Assembly: GCA_965240325.2 (NCBI GenBank)
Contig: OZ251223.1
Location: 2,294,001-2,358,000, forward strand
Direction of reading: 5' to 3'
DNA length: 64,000 nucleotides
DNA from: Rebecca billardiae RCC1528
Taxonomy: Eukaryota > Protista > Haptophyta
Part shown: in pieces, positions 1 through 64,000 of the stretch
How the letters are laid out: each line of letters starts with the position of its first letter
Numbering within the stretch: position 1 is the stretch's first letter
The notes under the pieces: model-generated
Told to the model about the DNA's origin: nothing
Database searches by the model: none
The model's input: only the letters and a program-made list of their open reading frames with translations
Program-made: the position numbers and the translations under genes

Positions 1-885
1 AGCCACGTGCCGCGCTCGGACCCGCCGGCCAACGCGTGTGCCAACTGCGCGCGCTCGCCGACGGCGCTGCGCTGCAGCGGCTGCGCGTACGCGCGCTACT
101 GCAGCAAGGAGTGCCAGCGCGAGCACTGGGCCAAGCCGAGCGGCGCGCACCGGCGCGAGTGCGCCTCGGCCAAGCACAGGCTGCGACGCACCGTGCAGGT
201 GCTCAGGCACGCGAACGGCGCGGACGTGGCGGACCCGCAGCACCTGCGGCGCGGCACGCACTACGGGTACAGCTGAGCGAGCACGTGCGGCCAGGCGGCC
301 TTGGCGCGCGCCGATGGGCGCTCCGAGTGCGCGTGCGTCACGGCGCGCCGGCCGTGCCTCGGCAGCTGCCCACACCACGCGGAGACCAACCCGTTCAACA
401 GCGCGCGCCTCACGACAGGCGAGGTGGTGAGCGAGCTCTCCGCGTGTGCGCGCGCGCACCTGCCGCTGGTGTGCGCGCTCACACCCGAGCAGCTGGCCGC
501 GCGCTACCCGCTCGCGTGCATCGAGCGCTGGGGGAACCACGCCGGCGAGCACTCGGTCGCAGACGGCCGATCCGACGTGCCGCTGCGCGAGCTGCTCGGC
601 GAGAGCTTCGACGGGTGCGAGTGGTGCGCGGCCGACGGGGAGCAGCACTTCTGCTTCTGCATGGGGACGGCCGTGAACAACAACCTCGTGGAGCACTGCA
701 CCTTCTGCGGGCGCTGCTTCTACGAGTGCCACGAGTTCTCGCACTGCGCGCTCTGCCGGCACAAGGAGCCCGACGTGTGGGATGATGCGCGCAGCGACGT
801 GAACGCGCCGGAAGCGCTGTGGGCGTTCGAGGAGCCGTCGTGGGAGGCGCGCGGGCTTGCGCGGGAGGGCTACTGGGGCTACTAG
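1..885 (+). CDS. MYND zinc-finger protein with Cys/His-rich C-terminal region; one in-frame TGA at 274-276; probably 5'-incomplete at the window edge
   Basis: CANC..LRCSGC..ARYCSKECQREHW...HRREC is a MYND finger. ORFs 7-276 and 301-885 are the same frame, separated only by TGA. The downstream part has HFCFC and HCTFCGRC..C..HC..C clusters. Confidence 0.7.
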
Positions 886-1005
886 TTAGTGTACTAGCTT
901 TCTGCTCGTGGACCACGGTCGTCGTCACTACCAGCACTGGCATGCAGGCAGTCTGCTGCTGCTGACGATCGACGATGTCAGAAATATATATATATATATA
1001 TGCTG

Positions 1006-1685
1006 ACCATCTCGCTGAGCCAGTCGCGCTACAGGGTGAGCGACGGCCGCAACGGTGCGGTGCGCCACCGCGCGGAACTCGTCCCGCGCGAGCGGCGCAA
1101 GCAGCTGCAGCTCCTCGACCGCGAGGTCTACGGCACGCTTGAGGGCCAGGTGGGCCCATACGAGGCGCGGCTCGACACCTTCCCCGCGATCGTCCCGATT
1201 GTCGTGGGGGCGTTCGGCGAGTGGAGCGCGGAGGTGGACCTCACCCTCAAGAAGATCGCCAAGATGGGGCGGGACACGTGGCGCGCGCGCCTCAGCGCGC
1301 CCTCGCGCCCCGCCGCCGAGCGCGCGCTGCTCGGCACCATGCGGCGCGAGCTGGGCATGCGCTGCCTGCGTGGCCAGGCCAAGATGCTCATCGCCCGCGC
1401 GCGCATGGCGCACGTGCGCCCGGGGGCACGCGCCCGCGGGGGCGCTGCATACGACGACTACTTCGAGACGACGGCTGACGACGCGTGGCACCGCGACCAC
1501 CGCGGTGGCGCGTGCGCGTCGACGCCAGACGGTGCGTCGAGCTTCCGCTCGGCGATGGAGTGATGGGCGACTATGAGGGGGGGGACGACGGCGAGGAGCG
1601 CTGATCCTGGTGTTTGTCTCTGCTGCTCGATCTGCTGCTACAGCTTGCTGACTCTGACGCCTGCCCGTTGCATACCACGTCGTTA
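1006..1685 (+). mobile_element. 5'-truncated non-LTR retrotransposon, restriction-like endonuclease (CRE/R2-group) C-terminus plus 3' UTR
   Basis: The ORF has TISLSQSRY..GAVRHRA..VGP..RL..PIVVGAFGEWS, typical of RLE-LINE C-termini. It is flanked by the direct repeat ATATATATATGCTG (992-1005 and 1686-1699). A second copy lies at 4303-4816. Confidence 0.75.
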
Positions 1686-1893
1686 ATATATATATGCTGT
1701 CAAATGCAGCGCACAGAAAAAACCTTCGGACCACCAGGAAAACCCGAAAAGCGAATATAGAATATGTATTCAGCACTGGCGGCGTGCGCGCGTGCATCGC
1801 GCGCATCTTCCACGGCCGCCAATCAGCACGGTCCTCCCCAAGGGAGGTGCAATTGCGTTCGCGCTCTCGAGCCGAGCCGTGCGGCGAGCAGTC

Positions 1894-4051
1894 ATGGGGC
1901 TTCTGCGCGCCATCTCGCTTGGCGCTCTCGTCACGTCGATTGCTGCACACGCGCCGCTCCGCTCGTCCTCGTTCGCGCGGCCCGCTGCCGTGCGCGCGAG
2001 CGCTGCATCGCCCACCTCAGTCGTGGCGGTCGCAGCGAGCGATGTGCAGCAGTCGGGATCCATGGTGGACGACATTGTCGACCTGGCCGAGAAGAACTAC
2101 GTGAACAAGGCCAGCCGCATGCTGCAGACCCTGGAGAAGCGCGCCGTCCAGCTCCAGGGCATCCCGCGCGCAGAGCTTGGCCGTGCGTACTTGGCCGTGT
2201 GGGGATCCGCTGAGCGCACGCGGCGCTGGGGCCTGCTCATCACGATCTACGAGCATCTAGTGTCCGACAACGTGCTCACGATCACGGACGAGATGCACGA
2301 TAGCGCCCTCTACGCCTGCGAGCGCGTCGCCGACGGCATGCTCGCGGAGAAGATCGTGCGCGACGCAGGGGCGAACGCGGAGCGCTACAACCGTGCCATC
2401 CGCGCGCACACCAAGCAGCTCGAGGTGAGCGAGGCGGTGCGCCTCTACCGCGAGCTGCAGGGGGAGGGCTGGACGCTCGAGACGCAGACGATCAACCTCA
2501 TGATGCAGGTGTGCTACGCCATCAAGGAGGTGGAATACTCCCTCAAGCTCTTCAACGCGATGGACGCGCTCGGCGTGCCGGCCGACGAGCGCTCGTACGC
2601 GATCGCAATCCGGAGCGCGACGCACGAGAGCGTCGTCAACGCGGCGGAGCCGGGGAAGGAGGGGGCGTGGGTGATCGCGCTGCGCATGCTGAACGCCATG
2701 CGCGCGAAGCAGCAGGCGAAGGGCATGCCGAGGCTCGAGGGCGCGCCCGTCGTCCCGTCGGCCTCGTGCTTCGATGCCGTGATCCGCTGCCTGGTCAGCT
2801 CGGGTGCGCAGCCGGCCGCGCGGCCGCTTGCGCGCGCGCGCGCGCCGCTTTCGGCATGAGACGCACGCGGACTGACCGCGCGCGGCGCGCCCGCCCGCGA
2901 TCTGCGCGCGTCACCGCGGCCGTGCAGGCCAAGCGGGCAAGGCTGCTAGCGTGCTGGGGCAGATGATCAAGGCGGAGCACACGCCGTCGGTGGCGCTGTT
3001 TGCAGCGGTGGCGCGCGCGTGGGCGCTCAAGGGGCGCGTCAACGACGCCGCGGAGACGTTCGAGCAGATGGCCGAGCTGGGCGTGGCGCCCGAGCTGCCG
3101 AACGTGGCCGCGCTGCTGCTGGCATGCGAGCGCGTCGGCGACGCGCCGCGCGCGATCAAGGCGCTGCGCTCCATCCCCGAGCTCGGGCTGCAGCCCACCA
3201 CGCTCATCTACAACATGGCCATAGGCGCGTGCGCCAAGGGCGGCGACATCGAGAGCGTGCAGATGCTGCTCGCCGAGATGGACGCCGACTCGACGCTGCA
3301 GCCGGATATCGTCACGCTCAACACAGTGCTCGACGCTTACAAGCGGGCGCACAAGTGGGAGCAGGTGCTCGAGTTCCTCCTCGAGATGGAGGTGCGTCCC
3401 GCGCGCGTGCTGAGGCTGGAGCCACCACCGCGCGAGCACGCGCTGCCGTCGCGCATGCGCCCGCCGCAGGCCTGGCCCGTGCTCACCCAAAGCGCCGGCG
3501 GCCCGATCCGTGCGCGCTTTGGCGGTTGCGCACAGGAGACGCGCAAGATCGCGCCGGACACCGTGTCCGTCAACACCGCCATCAAGGCGTGCAAGGACGA
3601 GGAGCAGTTCGACATTGCGCTGCAGCTCTTTGAGGGCATGGGCGCGCGCGGCCTCACGCCCGACTCGGTGTCTTACGCTGAGGTGATCGCCGCGTGCGGC
3701 AAGGCGGGCAAATGGGATCGCGCGGTGACGGCTTTCGAGGCGGCGAAGGCGTCGCCTCTTGCCATGAACATCTTCATCTACAACGCCGTCGTCGGCGCCG
3801 CCGTCGCGTGCGAGAAGTCCGAGAGGGCGCTCGAGCTGATCAAGGAGATGCGTGAGGTCGGCCTCACGCCGGACATCGTCACGTTCACGACGGTGATGAC
3901 GATGTGCTCGCGGCTGGAGGAGTGGGAGGCCGTGCTCTTCCTGGCGTCGGAGCTGGACAACGCGGGGCTCTCGCTCACCAAGCCCCTGTTCAACCAGGTG
4001 CAGCGCGCACGTCAGGCGCTTGGTCTCGATCGCCAGTCGGCAAGCGTCTGA
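1894..4051 (+). CDS. Pentatricopeptide-repeat (PPR) protein, probably plastid-targeted; exons 1894-2803, 2928-3391, 3536-4051
   Basis: Repeated PPR motifs (PTTLIYNMAIGACAKGG, PDIVTLNTVLDAY, PDSVSYAEVIAACGKAGKW, PDIVTFTTVM). GT-AG introns at 2804-2927 and 3392-3535 join the frames. The N-terminus is hydrophobic, then Ser/Arg/Ala-rich. Confidence 0.9.
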
Positions 4052-4175
4052 GATGTGCAACCGCCGCCATCCCGGACTGCCTGCCGCAACTTAACCACTT
4101 ACCGGACGAGCAGCGCAGCCAGCTGCTGTATTCACTGACAGACTGTGTTGTTGCATGCATGCATCAGTAGTATAC

Positions 4176-4226
4176 TTATTATTATTATCATTATCATTAT
4201 CATCATCATTATTATTATTATTATTA
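4176..4226. repeat. (ATT)n/(ATC)n microsatellite
   Basis: Direct reading of ttattattattatcattatcattatcatcatcattattatt. Confidence 0.9.
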
Positions 4227-4302
4227 TGGCGCACGGCCCCCCCGAAAGGTCTGAGCGTGAGCGAAAGCCGGGGGGGGCGGCGCACGTGCTCCGCAAAATC
4301 AA
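4225..4302 (+). mobile_element. Terminal fragment of a repeat element beginning TATGGCGCACGG, also found at 62931
   Basis: Matches 62931-63014 apart from homopolymer lengths. Confidence 0.75.
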
Positions 4303-4813
4303 GTGGACCTCACCCTCAAGAAGATCGCCAAGATGGGGCGGGACACGTGGCGCGCGCGCCTCAGCGCGCCCTCGCGCCCCGCCGCCGAGCGCGCGCTGCT
4401 CGGCACCATGCCGGGCGGCGAGCTGGGCATGCGCTGCCTGCGTGGCCAGGCCAAGATGCTCATCGCCCACGCGCGCATGGCGCACGTGCGCCCGGGGGCA
4501 CGCGCCCGCGGGGGCGCTGCATAGTGCATACGACGACGCTACTTCGAGACGACGGCTGACGCCGACGCGTGGCCACCGCGACCACCGCGGTGGCGCGCGG
4601 CGCGCGTCGACGCCAGACACAGTGCGTCGAGCTACTGTCCGCTCGGCGATGGATGGAGTGATGGGCGACTACGAGGGGGGGGGGGGACGACGGCGAGGAG
4701 CGCTGATCCTGGTGTTTGTCTCTGCTGCTCGATCTGCTGCTACAGCTTGCTGACTCTGACGCTTGCCCGTTCACGTTGCCTACTGAGTACTGACGGGCTA
4801 ACTCCACGTCCGG

Positions 4814-4816
<3 letters not shown>
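4303..4816 (+). mobile_element. Second, more truncated and decayed copy of the RLE LINE, followed by (TA)n at 4817-4890
   Basis: Aligns with about 1234-1685 with many short insertions, and ends at the same GTTAA(TA)n boundary. Confidence 0.85.
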
Positions 4817-4863
<47 letters not shown>

Positions 4864-5077
4864 CACACACATATATATGTATATATATATTAATTATTAT
4901 AGGGACACGTGGCGCTTCAATGGCCTCGACGCAGGCGCAGTGCGTGGGCCCAAGTCATCGGCCAGTCCCGCCCGAAGTTGCGACGCGGCGGGCGAGGTCA
5001 CCGTCGGTCGTCCCAGCGGCGCCGCGCCGGACGGGCACCACGGGGGCGAAGCTTACAATTTTACTGCGTGGCGTGTA

Positions 5078-5940
5078 TCAGCTCGCGAGAGCTTCCTCGA
5101 GGCGATCGTAAGCTGCTCTTTGTTCCTCCTGCAGCTGCCGTATCCGCTCCATGTGCTCCGCTTCCACCTGGTCCAGCCGCTGGATATCCTGCTCGATCAG
5201 CTCCTTCTGCTCGATCTCGGCCTGCACGAGATGGATGAAGTCGCGCATCAGATACTCCTGCGCACCGCCGTGCGGCGGAGGGGGCGCAATGCGGTGAGCG
5301 CTCGGCGTGGCGGGCAGGGCAACCTCGATGGTCGTGGGTCCGCGGTGTGGTGCGTGGGACGCTGCCGGGCGCTGCGGGCGGCGACGGCGAGAGGGCTGAC
5401 AGCGCATACCTGATGTGCGATGCGCTGCTGCTCGAACCGCTCGGACAGCTCCTTGCGCCGGTTGCGAATGGCCTCGTGCCTGCCGGCGTTTCGTGTGCGG
5501 TCACGCTCGCGCACCTTCGCCGCCTCCTGTAGCACCTGCTGCTGCTCCTCGCGCACCTGGCGCGCCTCGCCGAGCTTCTCATTGTACATGCCGACAAACG
5601 CGCGCTGCAGCTTCTCCCGCTGCTCCGCCTTTTGGCGGAGGACTGCCTCGCGGCGCGCCTCCACCGCGGCCCGGCGCGCCCGATCGTGCTCGCGGCGCTC
5701 AATGGCGGTCTTCTTGTTGCGTTCGTGCGCCTGCACCAGGTGCTGGTTCCGTTCGCGCGCCAGCTGCACGCCCTTCTTCGCCTTGGCCTCCTCGAGCTCT
5801 AACCGCTTGATCCGATTCTCGAGTGCCTCAACCTCCTTCTCCGTCTGCTTGCGCCGCATGACCGTGCTGAGCACGGGGTTGCTGTACTCCATGCGCGTGT
5901 GACCCTGCATCAGCTCCGTGTACGCCGGATTGCCCGCCAT
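5078..5940 (-). CDS. Coiled-coil protein of unknown function; intron 5258-5409; start codon uncertain (5940 or 5979)
   Basis: E/K/R/Q-rich heptads (RRKQTEKEVEALENRIKRLELEEAKAKK). CAG|GTATGC donor and GCGCAG|GAG acceptor join two ORFs. Confidence 0.75.
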
Positions 5941-6152
5941 CTGCGGCCCGGACGACTGCCGTTCCAAGCGCCCATCCATCGTGCTCACCTCGCCGCTTGA
6001 TCAAGAGGGTTGGGTCTGGATGTGCGAAACGGTCCGGGCGCCAACCGTGGTCCGTGGCCACCGCTGAAAGCAAACCGAGTGAGAAACCGTGGCGCGCAAC
6101 GGCACGGCGGTTGCGGCAGTAGGCCGCGTCGGGCGCGAGGAGGCAGGGCGCG

Positions 6153-9108
6153 ATGCCGGGTGGGCATACGGACTACAAGAAGTGGGACGCTCTGGACGTG
6201 TCCGACGATGAGGAGGACGTCGCGCGCAAGAAGATGGCCAAGCTTCGCGACGAGATGTCGGAGAAGGAGCAGCGGCGGCTGAACGAGTGCATGACGCAGC
6301 CCGAGTTTCGCTCGCTGCTGCAGGAGTACCAAGAGGAGATCTCGGACCCGAAGAACCGCGAGGAGCAGGAGGTGTACCTGCAGCAGGTCGAGCGCGAGGC
6401 GCGCGAGGGGCGGGACGCCTCCGTGCCCGGCGTGCCCGGCACGGCGCCGCCGGCCGGGCAGCAGCTGATCAAGCCGTCCAAGGGGTTCGTCGTGAAGACG
6501 TGGCTCAAGCACAACCGGCAGAAGGTGTTCATCAACGTGGTGCACCACGCCGACATCGCCCCGCCCACCTCGCAGCCCGCCCGCGCCCCGGACGGCCGCA
6601 TGTCCGAGTCGTGGCAGCTGCCGCACATCATGTCGCCCGCGGCCAAGGTGGAGAAGGACGCCGCGGGGCACGAGTGCACCGCGTACGACGTGTGCTTCCA
6701 CACGGAGGTGCTGCGCCGCGGGGAGGTGCACGAGGCGTGGCGCAAGATGGTCGGCGGCACCGCCGTCGACTCGGTGCAGCGGCTGCACAAGCTCGAGTTC
6801 GTCGACGACGAGTGGAAGCTGCCCAAGCTGCGCTACTTTGGCAACTTTGGCCAAGGCCCGTCCGTGCTCACGCACAACAAGGCCGCGCACGACGCCAAGG
6901 CGGAGGAGCGCGCGCGCGAGGCGGCGGCGGTGGGCTCGGCGGGCGCGGGTGCAGGCGACACCGCGCGCCCGCCGCCGCCCGCCGCGCCCGCGCCGCCTGC
7001 GCCGCCGCCGTCGAAGCCTGCGGCCACGGCGCCGTCCGCGCCGCCCGCGCCGCGCGCGGCCCCGTCACCGCCCGCGCCGTCGGCCGCGGCCGGTCGCGCT
7101 CACGCCGCCGGCGGGCCGGAGACGCCGAAGCACACGCTGGTGCACAGCGGCACCCCGGTGCTCTCCGACTCGTTCAACGACCCACGCCTCGCGCCGAGCA
7201 CGCGCCCCGCGCGCCTCGTCCTCAAGGTCGAGCTGCCGAAGCTCGCGTCCGCGCGCACGGTCGAGCTCACGATCAGCGCGCGCGCCGTGCAGCTGCGCGA
7301 TGAGGACGGGCTGTACGCGCTGGCCGTCGAGCTGCCGTACGACGTGGACGAGGACGGCGGCTCGGCGAAGTGGGACAAGGTGAAGCGCATGCTCGCCGTC
7401 ACGCTGCCCGTGCTCGCGCCGCCGCCCGCGCCGCCGGCCGACGCGCGCGCGAGCTCGGCGGACGCCGAGGCGGAGGCGGCTGCTGAGGCCTTCGGCGAGG
7501 CGGCCGAGGCGGCGGCGAGCGAGGCGGCCGCCGAGGCGCGCGCGGCGCGCGAGCAGCGGGAGCGCGAGGCGGAGCGCGAGCAGCTGCGCGCGGCCGCCGC
7601 CGCCGCGCTCGCCGCCGAGCTGAACGACTCTGGCCTCGCGGGCGCAGCGGCGGAGCCGGCCTGCGACACGAACGCGCGGGGGCCAGCCGGGACAGGCTCG
7701 AGCTCGCCCGCGCCGCCGGCTGACGGCGTCCCGAGTCCCGGCACGGCCGAGCGAGGCGCGGCCGACGCAGCCTCGCCGCTCGGCTCGCCCGTCTCCGACG
7801 CGCCCGCCTCGGCGGACGACGCGCACGGCGGCACGAGCAGCGAGGACGGCGACCTCGTCGTCATCAATCCGGGTGACGTCCCTTCAGCCGCCGGCTGCGC
7901 GCCGGACTTTGACGCGCTGCTGGCGCGCGCCGAGCCCGCCGGGTACGAGATGCGGCAGAACGAGCAGAACGTGACGATGGTGTGCGCACCGCGGCGGCCG
8001 TGCGCCCTGCCCGCCGGGCGTCGCCACCGCGCCCCTCGCGCGCGGCTTGGCGCCGACGGCACACGCGCCCGCCCGCCCGCCGCGCTGCGCGCCGCGCGTA
8101 GGTGGTGGACGTTGAGGGGGCGCGGCGCGACAGCGCGCGGCTGCAGCTGAGCACGGCGGAGGTGTGCGTGCTCGTCGAGAGTGCGCGCGGCTGGCATGTG
8201 GCCCGCACGACGCTCGCCCACGACATCGTGCCTGCCGAGAGTCGGCTGGAGGTGCACGCGCGCGCCGCTCTCGCGCGCATCCCCACGCACCGCCCTGCCA
8301 CACGTGCCGCGTGCGCTCAGCCCGCACCACCGCGCGCCGCGCGCGCGCGCTCGCGTGCACTCGGCAGGTCCATGGCGACTTTGTCCTGGTGATCATGCGC
8401 AAGGCGGTGCACAAGGCGTGGGACGTGTGCGAGCGCGACGAGCTCACGCCGTTCGCGCGCAGCGTGCGCTCGCCGTCGGCGGACGAGCGCGACGCGCTGC
8501 GGCCAGCGCCCTCCCCACAGGGCGCTAGCAAGGAGGAACCTGCGCCATCGGCTCCGCCCGCGCCCACGCGCGCTCCGGAGGCGGCGAACGCGCCCGTCTC
8601 GCCAACCTCGAAGCCGACGGAGCCGGCCGCATCGAAGACGAGTCAGGCCGGCAGCTGTGCCGATGCCGACGCGCTGCTCACGGCGCGCGCAGCCGAGCCA
8701 GCAGCGACGAGCGCTTCGGCCGAGGCCAAGCCTGCGCCGGAGGGTGCCGCTGCCAGTCCTGAGGTGCACCGGGCAGCGCGCTCGTCGCCGTCCGCACCCA
8801 CCGGCGAGGCCCGGGGCGCGGTGGAGCCCAGCGGTGGCGCCATCTCTGTCTCCCCCGCTGCAGACGCGCCGCAGGCTGAGCAGACCGCGGCTGCGACTGC
8901 TGAGTCGGCCGGGTTGGCCGCTGGGCCCGTGCCCATCACGGCGGACAGTGTCAAGCAGCAACCAGCATCCGTGGACAGCGAGCAGGGCATCGCGCATCCT
9001 GCGGCGTCACGCAATCCCGCTGCCGTGCCAGGCGTGGCGCTATCGGGGCCCGCTCAGCAGGCTCCTGTGCCACGCCTTGCAGACGCTTTGCTCTTCGAGC
9101 TCGACTGA
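6153..9108 (+). CDS. DNAAF2: Kintoun/PF13 dynein axonemal assembly factor 2 (PIH1 + CS domains); introns 7980-8101 and 8252-8367
   Basis: EFRSLLQEYQEEISDPKNR, PSKGFVVKT, KVFINV, W.LP..MSP and YDVCFH mark PIH1-N. VELPKL...LPYDVDEDGGSAKWDK..LAVTLPV marks a CS domain, and a second CS domain appears after splicing. The C-terminal LLFELD resembles the DNAAF2 tail. Confidence 0.85.
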
Positions 9109-9385
9109 CGAGCAGCCCAGCAGCACAGTCTCAGTGATTCTACTGCGACTCGGTGCCAACTGCGGCCAGCACGTCATCAGCGGCACCCGTGCGGGCCGTG
9201 GCAGAGGGCGAGGCGCGGATCCATCTGCGCCTGCGTCTGCGACTATACTGCGCGAGTTATTATTAAGCGCGTCGTACTCGCTTATAGCTATACCGCCGCC
9301 ACTACCGCGCGCGCGCGCCGTCAAATGCAGCTTGTTTACTGACGATGAAATCAGTATATAAGTAGCCTGCTATATATGTACTATA

Positions 9386-11748
9386 ATGACCGCGTTCCGC
9401 GGTCCTTCCGTAGAACCAACGTAGTTAGGGGCCCGCGGTGCACCCTCCGTCGGCTGCTGTCTCAGTCTGGTCAACATGGCGGGCCGATGAGGACTGTCGC
9501 CGCGGGCCCGCGCGAAGAAGTACGGACGGCGGCCGGGGCAGCGGCGCGCGCGCGCAGGGCGAGCCTGCCTTGAGGTGCTCGCGCTGCGCCACGCGCTCGA
9601 CGACGGGCCGCTGGTCGCTCAGCCGGCGCGCCTCGTGCCGGCAGAGCGAGAGCGCGCACCACTCTGCTGGCCCCACCCCCAGCGGCCCCAGCCTGCGCTC
9701 ACGGCGCTGCGCAGCCGCGCACCGAGAGGCGAGACCGAGCGGAGCTCGGGGTGGAACGAGGCGAGCGGCGGGTCGCGCCTGCCGCCGCGCGTGCGCGCCT
9801 GCTCCACCGCGCCACCGTGCTCGCCCGCCGCCTCCTCCGCCGCGTCGGCCTCGAAGCCACGGCGGCGGCCAGCCAGCCTCCGACCGAGGCGGAGCCCGTG
9901 CGTGCTCACTCACCCGGCGCGGTGGCGCCCTCGAGTCGACGGCCGTCTACTCCACAGCTGGCTGCTCGAGCTGCTGCACGGGGCGTCGCGACGAGGGCGC
10001 CGCGCGCGCCCAGCGCGTCCGTCGCCGCGTCGCGCAGCGCGTCGAGCTCGGCGCCGCGCTTCGCCAGCTCGGCGCCCAGCGCCTCCGTGCGCACTCGTGC
10101 TCATTCGATTGTCGTCATCGCGCTCGTCGGCTCCGTGGCGAGCCCGCGGGGCGGACGAGCGGACTACTGCGCGCCGCAGCAGGAGCAGCGCGCGGCGCGC
10201 AGCGCTCCGCGCGCAGCAGGGCCGTCTCCTCATCCACCGAGTGCACGGCCTGCGCGGCGGCGACGGCGGCGCGCGCCGCCGCGGGGGGACGCAAGCGCTG
10301 CGGGCCGAGATGAGTCCGGCCGCCGAGCCGCGGTGGCGGCGTCGGCGTGCGCGCCGGGAAAATAATGCAAACCGGCAAACAGCGCGCTCGGTACGCCGAC
10401 ATGCAGTTTGAAACAGTCGTAGTATATGACCCATGCACATGCACTTTGTCAAAACAATACGGCCCTTGGACCGGCGACCAAGTTTTCAATAGCGTCGATG
10501 ACACGATGACTAAACTTTACTGACAAAGTGACGGCCAGCGGCCTTCGATCTTTCTTATTGCTCACGTCCGGGCGCGCCTATTTCGTCAACCGCATCTTGC
10601 GATAGAGAGCTATCCCCTTACCGCAGTCTGCTTCTATACGAAGCAGATTTGGGTGGGCGGCGGCGTGGGAGCGCTGGGCGCGCAGGTAGACGGCGCGAGC
10701 GGGCGCGCGCACGCTTGGGGGCATCTTTGGGACCATACCCATCGATGACCCGAGCCTCGCCGCCACCGCCCTTCCCCTTCTCCAGTGCCACGGCGTCCAG
10801 ACGGAGTGCCAAACGAGCGTTTGAACATGCCACGAAGCAGATTTGGAATGGTGCTCAAACCGCTGCGGAGGTGATCGTCAGGCTGCGGCGTGAGGCTGGG
10901 AGGGGTATCATAACGTAATGGATGACGGTCGTCACCCGTGCGCCGGTCGGTAGGCTGCTATTCAGCGCCCGTAGGCTCGTACGCTGCACCTCGAGCTCAA
11001 GATCCCTCACCGTGGGCTCCGCGCGAGTGACACTGAGCACGAGGAGGGTGTACTTGCGAGGGGTACGCGCGTCGCGCCTGCGATCGACGCCAAGACAAGC
11101 GAAGAAGCGATACCACCACTCCCGCGAAGCGCCTGCCTGACTTGCACTCGGTGTACACACCGCGTGCGGCGCGCCGCAAGGAAGGAGCCCGACCCGTGCC
11201 TCAGCGTGTCCCGCGCGGCTGGCTGGTGGGCACTTTCAGCGTGATCGGTCATGCGAACGCGCGCAGAGTAACGCGCGCAGTATGTACACTGTCTACAATC
11301 ATCTTTGTCGGTCGCCCACGTGCTTGAAGCGGCTGCAAGGAGTGCAGCCGGGTGTCGCGGGCCAGTCGAGCGCCCAGCCAGCACGACGGCAGCTCGGCGC
11401 CGCCGCGCGTTGCCATCGTGGAGGCGGTGAAGCTGGAGGTACTAGGCTGGCGGCTGTCTGAGGGTAGCTAGACCATGCCTGGGCACTCTCAAGCCGTGTT
11501 CAACGCCCAGACGCGCGTGGGTGGGCCGCAAAGCGCGCGCAGCGGCCGCCGTCAAATCTGCTTCCATACGAAGCAGATTGAACTGCGGTAAGGGGATCTA
11601 CCCCTCGAAAAAGCGAAAACTCACCCTCCAACAACCGTAAAAATCGTCCCCCGTCCCCTTTTCTTTGATCAAAAGATCTTTTTGACAACGTAGTGAGGGC
11701 CCCCGGCGGGGCTCCACGCTACGCGCTCCGCCCTGCACCGCGGGCCAT
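9386..11748 (+). mobile_element. Non-autonomous element, family A (ends ATGACCGCGTTCC... and ...CCGCGGGCCAT), carrying a nested insertion
   Basis: Collinear with 60349-62798: shared left end, shared internal 9570-10090 sequence and shared right end 11599-11748. Confidence 0.75.
10614..11595. mobile_element. Nested TIR element (CCCCTTACCGCAG...CTGCGGTAAGGGG) with subterminal palindromes
   Basis: 13-bp perfect TIR extended by TCTGCTTC-N5-GAAGCAGATT at both ends, with AT on both flanks. Absent from the homologous position (~62635-62650) of the other family-A copy. Confidence 0.75.
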
Positions 11749-11807
11749 AAGCTGTACGCGGTACGCCGCGGTCTCGGAGCGCAGAGTAGCTGAGTGCCGC
11801 GCTGATG

Positions 11808-13567
11808 ATGGCCCGCGGTGCAGGGCGGAGCGCGCAGCGTGGAGCCCGCACCAGCGGGCCCGAACCACGTTTCAAAAAGATCTTTGATCAAGAAAAAAGG
11901 GACGGGGGGCGATTTTTTAGGGCTGGAGGAGACCGAGTTTCGATTTTGAGACTCCCTTACAGGTGCATTAGCGTCGAAAAAGGGCGCGTCCGCCGTCTTG
12001 AATAGTGAACAGAGGAATCAACGAAACCCACGCCCAAGTGCGCCAGGCAGGGTAATTGTGGGTAGCCTCTCGTTCATGTGTGACCATAGTAATAAATAAA
12101 TATGGCCTCGCCGCCGCAACGACTCTCATCGTATTTATCTTCACCGCGGGCCATAATGTATCGTAGTACCCGCGTATGCCGAAAGCTGGGATTGCAGAGG
12201 AAGCGGGTCGCGTATGACCGGACTCTTTTAGTTTGCCTCCGCCTTGATGAATATGAACTTGGCTTCGCGGCGGTTGGTATCTAGAGTCTAAAACGTACCC
12301 GCAAGCCTTATTGAAAATACCCGCGCAGCTATTCGTTGCCAGCCCATTCCATAGTCACTGACTTACCGAGCTGGCGAGCTCAAAACCTGCCGCCGTCGCA
12401 AGGACGACGTGTGCAGGTTTCTTCGTTCGGGGGTGGCGAGCGAGCCGCGACGACTCTTGGTTGGTCCGCAAGGGGGCGCTCGATGGGCAGGTGCGCGTGG
12501 CGAGTGCCGAGTGGCGCCTGGAGCGCGCGTCTGCGGCGGGTCCCGACGGCCGTCGACATCGCGTTCGTGCCCGCTCACTAGTCACTCCGCACGCCCCTGC
12601 CGCGCCCTGTCGATGCCTGCGCGGCCGGCCGCGCGGCCGTGCCGCCGCCGCCGCAGCCGCCGCCCTGTGTTCGGGCTCTCGCAAGCCCGGGGGCAGCGGC
12701 GCATGATGCCGGACTGATCGATCTCTGAGTCTCCGACTTCACCACACGCCCCCCTTGCCATGCCTCTCCGCCAGGGTCTCCCAGAACTCTTCTTCAGAGC
12801 AGGCGCAAGTCGAACTCGGAACTGGCCGCGGCCCCGCGCGCCGTCGGCTCCCCGTGGCTGTCAGCTCCGCGTGGCCTGGGCGCCTGGCGTGCCCAGAGCT
12901 GGCAGTGCCTCTGCGACGCGTGCCGAGCCTGACCGAGGTGTGTCACCCCGTGCACGCGCGGCGCGCGCAAGCACCGGTGCTGCATGCCGCATGGCTGCTC
13001 GCACCGTGCTCCCTGGCTCGCGGTCAGTCAGCTCGGCCGCGTGGTGCCTGGTGTGCACGTAGAGTCGCGCTCATGCGTCGCTCACGCCTCGCGCCCGCCT
13101 GTCGGCCGTCGCGCAGGCGCGCAGGTCGAACCCTACTGACCTGCAGATCATCTACTCCTGCGCTGCTGGCGTCGCGGCGACGACGGTCAGCGGCAGGCCC
13201 GAACGAACGGTCGAATCCGCGCGGTCCCGCGCCGTCCGGCTCCCTGACTGTCAGTCAGCTCCGCCGGTGGCCTGGCGTGCAAGAGTCGCGCTCGTGCGTC
13301 GATCACGCCGAGTCGCATCCGCCTGTCGGCCGTCGCGCACGCGCAGGGGGTCAGGTAAGGGCCGTCTGGCGTCTGTGATGAGGGCAGCTCGGCCGACGAC
13401 CGACAGTCCACACTCGGCGCACGCCGGCGGCGGCGCGGCGCTGGGCGGCGCGCCGCTGGATGGAGTCTAGTTACACGTGTACGGGACGACTGCGACGGAG
13501 GGTGCACCGCCACCGCGGGCCCCGAACTACGTTCGTTCTACGGAAAAGGACCGCGGAACGCGGTCAT
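11808..13567 (-). mobile_element. Family A element (variant) in inverted orientation
   Basis: 13493-13567 is the reverse complement of 9386-9452. 11808-11950 is an inverted copy of ~11610-11748. 11950-12230 is the reverse complement of ~59975-60295. Confidence 0.7.
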
Positions 13568-15627
13568 ATATATATATATACTGACGAGTGACGATCGGAT
13601 GACGGACCGATGATGCTAATGTCAATGATGATGATGATGATGTCGGATGACCGCCTGCTTATTCACTGCTATATATAGTGGTCTTCGCATGCGCGCGCGT
13701 GCAGATATGACGTGACACAAACTCAATGACAACGACTCACTGATCACTTGGCCTCGGGGCGGCCGAGCCCGCCATCATCAGCAGCTGTAGGGGGTCCAAG
13801 CCGCGGAATTAAAAATCGAAAATCGACTGCCCGATTTCGCGGTGACCATTTCCGAACATTGTTGCCTCGAATTGCGGCAGCACGGGCCGCGGCCGTTCAG
13901 AGCACGGTCGAGCCCGAGATCGGGCGAGTAGCACGCCTGGGCGGTGGACTTCATCGTCGCGTCGGCGCGGCGGAGCGCGCTCTGGCGTCAGAGGCGCGCG
14001 GGCGGGCGAGTCAGGGTGGCCACCATGACAGCGTTCGACCAAATGATCGCTGGCAGCTCGCTCTCACCGGACATCTTGAACCTCACAGCCCCGCTCTGCG
14101 CGCCGTTCGAACTCTCATCCGGATGAGCGCGGACAACGCAGCCCCAGTTTCAGGTGAAGCGTGCACGCTGCGCGCTGGTTTACACCTGGTTTAGCTTGTC
14201 CATGATGAGCATGAATGACCCCCCGGCGCTCGGCCTGGTGCGTGCAGTGCTCACCTCCCCACGCGCTGCGCATGCACTCGCGCGATCGCTGGCCGCTCGT
14301 TCGCAAACGGGAGTGCGCGGCAGTCGTGGGTGGTAAGCAAGCTCGGCGACCCTGTGTACGTGCGGGGCCTGTCTTCCAGCTCACAGTAGTACCGCCAGAA
14401 GCTCCAGCCGGCACGCGTCGGCTTGTTTGTTGTGCCACTTGGCGTGCCGCTTGGCTGCATGCAGCAGCCGAGCTGCGCTGAGGCGAAGAGCGTGCACCTT
14501 GTCACGAACGTCAAGCTTGCTGCGGAGCAAACGCGCGCCGCCAAGCTCCGCTATGACCGCTGCCACATCTGCACACCGTGTCTTCGTCTCGGGAGTGCCT
14601 GCGCCACTGTTGGCGGCCGTCTTGGAGCAGCGCGCGGACTGCATGATGCTCGGGGCAGGAGTGCTGCTGGGCGCGGCAGTGGAGGCAGAGAGCTCAACGC
14701 TCGCCACCGAGCAGCTCGCAGAGTCAGAGGTAAGCTGGAGCAGCCTCGACTGCAAGCGCTGTAGCCGCAGCAGAGGTGGACCAGCGGCGGCCTCGCGTGG
14801 GCTGGGGTACGACGAACGGCGACGGTGCCGGTGACACCTGAGTACGGGCAAGGAAGCCGCCCGGCACATGGCGAGCTAGTCTGCGCACGCCAGCCTCGAC
14901 GGCGGAGAGGACTCTCATGCCGGGATGGTGGCGGCATGTTCAGTGGCGGAGTTGGCCGTGTGCCGCAGCACGTGCAGCCCGCCACCGGCATCAGGCCCGC
15001 GTTCGCGGGCCGGCACTCACTGATGTGCTGAGTCCAGTGGCATGAGCCGTCTCGGCGCCGCCGTACTCCGTATTCGGATGAACCAGCAAGTAGTGAGCAA
15101 GGTACCCATGTATAGGCACTCACTTGAATACATATGGCAAAATTAACCGCATTCGATATATAGTGGGTAACATGGCGCTTATATGCGGGTACATTCCCAT
15201 AATTAAATGGGTAATATGCTCGATCTTGGAGTAGTTTTTCATGGACGTCTACGCGCACAGCATTGTGCCCCACTTTTTCGGTATTTTCACCATAAAATCC
15301 TTTGGATAGAGGGCAGCGCTTGTCAATAAGTAAGTCCGACCGCGTATCGTCATGTAGCTGCCATGACAAGTAGGTAACATTCGGCTGAATCTCTATGTGA
15401 CACAGCGGGCGCCGCTGCGTGCGCGCCGACCGCGCGACGACACGCGGAGTCGGTTTTTAGTGCTTCTGGCGGCTGGGCTGGGCTCTGGGACATATTTGAG
15501 GGTGACTCCGCAAGCGTCACGCTCATCAGACGCCTACATGGCATGGTTGTCAAATATCACCAATCGGTGGGCTGCTGGCTTGGACCCCCTAGCAGCTGTG
15601 GTCGCGCGTGATGCGTGCAGATCACAA

Positions 15628-18426
15628 CTACTCGGGCGGCCGCCCATCAGCTGCGTGTGATGATGTGCTGCCAACGACGTCATCGGCACTGACGCCGTCC
15701 GTTGAAGTCACCCGCACCGACGGCGGCGCATGCGCTCCGCCAAAGTCAAAGAGCCGGGGAAGTCTCGGTGTAGGGCGCCGCCGGGGGTTGGCTGGGGATA
15801 CGCCTTCGGACGGTGAGCCACCGCCGAGGCTTTCCATCGAGCCCAGCCTCGGGGCCCGTCTTCTTGGCTGCACCTGCTGGCGGGCAAGAAGCTCGTCCTG
15901 CCGCTCCCGCACTCGACGCACCTCCTCGACGAGCTGGTGCAGCAGTGCCATCAGGCCTGGAGCCGAATCGTGCGTGTCCTCATCCCTGTGCTGGTCGTGG
16001 CTTCCTCGGGCCCAATGACGAACACCCGAGGTCAGCTGGTGCTCCGGAGGCGGCGCGGAGGCGGGCACGTCGAGGGCGAGGGCGCCAGCCATGATGGCCG
16101 CCCGCTGCATGCTCGCCACGGGTGAGTCCTCAGCGGGCTTAGCCGCGGGCCTGCCGAGCTTGCTGTCGCACGCGGGCTCGTTCGGAGGCGAGCGCGTGTT
16201 GGCGCGAGCACTCGGATCCGATTTGCTGCTGCGCGCGGACTGAGCCCCACTGGTGCGCGCTGACCGTAGGTTGCTTCCCAGCCGGCTCCGAATCTCCCCC
16301 GAGTCCCTGGTGGGCATCCGCTGACGCTGCGCCGCGAACGCGGAGCTGAAGCGCCCAGCTGACAGCAGCGGTGTGCGTGAGATGGTCCGGGGGCGGTCGA
16401 TGCCGCTCGGCGAGGTGGCGGCGGTCTGGCGTGACGACTGCGCACTGCCCGCCGCGCCGCCCGCCGATCTGTTGGACTCGCGATGATGGCGCATATCGCG
16501 CTGCTGCGCGAGCGCCGCCACGGTGCGATCGGCCAGGATCTTCTGCAGCTCGGGCGCCTGCTTCACGAGCCTGAGCAGCGAGCTCTTGCTCAGCTCGTAC
16601 AGCTGCGCATCCGTGTACGCGACGACAGACGCGGTGCGGCGCGTGTCGGGCAGCAGCAGTGCGATCTCGCCGAAGTAGTCGCCGCACTTGAGCAGGCTGA
16701 GCAGCGCGGGCGGCTGCTCGGCCGTGATGACGGCAAGGGTGCCATCGCGCACAAAGAACATCTCGTGCCCCACCGTGCCCGCCAGCATCACCGTCTCCCC
16801 CGCGCAGTGCAGCGACAGCCGCAGCTCGTCCATTAGCAGCAGCTGCGCGTCGCGCTCGAGGCAGCGGTAGATGGGCGCCTGCAAGAGCATCTCGCGCATC
16901 AGGTAGCCGTGCACGTCGTTGCGCAGCATGCGCGGCAAGGAGTTGAGCACGCCGTGCATGTCGAAGCTGTGGCTCACCTCCCACTCGTACTGCAGGTGGT
17001 TGTGCACGCGCCGCACGAGCTTCGGCGGCAGCTGGGAGAAGTGAAGGAACGCATCGACGCGAGCGCGCCGGCGCGCATGCGCTTTTCGCGGCTCGTTGAG
17101 CCCATCGATCAGCGCGGTGACGGTTCCGAGCAGCGTCGAGTGCATCACCGCGAAGACGGCGAAGCAGATGGTCGCGTACGCGCGCTCGCGCGCGCCCACC
17201 GGCACAATGTCGCCGTAACCCACCGTTGTGGCCGTCATCGCCGCCCAGTACAACGCAGCCATGTACGCGTCGCCCAGCGGAGCGCCGTCCAGCCCGGCGT
17301 CGGCGATCCAGCCGCCCATGGGCTCGGCAGCCAGCGGTGTGGCCGTAGCTGTCGCACCGCCAGTCGTAGCACGCTCGTCGAGGGAGCTGATGAGCCAGAA
17401 GAAGCAGCCCAAGGTGTGCACCATGCCCAGGTAGCACCACAGAATCACAAACAGGCGCCGCCGGGCGACCACGCGTCCAACCAGCGTGTGCTCCTGGTCC
17501 ACCGCCGAGCCCTTTGCAGAGCGGAAGAGGCGCGAGCAGCGCAGCACCTTGGTCAGGCCGAGCAGCTTGAGCGCAGGGAGGATAACAGGCCCGGTCTGCC
17601 GCACGACGAGAACCGTAAGCGGGCCGAGAGCGAGCAGGTCGAGCGGCAGCCACGTGCGCGCGTACAGCTGCAGGATCGCCCACGGCCTGCGCTCGAGCCC
17701 CCAGCGCATCTCGCCTGTGGTGTCGCGCAGACTTGTCTTCGAGCCCGCGCGCGCCGCCGCTGGCCAGGTGGTCGATGACGCGGGAAGGGCACGATAAACG
17801 GCAGTCATGCACCACGCGACGATGTCCAGAAGCCACACGACATCGAGCACCAGGCCAATAGTCACCAGCCTGGCGCGCGTGTCCGGTGCGGCCGTGTGCG
17901 CGAACGCGACCTCGATGGGCGCAAAGATGAGCGAGAAGGCGCAGAGCATGTAGAGGAGCCGATCCCAGACAGCGCGGAGTGCGGAGTCGGGATGCACCTG
18001 GATCCAAAGCTGCGACTTGTCGACGTGCGAGTCGACGCGACTCGGCGGCTCAATCTGCATCGCCGCAATCTCGCTCACCACCTCGCTGCCGAGTGCGCTG
18101 AGTGCAGCGGCCTCTCGCGAGTGCGACAGTCGCGACTGCATTGACGGCGATTGGAGGTGAGGTGCCTTGAGCCGTGATGCCGAGAGCGGTGTCCGCTTGG
18201 GCTCGAGCGTCTTGGTCTTCAACCCGCACGCGCTTTCAGGTGAAGAAGCGAACGTGAAGCTCGAGCTTGAGCCGCTCGAGGGCTGGCTCAGCGCCGCCTT
18301 CGCGCCAGGGCGGGAGCTTGCGTCTCTCGAGCGGGGGCCAGGCGCTTCCTCGGCGCCGCACTGGGCTCCTGGCTGCGTGCCCTGGGCGTCGATCGTTGGC
18401 TGGACGGTGGCGGGCGGTCTTGCCAT
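15628..18426 (-). CDS. Voltage-gated K+ channel with cyclic-nucleotide-binding domain (EAG/HCN/CNG-like)
   Basis: IHPDS-like start (VHPDSALRAVWD), six TM helices, an S4-like KLLGLTKVLRCSRLFR, pore YWAAMTATTVGYGDIVP, C-linker, and CNBD GDYFGEIALL..RRTASV. Confidence 0.93.
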   Translation of the reverse strand: MARPPATVQPTIDAQGTQPGAQCGAEEAPGPRSRDASSRPGAKAALSQPSSGSSSSFTFASSPESACGLKTKTLEPKRTPLSASRLKAPHLQSPSMQSRLSHSREAAALSALGSEVVSEIAAMQIEPPSRVDSHVDKSQLWIQVHPDSALRAVWDRLLYMLCAFSLIFAPIEVAFAHTAAPDTRARLVTIGLVLDVVWLLDIVAWCMTAVYRALPASSTTWPAAARAGSKTSLRDTTGEMRWGLERRPWAILQLYARTWLPLDLLALGPLTVLVVRQTGPVILPALKLLGLTKVLRCSRLFRSAKGSAVDQEHTLVGRVVARRRLFVILWCYLGMVHTLGCFFWLISSLDERATTGGATATATPLAAEPMGGWIADAGLDGAPLGDAYMAALYWAAMTATTVGYGDIVPVGARERAYATICFAVFAVMHSTLLGTVTALIDGLNEPRKAHARRRARVDAFLHFSQLPPKLVRRVHNHLQYEWEVSHSFDMHGVLNSLPRMLRNDVHGYLMREMLLQAPIYRCLERDAQLLLMDELRLSLHCAGETVMLAGTVGHEMFFVRDGTLAVITAEQPPALLSLLKCGDYFGEIALLLPDTRRTASVVAYTDAQLYELSKSSLLRLVKQAPELQKILADRTVAALAQQRDMRHHRESNRSAGGAAGSAQSSRQTAATSPSGIDRPRTISRTPLLSAGRFSSAFAAQRQRMPTRDSGEIRSRLGSNLRSARTSGAQSARSSKSDPSARANTRSPPNEPACDSKLGRPAAKPAEDSPVASMQRAAIMAGALALDVPASAPPPEHQLTSGVRHWARGSHDQHRDEDTHDSAPGLMALLHQLVEEVRRVRERQDELLARQQVQPRRRAPRLGSMESLGGGSPSEGVSPANPRRRPTPRLPRLFDFGGAHAPPSVRVTSTDGVSADDVVGSTSSHAADGRPPE

Positions 18427-18768
18427 GCCCCACCGGCGTTGGGGCGGCACTCCGCTGCAGTGGTCGCTGATGTGGTGCGCCACACACGAGCTTCTGATGA
18501 ATCACAAGTACATATTGTGTGTGTGCAAGTTAAAACACAGTAAACCATATTACTTAATGGTAGTAAGCAGTTCAGTCTCGGATTCTACGAGAATCAGTGA
18601 GTGAGTTATCAGTGAGTGAGGGAATTATTATATCATTCACACACAAGCCGCACAAAGGCCGCCGAGATCAAATCATCTGACCCACATGGTCAGCAAGTTT
18701 GACGCAAAACACCTCTTAACCTGATGCCCACCCCCGTGGTCTTCTACCGTATTTGCAAATAGGACAAA

Positions 18769-18918
18769 GTTCGGGCGCAAAGCCTCCAATCTTTGTACGT
18801 GAGCCTTACGCACGTTAAAACAAATAAACTGTATGTGTGGACTCGAGAGCGTCCAATCTTTGTATGTGTGGACTCGTTCGGGCGCAAAGCGTCCAGTCTT
18901 TGTATGTGTGGACTCGTT
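18769..18918. repeat. Short tandem repeat (~40-bp unit GTTCGGGCGCAAAGCGTCCAGTCTTTGTATGTGTGGACTC) interrupted by a 36-bp SINE tail at 18798-18833
   Basis: Three partial units are visible, and the insert is identical to 53631-53666. Confidence 0.7.
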
Positions 18919-19268
18919 TACTTGCATATAAATCTTCCTCAAAATGTGGCGATAATTACCCACTTCGCTATGAGCCTGTGAATATGGCCACAGCGATGCC
19001 GCGAACCGTTTCGTTACGATAACCACCCTGCGCTCGCCTGGGGGTCGTGGACGTGAGCAGTTCGGGCCTCCAGCAGCCGGCCGGTTCAACCTGGTGGGTT
19101 TCATCGCGTCGCACCGCGGGCACGCACGAGACGTGGTGCCTCCGCCGGCGCTGTGGCGCTGGTCGCAATGGGAGGGCCTCAACCTACTCCCAGGGCTGCC
19201 CTCGACGAGCTGCGTCGCGTCTATGGTTGCATCCCCGAGTGGATGGTCGACGAACGACTCCATGTTAA

Positions 19269-21125
19269 ACGGTGCACTCGGCGCTCGGCATCACGAACAG
19301 AGGCCGATTCAACCCGCGCTGCGTGAAGCCCGCGTCCAAGCGCGCGCTCGAGCTCGCGCGCGCGGACATCGTCGTGATCGACGAGGTGTCGATGCTCAAC
19401 GCGAGCACGCTCACAGCGGTGAGAAGCGAGCTCACGTACGCGATGACGCACGGCACGAGCCGGTTCTGCGCGCACGCGTTCGGCGGCAAGTCGGTGATCG
19501 TTGCCGGGGACTTGCACCAGCTTCCGGCTGTCGAGGACCCGCGTCTCGCCGACCAGGTCTTCGATTCGCCGCTGTGGCCGCGGTTCCGGCAGGTGGAGCT
19601 GCGGGAGATGTGCCGCACGGAGAACCGCGCCTGGGCAGAGACGCTCTCGCGCGTGCGCCTCGGGCACCAGCACCTGACCGACGCCGATCGGGCGCTGCTC
19701 AACAGCCGCGTGTGCGCCGCGCACTGCCCATGCGCGGCGCTCCAGACCTTTCAGGACCGTGTTGTGCTGCGCGACGACGAGGTCGAGGCGCGCAGGGCGA
19801 ACGCGCCGGCGCCCGCCGGGCACGCGACGGACCGCCTGCACTGCCCGGTGACGCGCGACGCGATCATCATCGCCGCACGTCGCCGCAAGGTGGACGAGCT
19901 TGCCGAGCTGTACGGCGCGTCGCCCGCTGACGCGATAGACAGCGGCGTGTGCCTCGCGCTCGCGCACGACCGCAACGACGCGGGCGGCGAGCTGCCTGCG
20001 CTCGCGGCCGCGGATATCGACCGCGCATTCCGCACGCTGCCGCGCCGCCTCGAGCCGCACCTTGGCGCGCAGGTCGTGCTCACGCACAACCGCAAGCGCG
20101 CGGCGGGCGGCGAGCACATCAACGGCTTGCTCGGCACCATCGTTGGCATGCGGTCGACAGCGGGCAGCCCTTTCATCGGCCCGAACGAGCTGACGGTGCG
20201 GCCGGACGGCGCGCCGGCGGACGGCTCGATGGACGTGCTCGTCAACCGCATCACGCTCACGCGCTCGGTGCGGCGCGTGGGGCGCGTGCGGCGCACGCAG
20301 TTCCCGCTGCAGCCGGCACGCGCGATCACTGTCCATCGCGTGCAAGGCGCGACGCTCGCGTGCCCAACGCACGTGCTCCTCAACGCGGAGTTCTTCGCAC
20401 CGGGGATGGCATACGTCGCGCTCTCGCGCGTGCGCGACCCATCGCTGCTGCACCTGTGGGCGCTCGATTACGACACCATCGTGGCGGACCAGCGCGTCCT
20501 CGCCGTGTACGAGCGGCTGCGCGCCCGTCCGCTCACGCGCGCGCACGTGGACGGCGCGCGCGACCGGTCTGGTGATGTGCTCGGCGGCGCGGCCGCTGGC
20601 GGCATGCTCCGATTCGGCCTGCAGCTGCAGGCCGACCGCGATGCCGCCGCACTGCAGCGCGCGCTGCGCGCCGGCGCTGCACACACGGTCGGGACGGCTG
20701 GGCGCGTGGTCCGTGGGCTGGGCGCCACCGGAGCGGCGGCCGTCCAGGTGCGCGCACCGCCCGTCGCGCCGCCCTCCGGCTGGGCAGAGGAGGAGTCGTC
20801 ATCGGACGACGGCGACGACGATCGGTCATCGCTCGGCGGCTTCATCGATTGGGACGACGCCAGCTCCGACGACGGCTCGGACAGCGCGCGCGCTGACGGC
20901 GCCTGTTCGGACAGCAGCGAGTCGTTGTCGGACGGCGAGGAGGGCTGCAATGCAGACGGGGCGCACCTCGACAGCCTGCCGCACGAGCGGCGGCGGCGAC
21001 ACGAGCGAGAGCTCGCGCTGCGGCACATCGCGCGTGCGGTCGGCGTGAGCCGGCCGGCGCCGCGTGCTCGCCTGTGCCGCCTCGCAGACGCACATCCACA
21101 CCACGCCGACGCGCGCTCGCGCTAG
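19269..21125 (+). pseudogene. 5'-truncated PIF1-family (SF1B) helicase, probably a Helitron RepHel C-terminal fragment
   Basis: TVHSALGI, IVVIDEVSML, FGGKSVIVAGDLHQLPAV, QFPLQPARAITVHRVQGATL, GMAYVALSRV. Walker A is missing, there is an in-frame TAA at 19266, and there is no ATG start. Confidence 0.85.
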
Positions 21126-21619
21126 CGGCGGGCGGCGACACCAGCGCGGGCTTTTGCTCGCGCGCCACATCGCGCGTGCGGTTGGCGTGAGCCAACCGAC
21201 GCCACGTGAGCGCTCGCAAGCCTGCTCGTTAGCCAAGCGCTGGCGCGAGCAGGCCGCACGCCCGCGCGCGGCGCGTACGTGAACAGGCATCCAGCCTGCT
21301 CGTTAGCCGTGACCGTGATGACTGTTTCCCATCTGCTGCTCTGCCGCAGCGTCCACCATCGCGCGTGCTTCGCTCGCCTGCAGGTACGATGGTGCCTGCG
21401 CCTGCCAGCGCGAGCGGTGCCAGGCTCCCTCGGCCCAGCCCGGTCAGTCGCGTCCGTGCTTTGGGCTGCGAATCTCACGCGCCATCCCATGCCGCGTCTA
21501 CTGTATCGTGCGCCCACCCAGGAACGTCGTGCCACGCCCGAGGGACATCGCCAGGGCGCTGGGTGCGGGTGGCGGGCTAGTTGGGTGCCGCCCCGTGGAG
21601 CCGCGGTGCGGAGGCGACC

Positions 21620-21833
21620 ATGTCACAGCAGATGTACGTGCGCATCAAGCGCAAGAACCAGACGACCTTCATGTACGTGGAGCCCTCAGACAGCGTCGAG
21701 GCCGTGAAGGGCAAGATCGAGGGCATCATGAAGGTGCCCGCCTCCGAGATGCGGCTATTCATCTACTCGGAGATGGAGCCCGACGCCGCAGGTCATGTCC
21801 GACAAGGACACGCTGGAGAAGCTCAAGCAGTGA
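21620..21833 (+). pseudogene. Elongin-B-like ubiquitin-fold fragment with a frameshift
   Basis: MYVRIKRKNQTTFMYVEPSDSVEAVKGKIEGIMKVPASEMRLF, then VMSDKDTLEKLK in another frame, followed by an early stop. Confidence 0.7.
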
Positions 21834-22149
21834 TCGACATATTGTGATGACATCATATCGCGACGATCTATAGAGATGCCGCATGATGGATACGTACGAG
21901 ATTGACGCCAATGATGACTACTTTACCGAGTAGCTAAAGTACGCAGTACTACTAGTAGTATTAGATGATGACTCGGGCGTCACCTGTCTCGCCTGCCTCC
22001 AGCCTCACGGGACCACTGCACGTCGTCCTCTGCCGCGCGCAGCGTGATCAAGACCACACAGCAGGAGCCTGCGGTCGTCTGCGAGAGAGGGTCGGGTGTG
22101 TGGGGCCGCCTCGTGGCGAGACCGTCTGCGGTGAAGGCAACACGTCCGC

Positions 22150-23418
22150 ATGGCGAGGTGCCTGCGTGGCGCGGAGGCGCGGTCATCGCGCGCGCAGCGC
22201 CGCCTGCGGGCATGGCTGGCCTTGTGGCACGCCTGCGCGGCGTCGTGCGCCGAGCCTCTCGTCGAGCTGCCCGACGGCCACCTAGTGGTCGCCCTGTCCG
22301 ACGCCACTGTCCCGCTCCGCCCCGGCGGCGACGTGTACGTGTGCGCGCTCGCTCGGATCGGGGCGGCCGTGCTCAAGCGGCACGGCCCGCTCGTCACCAG
22401 CGGCCAGTTCGCGACGTTTACGCGGACGCCCGAGACGCACGCGTACGTGCACCACATCACCATCTTGGAGTGTCCGGCCCGATGGGCCCGCAAGCCCAAC
22501 GGGTACGAGAACGCCACGCACTTCCCGTGCGCGCTCTCGCCGCTGCGGCTGGGCTGCCCGACTGAGTGGGTCAACTCGGACGGGCAGACGGCGGACGTGA
22601 TGCCCGCGGGGTACGGCCAGCCCGTGCCCGCGCTCGCGCTGATCCAGGTGCACTTCAAGGCACCCGCGGGCACCTCGCGCGCCCTCACGCTCCGCGACTC
22701 GACCGGACTGCGCGTGCCTGTGCAGCCGCGCGGCCGGCTGCGCGAGGCGGCTCTGCTCGGGGTCGGCTCACGCACGGGCATGCTCCACGTGCCGCCCGGC
22801 GAGGCGGCGTACCGCGTGAGCTCCGTGTGCGCGGCGCGGTGCATCGCGCGCGCGCTCGCCTCCGCGCGCGCCGACCACTTCGACATCCTGCGCGTCTCGA
22901 GCCACATGCACCGGCTGGGCGTCAAGACCGCCGCTGAGATCGTGCACGCGGACGGCAGCGCGACGCCACTCATGGTCGAGACGGACGCGCTCGCGCTGCG
23001 CGACGCGGACGGGCGGTTCAAGGCGCCGACGCCGCCACTCGCGCGGCCGGTGCGGCTGCGTGCCACCGACGCGCTGCAGGTGACCTGCGTGTACGACAGC
23101 CGCGCGCGCACGCGCGAGACCCGGCTGGGCGTCCCGTTCTGGACCCACGAGATGTGCTACGCGTTTGTCCTGCTCACGCCCGCAGCGCCGCGCTTCTCCT
23201 CGTGCCAGCACTTCAACTGGGACGCGACGTCGAACAGGGGGCTGCGGCAGGTACCCTCGGCGCCGTGCTGGGCGATGTGCCAGGACGGCGAGGCGTGGAA
23301 GTCCGCGCTGGTCAAGAACAGCACCTTCGTGCTGAGTCGTCGCCGCTTCACGACACAGGTATGGATACATAGGACGGCGCAGCTGGACTCTCCAGTGATG
23401 ATGATTATGGTTGTATAA
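22150..23418 (+). CDS. Copper type II ascorbate-dependent monooxygenase (DBH/MOXD1/PHM-like); 3' end uncertain
   Basis: CuH ligands VHHI and LIQVHF, CuM ligands SHMH and HEMC, plus LQVTCVYDS and a hydrophobic N-terminal segment. Confidence 0.85.
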   Translation: MARCLRGAEARSSRAQRRLRAWLALWHACAASCAEPLVELPDGHLVVALSDATVPLRPGGDVYVCALARIGAAVLKRHGPLVTSGQFATFTRTPETHAYVHHITILECPARWARKPNGYENATHFPCALSPLRLGCPTEWVNSDGQTADVMPAGYGQPVPALALIQVHFKAPAGTSRALTLRDSTGLRVPVQPRGRLREAALLGVGSRTGMLHVPPGEAAYRVSSVCAARCIARALASARADHFDILRVSSHMHRLGVKTAAEIVHADGSATPLMVETDALALRDADGRFKAPTPPLARPVRLRATDALQVTCVYDSRARTRETRLGVPFWTHEMCYAFVLLTPAAPRFSSCQHFNWDATSNRGLRQVPSAPCWAMCQDGEAWKSALVKNSTFVLSRRRFTTQVWIHRTAQLDSPVMMIMVV

Positions 23419-23763
23419 CCGCTCGGTTATGCGGGTATAACTCACCGGTAGCCCTCATGAGGGCGGGCTGGCAGCCAGGGTCCGGCTGCCTGGAGGTTTT
23501 CCGGTCGTCAAGCCGAGCCAGGCCCGGATTGGGCGCGGGTCTGGATTTGCTCAGCAGCTGCTCGGCAAGCGATGCGCGTCTGGGTGCGGCCGCGCTCGCT
23601 GGCTGCACCCGCGGCGCTGCGGCCGGCGTGGCTGCTCTGGTCACCGCTGGCGCTGGTGGCTGCTCCTCCTCTGGGAGTTGTTTCTTCCAGGTGCGTGTGC
23701 GTCGGCGGTAGGCCGCCCTCAGCCCTCGCTCTCTCCACTCGTGCCGACCTGCCCTGCTTGCTC

Positions 23764-23951
23764 TCTGCTTTCGATGGGGGCGCCTCGGAGCCGCTTCGAG
23801 GCGTCCCCGTCTGCAATCTTCTCATGCTCTATCTGCTTTCGATGGGGGCGCCTCGGAACCGCTTCGAGGCGTCCCCGTCTGCAATCTATCTTCTCATGCT
23901 CTGCTTTCGATGGGGGTGCCTCGGAACCGCTTCGAGGCGTCCCCGTCTGCA
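23764..23951 (+). repeat. About 2.8 tandem copies of a 68-bp unit, each containing a 17-bp hairpin
   Basis: Units start at 23764, 23832 and 23900. Core sequence is GATGGGGGCGCCTCGGA-N5-TTCGAGGCGTCCCCGTC. Confidence 0.9.
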
Positions 23952-24004
23952 TATATTCGTCGTGGGATCCTTGTGAAGCCAGAGGCCACTCGAGCGACTT
24001 CGTG

Positions 24005-25016
24005 TCAGGCGAGGCAGATCGCGCCAGTGCGAGGCGAGGCAGACGCTCTCGCCTGCCTCGCCCAGCAGGCGAGGCAGCTAAGCTAGTAAAGCCGCGGCCG
24101 AACTTTACGAAAGCCAAATGTCTGCCGGTGCGCCGCCCGTCTTTGCGCACGGTGACAAGGGCGCGCGAGGGCGCTTCCTCACGATCCCGAAGAGCGCTGC
24201 GCGCGGCGTCGCGTTGGCGGCGGCAGCGGCGCTGGGGTGTATCTTGCCCATTCTGCTTGGCGGTGCGCGCTCATGACGCCTCGGCCGCCGCCACGCCATG
24301 CGCGACCGGGCGTGTCGCCTTCTTGACGGGCAGTGCACACGCCCTTGCAAGCGCACAGCCGTGAAGAGCCGAGAGCGTCCGTCGCGCGCACGCCGCCCAC
24401 GCGGGATGAGGTTTCAGGACTATTCGTATGACACTGAGCGATCGCGCTCTGGCATGTGCGAGCCATGATGACCATGGGTAGCAACTACGATGACCACTGC
24501 TCACCTGCATTTCAGCCGATGACATCCTCTCGTTCAGCGATCTTGACTGCTCTGAACGCATGGCGAACTCGGCGGAGCGCATGGGCAAGGTGGCTTCGTT
24601 GATAACACAAAGCATCCCGCGTGGGCGGCGTGCGCGCGACGGACGCTCTCGGCTCTTCACGGCTGTGCGCTTGCAAGGGCGTGTGCACTGCCCGTCAAGA
24701 AGGCGACACGCCCGGTCGCGCATGGCGTGGCGGCGGCCGAGGCGTCATGAGCGCGCACCGCCAAGCAGAATGGGCAAGATACACCCCAGCGCCGCTGCCG
24801 CCGCCAACGCGACGCCGCGCGCAGCGCTCTTCGGGATCGTGAGGAAGCGCCCTCGCGCGCCCTTGTCACCGTGCGCAAAGACGGGCGGCGCACCGGCAGA
24901 CATTTGGCTTTCGTAAAGTTCGGCCGCGGCTTTACTAGCTTAGCTGCCTCGCCTGCTGGGCGAGGCAGGCGAGAGCGTCTGCCTCGCCTCGCACTGGCGC
25001 GATCTGCCTCGCCTGA
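24005..25016. repeat. Long inverted repeat: 404-bp arms (24005-24408 / 24613-25016) around a 204-bp spacer
   Basis: The arms read as reverse complements, and identical peptides appear on opposite strands in the ORF track. The repeat extends imperfectly to ~23981/25040. Confidence 0.95.
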
Positions 25017-25087
25017 TCAACACGAAGTGTCGAGCGCCTCAGCCATCAATTACCGCCCTTGGTCAGTTGCCATCAACCTTGTGCAAG

Positions 25088-25095
25088 CTATAATA
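25088..25095 (+). promoter_or_regulatory. Possible TATA-like element for the Hog gene
   Basis: CTATAATA lies ~45 bp upstream of ATG 25135 in an otherwise GC-rich context. Confidence 0.3.
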
Positions 25096-25134
25096 GTAGT
25101 AGCAGAAGCCCCCCACTCCAGACCCGTGCACCCG

Positions 25135-26547
25135 ATGACGACGGCAACGCCTCTGCGCGCGCTCCAGGCTGTCGCCTTCCTCCTGTCGACGGGCGGAGTG
25201 TCAGCCGACCCTGGCTTAGTTCCGCCCATCTCGCCGCCCTCGCCGATCGTCCCGCCCTCGCCGATCGTCCCGCCCTCGCCGATCGTCCCGCCCTCGCCGA
25301 TCGTCCCGCCCTCGCCGATCGTCCCGCCCTCGCCGATCGTCCCGCCCTCGCCGATCGTCCCGCCCTCGCCGATCGTCCCGCCCTCGCCGATCGTCCCGCC
25401 CTCGCCGATCGTCCCGCCCTCGCCGATCGTCCCGCCCTCGCCGATCGTCCCGCCCTCGCCGATCGTCCCGCCCTCGCCGGTCGTCCCGCCCTCGCCGATC
25501 GTCCCGCCCTCACCCCCGCAATGCATCGGGTACCGAGACTTTGGCTGCACACAGGATGCGGACTGCTGCGGCATCAACTCCTGCGGAAAGAAGGATTGGT
25601 TTTGGTCCGGTGGTTGCTCTTGTGCAACCGTCGATGGAGGCGTTGAATTTCAAGACCGCACTGGTCGACCCTGCACTGACTTGTGCGCGTTTGACCACTG
25701 CGCTCCTGTATACGAGTTCCGCTGCTTCCCGGCGGACGCAACCGTGACCACGCCTGCTGGGCCGAAGCGCATGGACGCGCTTGCGGCCGGCGACCAAGTC
25801 CTGGTGGACGGCAGCGGGACGTTCTCTGCCGTGTATGCCGTCGCGCACAACGACACGCGCGCGGATGTGCTGTACCAGATGGTGCGCGTCGAGCTCGCGT
25901 CCGGCCACGTCCTCGAGCTCACTGAAGACCACTACGCGCTCGCCGACGGCGCGTACGTCGCGGCGCGCGACCTCCGCGCCGGGATGCGGATGCGCGTCGC
26001 GGCAGCTGCTAAGATGGAGGAGAAGGAGGGGGCGTGTGTGGACGCGCTCGTGACGGCGACGAGCGCCGTCTTCAAGGCTGGCATGTATGCGCCGCTCACC
26101 CTCCACGGCAACATCGTCGTCAACGGCGTCGTCGCCTCCTCGTACACGACCCTGCTGGCGCATGCGCTGCCGCCTGCGCTCCGCTCGGGCACGTTCGTGA
26201 ATGGCCTCACTCATCTGATGTGCGCCCCGCTGCGCGCGCTGTACGCGCTCGACCCGGCGTTCCTCGAGCGCGTGATGGCGATCGTGGAGCGCACGGACTC
26301 GGGCGGCTTCAACCCGTACGCGCTCGCTGGCCCGGGCACGCTCCTGTCGCTCAAGAAGGCGGTGGACGTGACGACCTTTGCCGCGCTGCCGCCGCCGTGC
26401 GCGCTGTGCCGCGTGCTCGCGCTCGGCCTTGCGCACGTCTGGCTCGCGAGCGCCGGCGCTGCGGCCGTGTCTGGCGCGGCCATGTCAACCTTGGGCGCGC
26501 TCGGCGCCGACGCCATGCACGCGGTGCTGGCCGCCGCGTCCGGCTAG
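25135..26547 (+). CDS. Secreted Pro-rich (extensin/pherophorin-like) protein with a Cys-rich module and a C-terminal Hint/Hog autoprocessing domain
   Basis: Signal peptide MTTATPLRALQAVAFLLSTGGVSA, (PPSPIV)x15, and a ten-Cys module. Hint motifs CFPADATV..KRMDALAAGDQVLV, LTEDH and GMYAPLTLHGNIVVNGVVASSY, followed by the SRR-like HLMCAPLRALY. Confidence 0.9.
   Translation: MTTATPLRALQAVAFLLSTGGVSADPGLVPPISPPSPIVPPSPIVPPSPIVPPSPIVPPSPIVPPSPIVPPSPIVPPSPIVPPSPIVPPSPIVPPSPIVPPSPIVPPSPIVPPSPVVPPSPIVPPSPPQCIGYRDFGCTQDADCCGINSCGKKDWFWSGGCSCATVDGGVEFQDRTGRPCTDLCAFDHCAPVYEFRCFPADATVTTPAGPKRMDALAAGDQVLVDGSGTFSAVYAVAHNDTRADVLYQMVRVELASGHVLELTEDHYALADGAYVAARDLRAGMRMRVAAAAKMEEKEGACVDALVTATSAVFKAGMYAPLTLHGNIVVNGVVASSYTTLLAHALPPALRSGTFVNGLTHLMCAPLRALYALDPAFLERVMAIVERTDSGGFNPYALAGPGTLLSLKKAVDVTTFAALPPPCALCRVLALGLAHVWLASAGAAAVSGAAMSTLGALGADAMHAVLAAASG
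25234..25511 (+). repeat. 18-bp coding tandem repeat CCGCCCTCGCCGATCGTC, ~15.4 copies
   Basis: Direct reading; one variant copy (GTC for ATC). Confidence 0.97.
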
Positions 26548-28121
26548 GCTGACGAGGCGACCAGCACCGCGTGCGCCGCGCCCACATGCATTTGTCCCCC
26601 CGGCGGCGTGCACGGGCGGCGCGCGAGCGGCACGTGGCTCGCCGCAGCTCGCCGCCGGCCACCAGGCGAGCCGCTCCCCTGGGCGCATCGGCCCACCTCC
26701 TCGTGCCGCGTTGCTCGCCGCGGGCGCACCGGCGGGCGCGCAGGCGACTGTAAGCATAGCGCGACCGAGGGCGGCTCACCTTGCGCACGCCGCGCTGCCA
26801 ATTTTTCATTCCTCTAGTTCCCCCGGCGGCGCGGGGCGCCGCGGCACGGGCCGCGCAGGCGCACGATTACGGATTAGCCATCGGACCAACCTATCATAGC
26901 TGTCCTATCGCACGCGGCACATTCGCTTGTTCATACGAGCCACGCGCGCGCGGCGTAGCGAGAGCATGCCCCTAGTCGCGGCGCAGTACGAGCATAGCCT
27001 ACCAGCCTACCAGCAGCCTACCAGACCGTGAGCACGCCGAGTGTCAGCCCGCACTGCAGTCAGCAGTCAGAGCAGTGACTGCGGGCGGTGTCTACAGAGT
27101 ACAGGCCGCAGGCGGCCACCCCGGCGCGGTCGAACCGTCCCGGCTGCCTACTCACTACGCGTATATAGATCGACCAGCAGCCCGCAATACCAAGTACCAC
27201 CCGCGCGGCCGCTACCGCGCAGCGGACGACACTTTGACTCGGCCTGTAAGTGTCGGCTCAGCGCAGCAGGCAGCAGCGGCACGCGGTGCGGGACGCCACG
27301 GTCCCGTGCAGAGCAGCTGCTGCGGCATTTCGCACGCCCACGTCCAGCGGGCGCAGAAGCTCGAGCAGCGGCCCCCGGCTAGGCGATCGAGCGCTGAGCA
27401 GCCGCCACGTACCGCCCCACGTGCCCGGCTGCTCATATGTTGCTGAACGGTATTTAACCTGATGAAATCAAACGAGGGATGCAGAATGGGCCCACCAGCT
27501 TGGTGAGCAGTGGTTACGACCGAGGGCGCCCCGCGCATAATTGTCCTGAGAGCGCAGAACCCGTTGCTCACAGAGATCAGCACACGGATGGCCACACCGG
27601 ACAACCTCGTTGAAGAATGAAGTCTGTCGTGACCCGCACCAGCTGCAGCAGTGAGTGCAGAGTGTCCGCGCCGCAGAGCCTTATTCTGAGTGCTGGCCAC
27701 CGAGTGGCCGGGCGCGGCTGCGGCGGCCGCTGGCCAGCCGCTTCCGAAGGCGCTTTCGCATCATGCGCCGGGATCAGCTCAGAGCCGATGAGCCTGCCCA
27801 GTGAGAAGCCTTTGACTAGTTTGACTCGGACTCGGCCCCTGGCTCCGCGCTCGCCGCACTCGCGCCCGATGACAGTCGCGGAGCCTGAGTCCGTCAGTCT
27901 GGCACTGTAAATCAACGGTGATAATCACTGTTCGGAGCAGATTCATGACTCGAGTCATCATCAGGCTGCAGAAAGCCTGTCAGCTGGCTCGGTGACAAAC
28001 GCATATATATATATGCCAGCATGGACACGCGGGCAGGACAGCTAGCTGTGTTCGGCGCCCCCCGTCCCAGTGCCACTCTTCGTCGGAGTCTTCCCGCACG
28101 GCCCGCGCGGCGGTACGGGCA

Positions 28122-29990
28122 CTAGGCGAAGGCGCGTGACGCCGATTCGCGCTCCTTGCGGCGCTTCTTCGTCTGCTGGCGCTTCTTGTTCTTCAGCTTC
28201 TTCTCCTTCGCGAGCGCCTTGCGCTGCTTCCTGCTGCCGACGCTCGGGTCAGCCGCCGGGGCCGACGGCGTCGCCGACGCGCGCTCAGGCCCGCCCGCAT
28301 CACTAAGCCTCTGCCGCTTGCGCGCCCTGCCGATCAGGCCACCCCGGCCGGCTTCGGAGGCGGCGGGCGCACCCTCCGCCTCGCCCTCCTCGCCCTCGGT
28401 GTCAGACGCCGACGTGTCCACGACGAAGACGGTGCCGGCGCGCTGGACCGCGCTCGCCGGCCTGCCGTCCTGCATGCTGCTGCCCTCGTCGTCGCTCCCC
28501 TCGTCCTCATCCGTCTCTAAGCCGAGCCACTCCGCTGCGCCACGGCCCAAGGCGGCAGGCGCGCTCAGGCGCCGCTGCCGCGCCGGCGCCGCGTCGGCGC
28601 CGTGAGCACTCGCGCCGCGCTCGCCATCGCTGTCGGTGGCAGCGCGAGCCAGGCGCCCGCGTCCGCCGATGCTTGGCATAGGCGGCGGCGGCACGCTGAG
28701 CGGCGGCTCCTTCGGCGTCCCATCCGCCTCGAACTTGCGCTCGAAGCGCTCGGCCATGGCGGCGCGCACGCCGTCGTCGTAGATGACTCCGAGCAGCGCG
28801 AGCGGCACGCGCCCTCCCGCGCGAGCGCCACCCGCGCGGCTCGCAGCTCGACCGCTGTCGTCCATCGCACGGCGCAGCATGAAGTACGACTGGGAGAACG
28901 CGCGGCGGACGGCGCCGATGTTGTACGCACCCTTGCCCACGTCCACGTCCCTGTCGAGCGGCGACTCGAGCGCCAGCATGTGTGGCCGCTCGCGGTCGAG
29001 CCAGCCCGGCCGGCTCGCCTTGGCAAAGAAGCCGCAGCCGTGCCGCAGGCTCACGCCCGCCGTGCGGTAGTTGAGCTTGAGGCCGTACAGCTCGAAGAAG
29101 TCGAGGAGCGCCGAGCCGAGCGAGTGCTCCGAGGAGGGCGGCGCCGCCGCCCCGCCGCCCACCGCGCGCGTGCTGCGCGAGGCGCCGAGCGGGTTGAGCT
29201 GGAGCGAGGCGGCCACCATCAGCTGCAGCAGGAACGAGCCGACGCCGCCGTTGTACGTCTCGTGCAGCCCGCGGCGCTGCAGCCAGAGCTTGAGCACGAG
29301 GACGAGGTAGCGGAACGCCGGCAGCGTGCGCGCATACGAGCGCATCAGCTCCGTCGACTCCTCGCCCGACTCGCTGTCGAGCGTGAGGTCGATCGAGAGC
29401 AGGTGCGTCTCGTCGACAAAGCGGATGATCGGCACGCGCGCCGACGCGATCACCTCGAGCTCGAAGCCGGCGTCCGCGTCCTCGCGCGCGAGGTCGGCAT
29501 CGCGGATCAGCTGTGCCACCTCGCGGAGCACGCGCTCCTTCACGCGCTTCGTCTCGCTGGTCGACAGCCTGCCGGCACCGTCGAGCGCCGCGATGCCGCG
29601 CACGGCCACGTCCACGTCAGACGTCGGCAGGTACAGGCCAGACGCAAAGGAGCCGAAGGCGACGACCTCCGCGCCGGGCCAGCGCATGGCGAGCGCGGCG
29701 CCGAGCAGCTCGATCGACTCGCGCCGCTCGGCATGCTCGCTCGCCGTCGCGGAGAAGGCGTCCCAGAAGTCGAGCACCTCCTCGTGCAGCCCGAGGAAGG
29801 CGTCGCTGCCGGCGTACGCGTGCCGCGGCGCCCAGATGCCGGCTAGCGTGCCCGGCGCGTCGGCGTCGGCGTCAGCCGCTTCGGCCTCGCCGGCTGCCCC
29901 CCCGGGGGGGGGCGGCTCCTCCTCGTCATCCGACGACGGGAGGGCGATGAACTCCTCAAGAGCCCCCAGCTGCGGCCTGGGGGCCGCCAT
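28122..29990 (-). CDS. TRF4: Non-canonical poly(A) polymerase TRF4/PAPD5-7 (TENT4) family
   Basis: FGSFASGLYLPTSDVDV, SARVPIIRF, LVLVLKLWLQRRGLHETYNGGVGSF, LGSALLDFFELYG, LALESPLD, and a basic NLS-like tail. Confidence 0.92.
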   Translation of the reverse strand: MAAPRPQLGALEEFIALPSSDDEEEPPPPGGAAGEAEAADADADAPGTLAGIWAPRHAYAGSDAFLGLHEEVLDFWDAFSATASEHAERRESIELLGAALAMRWPGAEVVAFGSFASGLYLPTSDVDVAVRGIAALDGAGRLSTSETKRVKERVLREVAQLIRDADLAREDADAGFELEVIASARVPIIRFVDETHLLSIDLTLDSESGEESTELMRSYARTLPAFRYLVLVLKLWLQRRGLHETYNGGVGSFLLQLMVAASLQLNPLGASRSTRAVGGGAAAPPSSEHSLGSALLDFFELYGLKLNYRTAGVSLRHGCGFFAKASRPGWLDRERPHMLALESPLDRDVDVGKGAYNIGAVRRAFSQSYFMLRRAMDDSGRAASRAGGARAGGRVPLALLGVIYDDGVRAAMAERFERKFEADGTPKEPPLSVPPPPMPSIGGRGRLARAATDSDGERGASAHGADAAPARQRRLSAPAALGRGAAEWLGLETDEDEGSDDEGSSMQDGRPASAVQRAGTVFVVDTSASDTEGEEGEAEGAPAASEAGRGGLIGRARKRQRLSDAGGPERASATPSAPAADPSVGSRKQRKALAKEKKLKNKKRQQTKKRRKERESASRAFA

Positions 29991-30131
29991 CGCTGCCACG
30001 TGTCACGGATTTTTCCCAGCAGGGGCGGTACTGTACTTTCCTTGATTTCAGATTTGGCGCTCGGCGGACGCACGACGCACGGACGTGTCGAGCGCTCAAA
30101 TTCTGACGGCCATTGTAGCGTCGACGCCACA

Positions 30132-32544
30132 ATGTGGCAGGTGGTGCTGAGCGCTGCATGCGCGCACGATCGAGGACGATCCGCCCACACGGGCGGGAAG
30201 CAGGTGCTCCTCGAGCTGCCTAGTGGGTACTGTACTCGCGAGGTGCGCCCATTTGGCGTTCGCCTCGCGTCCACCGTCGCAGCCCAGCGCGCGCTGCGCG
30301 CGGACAACCATCTCCTCGACGCGCTGCGGCGGCACGCGTTTGGGGAGCTCCAGATGGACTCGGCGGCCATGCGTGCCTACCTGGATCAGATTTTGACCGT
30401 ACCTATCGTCATGTGGATCGTCGTGGCCCTCGCCGTGGCGCTGCTTCTGTGCGTGCTCTGGCTCAGCAGCCGGCAACCATCAGCGCAGCGTGTGGAGTCG
30501 AAAGCACGGCCGCGTGCAGGCGCGCGCACGTGGGCGACGACGGCATACGCCGTCTGTGTGATGGTCACTGTGGCGAGTGCCGTCACGGGTATGGTTGCCA
30601 CCCACCGCTTCACCGCCGCGGCGTCGCGCTCCGTGTGCGTCACCCTCGACACCGTGCAGCAGGCGCATGACGTCCTGCTGAGCTTCCACGCACCTGTGCG
30701 CCACCTCGAGGGCGCGGCAAACGTGGCGCTCGACTCAGCGGCCGTGCTCGTGGATGCCGCGTCCGATGCGCTTGACGATGCTGACCGAGTCGCCTTCTTC
30801 GTCGAGGATATCGCGGTGCGCGCCCTTGCGCGTCGGCAGCGTGGCACAAGCCTGCCCCGGCCATCAGCGAGGTGGCAGCTCACCCTCGGCGCGCCAACCT
30901 CGCGGCTGACCCGCCCACGCGTACTGGGCCTGCGCGCGGCGCGCTCCCGGCGCGCGCGAGCAGGCGAGTATGCGCGACCTGCGCCTCCCCGTCATCAGCA
31001 ACGTGCGCGCCATCCAGCAGCGCCTGAACCGCCCAGCCGAGCTCGCGCTCGACGGGCTGCGCAAGACGCGGGCGGGCATCGCCGCGCTCGACGAGTACCG
31101 CGCGCTGCTGGGCGTGCTGCTCGCGGACCGCTCGTGGCTGCGCCAGATCGCGTACATCGTCAACCTCGCGCTGGACTGGCTCGCCGCGATGGTCGGCGGC
31201 GTCTACGCGCGCACGGCGAGGGCCGCCCAGTCGAGGCTTCTCGTCGCGCAGCGGGGGGTCGTGCGGTTGACGCATACGGCGCTCGCCCTCGCAGCCCTCG
31301 TGGCCGTGCTGGGCGCCGTGCCTGTGCTTCTGGCGTGGCGCCGGCCGAGCGCGCGGAGCACGCGCTCCGTGCTCAGCAGCGCCTGCTTCGCGCACTGCGC
31401 GCAGGCCGCGCTCAGCTGCGCGCTCGGCGGCGCGCTGCTGAGCGGGAGCTACCTGCTGATGGATGCGTGCGAGCTGGGGCGCGACTTTGGCAAGCGGCCC
31501 GCCGCCTACTTCGCAGAGCCGCTGCTGCAGAACCTGACGAGCGCGTGCCTGCTGCGCCCCGCGCGGCCGATCATCGGCATGCTCGCCGCGCGCTTCGCCG
31601 GGCCGCAGGTCGCCCTCGCGCTCGCCGTGCTGCAGAGCACTTCGAGCTTTGGCGCCGAGCCCGCGCGCGATGCGATCGAGAAGGGCGAGGGCGGCGTGCA
31701 CGACGTCGGGCCGCGCAGCTACGCGCGGCATGTGCGCGGCGTGACGTGGCGCGACTTTGGGCTGCAGGAGGACCGAGACGACCTCGTCCAGCGCTGCTGC
31801 TCGCAGGGCGACCCGTCCGGGGCGGCGCAGGCCGACTGCGACGACGCGTGGCTGCGCAAGTCGTGCGCGGGCGCGCGGGAGCTGCTCAACGCCAACGACA
31901 CGATCCGACACACGCTGCAGGGCTGGCACGCACGCGCCAAGGGCATAGACGAGGCTCTCGCCGAGCTCAGCCTCGAGGCGCACGTCTATATGGACAGGCT
32001 CAGGCGCGCGAGCACGGTGCTGGAACCGCTCCGGGCGGCGCTCGACGAGGCGCTCGAGCTGGGGGACTGCGGCTTTGTGCGCGAGCGGTACCACTCCCTC
32101 AGCGGCGCCGCGTGTGCTGCGGCCATGCCCTCGCTCTTCTGGATGGCCGCTGCGCTGCTCGCGAGCGCGGCTGCGAGCATCGTCATGAGCGCAGCGCTTG
32201 TTGGCCTCGTCCGCATCTCCTGGGACCGGACCTATTGGCAGCAGCTGGCGCATGACGCAGATGCGCAGCTCGAGCGAGGCGCGCCCGGCAGCCTTGGCGG
32301 CAGCCGGCACGAGCCTCATGCGGATGCGACGCGCCTTGCTGGCGGTCGCGGAGGCACTCAGGCCAACGTCAGCATCGAGCTCGCAACAGGCACGCAGGCG
32401 CATCGGCACCCGGCGCAGCACCTGGCGCGTCCTGCCTCCTGGGCGTGCCTGCCCCTGTGTGTCGGGCGAGCTCCCCGCAGTGACGCGCGAAGGGATGCAG
32501 ACAAGAGTCACGACCGGTCGCTCCGCGCATCGGGCGCAGCTTGA
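30132..32544 (+). CDS. Five-TM membrane protein with prominin/tweety-like topology; intron 30816-30963
   Basis: 2TM - helical loop - 2TM - Cys-containing loop - 1TM layout. DCGFVRERY....AAC...SLFW precedes the last TM. A GT-AG intron joins the ORFs. Confidence 0.65.
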
Positions 32545-33327
32545 CACGGCCAGCCAAATCTGTCTGCCAGTAGCTATGCAGTCGGCAGTCCGACGGCGGC
32601 ACGTTCCGCCAGTCTGGTGAGTCACTCGTGAGTGCAATCAGGCCCGAATCAGCTGACTACTAATTAGACTATGATTTAAAGACACAGGCACGAGGGCGCA
32701 GCTCTCCTGATTGGTCTGTCGTGGTACTGGTCGAAACTTGCAGCAGTGGCAGTGGTGTGAGCACGTTGATGTTGGTCGCCAGGGTGACTGCTCCGTGCAT
32801 CGGCCTCGGGCTCGGCATATCTCAGCTGTCCCGCCGCTCCACGGCGTGTGAGGAATCAAGCTGACGGTGAAAGTTGGCCGACATGATCATGCGTCGGTGC
32901 CGGGCGCCGACGCCCCGTACTCTAGCTGATATCATACCGTGACTGCGATTTACTCGTCAGAATCGATCGGCTGTATTACCGTGCGCAAAGTCGCTGGCTG
33001 CAATGCCGACTATGCAGCCCACGCCGACGGCGCGGTCCCAGCACGGAATGTGTCGCGTATGATCGCCGCCTAGGCCATCAGTATGTGCAGCGTGACTGTA
33101 CGTTGCTCGTGCGGTTCGCGCAGGGCACGTCGTCGTTCGTCACTCGTCAGTAGACCTTGGTGACTCGGTGAGATGGCGACGGCAGCCATCGTTCGACATG
33201 CCTCGAATCGTCGCTCGCGGCCGAAAAGTTCGTCAATTGCTCATCGCGTGTCCACGTTCGCGGGGGGGGCGCAGCCTGGGACGGCTGGGACCGCCGAATG
33301 CGGCCATCCGGCGGCCCGCCGCCGACC

Positions 33328-35433
33328 ATGCCGGCGCCGGCGCCCCGGCCCGACGAGGAGAGCGCTGGGTACGATCGTCCACTGCTTGTCGTCCGTGGCG
33401 CCGTCCCCAAGTCCGACTCGATGATCTCGCGCGGCTCGTCGATCATGTCGGATCATCTGCGCGAGGCGCGCGAGCACGAGGCAGCGAGGGGACACCGGCC
33501 GGGTGGGCTGAAGGCCTCGGTGTACACGCTCGTCTCGACGATGATGGGCGGAGGGGTGCTCAGCCTGGTGCGTACGCCTTGTCACGACTCTCGCCGATCC
33601 AGCGCGCGTCCACGCCCCCCAGGCCAACGCACTGAATCGTGCGGCCGCGGACGCGCCCGCATGCCCCGTCGTCGCCGCGCGCGCGCACAGCCTTACGCCG
33701 TGCAGGAGGCGGGGGTGGCGACGGGCGCGATCCTGCTGATCCTCGTGGGCCTGGCCTCGCGCCTGTCCCTCTGGCTCCTCGTCACCGCCGGCTGCTCCGT
33801 GCGCGCGCGCTCGTACGAGGACATGGTGAGCAAGACGCTCGGCGAGCGCGCGGCGCTGGGCGTGACCGTCATCCTCGCCGTGCTCACGTGGTTCGTGATC
33901 ATCGCGTACTCGATCCTGGTGGGCGACTTGGTCGGGCCTGTCCTCGGCTTCCTGCTCCCCGGGCTCGTGAGCGACGCCGCCATCGACGCGAAGGGCCCGC
34001 TCAGCCTGCGCACGGCCACGATGGCGAGCGCCCACCTGCTCGTCTTCCCGATCACGCGGCTGCCGTCGATGAGCTCGCTCGGCTTCACGTCAGCCATCTC
34101 GCTGACGACGACGGTGGTGCTCGCGGCGTTCATCAGCGCGCGCTCGATCGGCGCGATGATCAAGCGCGGCTACGTCTTCCCACCCGAGCCCGAGCTCCCC
34201 ACCGGGCCAGCCGGCAGCGCGGTGCGTGAGTGGTTGCGGGGCACAATGTCGAGTGCTTCGATCGTGAGCGTCTCCTTCCTGTGCCACTTCAACCTGCTGC
34301 CGCTCTCGGAGGAGCTGCGCCGGTGCGCGCGCGCGGAGTGGCGCGCGGGGGGGTCGGGGCGCGCGCCGAGCCAGTCGGGCCTGCGCGCGCGCGCACCTGC
34401 ACCACAGCAGCCTCGCGTGCTCTGCCACCGGGCGATCTCTCAGGCAGCCTCGGCGCACACTCTGTGGCGTCGATGGCGTTCGGCCGCCCGCACACTCCTG
34501 GGCGCTATCCTGGTGCGGCAGACTCTCCATGATGCCCCGCCTGGAAAGCGTCCGCACAGCCCCGCGCGCGCCGCACGCGCCAGCGGCCCCTGCGCCCGTG
34601 CGCGGCGGACCTCGGCCAACCGCGCGCCCGCCCGCGCCTCGCCTCCGCGGCACCGCAGCCCGACCAAGCGCCGCTTCCGCAAAGTGATCGACTGGACCAC
34701 GCTCGTGGCGGGTGCGCTCTACCTCTCCGTTGGCGTGCTCGGCAGCCTGCAGTTCCCGCGCGCGACGAGCGGCGGCGTGCGCGGGAACGTGCTGCTCAAC
34801 TACGGCAACCACGACGCGCTCATGTCGATCGGCCGCCTCGCGCTCTCGCTCACCGTCACGTCGGGCATCGCGCTGATGGTGCACCCGTGCCGCTCCGCCA
34901 TACGACGGCTCGTGCGCACCGCGAGCGGGGCGGAGCCGATACCCGCGGCGCCGGCGTCGCCGCCACCACCGGCCTCGCGGAAGAGGCCAGCGCAATCACC
35001 GATGGACCGTGTGGACACGGACACCGATGCCGACCTGGACGATGGCGACCAGGATGAGCCGCAGCCGCCGCTGCCGCCGCCGCCCGCCGCGTCCCCTGCG
35101 CGCGACACGCTCGAGGCCGCCCTGATCCAGGCATCTGGGCTCATCGTCGCCGTGTACATCCCGGAGATCACAATCATCTGGGCGTTCATGGGCTCCACCG
35201 TGTCCATGCTCATTGCGTTCGTCCTCCCTGCTGCGTGCTACCTGGCGCTCCGACGGTGGAAGCGGCAGTCGACGCTGCGGAAGCGCAGAGGCGCTTGGGT
35301 CCTGCTCGTCACAGGCAGCGTCCTCACAGTGGTGTGCACGATCTCCTCGATCTCGAGCTACGCGTCAGCAGCCGTGGCCGCCGCGAGCAGCAGTGATGAC
35401 GCGCTGGCTGACAGCGCCGACGCAGACCAATAA
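33328..35433 (+). CDS. Amino-acid transporter (AAAP/SLC38-like); introns 33568-33690 and 34323-34658
   Basis: SVYTLVSTMMGGGVLSL|PYAVQEAG, SYEDMV, SFLCHFNLLPL, GNVLLNY, GST..MLIAFVLPAACY. Confidence 0.92.
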   Translation: MPAPAPRPDEESAGYDRPLLVVRGAVPKSDSMISRGSSIMSDHLREAREHEAARGHRPGGLKASVYTLVSTMMGGGVLSLVRTPCHDSRRSSARPRPPGQRTESCGRGRARMPRRRRARAQPYAVQEAGVATGAILLILVGLASRLSLWLLVTAGCSVRARSYEDMVSKTLGERAALGVTVILAVLTWFVIIAYSILVGDLVGPVLGFLLPGLVSDAAIDAKGPLSLRTATMASAHLLVFPITRLPSMSSLGFTSAISLTTTVVLAAFISARSIGAMIKRGYVFPPEPELPTGPAGSAVREWLRGTMSSASIVSVSFLCHFNLLPLSEELRRCARAEWRAGGSGRAPSQSGLRARAPAPQQPRVLCHRAISQAASAHTLWRRWRSAARTLLGAILVRQTLHDAPPGKRPHSPARAARASGPCARARRTSANRAPARASPPRHRSPTKRRFRKVIDWTTLVAGALYLSVGVLGSLQFPRATSGGVRGNVLLNYGNHDALMSIGRLALSLTVTSGIALMVHPCRSAIRRLVRTASGAEPIPAAPASPPPPASRKRPAQSPMDRVDTDTDADLDDGDQDEPQPPLPPPPAASPARDTLEAALIQASGLIVAVYIPEITIIWAFMGSTVSMLIAFVLPAACYLALRRWKRQSTLRKRRGAWVLLVTGSVLTVVCTISSISSYASAAVAAASSSDDALADSADADQ

Positions 35434-35968
35434 CCCGCGCCCCGGCCGCCCGGTCCGCGGCGGTCGGGCGCCAGCGGCAGTTCGGCGCCGGAGGCAGGTC
35501 CTGGCTTGGGGCAGCCCGTGGCCGTGCCACGTCTGACGTGGGGTGCTGGCCAGCTGCGGCCGCGTGCGGCCTACTCAGACTCGCTGCTGGCGAGTAGGCG
35601 GTCGTAGCCTATACCAGCTGCATCGGTAGTGATGACAATAGCAGTACCTGCTGACATGTGCGCAGTAAAAAAGCCACGACTCGGTCTCGGAGATATATAT
35701 TATTCCGTGTAATTCCGCGACGCGTCATCATATCCGCCATCATGATCATCAGATTTCCGGCGGCGCCGCGGGCGCGGATCGATGAAACTTATACGGCCTC
35801 AAGATTATTTCTCGGCCGCTGTTATGACAGGCGCACGCCATTCTGATGTAGTCATAATGATGATGATTCCATTCCAAGTAACGCGAGTAGTGAGGTGATG
35901 CCATTGAATGGCGCCGCGGCAGCAGCTCCGGTCGCTGACGCACGCGGGACCTCGCGGATGTTCTGGCC

Positions 35969-37729
35969 TCAGCCGTGGCACCCGCCCTGACCCCTGCAGC
36001 ATTGGTCGTCTGTGTGGTGCCTCGCAGCTCGATCTGCGGCCTGCACGCGCTCCTGGATCGCCTCGCGGTCGTAGCCCTCGTCCCACAACTTGCGCTTGAA
36101 GTCGTCCGTCAGGATCTCAAGCGCCTCGCCCAGCTGCTTGAACTGCTCCTCGGCCACGCGCTTGGCCTCCTCGTCGCCCGCAGGCGCCTTGTCTGGGTGC
36201 AGCTCGAGCGCGCGCAGCTTGTACGCCTGCTTGATCTCGGGGGTGGAGGCGACGGTGGGCACCCTGAGCAGCGCGTACAGGTCGGGCCGACGCATCTTGC
36301 GCACCTCGAAGTTCGCCCGCTGGAACGCGTGGCTGATCTGCGCGTCGTGCCCGTACAGCTTCTGCAGCTCGCGCAGCCCGTCGAGCGCCTCCTCGTGCCG
36401 GCCGAGCGCGTGCAGCGCGGACGCGCGCGTGAGCGCCGCGGGCTTGCACTCGTTCTCCGAGCCGTACAGCGCCTTGGCGCAGTCGGCCAGGCACTTGTCA
36501 AACTCCTTCAGCCGCAGGTACGCCGCCGCGCGCTCAGCGAACAGCATCGCGTGCAGCGGCGCGCGCATCGGCGGGTCGGCGACGCTGATGGCCTCGCTCG
36601 TCAGCTGGACGGCCTGCGTGAAGTTGCGGTTGAACGCGGCGGACTTGGCGCCCTCGCTGGCGCGCTGCACCTTGCGCGCCTTCTTCGCCGCGCCCTGCGT
36701 CATCGAGTCGTCCGGGTCGAGCCGCAGCGCCTCGCTCAGGTGCTTCCACGCCTGCTCGAAGTCGCAGTTCAGATAGAACGCCTGGCCGCGCACCGTGAGA
36801 GCGCCCGCGTGCGTTGGCTGCTCCTTGATGATCGGCCGCGTGCGCCGGATGGCCTGGTCGCACAGGCCGAGGCCGAGCTCGGCGCGCGCGAGCCACAGCT
36901 GCACAGACGGCGCCGCCGTGCGCCCCATCATCGACGCGAAGATGTCCTTCGCGCGCTTGTACTCGCCCGCGTTGAACGCGTCGCGGCCCGCGCGCTCGGC
37001 CTCGACGAGTGCTTCGACCGTGCGCTCGAGCGCGCCTAGCTCCTCGTCCTTGAGCACGACGCTCTCGAGGTGGCGCGCGGCGTCCTCGAAGCGGCCGAGA
37101 GAGACGCACGCGTGCACGAAGAGCGCGTTCGCCGGCGGCAGGGACGCGTCGAGCTTGAGCGCCTGCCTCGCATCGCCGAGTGCCTGCGCGTGCTCGTGGC
37201 ACGCGGCCCACGCCCGGCCGCGCGCGGCGAGCGTCGACGCGTCGGACTGCGCAGCCAGCGCCTTGGAGTAGAGTGTGATCGCCTCCTTGTAGAGCTTCGA
37301 GTCGAACTTGTGGTCCGCCTGCTCGCGCAACCCGGCCGCGATCGAGCCGACGGAGCCCACGCGGTCCTTGCCGACGTGTGACTCCGAGTTGAGCAGGTGC
37401 GAGCTCACCTCGGAGTACTCGCCGCGCCACGAGCACATCGGCAGCGGGCAGCGCACGCGCACGCGGCCGAGCACGCGCCACGCCAGTGGCGATGCTTTGG
37501 CCAGCGGCTGCGGGCTCGTGTGCAGCCTGGCCGAGCACGTCGGGCACTTGTGATTCTGCTCCTGCTCGAGCGAGTGCGCGCCGATCCACTGCTCCACGCA
37601 GCCCGAGCAGAAGACGTGCGAGCACTCGGCGAGGACGGGCGACTCGACGAGCTGCGTGCAGATCACGCAGATGAACTCCTGGTAGTGGTTCTCGTCGGTG
37701 CCCTCGCACAGCTCGAGCGCGTAGCCCAT
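35969..37729 (-). CDS. RING finger + zinc finger + TPR repeats + J-domain protein (RING-DNAJC7-like fusion)
   Basis: C3HC4 RING CVIC..ECSHVFCSGC..CPTC and TRAF-type VRCP..CSWRG....HL. Multiple TPRs. J domain DLYALL...EIKQAYKLRALELHPDK..FKQLGEALEIL. Confidence 0.9.
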   Translation of the reverse strand: MGYALELCEGTDENHYQEFICVICTQLVESPVLAECSHVFCSGCVEQWIGAHSLEQEQNHKCPTCSARLHTSPQPLAKASPLAWRVLGRVRVRCPLPMCSWRGEYSEVSSHLLNSESHVGKDRVGSVGSIAAGLREQADHKFDSKLYKEAITLYSKALAAQSDASTLAARGRAWAACHEHAQALGDARQALKLDASLPPANALFVHACVSLGRFEDAARHLESVVLKDEELGALERTVEALVEAERAGRDAFNAGEYKRAKDIFASMMGRTAAPSVQLWLARAELGLGLCDQAIRRTRPIIKEQPTHAGALTVRGQAFYLNCDFEQAWKHLSEALRLDPDDSMTQGAAKKARKVQRASEGAKSAAFNRNFTQAVQLTSEAISVADPPMRAPLHAMLFAERAAAYLRLKEFDKCLADCAKALYGSENECKPAALTRASALHALGRHEEALDGLRELQKLYGHDAQISHAFQRANFEVRKMRRPDLYALLRVPTVASTPEIKQAYKLRALELHPDKAPAGDEEAKRVAEEQFKQLGEALEILTDDFKRKLWDEGYDREAIQERVQAADRAARHHTDDQCCRGQGGCHG

Positions 37730-38645
37730 CACACCGAACGCGTCCGCCGAGACTGCACGCCGGCACACGAGAAAGAGCGCCCCCACACGCTTTGCCCGCA
37801 CCCGCGTCTGGACGCGAATTCGGGCGTACAAGCAAAGGACCATCAAATGGTCCTTGGTACAAGTACTGTTGCCTGAGCTTGTGTGCGTCTCTTATTCTTA
37901 GTAAACTGTAACCTGCTTGCAGTGCTTGCTGCGCACGCGCGAGTTCGCAGTGCTTTCGCACCCCTCCCACGGGACCGATGAACGGGTGGCCCGCCGGCGC
38001 GGCTTTTCGTCCCTGTATTCTTGGGCCGACGGATAGCGCGGAGGTCGCGAGGGGCACATGCGCGGCACGGGAATGTCGCTGCTCACGAGCCTGTCTATGA
38101 TACTGTACACCAGATCTTCATTGCATCAGCACCGCCATCAACTCAACGCCGTCGGTAGTGGTAGGGTGCTGCCCGCCGGAGGCCGCAGTGTGTACCGCGG
38201 CAGACCGGCCCGTGCCCGGACGTGACTACCGGCGTGGCGTGTGGGTGGTGGCGGCGGCGGCGGTGGCACGGGGGCAGCTCGAAGAGCAGGGCGACTGTGC
38301 ATGTGACGGGACGCCCATCAGCTGCCTATCGCCACAAGGTCGGCAAGAAGGGACACTTCGACCGCTCGTCACTCGCGCGTCGTCATTGCACCGAAGCGGT
38401 CGGCACGATGGCGACGCAGAAAGCCAGACGAAACTGAGAATACTGCACGGTGCACAAGTACCCCCATACTGGCGCTGCTCACCACACTGGTAAGTACTTC
38501 GTCACAGTTATACTTACCCACTAACGTGTACCGCCCTTGACTCCACTATGGAAAGTGGTTGTGAGAGTTCGGGGCGGGCTTTTCCCAACCTACCCAACGA
38601 CGACGGAGCAAGCTCCGGCCAACATCCGCCCCGGCCGACCGCTGC

Positions 38646-39713
38646 ATGCCCGCAATTAGCGACGTCGACGTTGGCGCCCCCGCCGCGGGGGCGCCCGTCG
38701 CGAGGACGCATGTGGCTGCTGGCCATGATATCGACCTGGAAAAAGCTCTGTCTCCCATGTCTGATTCACCCGACGCCTGCATCGTCTGCCTGGAGGACTC
38801 GGAGGCGAGCGCAAGCAATCGCCTGCTGAGGCGGATATGCACGTGCCGGCAATCGGCCATCCACTACGAGTGCCTCGAGAAGCTGCTCAACTCGCGCGCA
38901 CGTCGACGCCTGCCGTTAGACGAGCGCATGCGATGCGCCGTCTGCCTCACCACCTATGACGTGCCTTTCGACGCTCTCTTGCTCTGCGAGTCCAAGCCTT
39001 CGCGCGACACAGCCAACACGCTGCTGCGGCGTCACATCCCAGCGATCCGCGCCGTGGCCCTGGTCGTCTGCTTCGCGTCCTTCATGGCCTTTGGCGTCCA
39101 GTTGCTGAGAGCTCAAGCAGGGGCACGGGTTGCCTACGTCATGGTCGTCGTCGCCGTCGTCGTAATTCTCGTCGCGCTGATTGTGAACGCGTGGAAGCCG
39201 AAGGAACAGCCGCCCCGCCTCTCGGACGAAGCGCTCAGGGGCATGGACGACGAGACCTTCTGGAGCGCGGTGGTCGTCCCAGAGCGTGGGTCTGGTGATC
39301 ACAATCCGATCAAGGCCGATCAGCAGCTGCCACTGCCAGAGGCTGCCCGTGCCAGAGTCATCGTGCACCTCGCGCCCGCGACGAGCTGGCCGCCCGCGGC
39401 AGAGCCCGAGAGCTCACCTGCTGCTGCCCCTACCGCCCGTGAGGGCACCGGCGGTGCGGTGAGCGCCTCGGCGCGCTCGTTGGGAGAGCAACGCGCGAGC
39501 TCCTCGTCGACAGCGGTGCCTGAGGGGCCGCTGGCTGCTGGGCCAGAGCGTGACACTGACTACAGCACTCACGAGCAAAGCAGTCCCATGGGCGGTCCTA
39601 AGACGGCGGTGCGACAGTGTCAGCGAGACTCGCGCACGGACTCGCCGCTCTCTTTGCGCTCAGTTGGGACCACCGCCTATCCCGCCGCCGCGGCCCCCGA
39701 CAAAGATTGTTAA
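38646..39713 (+). CDS. RINGv (MARCH-type) membrane E3 ubiquitin ligase
   Basis: C4HC3 pattern CIVC..CTC...IHYECL..RCAVC followed by two hydrophobic helices. Confidence 0.8.
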   Translation: MPAISDVDVGAPAAGAPVARTHVAAGHDIDLEKALSPMSDSPDACIVCLEDSEASASNRLLRRICTCRQSAIHYECLEKLLNSRARRRLPLDERMRCAVCLTTYDVPFDALLLCESKPSRDTANTLLRRHIPAIRAVALVVCFASFMAFGVQLLRAQAGARVAYVMVVVAVVVILVALIVNAWKPKEQPPRLSDEALRGMDDETFWSAVVVPERGSGDHNPIKADQQLPLPEAARARVIVHLAPATSWPPAAEPESSPAAAPTAREGTGGAVSASARSLGEQRASSSSTAVPEGPLAAGPERDTDYSTHEQSSPMGGPKTAVRQCQRDSRTDSPLSLRSVGTTAYPAAAAPDKDC

Positions 39714-40029
39714 TACGCGCGATTTATTGGCAATCGTCGCGTTAACTGTAGTCGCGGAAAGTCCGTGAGCCAGGTCGCCTAATGGCTCGGATAATCACTT
39801 CGGTCCGCTGTCCCGGCGGTGTCCGCGGCGGGTCAAGCATGCAGCATTAAGCAGCATTAATTAGTTTATTAGTATTATTAATGTGCTGGACTGCTGGCAC
39901 TACTGGGCCGTCCAGATTTCATATTCATACAGTTTACTAAGAATACTTATTATTACTATAAGAGACGCACACGTACAGCTTAGAGAGATCAGGCACTGGC
40001 TCTGAGATATCACTATATAGTTAGTGTGA

Positions 40030-40294
40030 ATGAACGAGCCGGGCGCGACTTTTTCGCCGATTACAATAATTAATATGATAATGATAGCTACAATGTCTCT
40101 GCTAAGTGCGAGACTCTCAAAAATAATTGAAACTCGCTCCGTCACCGCTAGCCCTGAGAATGGCCCCCGTCCCTTTTTTTCTTTGATCAAAGATCTTTTT
40201 GAAACGTGCCACGTGGTACTAGGGCCGCCCGCACTGCGGGCTCCATCCACGGCTGCGCGGCTCCGCCCTGCACCGCGCCCGGCGCCGGGCCATA
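40030..40294 (+). mobile_element. Right-end fragment of family A, abutting (TA)n at 40297-40356
   Basis: CTTTGATCAAAGATCTTTTTGAAACGT and CTCCGCCCTGCACCGCG..GGGCCATA are shared with 11660-11749 and 11808-11900. Confidence 0.75.
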
Positions 40295-40348
<54 letters not shown>

Positions 40349-40465
40349 ATATATACTATCAGTATTACTAATAAGTTGATCGGACTCCGCGAATCAGATG
40401 ATGCGTATAGCCAGTATTTAGCCTACTAACGAGTACTGATTCTAATTATAATATTTAAAATACGA

Positions 40466-43098
40466 CACAGTGCAGGATTGGAATTTTCCGTGACGCTTCG
40501 GACGGTCCGCAGCTCGAGTCAGCGAATCCGGTCTCGGCCGGACAGTGGAACTCGGGTGGAAGCCGCGACTTCGCGGCGGACGGAGCCTCAAACGAGCGGT
40601 GCCTCGGCTCGCGGCGCGATCTACTCGGCGAAGACCGACGAGGCTGCTCGCGGGCCCGACTATGCGTCGACGCGGGCTGGGGTCGTCTTCCGCGTGGCGC
40701 TGGGCAAGTTCCTCGCCGCCCTGACGGGTGCTCTCCTTTCGCCCTCACGGCGCGCGCGGTGCGTTTCGCGAGCTTCTTGCATGCGCCGCCCGCGGTTGCG
40801 CCCGAGCCTGATGCTTCAGTCGACACGGCAGGTGGCTCGCGCAGGGTGGGATTGTGTGCGGGTGCCGCTGGCGGTGCGTCTCACCCTCCTGAAATTGTGT
40901 GGGAGGCTGTGACATTGCACGCGTACACCCCGCCACGCCCGCGGCCCGCCCGCGCAAACGCCGCGCCGCGCAGTTGTCTTTGACCTCGAGCGAGCCTGAG
41001 GCGTGGAGGCGACCGACGGCGGGGTGCGACTTGCCCACCGACCCGAGCCGCATCACCCAGCGCAGCCTCGCCCGCGACGACGCTTCGCCTGGCTGCCACT
41101 GCTCAGCCGCGTGCAAGGCGGGCTGGGCGACGTCTTTGCCGAGCGCGGCTGCAGCGCAGCACGCGAGAGGCTGGAGCGCCATGACGCGGATGGCGGAGCG
41201 GGCTTTGGGCTGGCTGGCATGAGCCGCCAGGCTGTACCGTCCGCGCAGATCGCGCTCGGCCCGGCCGCAGCCCTCCTGAGCGCGCGCCTCAGAGCTGAGA
41301 CTGATCACGTGCACGCGCACAAGCCACACTGCCGTGGCTGTGTCGAGCAGCTGCGTATGCTCGAGGCGCGGCGCTCGCACGGGCCACGCGGGCGCAGCGG
41401 GTGCGCGCAGCTGGCGCACGCAGTGCCACGTCCTGCCGCGCCAGTTTGGCGGCCGTCCGCCCCCCCGAGCTCGAGTTCTGCGCGCTTTGCGACGGCGCGG
41501 CCGGCCGCGCCCATCTTCATGCTTGGGCACGCCAGCATGGCCGCCGCCGGGCCTGCTGCGCGCGCCGAAGCTGGAGGGCGGAGGAGGGCGCTGGGCTGCT
41601 CCTACGGCGTGCTGCAGCCCGGGCAGGCTTTTCCGCGGCGCGGCGAGGCCGTCGCGCCTGCTCGCCGCCGTCGAGTCGCCCGTGCTGAGTGACCGTCGGC
41701 CGCATGTGCTCGGCGGCACCGCAGGCAGGCGTCCCATACCAGTGTGCTCGAGCCGCTGCGCGCACCCAAGGCGAGCTGCTCGAGCGGGCTAGGTGGGCCC
41801 ACGGAGTGCGCGCAGCTGGCGCACGCAGCCCCGCGTCATGGGGTGTCGGTTTGACGGTCGCCAGCCCCCGTGGGCTCGAGCTCTGTGCGCTTCACCACGG
41901 AGGTGCCGACGGCGCCCCGCGGCGCGCAACGGCGTGGCAGCATGGCCGCCGCCGGCGCCGCCGCACATGCCGCCGCTTACGGGCAGTCGAGAGCTTGGGG
42001 CAGCACCTACGGCATGCTGCAGCTCGGGCGGGCTCTGCCAGCCTGCTGTGGCGTGATCGCGCATTTTCCAGACCGTCGACTCGCCCGCGCTGCATATTTG
42101 TTTGCTGCGCGTGCTCGACGGCGCCGCTGCTGCCGCTACGGCCGCGCGTTGCTGCGTCGCGAGCGAGCCCGATGCGAGCTGAACGGCGGCGTGCTCATCG
42201 CTGCTGGCGCAGATGGGCGCGTCATGGTGGCCACGCACGATGCTGAGTGCTCGCGCGTGCCAGACGAGGCGCGTGCTCGCGCTGTGGCTCAATGTCCGGC
42301 AGTGCGCGTGGCAGGCCGCAGCTGCTCGACAACAGAACCAGCGGGCAGTGATCGGGCTGCGCGCGCGCAGCTGATGGCGGCGAACGAGCGAGCCCGCACC
42401 GCCGCGCAAGGGCTGGGCGACTGGCGCCGAGGTGGCGCGCACGTCGTCCGCTGCCGTTGGCATCGCGGCGGACGCTTCAAGCTCGTTCGGCCGGCGTGTT
42501 TTCTCCGACGCCCACCTGCGAGCGCTGCCGGCACCGTGCTCGGGCGTCAGTATCGGTGGGCTCGAGCACGCGTGGTGAGGCGCTCGGAGCGGTCGACGGC
42601 CATGATCGGGCAGCGCACGGTGGGCGCAGGCCACGCGCACGCCAGCGCCCCGCGTGGCGTGGCTTCACGGGGCGCAGCCACCAGGAGACTGTGCTGCGAC
42701 GAGCTCGGGCGCGCTCGGGCGCCGCTGCTCTGCATTTTCCCGAAAAATCGGTTTTCGTGCCCTCGACCGGCGGTATGCCGCCGGGGTGGCCGCAGCTGCG
42801 CTCGGAGCAGCGCGCACGGGCACCGCCGTGTGCGCCCGCCCGCTTTCGCCGCCGCCGAGCTCGAGCACAGCGCTGCGCGGGGCTGCGTAATGCCAACGGC
42901 GCATGATTTTTTGCCCGCGCCGAGCGCGCGTCGGCGCGCGCAGCGCGCTCAGGTGTGGCCTGCTACCAAGGTCTGTGCCACGATTCGACGCGCCTGTGGT
43001 GCGCCGAATTTAGGCGCACCGCTTCAGAATTGTCCGATGATTCGACTAGTGGTGCGGACAACTTAAAACGTCACCCTGAGCAGTTTTCCGGCACTGTG
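40466..43098. mobile_element. CAC...GTG-terminated (CACTA/CMC-like) non-autonomous DNA transposon with a 2-bp GA TSD
   Basis: Both ends read CACAGTGC-nGGA-N12-GTGACG-N9-GTCCGCA inward. GA occurs at 40464-40465 and 43099-43100. No intact transposase was recognised. Confidence 0.7.
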
Positions 43099-43290
43099 GA
43101 TATCATTGCGTAGCTTATATTAGTTAGATGCCCGGATCGGCCGCGAGAATACTATGAGTCACGTCGCCAGCAGCAGTGGCATCATTGTCGAAGATTCAAG
43201 ATTGCCTCGTAGTCAGCAGACGACGATGTTGATTCGATGATAGTAGTATATGCATCATCATTTTTAGCGGCGGATGAATAGTTTCATGAG

Positions 43291-46200
43291 TTACACTGTC
43301 AGTGTCAACTCCGGCGGCCTCCGGCACCGTGCCGGCGTGCCGCGCTCCAAATCCTTCGCCACCGCTGGCTCCACGGCGTCGTTGACCTTGATCTCAACGG
43401 GCGTCCCTGGCGCCGGTGCCGCCTCCGTCTCCGACTCGGGTAAGGAGCCCTGGAAGGAGCGCTCGAGCTCGGTCTCCCTCTGCACCGCCGGGAGGAGCGC
43501 GCGCACCTCGGTGTTCACGCGCGCCGGGCCGGCGAGACCAATGGCGTGGGCGATCGCCTTCCGCTCGATCACGGCGCCATCCGCGGCGTCGAGGGGGGCT
43601 GGGTGGGTGGCCGCGGCGTAGGCGATGTGGAACGCGTCCACCGCCGCGATTGCCGCGCTGCGCTCACTGTCGGTCTCGCCGACGACGACCACCTCGACGT
43701 CAGCGAGCGCGGCGCCGCTCGCGCGCCACGCGAGCAGCCGGCCGACAAACGGAAGCTGCTCGAGCAGCGAGGGCGACACGAGGCAGAGCAGCTTGCGGGA
43801 GCGGCAGAGAGCCACCACCTCGTGGGCGAGGAGCTGCTGCCGCCGGAGGTAGGGGTCCGCGCAGAGCACGTCGATCCACACGCGCGGCCAGGCCCCGTGC
43901 GCGGCCCTGTGCGCGCGCGCCCAGCGCTGCAGCGCGGCCGTGCGCAGCTCGGCCGGGTCGGTCGGCGAGTGCAGCACGTAGTAATCGATCTTCTCGGGAT
44001 TGAGCAGCCGCGAGTCCGTCACGTCGACCGGCGTCGTCGAGAGCAGAATCGAGCGACCGGCGACGCCGCTCGACGCCGCCTTGCTGTTCCAGCCCGCCTT
44101 GCCGTGGCCACGTTTCGGGCTCGCGAGCATCATTGCCGGGAGGCGGGAGGCTCGGGTCGGGTGTGCCGTGGGTGTGCTCATAGGACTGACAGAGCTGCTG
44201 TCGCTGCGCTGCAAGCGCAACAGCTGCGGGCCCGACTGCACGGCGGCCGCGGGCTTCGTCAGGCTGCGCATCGCTGCCTCGTCGAGCTCGACGGAGCGGA
44301 GCGAGCGGAGGGCTTCTGGGACGAGGCGCCACGGCTCGACCACTTCGCCCGTGCCGTAGCCGACGAGCGGCGCGAGCGCGCACACCAGGTGCTGCTTCTC
44401 GCCGGAGGCGGCGCGGTCGATGAGCGCGCACACGGACGCCCGCACGGGCGGCAGCAGGAGCACGACCCCCAGCCAGAGCGCGAAGTTCGCGGTGAAGATC
44501 ACGAGCGGCACGAAGTGCGGCGAGTACGGCACCCCGCTCATGCCCTCGTGGCCGCAGCGCCACGAGATGAGCGCGACGTACGGCACGCCGAGGGTGGCGG
44601 TCAGCACGCACGTCCACAGCCAGAGCGCGTGCAGCCGCATGTCCTGCGCGACCATCGGCGACACGTCGCGCGTGCGCCACCACTCGCGCGCCAGGAGAGC
44701 GTTGGAGATGAGCACCGACAGCGCGCCGAGGACGACCCACGCCGGGCTGACCACGCTCATGACCGGCGGCGGCCGGATGTAGCAGAACATGTAGGCCTTG
44801 GGCTCGTGCGCGAGCTGCGACACCGCGGCCTTGAGGAGGATCGCGGCGAAGCCGAACATGTTGATGGAGCCGATGGTCGCGATGAGCGTGGTGGCGCGCA
44901 TGTGCGACGCGATGGGCTGCAGCGCGAGCAGGCCGAGCACCCACGCGTTGAGGATCGCCGCCGCCGCGACGATGCCGACGGCGTGCATCCGCTCGTATGC
45001 GCGCACGTCCGACAGGCCCGGCTGCGGCTCAAACGAGGTCCAGCTGTAGACGGCCATGCCCGCTGCGCACAGCGTGATGCAGATGGTCGCCGCAACGCGC
45101 GTCACGCGCTGCAGCCGCGTGCGCGTTGCGCCCAGCGAGCAGTCGAGCAGCTCGATGATCTCCGCGCTCGAGAGAATGTGGTTCCCGCCCACGTCGCGAC
45201 GCTTGGCCTTGGGCGAGGCAGAGCCCTCCACCTCGGGGGCCACGCGCGCACCGGACGCCAGCTTGAGCCTCCAGTCGTGCCCGCTGTCCTCCGCCACGGC
45301 GCCATCGGTCGACGACGTGCGCTGCAACCCGCCGCGTAGCTCGCGGTGGTCGGCCAAGCGCGCATGCGCGATCCGGCGGTTGACCCGCGGCGTGAGCGGC
45401 GCGCTGCTGAGCACCACGTCGTGGTACACGTTGCGCAGCAGCTGCACGACGTGCGTCACGTCGAGCGCGTGCTCGGGCGCCAGCAGGAGCATGTGCTCCG
45501 CCTTGGGCGCCGAGGGTGAGAGCCGCACGTCGGCGCGCTCGCAGCGCGCGACGGCGTCCGCCGGCTTGCCCGGCAGCACGCTCATCAGCGCGACGACGTC
45601 GTACGGCTTGACGTAGCCGTTGAGGTACGGAATGATGTCCGTGCTCCCGTCGAGATCGCCGAGATCGCGCCGCTCAAAGCCGTCGCGGTCGATGCCGCAG
45701 AACGTCTCGAAGAACCACTGCTTCGTGCAGCGCGCGGGCAGATGGCCCGCGCAGAGCTTCACCCACAGGCCCGCGAGTCCGAGAAACTGTGCGTTCGCGA
45801 GGTACGCCATCACCGGCGACCGCGTGCGCTCGGCGAACGAGCGCGCGAGCTGCATCGGCAGCAGCGGCACCGCGTGCCGCGAGACGGCAGTGAGCGGCAG
45901 CCCTTTGCCAAAGCAAAAGTCGTACACGGCCGTGGCGGCCTCGCGGTCGAACTCGTTATTCACGCTCGTGTCAGGCGCCCACCGCTGCGCCGCCTCGTCA
46001 AACTCGAGCCCGGCCTGCACCGCGATGCGCATCACCTTGGCCAGCACGAGATCGGGCTCGCGTGCGAGCAGCTCGGCCACGTCGCTGAGGCCTGCGATGC
46101 AGACGACCACGACCGCCTTCGCCCGGGCAGACTGGAGCACGCGGACGAGCGACATGTGCGCGGACGTCTCGAGACGCGAGTCGTCCACGCTCGCGTACCC

Positions 46201-46581
46201 CTTGAGCGCGTACTCGTGCGCGACTGGCTCGTAAGGCTTGCCCTCGCTGCCAATCGCGACCGGCACCGCGCGCACGTCGATCGCGTCCAGCAGGCAGCGT
46301 GCCAGCCTCGCGCGGTTCCTGGCCTGCTGTCCACCGGTCGTAACAACGAGCCGCAGATCGATGTCGCCGCGCTTGTGCAGCGTCCCCGCGATCAGAATCG
46401 CCTGAAGGCAGGGCGGGAGGAGGCGCGGATGTGAGAGAGGCGCGGCGGGTGGTCCGGTGGTCGCCTGTTCGGGAGCGTGAGAAGCTGGGCGTCGGCGCCT
46501 CACCTTCACATCGTCAGGGTCAGGTCCCGGATCCGTGACCAGAACGATCTGTTGCGCGCGCCCCGCGCCTCGACTCGGCAT
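43291..46581 (-). CDS. XopQ/HopQ1-like nucleoside-hydrolase domain + ~6 TM helices + degenerate TIR-like domain; intron 46402-46503
   Basis: LVTDPGPDPDDVK, CIAGLSDVAELL, NNEFDREAA..VY, YL..AQ..L.GLW, WFFETF and PYDVVAL. Six hydrophobic segments at ~45100-44455. DYYVLHSPTD..WA..PRVWIDVLC..RKLLCLVSPS forms the TIR-like part. Confidence 0.85.
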   Translation of the reverse strand: MPSRGAGRAQQIVLVTDPGPDPDDVKVRRRRPASHAPEQATTGPPAAPLSHPRLLPPCLQAILIAGTLHKRGDIDLRLVVTTGGQQARNRARLARCLLDAIDVRAVPVAIGSEGKPYEPVAHEYALKGYASVDDSRLETSAHMSLVRVLQSARAKAVVVVCIAGLSDVAELLAREPDLVLAKVMRIAVQAGLEFDEAAQRWAPDTSVNNEFDREAATAVYDFCFGKGLPLTAVSRHAVPLLPMQLARSFAERTRSPVMAYLANAQFLGLAGLWVKLCAGHLPARCTKQWFFETFCGIDRDGFERRDLGDLDGSTDIIPYLNGYVKPYDVVALMSVLPGKPADAVARCERADVRLSPSAPKAEHMLLLAPEHALDVTHVVQLLRNVYHDVVLSSAPLTPRVNRRIAHARLADHRELRGGLQRTSSTDGAVAEDSGHDWRLKLASGARVAPEVEGSASPKAKRRDVGGNHILSSAEIIELLDCSLGATRTRLQRVTRVAATICITLCAAGMAVYSWTSFEPQPGLSDVRAYERMHAVGIVAAAAILNAWVLGLLALQPIASHMRATTLIATIGSINMFGFAAILLKAAVSQLAHEPKAYMFCYIRPPPVMSVVSPAWVVLGALSVLISNALLAREWWRTRDVSPMVAQDMRLHALWLWTCVLTATLGVPYVALISWRCGHEGMSGVPYSPHFVPLVIFTANFALWLGVVLLLPPVRASVCALIDRAASGEKQHLVCALAPLVGYGTGEVVEPWRLVPEALRSLRSVELDEAAMRSLTKPAAAVQSGPQLLRLQRSDSSSVSPMSTPTAHPTRASRLPAMMLASPKRGHGKAGWNSKAASSGVAGRSILLSTTPVDVTDSRLLNPEKIDYYVLHSPTDPAELRTAALQRWARAHRAAHGAWPRVWIDVLCADPYLRRQQLLAHEVVALCRSRKLLCLVSPSLLEQLPFVGRLLAWRASGAALADVEVVVVGETDSERSAAIAAVDAFHIAYAAATHPAPLDAADGAVIERKAIAHAIGLAGPARVNTEVRALLPAVQRETELERSFQGSLPESETEAAPAPGTPVEIKVNDAVEPAVAKDLERGTPARCRRPPELTLTV

Positions 46582-48904
46582 GGGAGGGGGCGCGCAGCAC
46601 GGAGGTGCTCCAGCCTGAACCCCCCCGAACTACGCCTCACGAGGGGTTGGCTTGGGTTGGGGTCGCTCGTGAGCAGTCTGAGCTCGTGAGTGCGCAGCGG
46701 TGCTTTAGCTTTACTTACAGATCATCAGGGTCGCGCTGAAGATCCCGGCGGCACGTCCGATAGCATCTGATGAGCCTGGTATTCATTGGGGTGCAGCGTA
46801 CTTGATTGAGTGCTGTATTCATCTTCAGGGCTCCTTTAGCAGCGGGTAGCTTTTTCTCCCATTTTATCAATCAACATCGTCGATCATCTGATTATTGGTA
46901 ATCAGCGAGCCAGCAGCCGCACGCCAATAATTCGCCAAAGACTCCGCGCGGGCGCCGAGGCGCCGGTGGTCTTCCGCACCCATGTGGGTTTTTTCATCAC
47001 TTTTTTGATTCATCCTCCCGCCTCCGAGATAGCCGAGATCAGGCCGAGATCGTCATCAGCGCCTTGGTCAGCGCGGCCATCCTGCCATGTCGTGAGACTC
47101 GTGTGCGACCGCGCTGCAGTCGATGAGTGAGTCTTTCCACGCTCAGGACGGCAGTACGCGCACACCCACGCATGGATTAGGGGTCTGTTAGGCATATAAC
47201 GCGTATCTACCATAGCGCGTTCTTCCTGCCTGGCCGGTCGCTCTCGCTCGCGCTGCACGCCGCTCCGTGGTTCGCACGTCGGTGCGGGCGGCCGTCTTGT
47301 CTCTCGTCGACGCGTGCTCGCACCGCCGCGCAAGGTGGAGCGGGTGAATAGGCCACTCCAGACACGTGCGGGCGGTCGTATGATACCTAGGCGCGTCTGA
47401 AAACACGCAGGCGCGTAGGCACTCTGGCGTCTACCGACAGCCGCGGACTGCCGACTAGACAGAGTAAGCTAAACGACACGTGTATTGTCGTAAGCTACAC
47501 TCGTGTACATGGGGGAGTGTATTCAACGACTCTCATTCAGAGCGCATGCCATTCCCGCCGGCTGTACTGGTACTTCGGCGAGACCTCGCCCTGCACGTCA
47601 GTCAGTTGGTTCAGGGGGCCCGTCGGTCAGTACGGCAATACTACGACTACTATTATACCGTTGATACTCCCGGTGCCGTGACCGTCTCAGCGTGGCACGG
47701 TATCGGACTATCAGTGAGACTGTGAGTGTACCCGTACCGCCCTTTTGTGAGTAGTGTGCGCGCGCGGCGGCACTGCGGTCGCGCGGTCGCGCGTGCCTTT
47801 CCTAGCAACCGTTCCCGGCAGAGCCGCGAGAAGGCGGTTACACTTCACTCATAATAGTGGCAGGGCTGCCGGCTGGGCTTACTGATTACACATATAGGAC
47901 GCAGCCTGCGGAGAGGGTGGCGCACGCGGCGGGCTCGGCGGGGTCGAGCGCGCAGTGCGCGATCACCTCGAGCAGCAGCTGCGCCACCTCATACGCGCGC
48001 AGCGCCGGCGCGTCGGCGCGCGGCGCGGCGGCGGCAGCCGAGCCGGCGGCGGCCGGGCACGTGACGCCTCTGGATCGTCACGCGACTTCGTCTGACTTTT
48101 GACTTTGCTCGATCAGACTGTCCAGGACACTACTGGTACACCTATTTTCAGAGAGCACTTATTGATTGCAGATAGAGCACAACGTCGAATGACACCCGCA
48201 TTGGCTTTTAAGAATCATCAATTTGCAATACTGCTAAGGAAGTCCAGGCGGCTTCTTGTCATCAGGAAGTAATCTGACGGGTTGAGGAATCTTGAATCAC
48301 AACCGCATCCTTGACTTTCCCGCTCAGACTGCCCAGGACACACTGCTTTTATTCAGAGAGCTCTGAATCATGGCAGATTGCCACCTGCATTGGCTTTGAA
48401 TCTGTCAAAGTCCAAGGCAGCCATCGGCGCCATTCCCCAGCTTGAGACTTTAATTCCAAGGCGCTGATAGCAATTTCAGCCGCAGCAGCCATATTGTTCA
48501 TGCAATTTACTACTCCAAAGATAAGGAGTATCGGCACACACAAGAGGTCTTCGGACCACACATCCAAGGGTCCAGGGTTTCTTCACCACTTAGGAAGGTA
48601 CCCTGAACTGGACCAAAGTACTACCATGCAGTAATCAGAACTTTCTTTTCATTTCGAGGAGACGTCCCAATCATCACAGGAAGCTTGCATGCAATGACCC
48701 GAAGGCAATCGACGGAATTCCGAGAGCATTCCGACCGAGGGAAGCAGGCACACGAAGATTCCAAAACCTTCGCTACCGCCACTTCCATCAGCTTTCACCA
48801 GACTGAAACATCAGTTACCTGAAACCACCGCCAGCAAGGGGGACGCCTCTTGCCGCCCACGAAACACAGTAGTAAGGACCGCACGACACGCGCGAAGCGC
48901 CAAT

Positions 48905-49252
48905 CGTGAAAAGCGCATTTGAGTCCATTGCAGACTCGGCCCTTGATTAGCAGATTTGATTGCGCGTAATTTCCACTATCCGATTCCCCTGTCCGTACAA
49001 ATCCATAATTTCAAGATAGTAAGCACTAGAAGTAACGGAACTGACAGATAGGGGGGAAAACCTCACATGGAAGCATCAATACACTGCTTCCATATGAGGT
49101 TTTTTCCCCTATCTGTCAGTTCCGTTACTTCTAGTGCTTACTATCTTGAAATTATGGATTTGTACGGACAGGGGAATCGGATAGTGCAAACGCGCAATCA
49201 AATCTGCTAATCAAGGGCCGAGTCTGCAATGGACTCAAATGCGCTTTTCACG
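48905..49252. repeat. Near-perfect AT-rich palindrome with ~170-bp arms and a 9-nt loop (49076-49084)
   Basis: The arms are reverse complements apart from a few substitutions and one small indel. Confidence 0.95.
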
Positions 49253-49402
49253 TACCTAAATCCAGTACCTACAAACTCCCCATACGGCCATACATGCATA
49301 AAATCAGACTGTCGCGCATCCTCGTCGTTCTTATGGCGGAGAGTCCTTCTTAATTACGCTTATATTTAGCTATATATCTAGTTGATGCGCGCGCAGCACG
49401 TG

Positions 49403-49496
49403 CCCCCCCCCCCCCCCCCCCCCGTGGCTTTCGGCGCTCACGCGGCTCAGAGAGTCAGACTGTCAATATAGGCGGGTACATTCGTACGGTTTTATA

Positions 49497-49543
<47 letters not shown>
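49403..49543. repeat. Poly-C tract (~21 nt, 49403-49423) and (TA)n (~49493-49543)
   Basis: Direct reading. Confidence 0.9.
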
Positions 49544-49547
<4 letters not shown>

Positions 49548-49563
49548 CTCGGGATACTGTTTA

Positions 49564-51493
49564 CCAGGTCGTTCCCCCTGCACTGGGAATCCGCGGTTTC
49601 GCACTATTCAGAGCACGAGGCCGCGGCATAGCAACGCAGATTTATTCTTCCGCTTGCTCTATCAGACCACTTGAACGATCTAATCGAGGTTTCCAATTGA
49701 AAATGACGAAAGTACATCCATCCATTAGAGAACCCAAATCCCGAGCGCGGCAAAGCCGTGGAACGCAGTAATCAGCCTCGTCAGCGATAGTCCGCTCACG
49801 AAATCGAGGCGCTGGAAATGAGTTCTTCGCGTGCAACCGCGGAGGCGGGAGCCCTCCCGCGGGTGCGGAGCACCGATTCTGACCCGCCCCCTGCGCCTGC
49901 GGCCGGGCGGCGAGTGCGATGCAGCTGGCCCGGCGCTGGGGGGCGCGGATGTGCTTGCGGAGCCGGCGTGCGTGGACGGGCTGTTGCGGGAGAGTATCTG
50001 CCGCCCTCCTGCGCCGCGCGACTTGCGCCACGCCTCTTTCGCCTCGGCTCAGGGCAGCGCGCACGCGCGCGCCGCCTCCGGGGCCAGCCTTCGGCCTGCG
50101 CCGCAGCCGACCGCGCGCGCGCCGTGCGCGGCGTGGTCGGGAAGGAACGGGCGCGGCTGCCGGGCGAGATGGCGATATCATGTGCGCACGCCATGCCGCC
50201 CCGCCACGCCTTGCCGAGCGTGTCGCTGGTCCATTTGCACGCCTCTTCGAGTTGTCACAAATGGTGTGCACGCGGCCTCGCCGGGTCGTGACCGCTGGGG
50301 GCCGCGCCCGGGCCAGGGCGCTGCGGGCGCGGATGTGCTTGCGGAGCCGGCGTGCGTGGACGGGCTGTTGTGGGAGAGTATCTGCCGCCCTCCTGCACCG
50401 CGCGACTTGCGCCACGCCTCTTTCGCCTCGGCTCAGGGCAGCGCGCACGCGGCGCGTCGCCTCAAGGCCAGCCTTGCCTGCGCCGGCAGCCGACCGCGTG
50501 CGCGCCGTGCGCGGCGTGGTCGGGAAGGAACGGGCACGGCTGCCGGGCGAGATGGCGATATCATGTGCGCACGCCATGCCGCCCCGCCACGCCTTGCCGA
50601 GCGTGTCGCTGGTCCGTTTGCACGCCTCCTCGAGTTGTCACACTATGAATGGTGTGCCACGGCCTCGCGGTCGTGACCCTTGCCGGGACGATCATTGAGA
50701 CACAGAACAGTGCCAAGCGGGCACGCGGGATACTCTTACATGAATGTTCATCACCACGTGGTCGTGTAGAAGTGCTGGGTGCGACGCTTTCCTCGCGCGG
50801 ATGCACTTTCATCATCTTCTTCGAGCTCCGAGGTCTGGCTTCAGGCACGACAAGAAATCAGCACTCGTCAACAGCTGTGCGGATCCGTTATCGTGCCCTT
50901 TCGCGGCGCCGCGGGGCGGCATGGCGTGCGCACATGATGTCGTCATCTCGCCCGGCAGCACCCCCCGTTCCTTCCCGACCACGCCGCGCACGGCGCGCGC
51001 GCGGTTGCGGCTGCGGCGCGGGCACGGTGCGGCCCTGGCCTCCGAGGCGGCGCGCGCGTGCGCGCTGCCCTGAGCCGCGGCGAAAAGAGGCGTGGCGCGA
51101 GACGCGCGGCGCAGGAGGGCGCCATATACTCTCCCGCAACAGCCTGTCCACGCAAGCCGGCTCCGCGAGCACATCCGCGCCCGCAGCGCCGTGCCCCGGG
51201 CGCGCCGGCCGCCAACGGCGCTCGGCCGCCTTCGCCTGCCCGCCCTGCCGCCGAGGGCAAAGGTCAAGATTTGGTCGGCCCTCGCCTGCCGAGCCGCCAC
51301 CGGCCGGGGGCTCCCTGCACCATCTATCTCATTGCGGCTCAATTTTGGGATTGCGAGACCAGCTCATCGATTGACGCACATCCGCACCCGCGAGACCTGA
51401 AAATCTTATTCGCGGGTAGCGACGGGTGCGTCCTGCGGCTGTTTTTCTCGTATGTCCAAACCGCGGATTCCCAGTGCAGGGGGAACGACCTGG
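49564..51493. mobile_element. Non-autonomous TIR element, probably Tc1/mariner-like (TA TSD), with internal ~380-bp duplicated and inverted modules
   Basis: Perfect inverted match between 49559-49599 and 51458-51498, including TA. Internal unit at ~49941 and ~50325, with an inverted copy at ~50905-51181. Confidence 0.85.
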
Positions 51494-51730
51494 TAAACGG
51501 ACCGCTGGTCTCAGGACGGGCCGGCCGTGCGCCATACTACAGTAAGCGTCTGAACAGTCATGCATCCGTGACAATCAGATCTGCTACTGTTACTGTGCCT
51601 GTTCTGAATCATCGTTCGGCGCCCCCGGTACTGTACTGGCACGGCACTGCACAGTCTGCACTCCCGACTCCGCCGCAGCCGTAGGCTTCAGAGTCGGCCC
51701 CCGGTTGTGAATCAACCCACCCCTTCAAGC

Positions 51731-52538
51731 TCACCGGGAGGAGATAAGTCGGGCGCGCTCCTGGGCGCGATGACGATGTGACGGCGAGCCCAGGCGACGC
51801 GGAGGCCTGGTGAGATCCAGGAAGGTCGCCGCGGCGGCGGGCGAGCCCGACGCGCGCTGCCTGGACTCGTGCCGCGGGCTGGTGCCAGCCGAGCCGACGC
51901 CGTTGGACGCCTGCTGCACCGCCTCGCCCGTGAGCTCCAAGTCGCTGCTGCCATCGTCATCGAACGAGCGCGAGCGATGGAGAAGCGAGCTACCCTCCCC
52001 CGGCAGGCTGGAGACCGACGCCCCACCCGACGAGCTGAAGCTCAGCCGGCGCAGCCTCGCGTACCACACGTCGCGGTCGCCGTGATGCTCGGCGGCGGCC
52101 GCCGCCTGCGTCTTGAGCACATTGTACGAGAGCAGGCCTGTCGAGCAGGTGATGAAGCCAACCGCGCGCACCCACGTCAGATCGTCGCCGAAGAGGATCA
52201 CGGCGCCGATGATGGTCATCAGCTGCTTGAAGATGCCGATCAGAGACATTGAGAGCGACGAGGTGAGCTCGACGAGGTAGTACTTGCTCAGCTGCAGCAA
52301 GAAGGCAATCAGGGAGACTGCGAGCAGGTACGCCACGAGCCGCTGCCGGTGGTCGGGGTCCGTCGCCCACTCCGAGCGCAGGAAGGGCTGCAGCTCGAAG
52401 GAGATCGCGAACGGCACGCAGGTGATGATCGTGACCGGCGTCACGAGGAGGATCGTGCCCAGAGGCGACGTCTTCTTCGGAGCCGGTGCACTGTCGCCCT
52501 TGCGCTGGTCGGCCGCGCTCGCCGTGTCGGATCCGCCG

Positions 52539-52570
<32 letters not shown>

Positions 52571-53254
52571 CCCGACAACGGTGCCCGTCACCGGCTCCGC
52601 GATCCGCTGTGCCGCTGGCTCCTCCAGCTGCCCCTCCGACGGCACAGCCGGGACGGCCGATGGGATGTGCTGCATCATCTTTTGCACGAGCACCCATCGC
52701 AGCCCTGCGACCGTGCAAGAGAGGGTGCACACGATAATGCCCGCCCAGTGGAACTTCACCTCGCCGGTGGAGGCGAGCGCGATGCCGAGGCAGACCGTGA
52801 GGATGGAGCAGATCTTCGCAGGCTCCATGTCCTCCAGCCCGGCGCACAGCGAGAAGGCGAGCACGAACGACGGGATGGTGCCGCGCAGCATTGTGAAGAA
52901 CGTCACGTTGAGGTACTGCAGCGACCAGTTGGCGGTGCCGATGTCCAGCCCCGTGCACATGCCCGTCGGCAGCGCCTGGCGCAGAAACAGCTCCCACGAG
53001 ATGCTCGGCGGGTGGATGATGCCGAACAGCGTGAGGAGGGCGGTCCATACCCACAACACCAAGTTGGTGATGAGCACGGTCATGAACGGGTACCCAAACC
53101 GCTCAGTGGTCAGCATGAACTTGTTCGCGTAGACCAGGCTCATGCCGAGCACGTACCACGACGCGATCGTTGCAAGGATCCGCGCACGGTGCGCGCTGAC
53201 CACAGCTGACCTCTCGCGCGGACTGCTGAGGCCCCCGTGGTCAGCATGGCGCAT
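51731..53254 (-). CDS. Nucleotide-sugar/triose-phosphate transporter family, SLC35C2-like; the reading frame stays open upstream of this ATG
   Basis: PTGMCTGLDIGTANWSLQYL, FVLAFS..GLE, AGLRWVLVQKMMQ, LVELTSSLSMSLIGIFKQ, and ~10 TM helices. Confidence 0.9.
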
Positions 53255-53514
53255 CAGCGCCTCTGCGCCGATGTGGCGTGTGCCGGCGGAAGCCGCCGGC
53301 GGGGGCCCTCCACGCGGCGTGCTGGCGGATCTCCACCCGCGGGCAGCCCGCCCGCGGCCGTCAGCGGCGTCGCACGCCGGAGCACGGCCCAGCAGCTCTC
53401 CCGCCGACGCCACGGGAAAGCGCCGCGCGAGGCGCGGGTGTGCAGCAGATCTGCAGATCTGGCACTTTGTTGTGTGCGCCGACGCCCGGGCCGGAATATA
53501 TCGCGCGTCGTACT

Positions 53515-53667
53515 GTGGCCGAGTGGGAGTACTGGCGTGCTCTTGCGTCTGAGGTCATGGGTTCAAACCCCCAGTTTCCAGGTCTCTCTTCGGAGAGCGT
53601 GCGATGAAGGATGGCGCGGCAACCTGCCACCGTGAGCCTTACGCACGTTAAAACAAATAAACTGTAA
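53515..53667 (+). mobile_element. tRNA-derived SINE-like element (Pol III A and B boxes, structured body, AATAAACTGTAA tail)
   Basis: A box TGGCCGAGTGG at 53516-53526 and B box GGTTCAAACCC at 53560-53570. CTCTC-TTCG-GAGAG hairpin. The 3' 36 bp recur at 18798. ACTGT is present at both ends. Confidence 0.7.
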
Positions 53668-53672
53668 GTCGG

Positions 53673-54281
53673 TATGGAGCGCTCGTTGGAACTTGGCGGG
53701 GCTTGGAACTTGACACCGCATTTCCCAGCGAAGTGCCCCATCTCGGCGGGGCTGGCACGGTCGGCACACGCTCCTGAGCGCTCGCTTTGCGGTGCGGCAG
53801 GCCTTGGGCAGCCCAGACAGACATGCCGCGACCGAATTACCGGGCCATGCGCGCACCACACCCGCGCTACATGGCCTACGCGCTGGACGACTGAGAGGCA
53901 ACGCCGAACCACTGCATTCCACTGCCCGGCATGCACCCCGAGTCACCTTCAGAGGGCGTCGACGAGCGCAGAGCGGGTGCGTGGGAGTTCGACCAACTCG
54001 TGTACCTTCTTGCAAGCACCAGCGGCGAGGTCGCAAGCCGAACCTTGACCAGCCGTGGAACTTGAGCTGGTCGGCAGCAAAACCACCGTTCAACCCGGAT
54101 CAAGTTAGCAGCGTGCGAGGAGGAGGCGCGGTGCGCGTCCGCGGCTGGCGAGAGGCGTCCGGACCGTGCCGTTCTCGGCCGCGCCCGCGCGCTTCCCGCC
54201 GCCGCGGGCCCCGTGTACGCCCGTCGTCGCCCTCGCCGCGCGGGCGCCAAACCGGCGTCAAGTTCCAACGAGCGCTCCATA
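53673..54281. mobile_element. MITE with 23-bp TIR TATGGAGCGCTCGTTGGAACTTG
   Basis: 53673-53695 is the exact reverse complement of 54259-54281, and there are internal GGAACTTG repeats. Confidence 0.85.
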
Positions 54282-55135
54282 ATTATGTAGCGCCACGACT
54301 GTCAAAACAAATCGGCTCGCGTCAACTTCGCGACAGACGTTCGTCAGTAGTCTAATTATAATCTAATCCCAACCCCCTTGCTCTAATCTCGCCTGCCTGA
54401 GCTGTGTGCGTCTCTTATTCTTAGTAAACTGTACAGTTCACTACTGTCTACTGTCAGTCAGACTGTGACAGCCGACCGACTACGACTTACGAGTACGACT
54501 CAGGCGTGCCCTGATAGGCTTCAATAGCGGCTTATTTATAGCGCGGTCTGGCCGTACTAGACTCTAGAGTCAAACTCTCAATCTGTCCAGGGCTATCTCA
54601 CTACTATCTGCCCGCCTAGACTATCAGATGACAGATTCAGTTTCAGAGTGGCTCCGTCTGTCCGAGTCCGTGGGGCCGTGGCCGTGGGCGTGTAGCTACC
54701 CAGCTAAGTAAATACTGATAGCTATATACTACTAATACTTGAAGCGATGAGTCGAGCCGATTAGTCGATGACTGATCAGCATCATATTTGATTTTGACAG
54801 TAGTATCATACTGTCAGCGAGCTACTGTGTCACTCAAAATCGATGGCGGGTCTGCTGACTGCTGTCTCGTGCAGTCGGTGCCAGTAAGTCGCGCGGACCG
54901 CTGTTGGCGCTCGACTCACTCCAAGTCCAAGTCCAGATCCGAGATCGACCTGTCAAAACATTGCACCGTCCTCCGCTGCGAGACGGATTCCTCGGATTGC
55001 TCGCGCGGCGCTGTGACTGTGAAGCGTGAGGATTCTCAGCCCGGCCCGTCTTCCCCGCGCGCCCCATCGAGCGACGCCCGTGCCCCCTTCTGTCCTTCAC
55101 GCCTCGCCGTGCGGCCGCCGGGTGCCATCCTGCCT

Positions 55136-57397
55136 TCACCTTGCGTGCGCGTGCGACGAGCACTGCATCATGGGGATGGTCGGGTAGAGCGGGCCCACAT
55201 ATTTGGACGGGTGCAGCATGGCGGACTTGTACTTCTTGAAGATCGAGGTGGAGAGCGCGAGGTTGTGCGCGGTGTGCAGGATGGCGATGTCGATCGCGTA
55301 CAGCGGCCTGTTGTGCCCGAAGTAGCTCTCCGAGCAGCACTTGCGCACGAGCACCTTGAAGAAGGGCCAGCGCGCGCTGTTGTCTGCGTACGCGTCGGCA
55401 AACGCGCGGAAGTCGTCCGCCTCGAGGAAGATCTGCGCGCGGTGGGCGCGCGGGGCGCAGGCACGGGGGCGCAGATCAGAGCACGGCCCGGCGCACCCAG
55501 ACCGGCAGCCATGGGCGCGCAGGGCGCCCATGGCCGCGCGGCGCGGCGCGGCGCGCTCACCTCGTAGTTGTCGACCATGCTCACGACCGCGCGCTCGAGG
55601 CCGATGCGCGAGAGCAGGCCCTTGCCGTCCTTCAGGAACGGGTCCCAGAGCCGGCCGACCCAGTTCTGCGGCAGGCGGAACGTGTCGCCCTTCTTCGTGT
55701 CCGCGACCGTGTACGTGTACAGCTGCCACGGCTCGCCGAGCTGCGGGATGTTCATGCGCAGCTCGGCGTTGGCGACGGCGCCGTCGAGCAGGTCGACGAG
55801 CTCAGCGCCGCGCAGGCCGCGCGAGATCATGCGCTTGGTCTGCTGGTACGTCTGCGTGCGCGTGTCGAGCGGCGAGAGGCAGAGCTCGACCTCGAGCACC
55901 ACGTCGATCGGGCCGGCCATCGCCTCCTCAGACCCGTCCTTGGACACGATCGTCGCCGGCTTGCGCGTGAGTACGCGTCTGCGCGTCGGTTGGCGGTGCG
56001 CGCGCACGCGCGGGCAGGCGCAGAGGAGGGTTGATCAGCCGCTGCAGGGCGCGGGCGGAGGCGCGCGCTGCCGATGGCATGGCCCGAGGGGCTGCGGCGA
56101 GCGCGGCGCAGGCGCGGCACCGCACCCGCCGCTGAGGTACGTGACGCTGAGGATGCAGTTGTTCACGAGCGGGTGCTTGAGCGACGAGCCGTGCACCGGC
56201 ACCATAACGGCTGCGCCCGCGGTGATGTACTTGTAGTTGGGGTGCACGAGCAGGGTGCGGCCGGTCGGCTGCAGCTCGGTCAGCAGGTCAGCAAACACCG
56301 TGCCCGAGCGCACGATGACGCTGCTCTTCGAGGTGCGCACGATGCCGCGGTGGTTGCGCATGTTCACGAGCAGCTTACCTGCGCGCGCGAGGAGGGGCGC
56401 GCGCCGAACGCGTTGGCGTCAGCACCGCACCGCACCACGCGCCCCGTCCGAGCCGGGCGCAGCGCGGCGCGCGACCGCGCCGCACGGCCGCGCACTGCTG
56501 CGCACCTGGGAACTGCTGCTTGTAGTACTTGACGACAGCGCCGCGTCCGAGCACCTGGACGTGCTGCACGTTGTGCGGGCTGCACAACGCGAGCACGTCC
56601 TCCTCTGTCTGCGGCGTCACGCACCCGGCGAGCCAGCCGCGGAAGTAGCAGCACAGCGCGGCGAGGGCGTACATGAGGCAGCACAGCGCGAGCCGCGCTG
56701 GCGCGCACAGCGCGTGCACGACAGCCGCGCCGATGGAGCTCGTCGAGTCCGTGCAGCCGATCGCATCGCGCACAGGGCGGAGCGGCCCGAGCACACAGTG
56801 CGTGCGCAGCCCGTCGCCCTCCTGCATCGCGATCTGCATCGTCGCGCTCACGAGGTCGTGCACGTCGATGAAGCAGCGCCGCAGCTCCGCTGGCACGAGC
56901 GCAGGCGCGAGCGCGAGGCGGTTGAGCAGGCGCTGGTGCAGGAGCGCGTCGTCGCCGACGACAACGCTTGGCCGCACGATCCGGAGCCGCCGCGGCTCGT
57001 CGCACCAGTGGTCGCGGTAGAAGGCCTCGCACTTGCGCTTGGTGTCGATGTACGACGTCGAGAGCAGCGAAGAGTCGAGCATCACGACCCAGCTCGAGAG
57101 GAAGACGAGGCGAGGGATGGCGAGGGCGTCGATGATGCGCGCGACATGGCGCGCCATCAGAAGGTCCTTGGAGCCGTACGTCGTGCTGAACTGCACGGCG
57201 AAACGCCACTGGCCCGCGTGCTCCGCGCCCTGCAGCGACGCGATCAGCTTGTCCACGTCCGCAGCGTCCAGCAGGTTGCATGCAGAGCTCGAGATCACGA
57301 CGGGCTCCAGGCCGGCATTCTCAAGGGCGTCGATGAACTTGCGCCCGATCGCCGAGCGGCTACCCAGGACCAGAACGCGCGAGCGCTCCGTCGACAT
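55136..57397 (-). CDS. Fusion of an extended-SDR/epimerase domain and an FAD-binding (PCMH, VAO/ALO-type) oxidase; introns 56379-56505, 55979-56125, 55433-55560
   Basis: SDR: VLVLGSRSAIG, LVFLSS, YIDTK and IVRPSVVVG. FAD oxidase: PQTEEDV, VIVRSGT, ITAGAAVMVPVHGSS, VVLEVEL and terminal HPSK. Three GT-AG introns give a continuous frame. Confidence 0.8.
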
Positions 57398-57755
57398 CTC
57401 CTCGGCGGCGCCGCGCTTTCGCAAGCGCGCCGTTGCTTCCTGAACCCCAGCGGATTCCAACCGCGCAAGCGCCGCCCCTCCGCCTGGCCAGCAAGCGGAG
57501 GGGTTCCTGAGCGAGCGCTTCCACCTATGAAACAATTACCCATATATTCGAATTGCGGTAAGTCAATAAGTCGAATATCGGTAAGTAGCGGCGGGCATAG
57601 CCAATCAGCGACCATGCAGCCGCTTTTCGATAATCGACCACGCCAGGCTGATGAACAGGCAGCCCGGATTTGCCGGACTTCCGCAACTCTTTTCCCGCGC
57701 AAACTCATTTTATTCCGCGGGGCGGCCGTGCGCGTTTCTTGCGCCCGCAATTCAA

Positions 57756-58529
57756 ATGGCGGCCGTGCCGATGCACCGCGTCCTCGAGCCCGGCCGGTCG
57801 TGCCTCAAGGTGACGTCCGCGCTCGACGCGAACATCGAGCCGCGGCGAGCTGGGATTACCATCAAGCAGACTCCTGAAAAGATGATCATCTCGCCACGCT
57901 CAGAGATGTCCAGAGAGCTGTTCTACTCGGACGATGATTATGCACGATTCCACCGCGAGGCCATGTCCCTGCGCTGGCTCCTCGATGGTGCCACCACACC
58001 CGAGGCGGAGCTCGCATACCGCAAGAGCCTGGGCACCGACGAGGAGGCGAGACCACGTGCCAGTTCGCCGCCCCGAGAAGCGGCTCCACGCACCGACGCG
58101 CACGACATGCAGGCGTCGCCACCGCCGTGCTCAGACGAGGATGACCATGTTCGTGATCGTGGTGCGGATCGATCGCCGCTGCACAGTCCTCCGATCGCTC
58201 CGGTACAAAAGCGTGCGATACTTGGTGTCTCGAGCGTCGTCAGCTCCAGGGCCAAGCCGGAGTCATCCGCAGGAGGTGGCGGTGAGCGCAAGACGCGACT
58301 GCAGCTGGAGATTGAATCTCTCAGCATGCACGACCTCAAGGACAAGATCAAGGTGTGCAGTGCGAGCGCGAGCGCGGTGCGACCCATGCAGCGTCTGCAT
58401 ATCGCGTAACTCCTACCTGACGCCAAAGCGCCCCCGATGCCCACTCTCTCTGCGCGCCGATAACAGGAGATCACCCGCCGCCGCCGCGAGCGCGCTCGGG
58501 CTTCGGGTCCGTACGCGCTGTCGCGATGA
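57756..58529 (+). CDS. Hypothetical protein; intron 58353-58466
   Basis: Host-like codon usage, motif ELFYSDDDYARF, and AAG|GTGTGC ... AACAG|GAG splice sites. Confidence 0.6.
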
Positions 58530-59714
58530 GATCTCCTCCGTTCTCTGGGAGACACTACGAGCACTCCATTGGTGACGTACGCGCTCTGGTTATGGCGTGG
58601 GCGGCTACCGCACCGACGTGCGGTGTCATCACCGAGTGGGCGTTAGACTGCTTTCGGCAACAAGTTTCGCGCGCGCCCCTCGAGGCTGATCAGTATTCAG
58701 TGAGTGATCGGATCATCGCGTCACGTCCCCACTCCTCGGCCCGGGTCCCGGCCGGTGAATGGCAACTGAATCCGGAATCATCGGACCGCCGATCGTCCAT
58801 CGCAGCTCCATCGCATCCGAGATTTCGATCGCGGGGCTTCTTGGTGGCATCAGCAAGCCCCGGCTGACTCCCGTGGCGGGCCGGCGGCCCGCGGGCGCGG
58901 GGGCCCGCGGGCGCCCGCGCCGCGCGGTACACAGTGGCCTTTACTTAATTCAGCGGCCGGTTGGTTGGTAGTGGCGCCGGCGGACCCGCGCACTGGACGG
59001 CACTGGTCCGCCGGACCCGTTCATTGCATAGTATCAGAATGCAGCGCGGCTGGGTCGGGTCAAGACTCAAGTGGGAGATATAGTAGCCCCAATACCGCAG
59101 CCCGGCCAATGATTAACTATAGTGCCCGCGAGAATAGTGGCACCGCACGGGTCTGACAGGAGACTGGCCACTCTGGGCCAGAGTCTCGCGGCCCGCGCAG
59201 TAGCGACGCTATTAGCCGTAGTAGCGGGCGCGGCCCCGCGGAATCCCGGATTCGGAATGCGCTGCCCGCTGCTAGTTATTGAAAAGTTGTACGATTATGA
59301 TGGCCTGGTTATTGGCGGTAATTAAACCGTGTCACCGTAACGAGCTAAGACAGACAGAGTCTCACGGTCAGAGCTAGGTTAAAGTAGGTTTCGGACTCCG
59401 ACGTGGACGTGTACTCCGGTATCGCCGGACCGAATCCGACTACTGACTAGACCTAGTCCGAGGGCGACGGTTCCCGCACTCCGCAGAAGTCCTATCCGAC
59501 TGGCCGCTGCCAGTTGCCAGTTGGCACTTGGTTGGCAGCATGCATCACTATTCACTAGTACCAGTACTGTTAGTACTAGACACCGTAGTCGGCTTAGCCG
59601 TAGGCGGGCGGGCGTAGCTACAGCTACAGACTAATAGAGTACGGTGAGCTAACTCTGCCGCGCCGCACTAGCCGATCATCATCATGTTGGAACCGCCGCT
59701 GCCGGAGTCTGAAC

Positions 59715-62700
59715 CTGTGGATTCATTCTCCTGGTGGCTCATTGATAATTACCATTTGTCCGCGGGAATACGATACTGTATGATACATACATTGATTGAA
59801 ACATGATGAAGATAAACTACGACGATCAGGTTTACGAAGCGGTGGATTCATTCTCCTGATGGCTCATTGATGAACACCATTTGTCCGCGGGTACGATGCA
59901 AAACAGGAAGATAAATACGCCGCCTTTGGCGTCCTTGATGATCGGAGAAAGAGCCGCGAGCTCGTGGCGAGTGGTAAAGAGTCCGGTCACACGCGACCCG
60001 CCTCCATTCTCCAATCCCAGCTTTCGGCATACAGTACGCGGGTACGATAAATTACCGCAAGATAAATACGACGAGAGTCGTTGCGGCGGCGAGGGCATAT
60101 TTATTTTATTATGGTCACACATGAACGAGAGTCTGCCCACAATTACCCAGCCTCGCGCACTTGGGCGTGGGTTTCGTTGATTCCTCTGTTCACTATTCGA
60201 GACGCCAGACGGCGGGCGCGACCTTTTTCGACGCTTATCCACATGTGTTAAGCCTGGGGTCTCAAAAATTCGTGAACTCGGTCTCCTGTAGCCCTGGAAA
60301 ATACCACCCCACGGGTCCCTTAGTATACTTTGTCTTTGACGATCAATAATGACCGCGTTCCGCGGTCCTTCCGTAGAACCAACGCAGTTAGGGGCCCGCG
60401 GTGCACCCTCCGTCGGCTGCTGTCAGTCTGACATGCGTAACAGTTCGCCTGAGCTGCCACCGCCAACTCAGTTGCCGCCCACCGGGCCGGCGGGCCGAGT
60501 CACTGTCGCCGACGCCGACGCGCCGCCCGGGCCGCGCGGGGAAGCGGCCGCCGTGGCGCGGGCCGGCGCGTGCGCGCGTGCGGGCGCACCTGCTTGAGGT
60601 GCTCGCGCTGCGCCATGCGCTCGACGACGGGCCGCTGGTCGCTCAGCCGGCTCGCCTCGTGCCGGCAGAGCGAGAGCGCGCGCCACGCGGCTGCCCCGGC
60701 CTGCCGCTGCGCAGCCGCGCACCGAGACCGAGGCCGAGCGGGAGCTCGGGGTGGAACGAGGCGAGCGGGGCGTCGCGCCTGCCGCCGCGCGTGCGCGCCT
60801 GCTCCACCGCGCCGCCGTGCTCGCCCGCCGCCTCCTCCGCCGCGTCGGCGGCCTCGAAGACGGCGGCGGCCAGCCAGCGGCAGGCTCGGAGCCCGTGCGC
60901 GCTCAACCGGCGCCGATCGCCTCGACGGCCGTCTACTCCACAGCTGGCTGCTCGAGCTGCTGCACGGGGCGTCGCGACGAGGGCGCCGCGCGCGCCCAGC
61001 GCGTCCGTCGCCGCGTCGCGCAGCGCGTCGAGCTCGGCGCCGCGCTTCGCCAGCTCGGCGCACAGCGCCTCCGCGCACACGTGCTGGCATGCAGCACGGC
61101 CTCTCTAGTCTCTGGCATCAGTGTCTGTGTGACGCCGCCCATCCGTGCGCGCGCAGCTCGGCTGCAGCTCGGCTGCAGCTCGACGGCGGACTCGTCGCGG
61201 CTGGCGGCGAGGGTGCGCAACGCGTCGACGGCCGAGGCCTGCAGCCCGGTGATCGCCGCGTCGACGCGCGCGGCGCATTCCCCTCGCAGCTCCTCGCGCT
61301 GGCCGCGCTCGCGTGGCAGCAGTGTCTCATGCGAGCGTTCGGCACTGGCTGGCCGTCCGCTGCTCGTCCTCACGCTGCTGCACCTCAGCGCCGCCGTCGA
61401 CCGAGTTGAGGAGGAGCTCGCGCTCGGCGTCGAGGAGCGAGCTCGCGTGCTCGAGCTCGCCCTTCAGCTGCGCGAACTCCGGGCGCATCCGGCTCATCTC
61501 CGCTGCGTGGCTCCGGGCGCGCTCCGATCCTCAAGGCGTCGCCAACGAGCTCGTGAGCGTGCTCCGGACTCGGCTCGCCCTTGCGCGCTCCTCCTCGAGC
61601 GACGAACGCGCCCGCGGGCAGGCTGTTGACCGCCGCCTCCGCCGCGATCTCGCCGCCCCCGCCGCGATCTCGTCGCGCATGCTTTGCAGCGGGGCGCTGT
61701 GTGCACGCCGTCGGCACGGGCCTGGCGAGACTCTGAGGCGAGACCGCGGACCGAGACGCGCGCGACGCCTCGGGGAGAGCCGTCGGAGCGGAGCGCGAGG
61801 GCGAGAGCAGAGCGCGAGGGGGAGACCAGCGGCCGGCCGGCTCCCGCCACCGCGCGCGCACCGCGGCGTACGCGGCGCCGACACGCACGTCCCCGGCCAG
61901 GGCGCCGCAGCGACGAACGCGAACGAGCGAGCGAGCAGCCGTGGGGACTCCCTCGCTACTCGAATAAATATACGGCGCCGCGCGCGCGCCTGGCGGCTCC
62001 GAGTATCCAACTTATTCGCGTATCTAAAATCTGTTTAGTGAATAAGTAGCAAAACTTGATCACTTCCAAGTGCCCGTGTATGGCCTATGTTTCCAGCACC
62101 AAGTGATGCATCGGTAAATAACAGCGCGCCGCGCGCGCACGCAGTACGCCGACATGCAGTAGTTGAGGAGGACCCTGACCATGCACATCAACATGCACTT
62201 TCAAAAGGTTGCGCTTAGGCCCGGTTTGTAGGCGGGTAACTTGTTACGTCTTAACAAGCCGCCATAGGCGCCATTCAAAGAATCTCGTTTAACATTAGTG
62301 CACAGGCGGTTCATCCATCGAGGCAGGCGGGTAATGTGGTTGAACAAGCGCTATTCAAAAGAATCTCTTTTGATATTATAAGGCGGTTCATCCATCGAGA
62401 CAGGCGGGTAGCTGTTTAAACAAAGCGCTATTCAGAAGCATCTGGCCTCATAGCTGTTTTCGACCCAAAACAATCAAACGTCGCTCGGCAAACTCGTACT
62501 CCAGCATACAAGAATGACAAAAATACTCACTTGTTTCACCCCCGGGGTATCTGATCCCACGTCCGTCCATCGACTTATGCGGAATGGCGTGGGCGCGCTT
62601 ATTTCGTCAAGCGCGTAGTTGCTAATGCAGAGCACTATGGGCCAACGTACCCCTCGAAAAAGCGAAAACTCACCCTCCAACACCCCTCAAAATCGTCCCC

Positions 62701-62923
62701 CGTCCCCTTTTCTTTGATCAAATGAGATCTTTTTGACAACGTAGTGAGGGCCCCCGGCGGGGCTCCACGCTACGCGCTCCGCCCTACACCGCGGGCCAAG
62801 ATCTTTTTGAAACGTAGTGGTCAGTGAATAGTGGCCCGCGTCGCGCGCGGGGCCGTCGCAGGCCACGCTACGGCCCGGCCGCCGTTCCGCGCCGCCCGCC
62901 GTGCAGCCGACCGCGCGGGCCAT
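59715..62923 (+). mobile_element. Family A variant (59715-60346 + 62799-62923) interrupted by a full family A copy (60349-62798)
   Basis: The outer parts match the reverse complement of 11808-12230 and rejoin at GATCAA|AGATCTTTTTGAAACG. The inner copy is collinear with 9386-11748 and has an ~80-95-bp tandem repeat at 62230-62440. Confidence 0.7.
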
Positions 62924-62930
62924 TAATCAT

Positions 62931-64000
62931 TATGGCGCACGGCCCCCCCCCGAAAGGTCTGAGCGTGAGCGAAAGCCGGGGGGGGGGGGCGGCGCACGTG
63001 CTCCGCAAAATCAAAAAGAGGATGCGCGCAGGATTTTGGGGATTTTTCGGTAGGTGGCCACCGCGTATGAGTGGATATCGCTGCCGCAATGATTGCGTTT
63101 GTACTGCCCCTTAATTTTAACGATAGTAACACTTAGGGGAATGCAGGATGGAATAGCACATAACACCAGCCGTGTGTTAGAACATTCCGTCATAGTAAGA
63201 TGCCTGAATTGTAAGAGCCTGAAACAGCTCGCCAACCATAGAAACGATAGGTTGGGTCGTCAGCTTTGATTCACGCGCTTCTGAAAAACAGCGTTTTAGA
63301 TTAGACGCATCGACACCTCTATCTGCGAGGATTAACAGCTCTCTGAAAACGAGTGTGTCCTGGACAACTTGAAAGGCGGAATACAATGTGCAGTTGTGAC
63401 CCAAGATTCTCATGCCCATATCAAGCATGAGTACTCATAGCACAATTCATCGGTGACTAGAATCAAGAGATCTTCAACTGAAACGTGATTTGGACGTCGA
63501 AGAGGCACGCACGGCCCAAGGCCGAAGAGGCACGGCTCGTTGCTTGCGGTTGGCAATGCGGGGTCTGCGCGGTGCGACGGGGAGCATTCCTTCTCCCGGG
63601 CGGCCACCACGGCCTCGGAGGTGGTGAGGAACGCGTCGGCGACCACGGCGTGGACCACCTCCGTCGCGCCGGACACCCCGGTCGCCCCTCACCGGACTCC
63701 ACCCTCGCCGCGCGCTGACCGTTTGCCGGTCGAGCCGTGCTTGCTGTGCTGCCTGCGCGGCCCGGCGCGTGCCCCCGCGTGGTGCCACAAGGCGGGTGCA
63801 GACGTGGCGGCGCGGTGGTGCGTGCGATCGGGGGACCCCACCTGAACTACGACACGGCTGCGCGCGCTCATCCGTGCTCATCACGGTGGTGGACGCGCGA
63901 CTCGACGCGCGCATCGAGCGCGGCAGGCCGGCACGGCTCGGCTCGGCAGCCTGCTCGAGGCGCGAAGGCGCGCACCGCGCGCTGCCCGTGGGCGCGACGA
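62931..64000 (+). mobile_element. Start of another repeat element (TATGGCGCACGG terminus); the extent beyond 63014 is inferred
   Basis: The first ~80 bp match 4225-4302 and are followed by an AT-rich, stop-riddled segment. Confidence 0.5.

Follow-up and report, generated by a model that had tools for sequence, protein, structure and literature searches.

A pavlovophyte protein family predicted to join a XopQ-type hydrolase domain to a TIR fold through a six-helix membrane block

Introduction

XopQ has recently been described, in a preprint of 2026, as a specific O-glycosidase that converts 2'cADPR to ADPR, an activity through which plant TIR immunity is shut down. Mutation of two conserved Asp residues abolishes this activity, 3'cADPR is not cleaved, and both XopQ and HopQ1 are inactive on nucleosides in vitro (bioRxiv 10.64898/2026.06.15.732069). 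The degradation of 2',3'-cNMPs by XopQ, on which the first-pass annotation of the present locus had drawn, was not reproduced in that work, which instead finds XopQ to be specific for 2'cADPR. The HopQ1-like clan is defined by a DxxxDxDD calcium motif, which replaces the canonical DxDxxxDD (PMC11685791). The XopQ crystal structure 4p5f contains bound ADPR, and 3'cADPR has been reported as a product of other algal TIRs.

GGDEF-EAL proteins pair a signal maker with a signal destroyer, with degenerate, dead copies being common and acting as regulators. In TRPM2, a six-TM channel, gating by ADPR takes place through a NUDT9-H domain derived from an enzyme, and the HET domain is a cell-death domain. 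To our knowledge, haptophytes have no characterised innate immune pathway.

Here we describe a protein encoded in 64,000 nucleotides of the haptophyte Rebecca billardiae RCC1528 (hereafter the window). The algal protein shares with XopQ, HopQ1 and RipB (4kl0, 4p5f, 7jlu) a full-length fold and the DxxxDxDD calcium motif, together with the common blocks NN..D, YL..Q..L.GLW, and WFF.TF, however it is without the N-terminal secretion or 14-3-3 region of these effectors, and is eukaryotic, intron-bearing, and fused to a TM block and a TIR domain.

Results

Gene structure and origin of the fusion

The minus strand of the window carries one continuous ORF of 1096 codons at 43291-46581, with a single in-frame intron of 102 nt (46503 to 46402, GTGAGG...TTCAG), the removal of which ("spliced" hereafter refers to this one intron only) gives a product of 1062 aa, in agreement with the one spliced ORF of the first-pass annotation. 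The gene is composed of:

46504..46581, minus strand: exon 1 (aa 1-26), which holds the start codon and the calcium/catalytic motif TDPGPDPDD of XopQ type
46402..46503, minus strand: in-frame intron of 102 nt, GT...AG, from the sequence read, homologues without its codons, and the HMM split
43291..46401, minus strand: exon 2, the remaining protein including the stop codon, from the ORF and homologue alignment

The 34 codons of the intron are missing from all four full-length homologues, and the N-domain HMM match to the window copy breaks exactly at 46402-46503. The intron position is conserved, and the 1062-codon frame is uninterrupted. The ORF has a GC content of 70-74%, compared with 57-58% in the flanks, and the other frames of this GC-rich stretch hold ORFs as long as 597 codons that are spurious. 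No second copy of the family was found within the 64-kb window. A functional tie to the neighbouring genes, a RING-TPR-DnaJ protein and a TPT transporter, was considered and rejected, as both look unrelated.

The same architecture is found in Diacronema, Pavlovales sp. CCMP2436, and Pavlova gyrans, with the N-domain, TM block, and C-domain together in ~30 of the 39 first-round homologues, and transcripts labelled complete carry the fusion in Pavlova gyrans MMETSP (P0008) and others such as P0012. A search for RNA sequencing runs of the present genome listed none, and it is these transcripts of relatives that support a single transcript here. The merging of two or three neighbouring genes into one model is conceivable where stops are rare, as at 70% GC, a hazard that the long ORFs of the other frames illustrate, however such an artefact is extremely improbable given that the N + 6TM + C order is repeated in dozens of proteins across several species, that complete-labelled transcripts of relatives span it, and that N-domain, TM block, and C-domain are read in a single frame, joined by conserved linkers. 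Separate genes were rejected on the first two of these grounds. When the C-domains are placed in a tree, one side of a split with 100% support holds 47 of the 48 fused members, and the fusion is, as judged from these sequences, real and of single origin. No description of a pavlovophyte hydrolase-6TM-TIR family was found in the literature searched.

The hydrolase domain is of XopQ type

The N-terminal part of the protein contains the following features:

45445..46554, minus strand, intron inside the span: XopQ/HopQ1-type nucleoside-hydrolase-fold domain (spliced aa ~10-345), from Pfam, NCBIfam, PDB, and the tree
46510-46536, minus strand: TDPGPDPDD (unspliced aa 16-24)
unspliced aa 207-212: VNNEFD
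unspliced aa 289-294: WFFETF

The sole Pfam assignment of the N-domain is IU_nuc_hydro (PF01156), with a score of 34.9 bits (cutoff 34.2). Some database entries label relatives "inosine/uridine-preferring nucleoside hydrolase". The window protein matches XopQ in the PDB (4kl0/4p5f) with an E-value of 5e-17, and the family profile matches the XopQ structures over the full length (positions 13-342) with an E-value of 1e-39, compared with 1e-9 or weaker, over the N-terminal half only, for canonical IU-NH enzymes. The N-domain HMM likewise scores XopQ/HopQ1 at 124-131 bits and RihA at 25, with tblastn over all plasmids matching solely hopQ1/xopQ genes, at ~26% identity. The calcium motif reads TDPGPDPDD in the window copy and (T/S)DPNKDPDD in XopQ/HopQ1, as opposed to D.DPG.DD in RihA/B/C, and DxxxDxDD is preserved in the window copy, as it is in 84 of 87 family members overall. 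A conserved Asp motif would be expected equally in a pure calcium-dependent binding domain.

A tree of the N-domains, rooted on three canonical E. coli sequences and including the bacterial stretches L036, L052, and L054, in which in-frame stops were scored as gaps and left unrepaired, splits the XopQ-type superclade from RihA/B/C with 100% support. In this tree the haptophyte domains make up a clade of their own, which is sister to the bacterial clade and lies outside the effectors. At the sequence level the N-domain thus groups with XopQ/HopQ1/RipB and not with canonical IU-hydrolases, as first suggested from its motifs, and identity as an ordinary IU-nucleoside hydrolase is rejected by the profile E-values, the DxxxDxDD motif, and the tree alike. 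The NCBIfam XopQ equivalog model (NF041355) scores 94.2 bits, far under its cutoff of 500, and the predicted domain is a distant clan member, not a XopQ orthologue. Because this cutoff is missed and identity is ~26%, substrate specificity may differ from that of XopQ.

These comparisons also bear on the suggestion that the protein is a membrane-anchored purine/pyrimidine nucleoside hydrolase of salvage, with the TIR-like part serving as an oligomerisation module only. Pfam offers IU_nuc_hydro alone, and the database names of relatives agree with it, however we regard salvage as very improbable, as the domain groups with the XopQ type and not with RihA/B/C or other solved IU-NH enzymes, DxxxDxDD replaces the canonical DxDxxxDD, and XopQ and HopQ1 themselves do not act on nucleosides in vitro (bioRxiv 10.64898/2026.06.15.732069).

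The C-terminal domain has a TIR fold with a degenerate catalytic segment

The C-terminal part of the protein contains:

43468..44010, minus strand: TIR-fold domain (unspliced aa ~858-1038), from AlphaFold2 and structure searches
43738-43758, minus strand: degenerate alphaC segment QLPFVGR (unspliced aa 942-948), from column counts and alignment
unspliced aa 866-872: DYYVLHS
unspliced aa 900-910: RVWIDVLCADP

The AlphaFold2 model of the C-domain has a pLDDT of 90.4. The first 30 rows of a Foldseek search with this model are TIR chains (best E-value 4.9e-3), and VIA-align superposes it on AbTir (7uxu) with a Z of 10.7 and an rmsd of 3.1 over 119 aligned residues, with all 50 listed rows being TIR. 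The C-domain is therefore confidently modelled as a TIR fold, bearing out the TIR-like domain of the first-pass annotation. The C-domain profile aligns in register with the TIR domains of TLR15 and SIGIRR (E ~0.1). The Pfam TIR models give no match to the window C-domain, with TIR_2 matching two of 26 fused members (E-values of 0.0076 or weaker) and nine of 41 unfused members (1.7e-4 or weaker). Comparison by hhalign of the C-domain profile with one bacterial TIR, a weak single-sequence template, gave a non-significant probability of 1.7%.

The alphaC segment RLWCxxE of relatives reads QLPFVGR in the window copy, with Trp replaced by Pro, Cys by Phe, and Glu by Arg, such that the proposed loss of the catalytic Glu is evident from the column itself. 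Column counts over 165 family members show this Glu to be kept in 34 of 54 fused members (a loss in 37%). Of the unfused 6TM-TIR relatives, 89 of 111 have it, and these supply the TM-TIR paralogue-type proteins with an intact Glu that had been anticipated.

The replacement of three conserved alphaC residues could mark a decaying or redundant paralogue with no specific role of its own, drifting after the loss of its TIR function within a family that is large and evolves fast. A fairly long end branch on the C-domain tree (0.88, compared with a median of 0.5) and the many paralogues of relatives are consistent with such drift, however we consider it improbable. The 1062-codon frame and the intron position are preserved, the AlphaFold2 fold is confident, every other conserved TIR-domain position is kept, and the HMM scores of the N-domain (488-540 bits) and C-domain (190-218 bits) fall in the range of other members. 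Moreover, roughly one in three fused members lacks the Glu, a recurrence suggestive of a functional state that is tolerated.

The membrane block

Between the two soluble domains lie:

44455..45105, minus strand: six-helix TM block (spliced aa 459-675), from hydropathy and AlphaFold2
44257..44451, minus strand: juxtamembrane helical segment after TM6, from a 52-sequence alignment, model pLDDT ~84-95
44344-44379, minus strand: ALAPLVGYGTGE within the juxtamembrane segment
44002..44238, minus strand: low-complexity linker, predicted disordered (pLDDT <50, model residues 318-396)

Six hydropathy peaks at spliced aa 459-675 coincide with six long AlphaFold2 helices (pLDDT ~70-90), in line with the approximately six TM helices first proposed. 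The TM region is poorly conserved among homologues and has no pore-like signature, the juxtamembrane consensus A..A.LLG.G is conserved in the 52-sequence alignment, and the linker varies in length and sequence between homologues. No specific fold was found for the TM block, with Foldseek E-values of 0.15 or weaker and generic helical bundles from VIA-align, in which TM2-TM5 resemble the S1-S4 four-helix bundles of channels at a Z of 6.2-6.9, below the stated noise level for helical bundles. Searching a word index with the TM+TIR alignment produced no match, and an Atlas feature search gave no usable match. An even number of TM helices places the hydrolase and TIR domains together on one side of the membrane. 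The first-pass annotation placed both in the cytosol; their shared side follows from the helix count, and the K+R distribution (11 on the N-side loops, six on the opposite side) weakly suggests that this side is cytosolic.

A domain of XopQ type on such a block may be a sensor, binding an ADPR-type nucleotide without needing to turn it over and controlling the TM block or TIR assembly, in the manner of NUDT9-H in TRPM2, with the output in the window copy being the TM block or scaffolding rather than NAD+ cleavage. Unlikely as it is, this is the reading to which the ADPR of 4p5f, the apparent dispensability of the TIR Glu in 37% of fused members, and the weak likeness of TM2-TM5 to S1-S4 (Z 6.2-6.9) would lend themselves, as would, albeit weakly (TM 0.35-0.42), two of the nearest haptophyte clusters in an ESM Atlas shape search, some members of which carry Lectin_C in the one and HNOB in the other, each a typical ligand-binding domain. 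However, the near-invariance of the Asp motif, kept in 84 of 87 members, suits an enzyme no less well, the TM-block matches are within helical-bundle noise, and the TM region has neither strong conservation nor a pore-like signature.

Bacterial relatives outside the effectors

A scan of prokaryote genomes with haptophyte-only patterns found no relative, whereas scanning again with an alignment of mixed origin yielded 47 bacterial loci. Among environmental loci of the XopQ-type fold, six of 13 show NUDIX fusion or adjacency, and one has two flanking TIR genes, the second of which is recognised as TIR by the Pfam scan and not by phmmer. These NUDIX and TIR loci appear to connect the XopQ-type fold with ADPR and TIR independently, in bacteria.

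Discussion

The family architecture, a putatively calcium-dependent, cytosol-facing XopQ-type glycosidase domain followed by a 6TM block, a juxtamembrane segment, a flexible linker, and a TIR domain on the same side, suggests a mechanism in which the Glu-bearing TIR of most members probably cleaves NAD+ to a cyclic ADP-ribose isomer, and the XopQ-type domain probably hydrolyses the TIR-made isomer to ADP-ribose, as XopQ does with 2'cADPR. In Glu-bearing members, one polypeptide would then be both signal maker and signal breaker. Because the hydrolase motifs of the window copy are intact, and its TIR catalytic segment is lost with the fold kept, this copy is most likely a signal-terminating hydrolase. 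We tentatively favour, at somewhat short of even chances, a protein tethered to the membrane that would hydrolyse a cyclic ADP-ribose isomer made by TIR domains, and the non-catalytic TIR of which would be an assembly or docking surface only, for Glu-bearing paralogues or unfused 6TM-TIR proteins; this TIR-TIR docking we purely infer. Against this reading count the 3'cADPR reported for other algal TIRs, an isomer that XopQ leaves uncleaved, the low identity to XopQ, and an Asp motif that a binding domain would keep as well.

The TIR domain has the fold of the enzymatic TIRs, which include plant TNL and TIR-only proteins, SARM1, AbTir, Thoeris ThsB, and SPARTA TIR-APAZ (Z 8-10.7, the 50 listed rows being all TIR), and the family consensus has both the strand-A D.(F/Y)(V/I).HS and the alphaC RLWCxxE, with the Glu in register. 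In contrast to these enzymes, the window copy has Arg in place of the catalytic Glu, and the WxDxxC(I/A)D(Q/P) block of the family is nearer to HET than to classical TIR. HET has been described as a remote homologue of TIR (PMC10890737). A WIDxxCI.Q-like block is common to the algal family and fungal HET (PF06985), with weak Pfam HET matches in six of 41 unfused 6TM-TIR relatives (best E-value 0.0097) and none for the window copy, however the algal proteins differ in taxa and in architecture, being membrane-anchored with the domain at the C-terminus.

The proposed maker-breaker logic is that of GGDEF-EAL proteins and of the degraders or sponges of Thoeris and plant TIR signals, the folds being unrelated. 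Unlike those TIR-signal degraders and sponges, the algal degrader is host-encoded, in a eukaryote, and covalently fused to the putative generator. The joining of a six-TM block to a domain from an ADPR-handling enzyme family recalls TRPM2, however the S1-S4 match (Z 6.5) is within noise, and the algal block is poorly conserved and without a pore signature.

A broader and rather unlikely extension is that the family constitutes a self-contained maker-breaker at the membrane for a cADPR isomer in an alga, releasing ADPR beside a six-helix block that may respond to it, that the XopQ/HopQ1 effectors are borrowed versions of an ancient TIR off-switch, and that dead-TIR copies are negative regulators co-assembling with active paralogues. 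The dead-TIR copies allow a direct test of adaptor versus enzyme roles for the TIR domains of the family. A natural fusion of the XopQ fold to TIR in a distant eukaryote provides independent "Rosetta-stone" evidence for a functional link between the two. Together with the environmental NUDIX fusions, the fusion suggests that the effectors descend from a broader class of enzymes processing ADPR isomers, and it points to TIR-type nucleotide signalling in haptophytes with a built-in off-switch.

Gene structure and distribution of the fusion

The fusion gene occupies a single open reading frame with a GC content of 70–74% (43291-46581), compared with 57–58% in the flanks, and is read here as follows.

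Features of the fusion gene
46581 to 43291, minus strand: single uninterrupted ORF of 1096 codons
46503 to 46402, minus strand: putative in-frame intron of 102 nt, starting GTGAGG and ending TTCAG

None of four full-length homologues has an equivalent of the 34 codons of the shorter stretch, which lies close to the 5' end; all four run from ...DDVK directly into A(L/I)L..., and the N-domain HMM match on the six-frame translation breaks exactly at this stretch. It is therefore treated as an in-frame intron, with its removal predicted to yield a product of 1062 aa. The motifs quoted in the first-pass annotation were all found where it had placed them, and an HMM search of the six-frame translation found no further copy of the N- or C-domain within the 64-kb window. 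The adjoining ORFs encode a RING-TPR-DnaJ protein (35969-37846, minus strand) and a triose-phosphate-transporter-family protein (51731-53413, minus strand), with no apparent link to the fusion gene.

A first search returned 39 relatives. Pavlovales account for almost all of them, through Diacronema lutheri, Pavlovales sp. CCMP2436, and transcript sets from MMETSP or JGI. The best full-length identity to the window copy is 33%; the source species is absent from the databases searched. The order of N-domain, transmembrane (TM) block, and C-domain recurs in ~30 of these 39. That the fusion is a gene-model artefact is countered by P0008, an MMETSP transcript of Pavlova gyrans that is labelled complete and carries the whole architecture; among the relatives, P0008 alone provides transcript-level support. 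Two other relatives, P0027 (947 aa), in which the TIR-like domain precedes the hydrolase domain, and P0039 (866 aa), in which TPR repeats accompany a distant hydrolase domain and TIR is lacking, may be variants or mis-assemblies.

The XopQ-type hydrolase domain

A salvage hydrolase is one rival explanation of the window copy. Pfam matches the N-domain to IU_nuc_hydro alone, at 34.9 bits, marginally over the cutoff. The sole NCBIfam match is the XopQ model, at 94 bits where the equivalog cutoff is 500. The closest solved structures are those of Xanthomonas oryzae XopQ (4kl0 and 4p5f; E 5e-17 across aa 57-339), and a 22-sequence family profile matches XopQ (4p5f, 4kl0, and 7jlu) at ~1e-39 over positions 13-342, compared with 1e-9 for the best canonical IU-NH, in which only the N-terminal half aligns. 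Searching 72,556 plasmids by tblastn with one family member gave seven matches at ~26% identity, six annotated as hopQ1 or xopQ and one unannotated. When the sequences are aligned jointly, a two-residue-longer D-x-x-x-D-x-D-D motif, a hallmark of HopQ1-like proteins (PMC11685791), is common to the alga (TDPGPDPDD) and the effectors ((T/S)DPNKDPDD), where E. coli RihA/B/C carry the canonical D.DPG.DD.

In a likelihood tree rooted on RihA/B/C, an outgroup of just three canonical enzymes from a single species, all XopQ-type sequences fall on one branch with 100% support. The haptophyte domains group in a single clade with an SH-aLRT of 90. Its sister is a bacterial clade, united at 96, of pathogen effectors (95) and environmental homologues (98). 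Together, the profile scores, shared motif, and tree indicate that the N-domain is XopQ-type yet not an orthologue of the effectors, in line with the earlier placement of it nearer to XopQ/HopQ1 than to canonical IU-hydrolases.

The membrane block and TIR-fold domain

Hydropathy reveals six hydrophobic segments in spliced aa 459-675, and an AlphaFold2 model from the TM block to the C-terminus (52-sequence alignment, mean pLDDT 80) shows six long helices, a juxtamembrane helical stretch that is conserved and well predicted, a disordered linker of 80 residues, and the TIR domain. The first-pass annotation had proposed about six TM helices with both soluble domains in the cytosol; six helices would put these domains on the same side of the membrane, with K+R counts (11 in N-side loops versus 6 in opposite-side loops) and the absence of a hydrophobic N-terminus weakly favouring the cytosol. 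Against known structures (Foldseek, VIA-align) the TM block (window 44455-45105) matches generic helical bundles only, with a best non-TIR Z of 7.8. TM2-TM5 (model residues 55-215) weakly match S1-S4 bundles, including those of TRPV2, Nav1.5, TRPM2, Hv1, and TRPM8, at Z 6.2-6.9, within helical-bundle noise.

Pfam models do not match the window C-domain, and its relatives give weak matches to TIR_2 and to HET, described as a remote homologue of TIR (PMC10890737). The best PDB matches of the C-domain sequence profile are the TIR domains of TLR15 and SIGIRR (E ~0.1), in a register that aligns strand A and the strand C-helix C segment and sets the family ...cvvELY over TLR15 CQYELYF. A model from a 26-sequence alignment (pLDDT 90.4) returned TIR chains in the best 30 Foldseek rows (SPARTA, RPPT, RUN1, MyD88, RPP1, and others; probabilities 0.77-1.00, with modest E-values of 4.9e-3 or weaker), and VIA-align gave TIR domains in 50 of the 50 rows listed (Z 10.7 to AbTir). 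The C-domain, previously called TIR-like, is thus a divergent member of the TIR superfamily.

An exhaustive C-domain profile search returned 2777 cluster representatives with E-values no weaker than 1e-3. Many of these are proteins of 450-600 aa that carry a multi-TM block plus the C-domain and lack the hydrolase; the nearest ESM Atlas cluster is likewise a hydrolase-free haptophyte family of 282 members. In a tree of the C-domains, fused and unfused members part at a 100%-supported split, with 47 of 48 fused rows in the fused clade alongside 16 'unfused' rows, some of which are identical-sequence truncations. This split is consistent with the fusion having arisen once. An ESM Atlas shape search with the window 6TM-TIR model also found, among the nearest haptophyte clusters, two that bear Lectin_C in 22% and HNOB in 99% of members respectively. 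The matches are weak (TM 0.35-0.42), and may mean that the 6TM-TIR module is joined to differing input domains.

Bacterial XopQ-type loci

A second genome scan found XopQ-type genes in non-pathogen bacteria (Myxococcota, Planctomycetota, Acidobacteria, and others), with a C-terminal NUDIX domain fused in five environmental loci and directly downstream in a sixth.

XopQ-type genes with NUDIX (Pfam NUDIX, fused or adjoining), and the L054 locus of a gammaproteobacterial MAG
L041:7539-9938, plus strand: XopQ-type and NUDIX
L043:635-2695, plus strand: XopQ-type and NUDIX
L046:7845-9935, plus strand: XopQ-type and NUDIX
L047:7683-9944, plus strand: XopQ-type and NUDIX
L049:7986-9971, plus strand: XopQ-type and NUDIX
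L052:9112-9936: XopQ-type and NUDIX
L054:3153-5996, minus strand: TIR-nSTAND1-WD40 gene
L054:7860-8987, plus strand: XopQ-type gene, flanked by the two TIR genes
L054:9239-10393, minus strand: caspase-TIR_2 gene

The NUDIX matches (E 2e-11 to 9e-15) come from Myxococcales, Pirellulaceae, Pirellula, Schlesneria, and a Planctomycetales MAG, with several of the proteins carrying hydrophobic N-terminal leaders. ADPR pyrophosphatases have the NUDIX fold, consistent with ADPR as the product of the XopQ-type domain, and the pairing suggests two-step breakdown of an ADPR-derived molecule. TIR neighbours occur at one of about a dozen bacterial loci. Both linkages are associations, and offer extra support rather than proof. 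Within L054 (3153-10393), a lysozyme/YkuD gene lies between the listed genes. In a Planctomyces MAG (L048:674-3631), the XopQ-type domain is joined to a complete Amidohydro_3 domain (E 1.9e-104). The tblastn-matched stretches of the XopQ-type genes in L036, from the crop pathogen Paracidovorax citrulli, L052, and L054 contain in-frame stops, which were left unrepaired and counted as gaps.

Catalytic residues and proposed function

The helix-C column, scored over 165 family C-domains, retains Glu in 34 of 54 members with the XopQ-type domain and 89 of 111 without. Loss of this Glu in the window copy, as first described, holds: the column carries Arg, and Pro and Phe take the places of the Trp and Cys found three and four positions upstream. 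A drifting paralogue is a rival reading here. The copy otherwise keeps the conserved C-domain positions (strand-A Asp, His-Ser, and the W-x-D-x-x-C block). Of 87 family N-domains, 84 keep an intact DxxxDxDD, the window copy among them, and compared with the Glu counts this indicates that the hydrolase side is under stronger constraint than the TIR side, as judged from residue conservation.

According to a 2026 preprint (bioRxiv 10.64898/2026.06.15.732069), XopQ proteins convert 2'cADPR, a TIR product, to ADPR at an efficiency near the diffusion limit, are inactivated by mutation of two conserved Asp, and leave 3'cADPR, cADPR, pRib-AMP, and 2',3'-cNMPs uncleaved, contrary to the degradation of 2',3'-cNMPs cited in the first-pass annotation. 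A separate preprint reports that TIR domains from diverse eukaryotes, algae included, make cADPR isomers. The literature searched yielded no paper tying XopQ or HopQ1 to haptophytes, and the eukaryotic TIR atlas makes no mention of a hydrolase fusion. As an alternative to hydrolysis, the XopQ-type domain could serve as a ligand sensor. The best-supported reading, to which we give slightly less than an even chance, is of a membrane-tethered hydrolase: the XopQ-type domain, held at the membrane, would hydrolyse a cADPR isomer produced by TIR, with the window copy's own TIR domain being non-catalytic and used for assembly.
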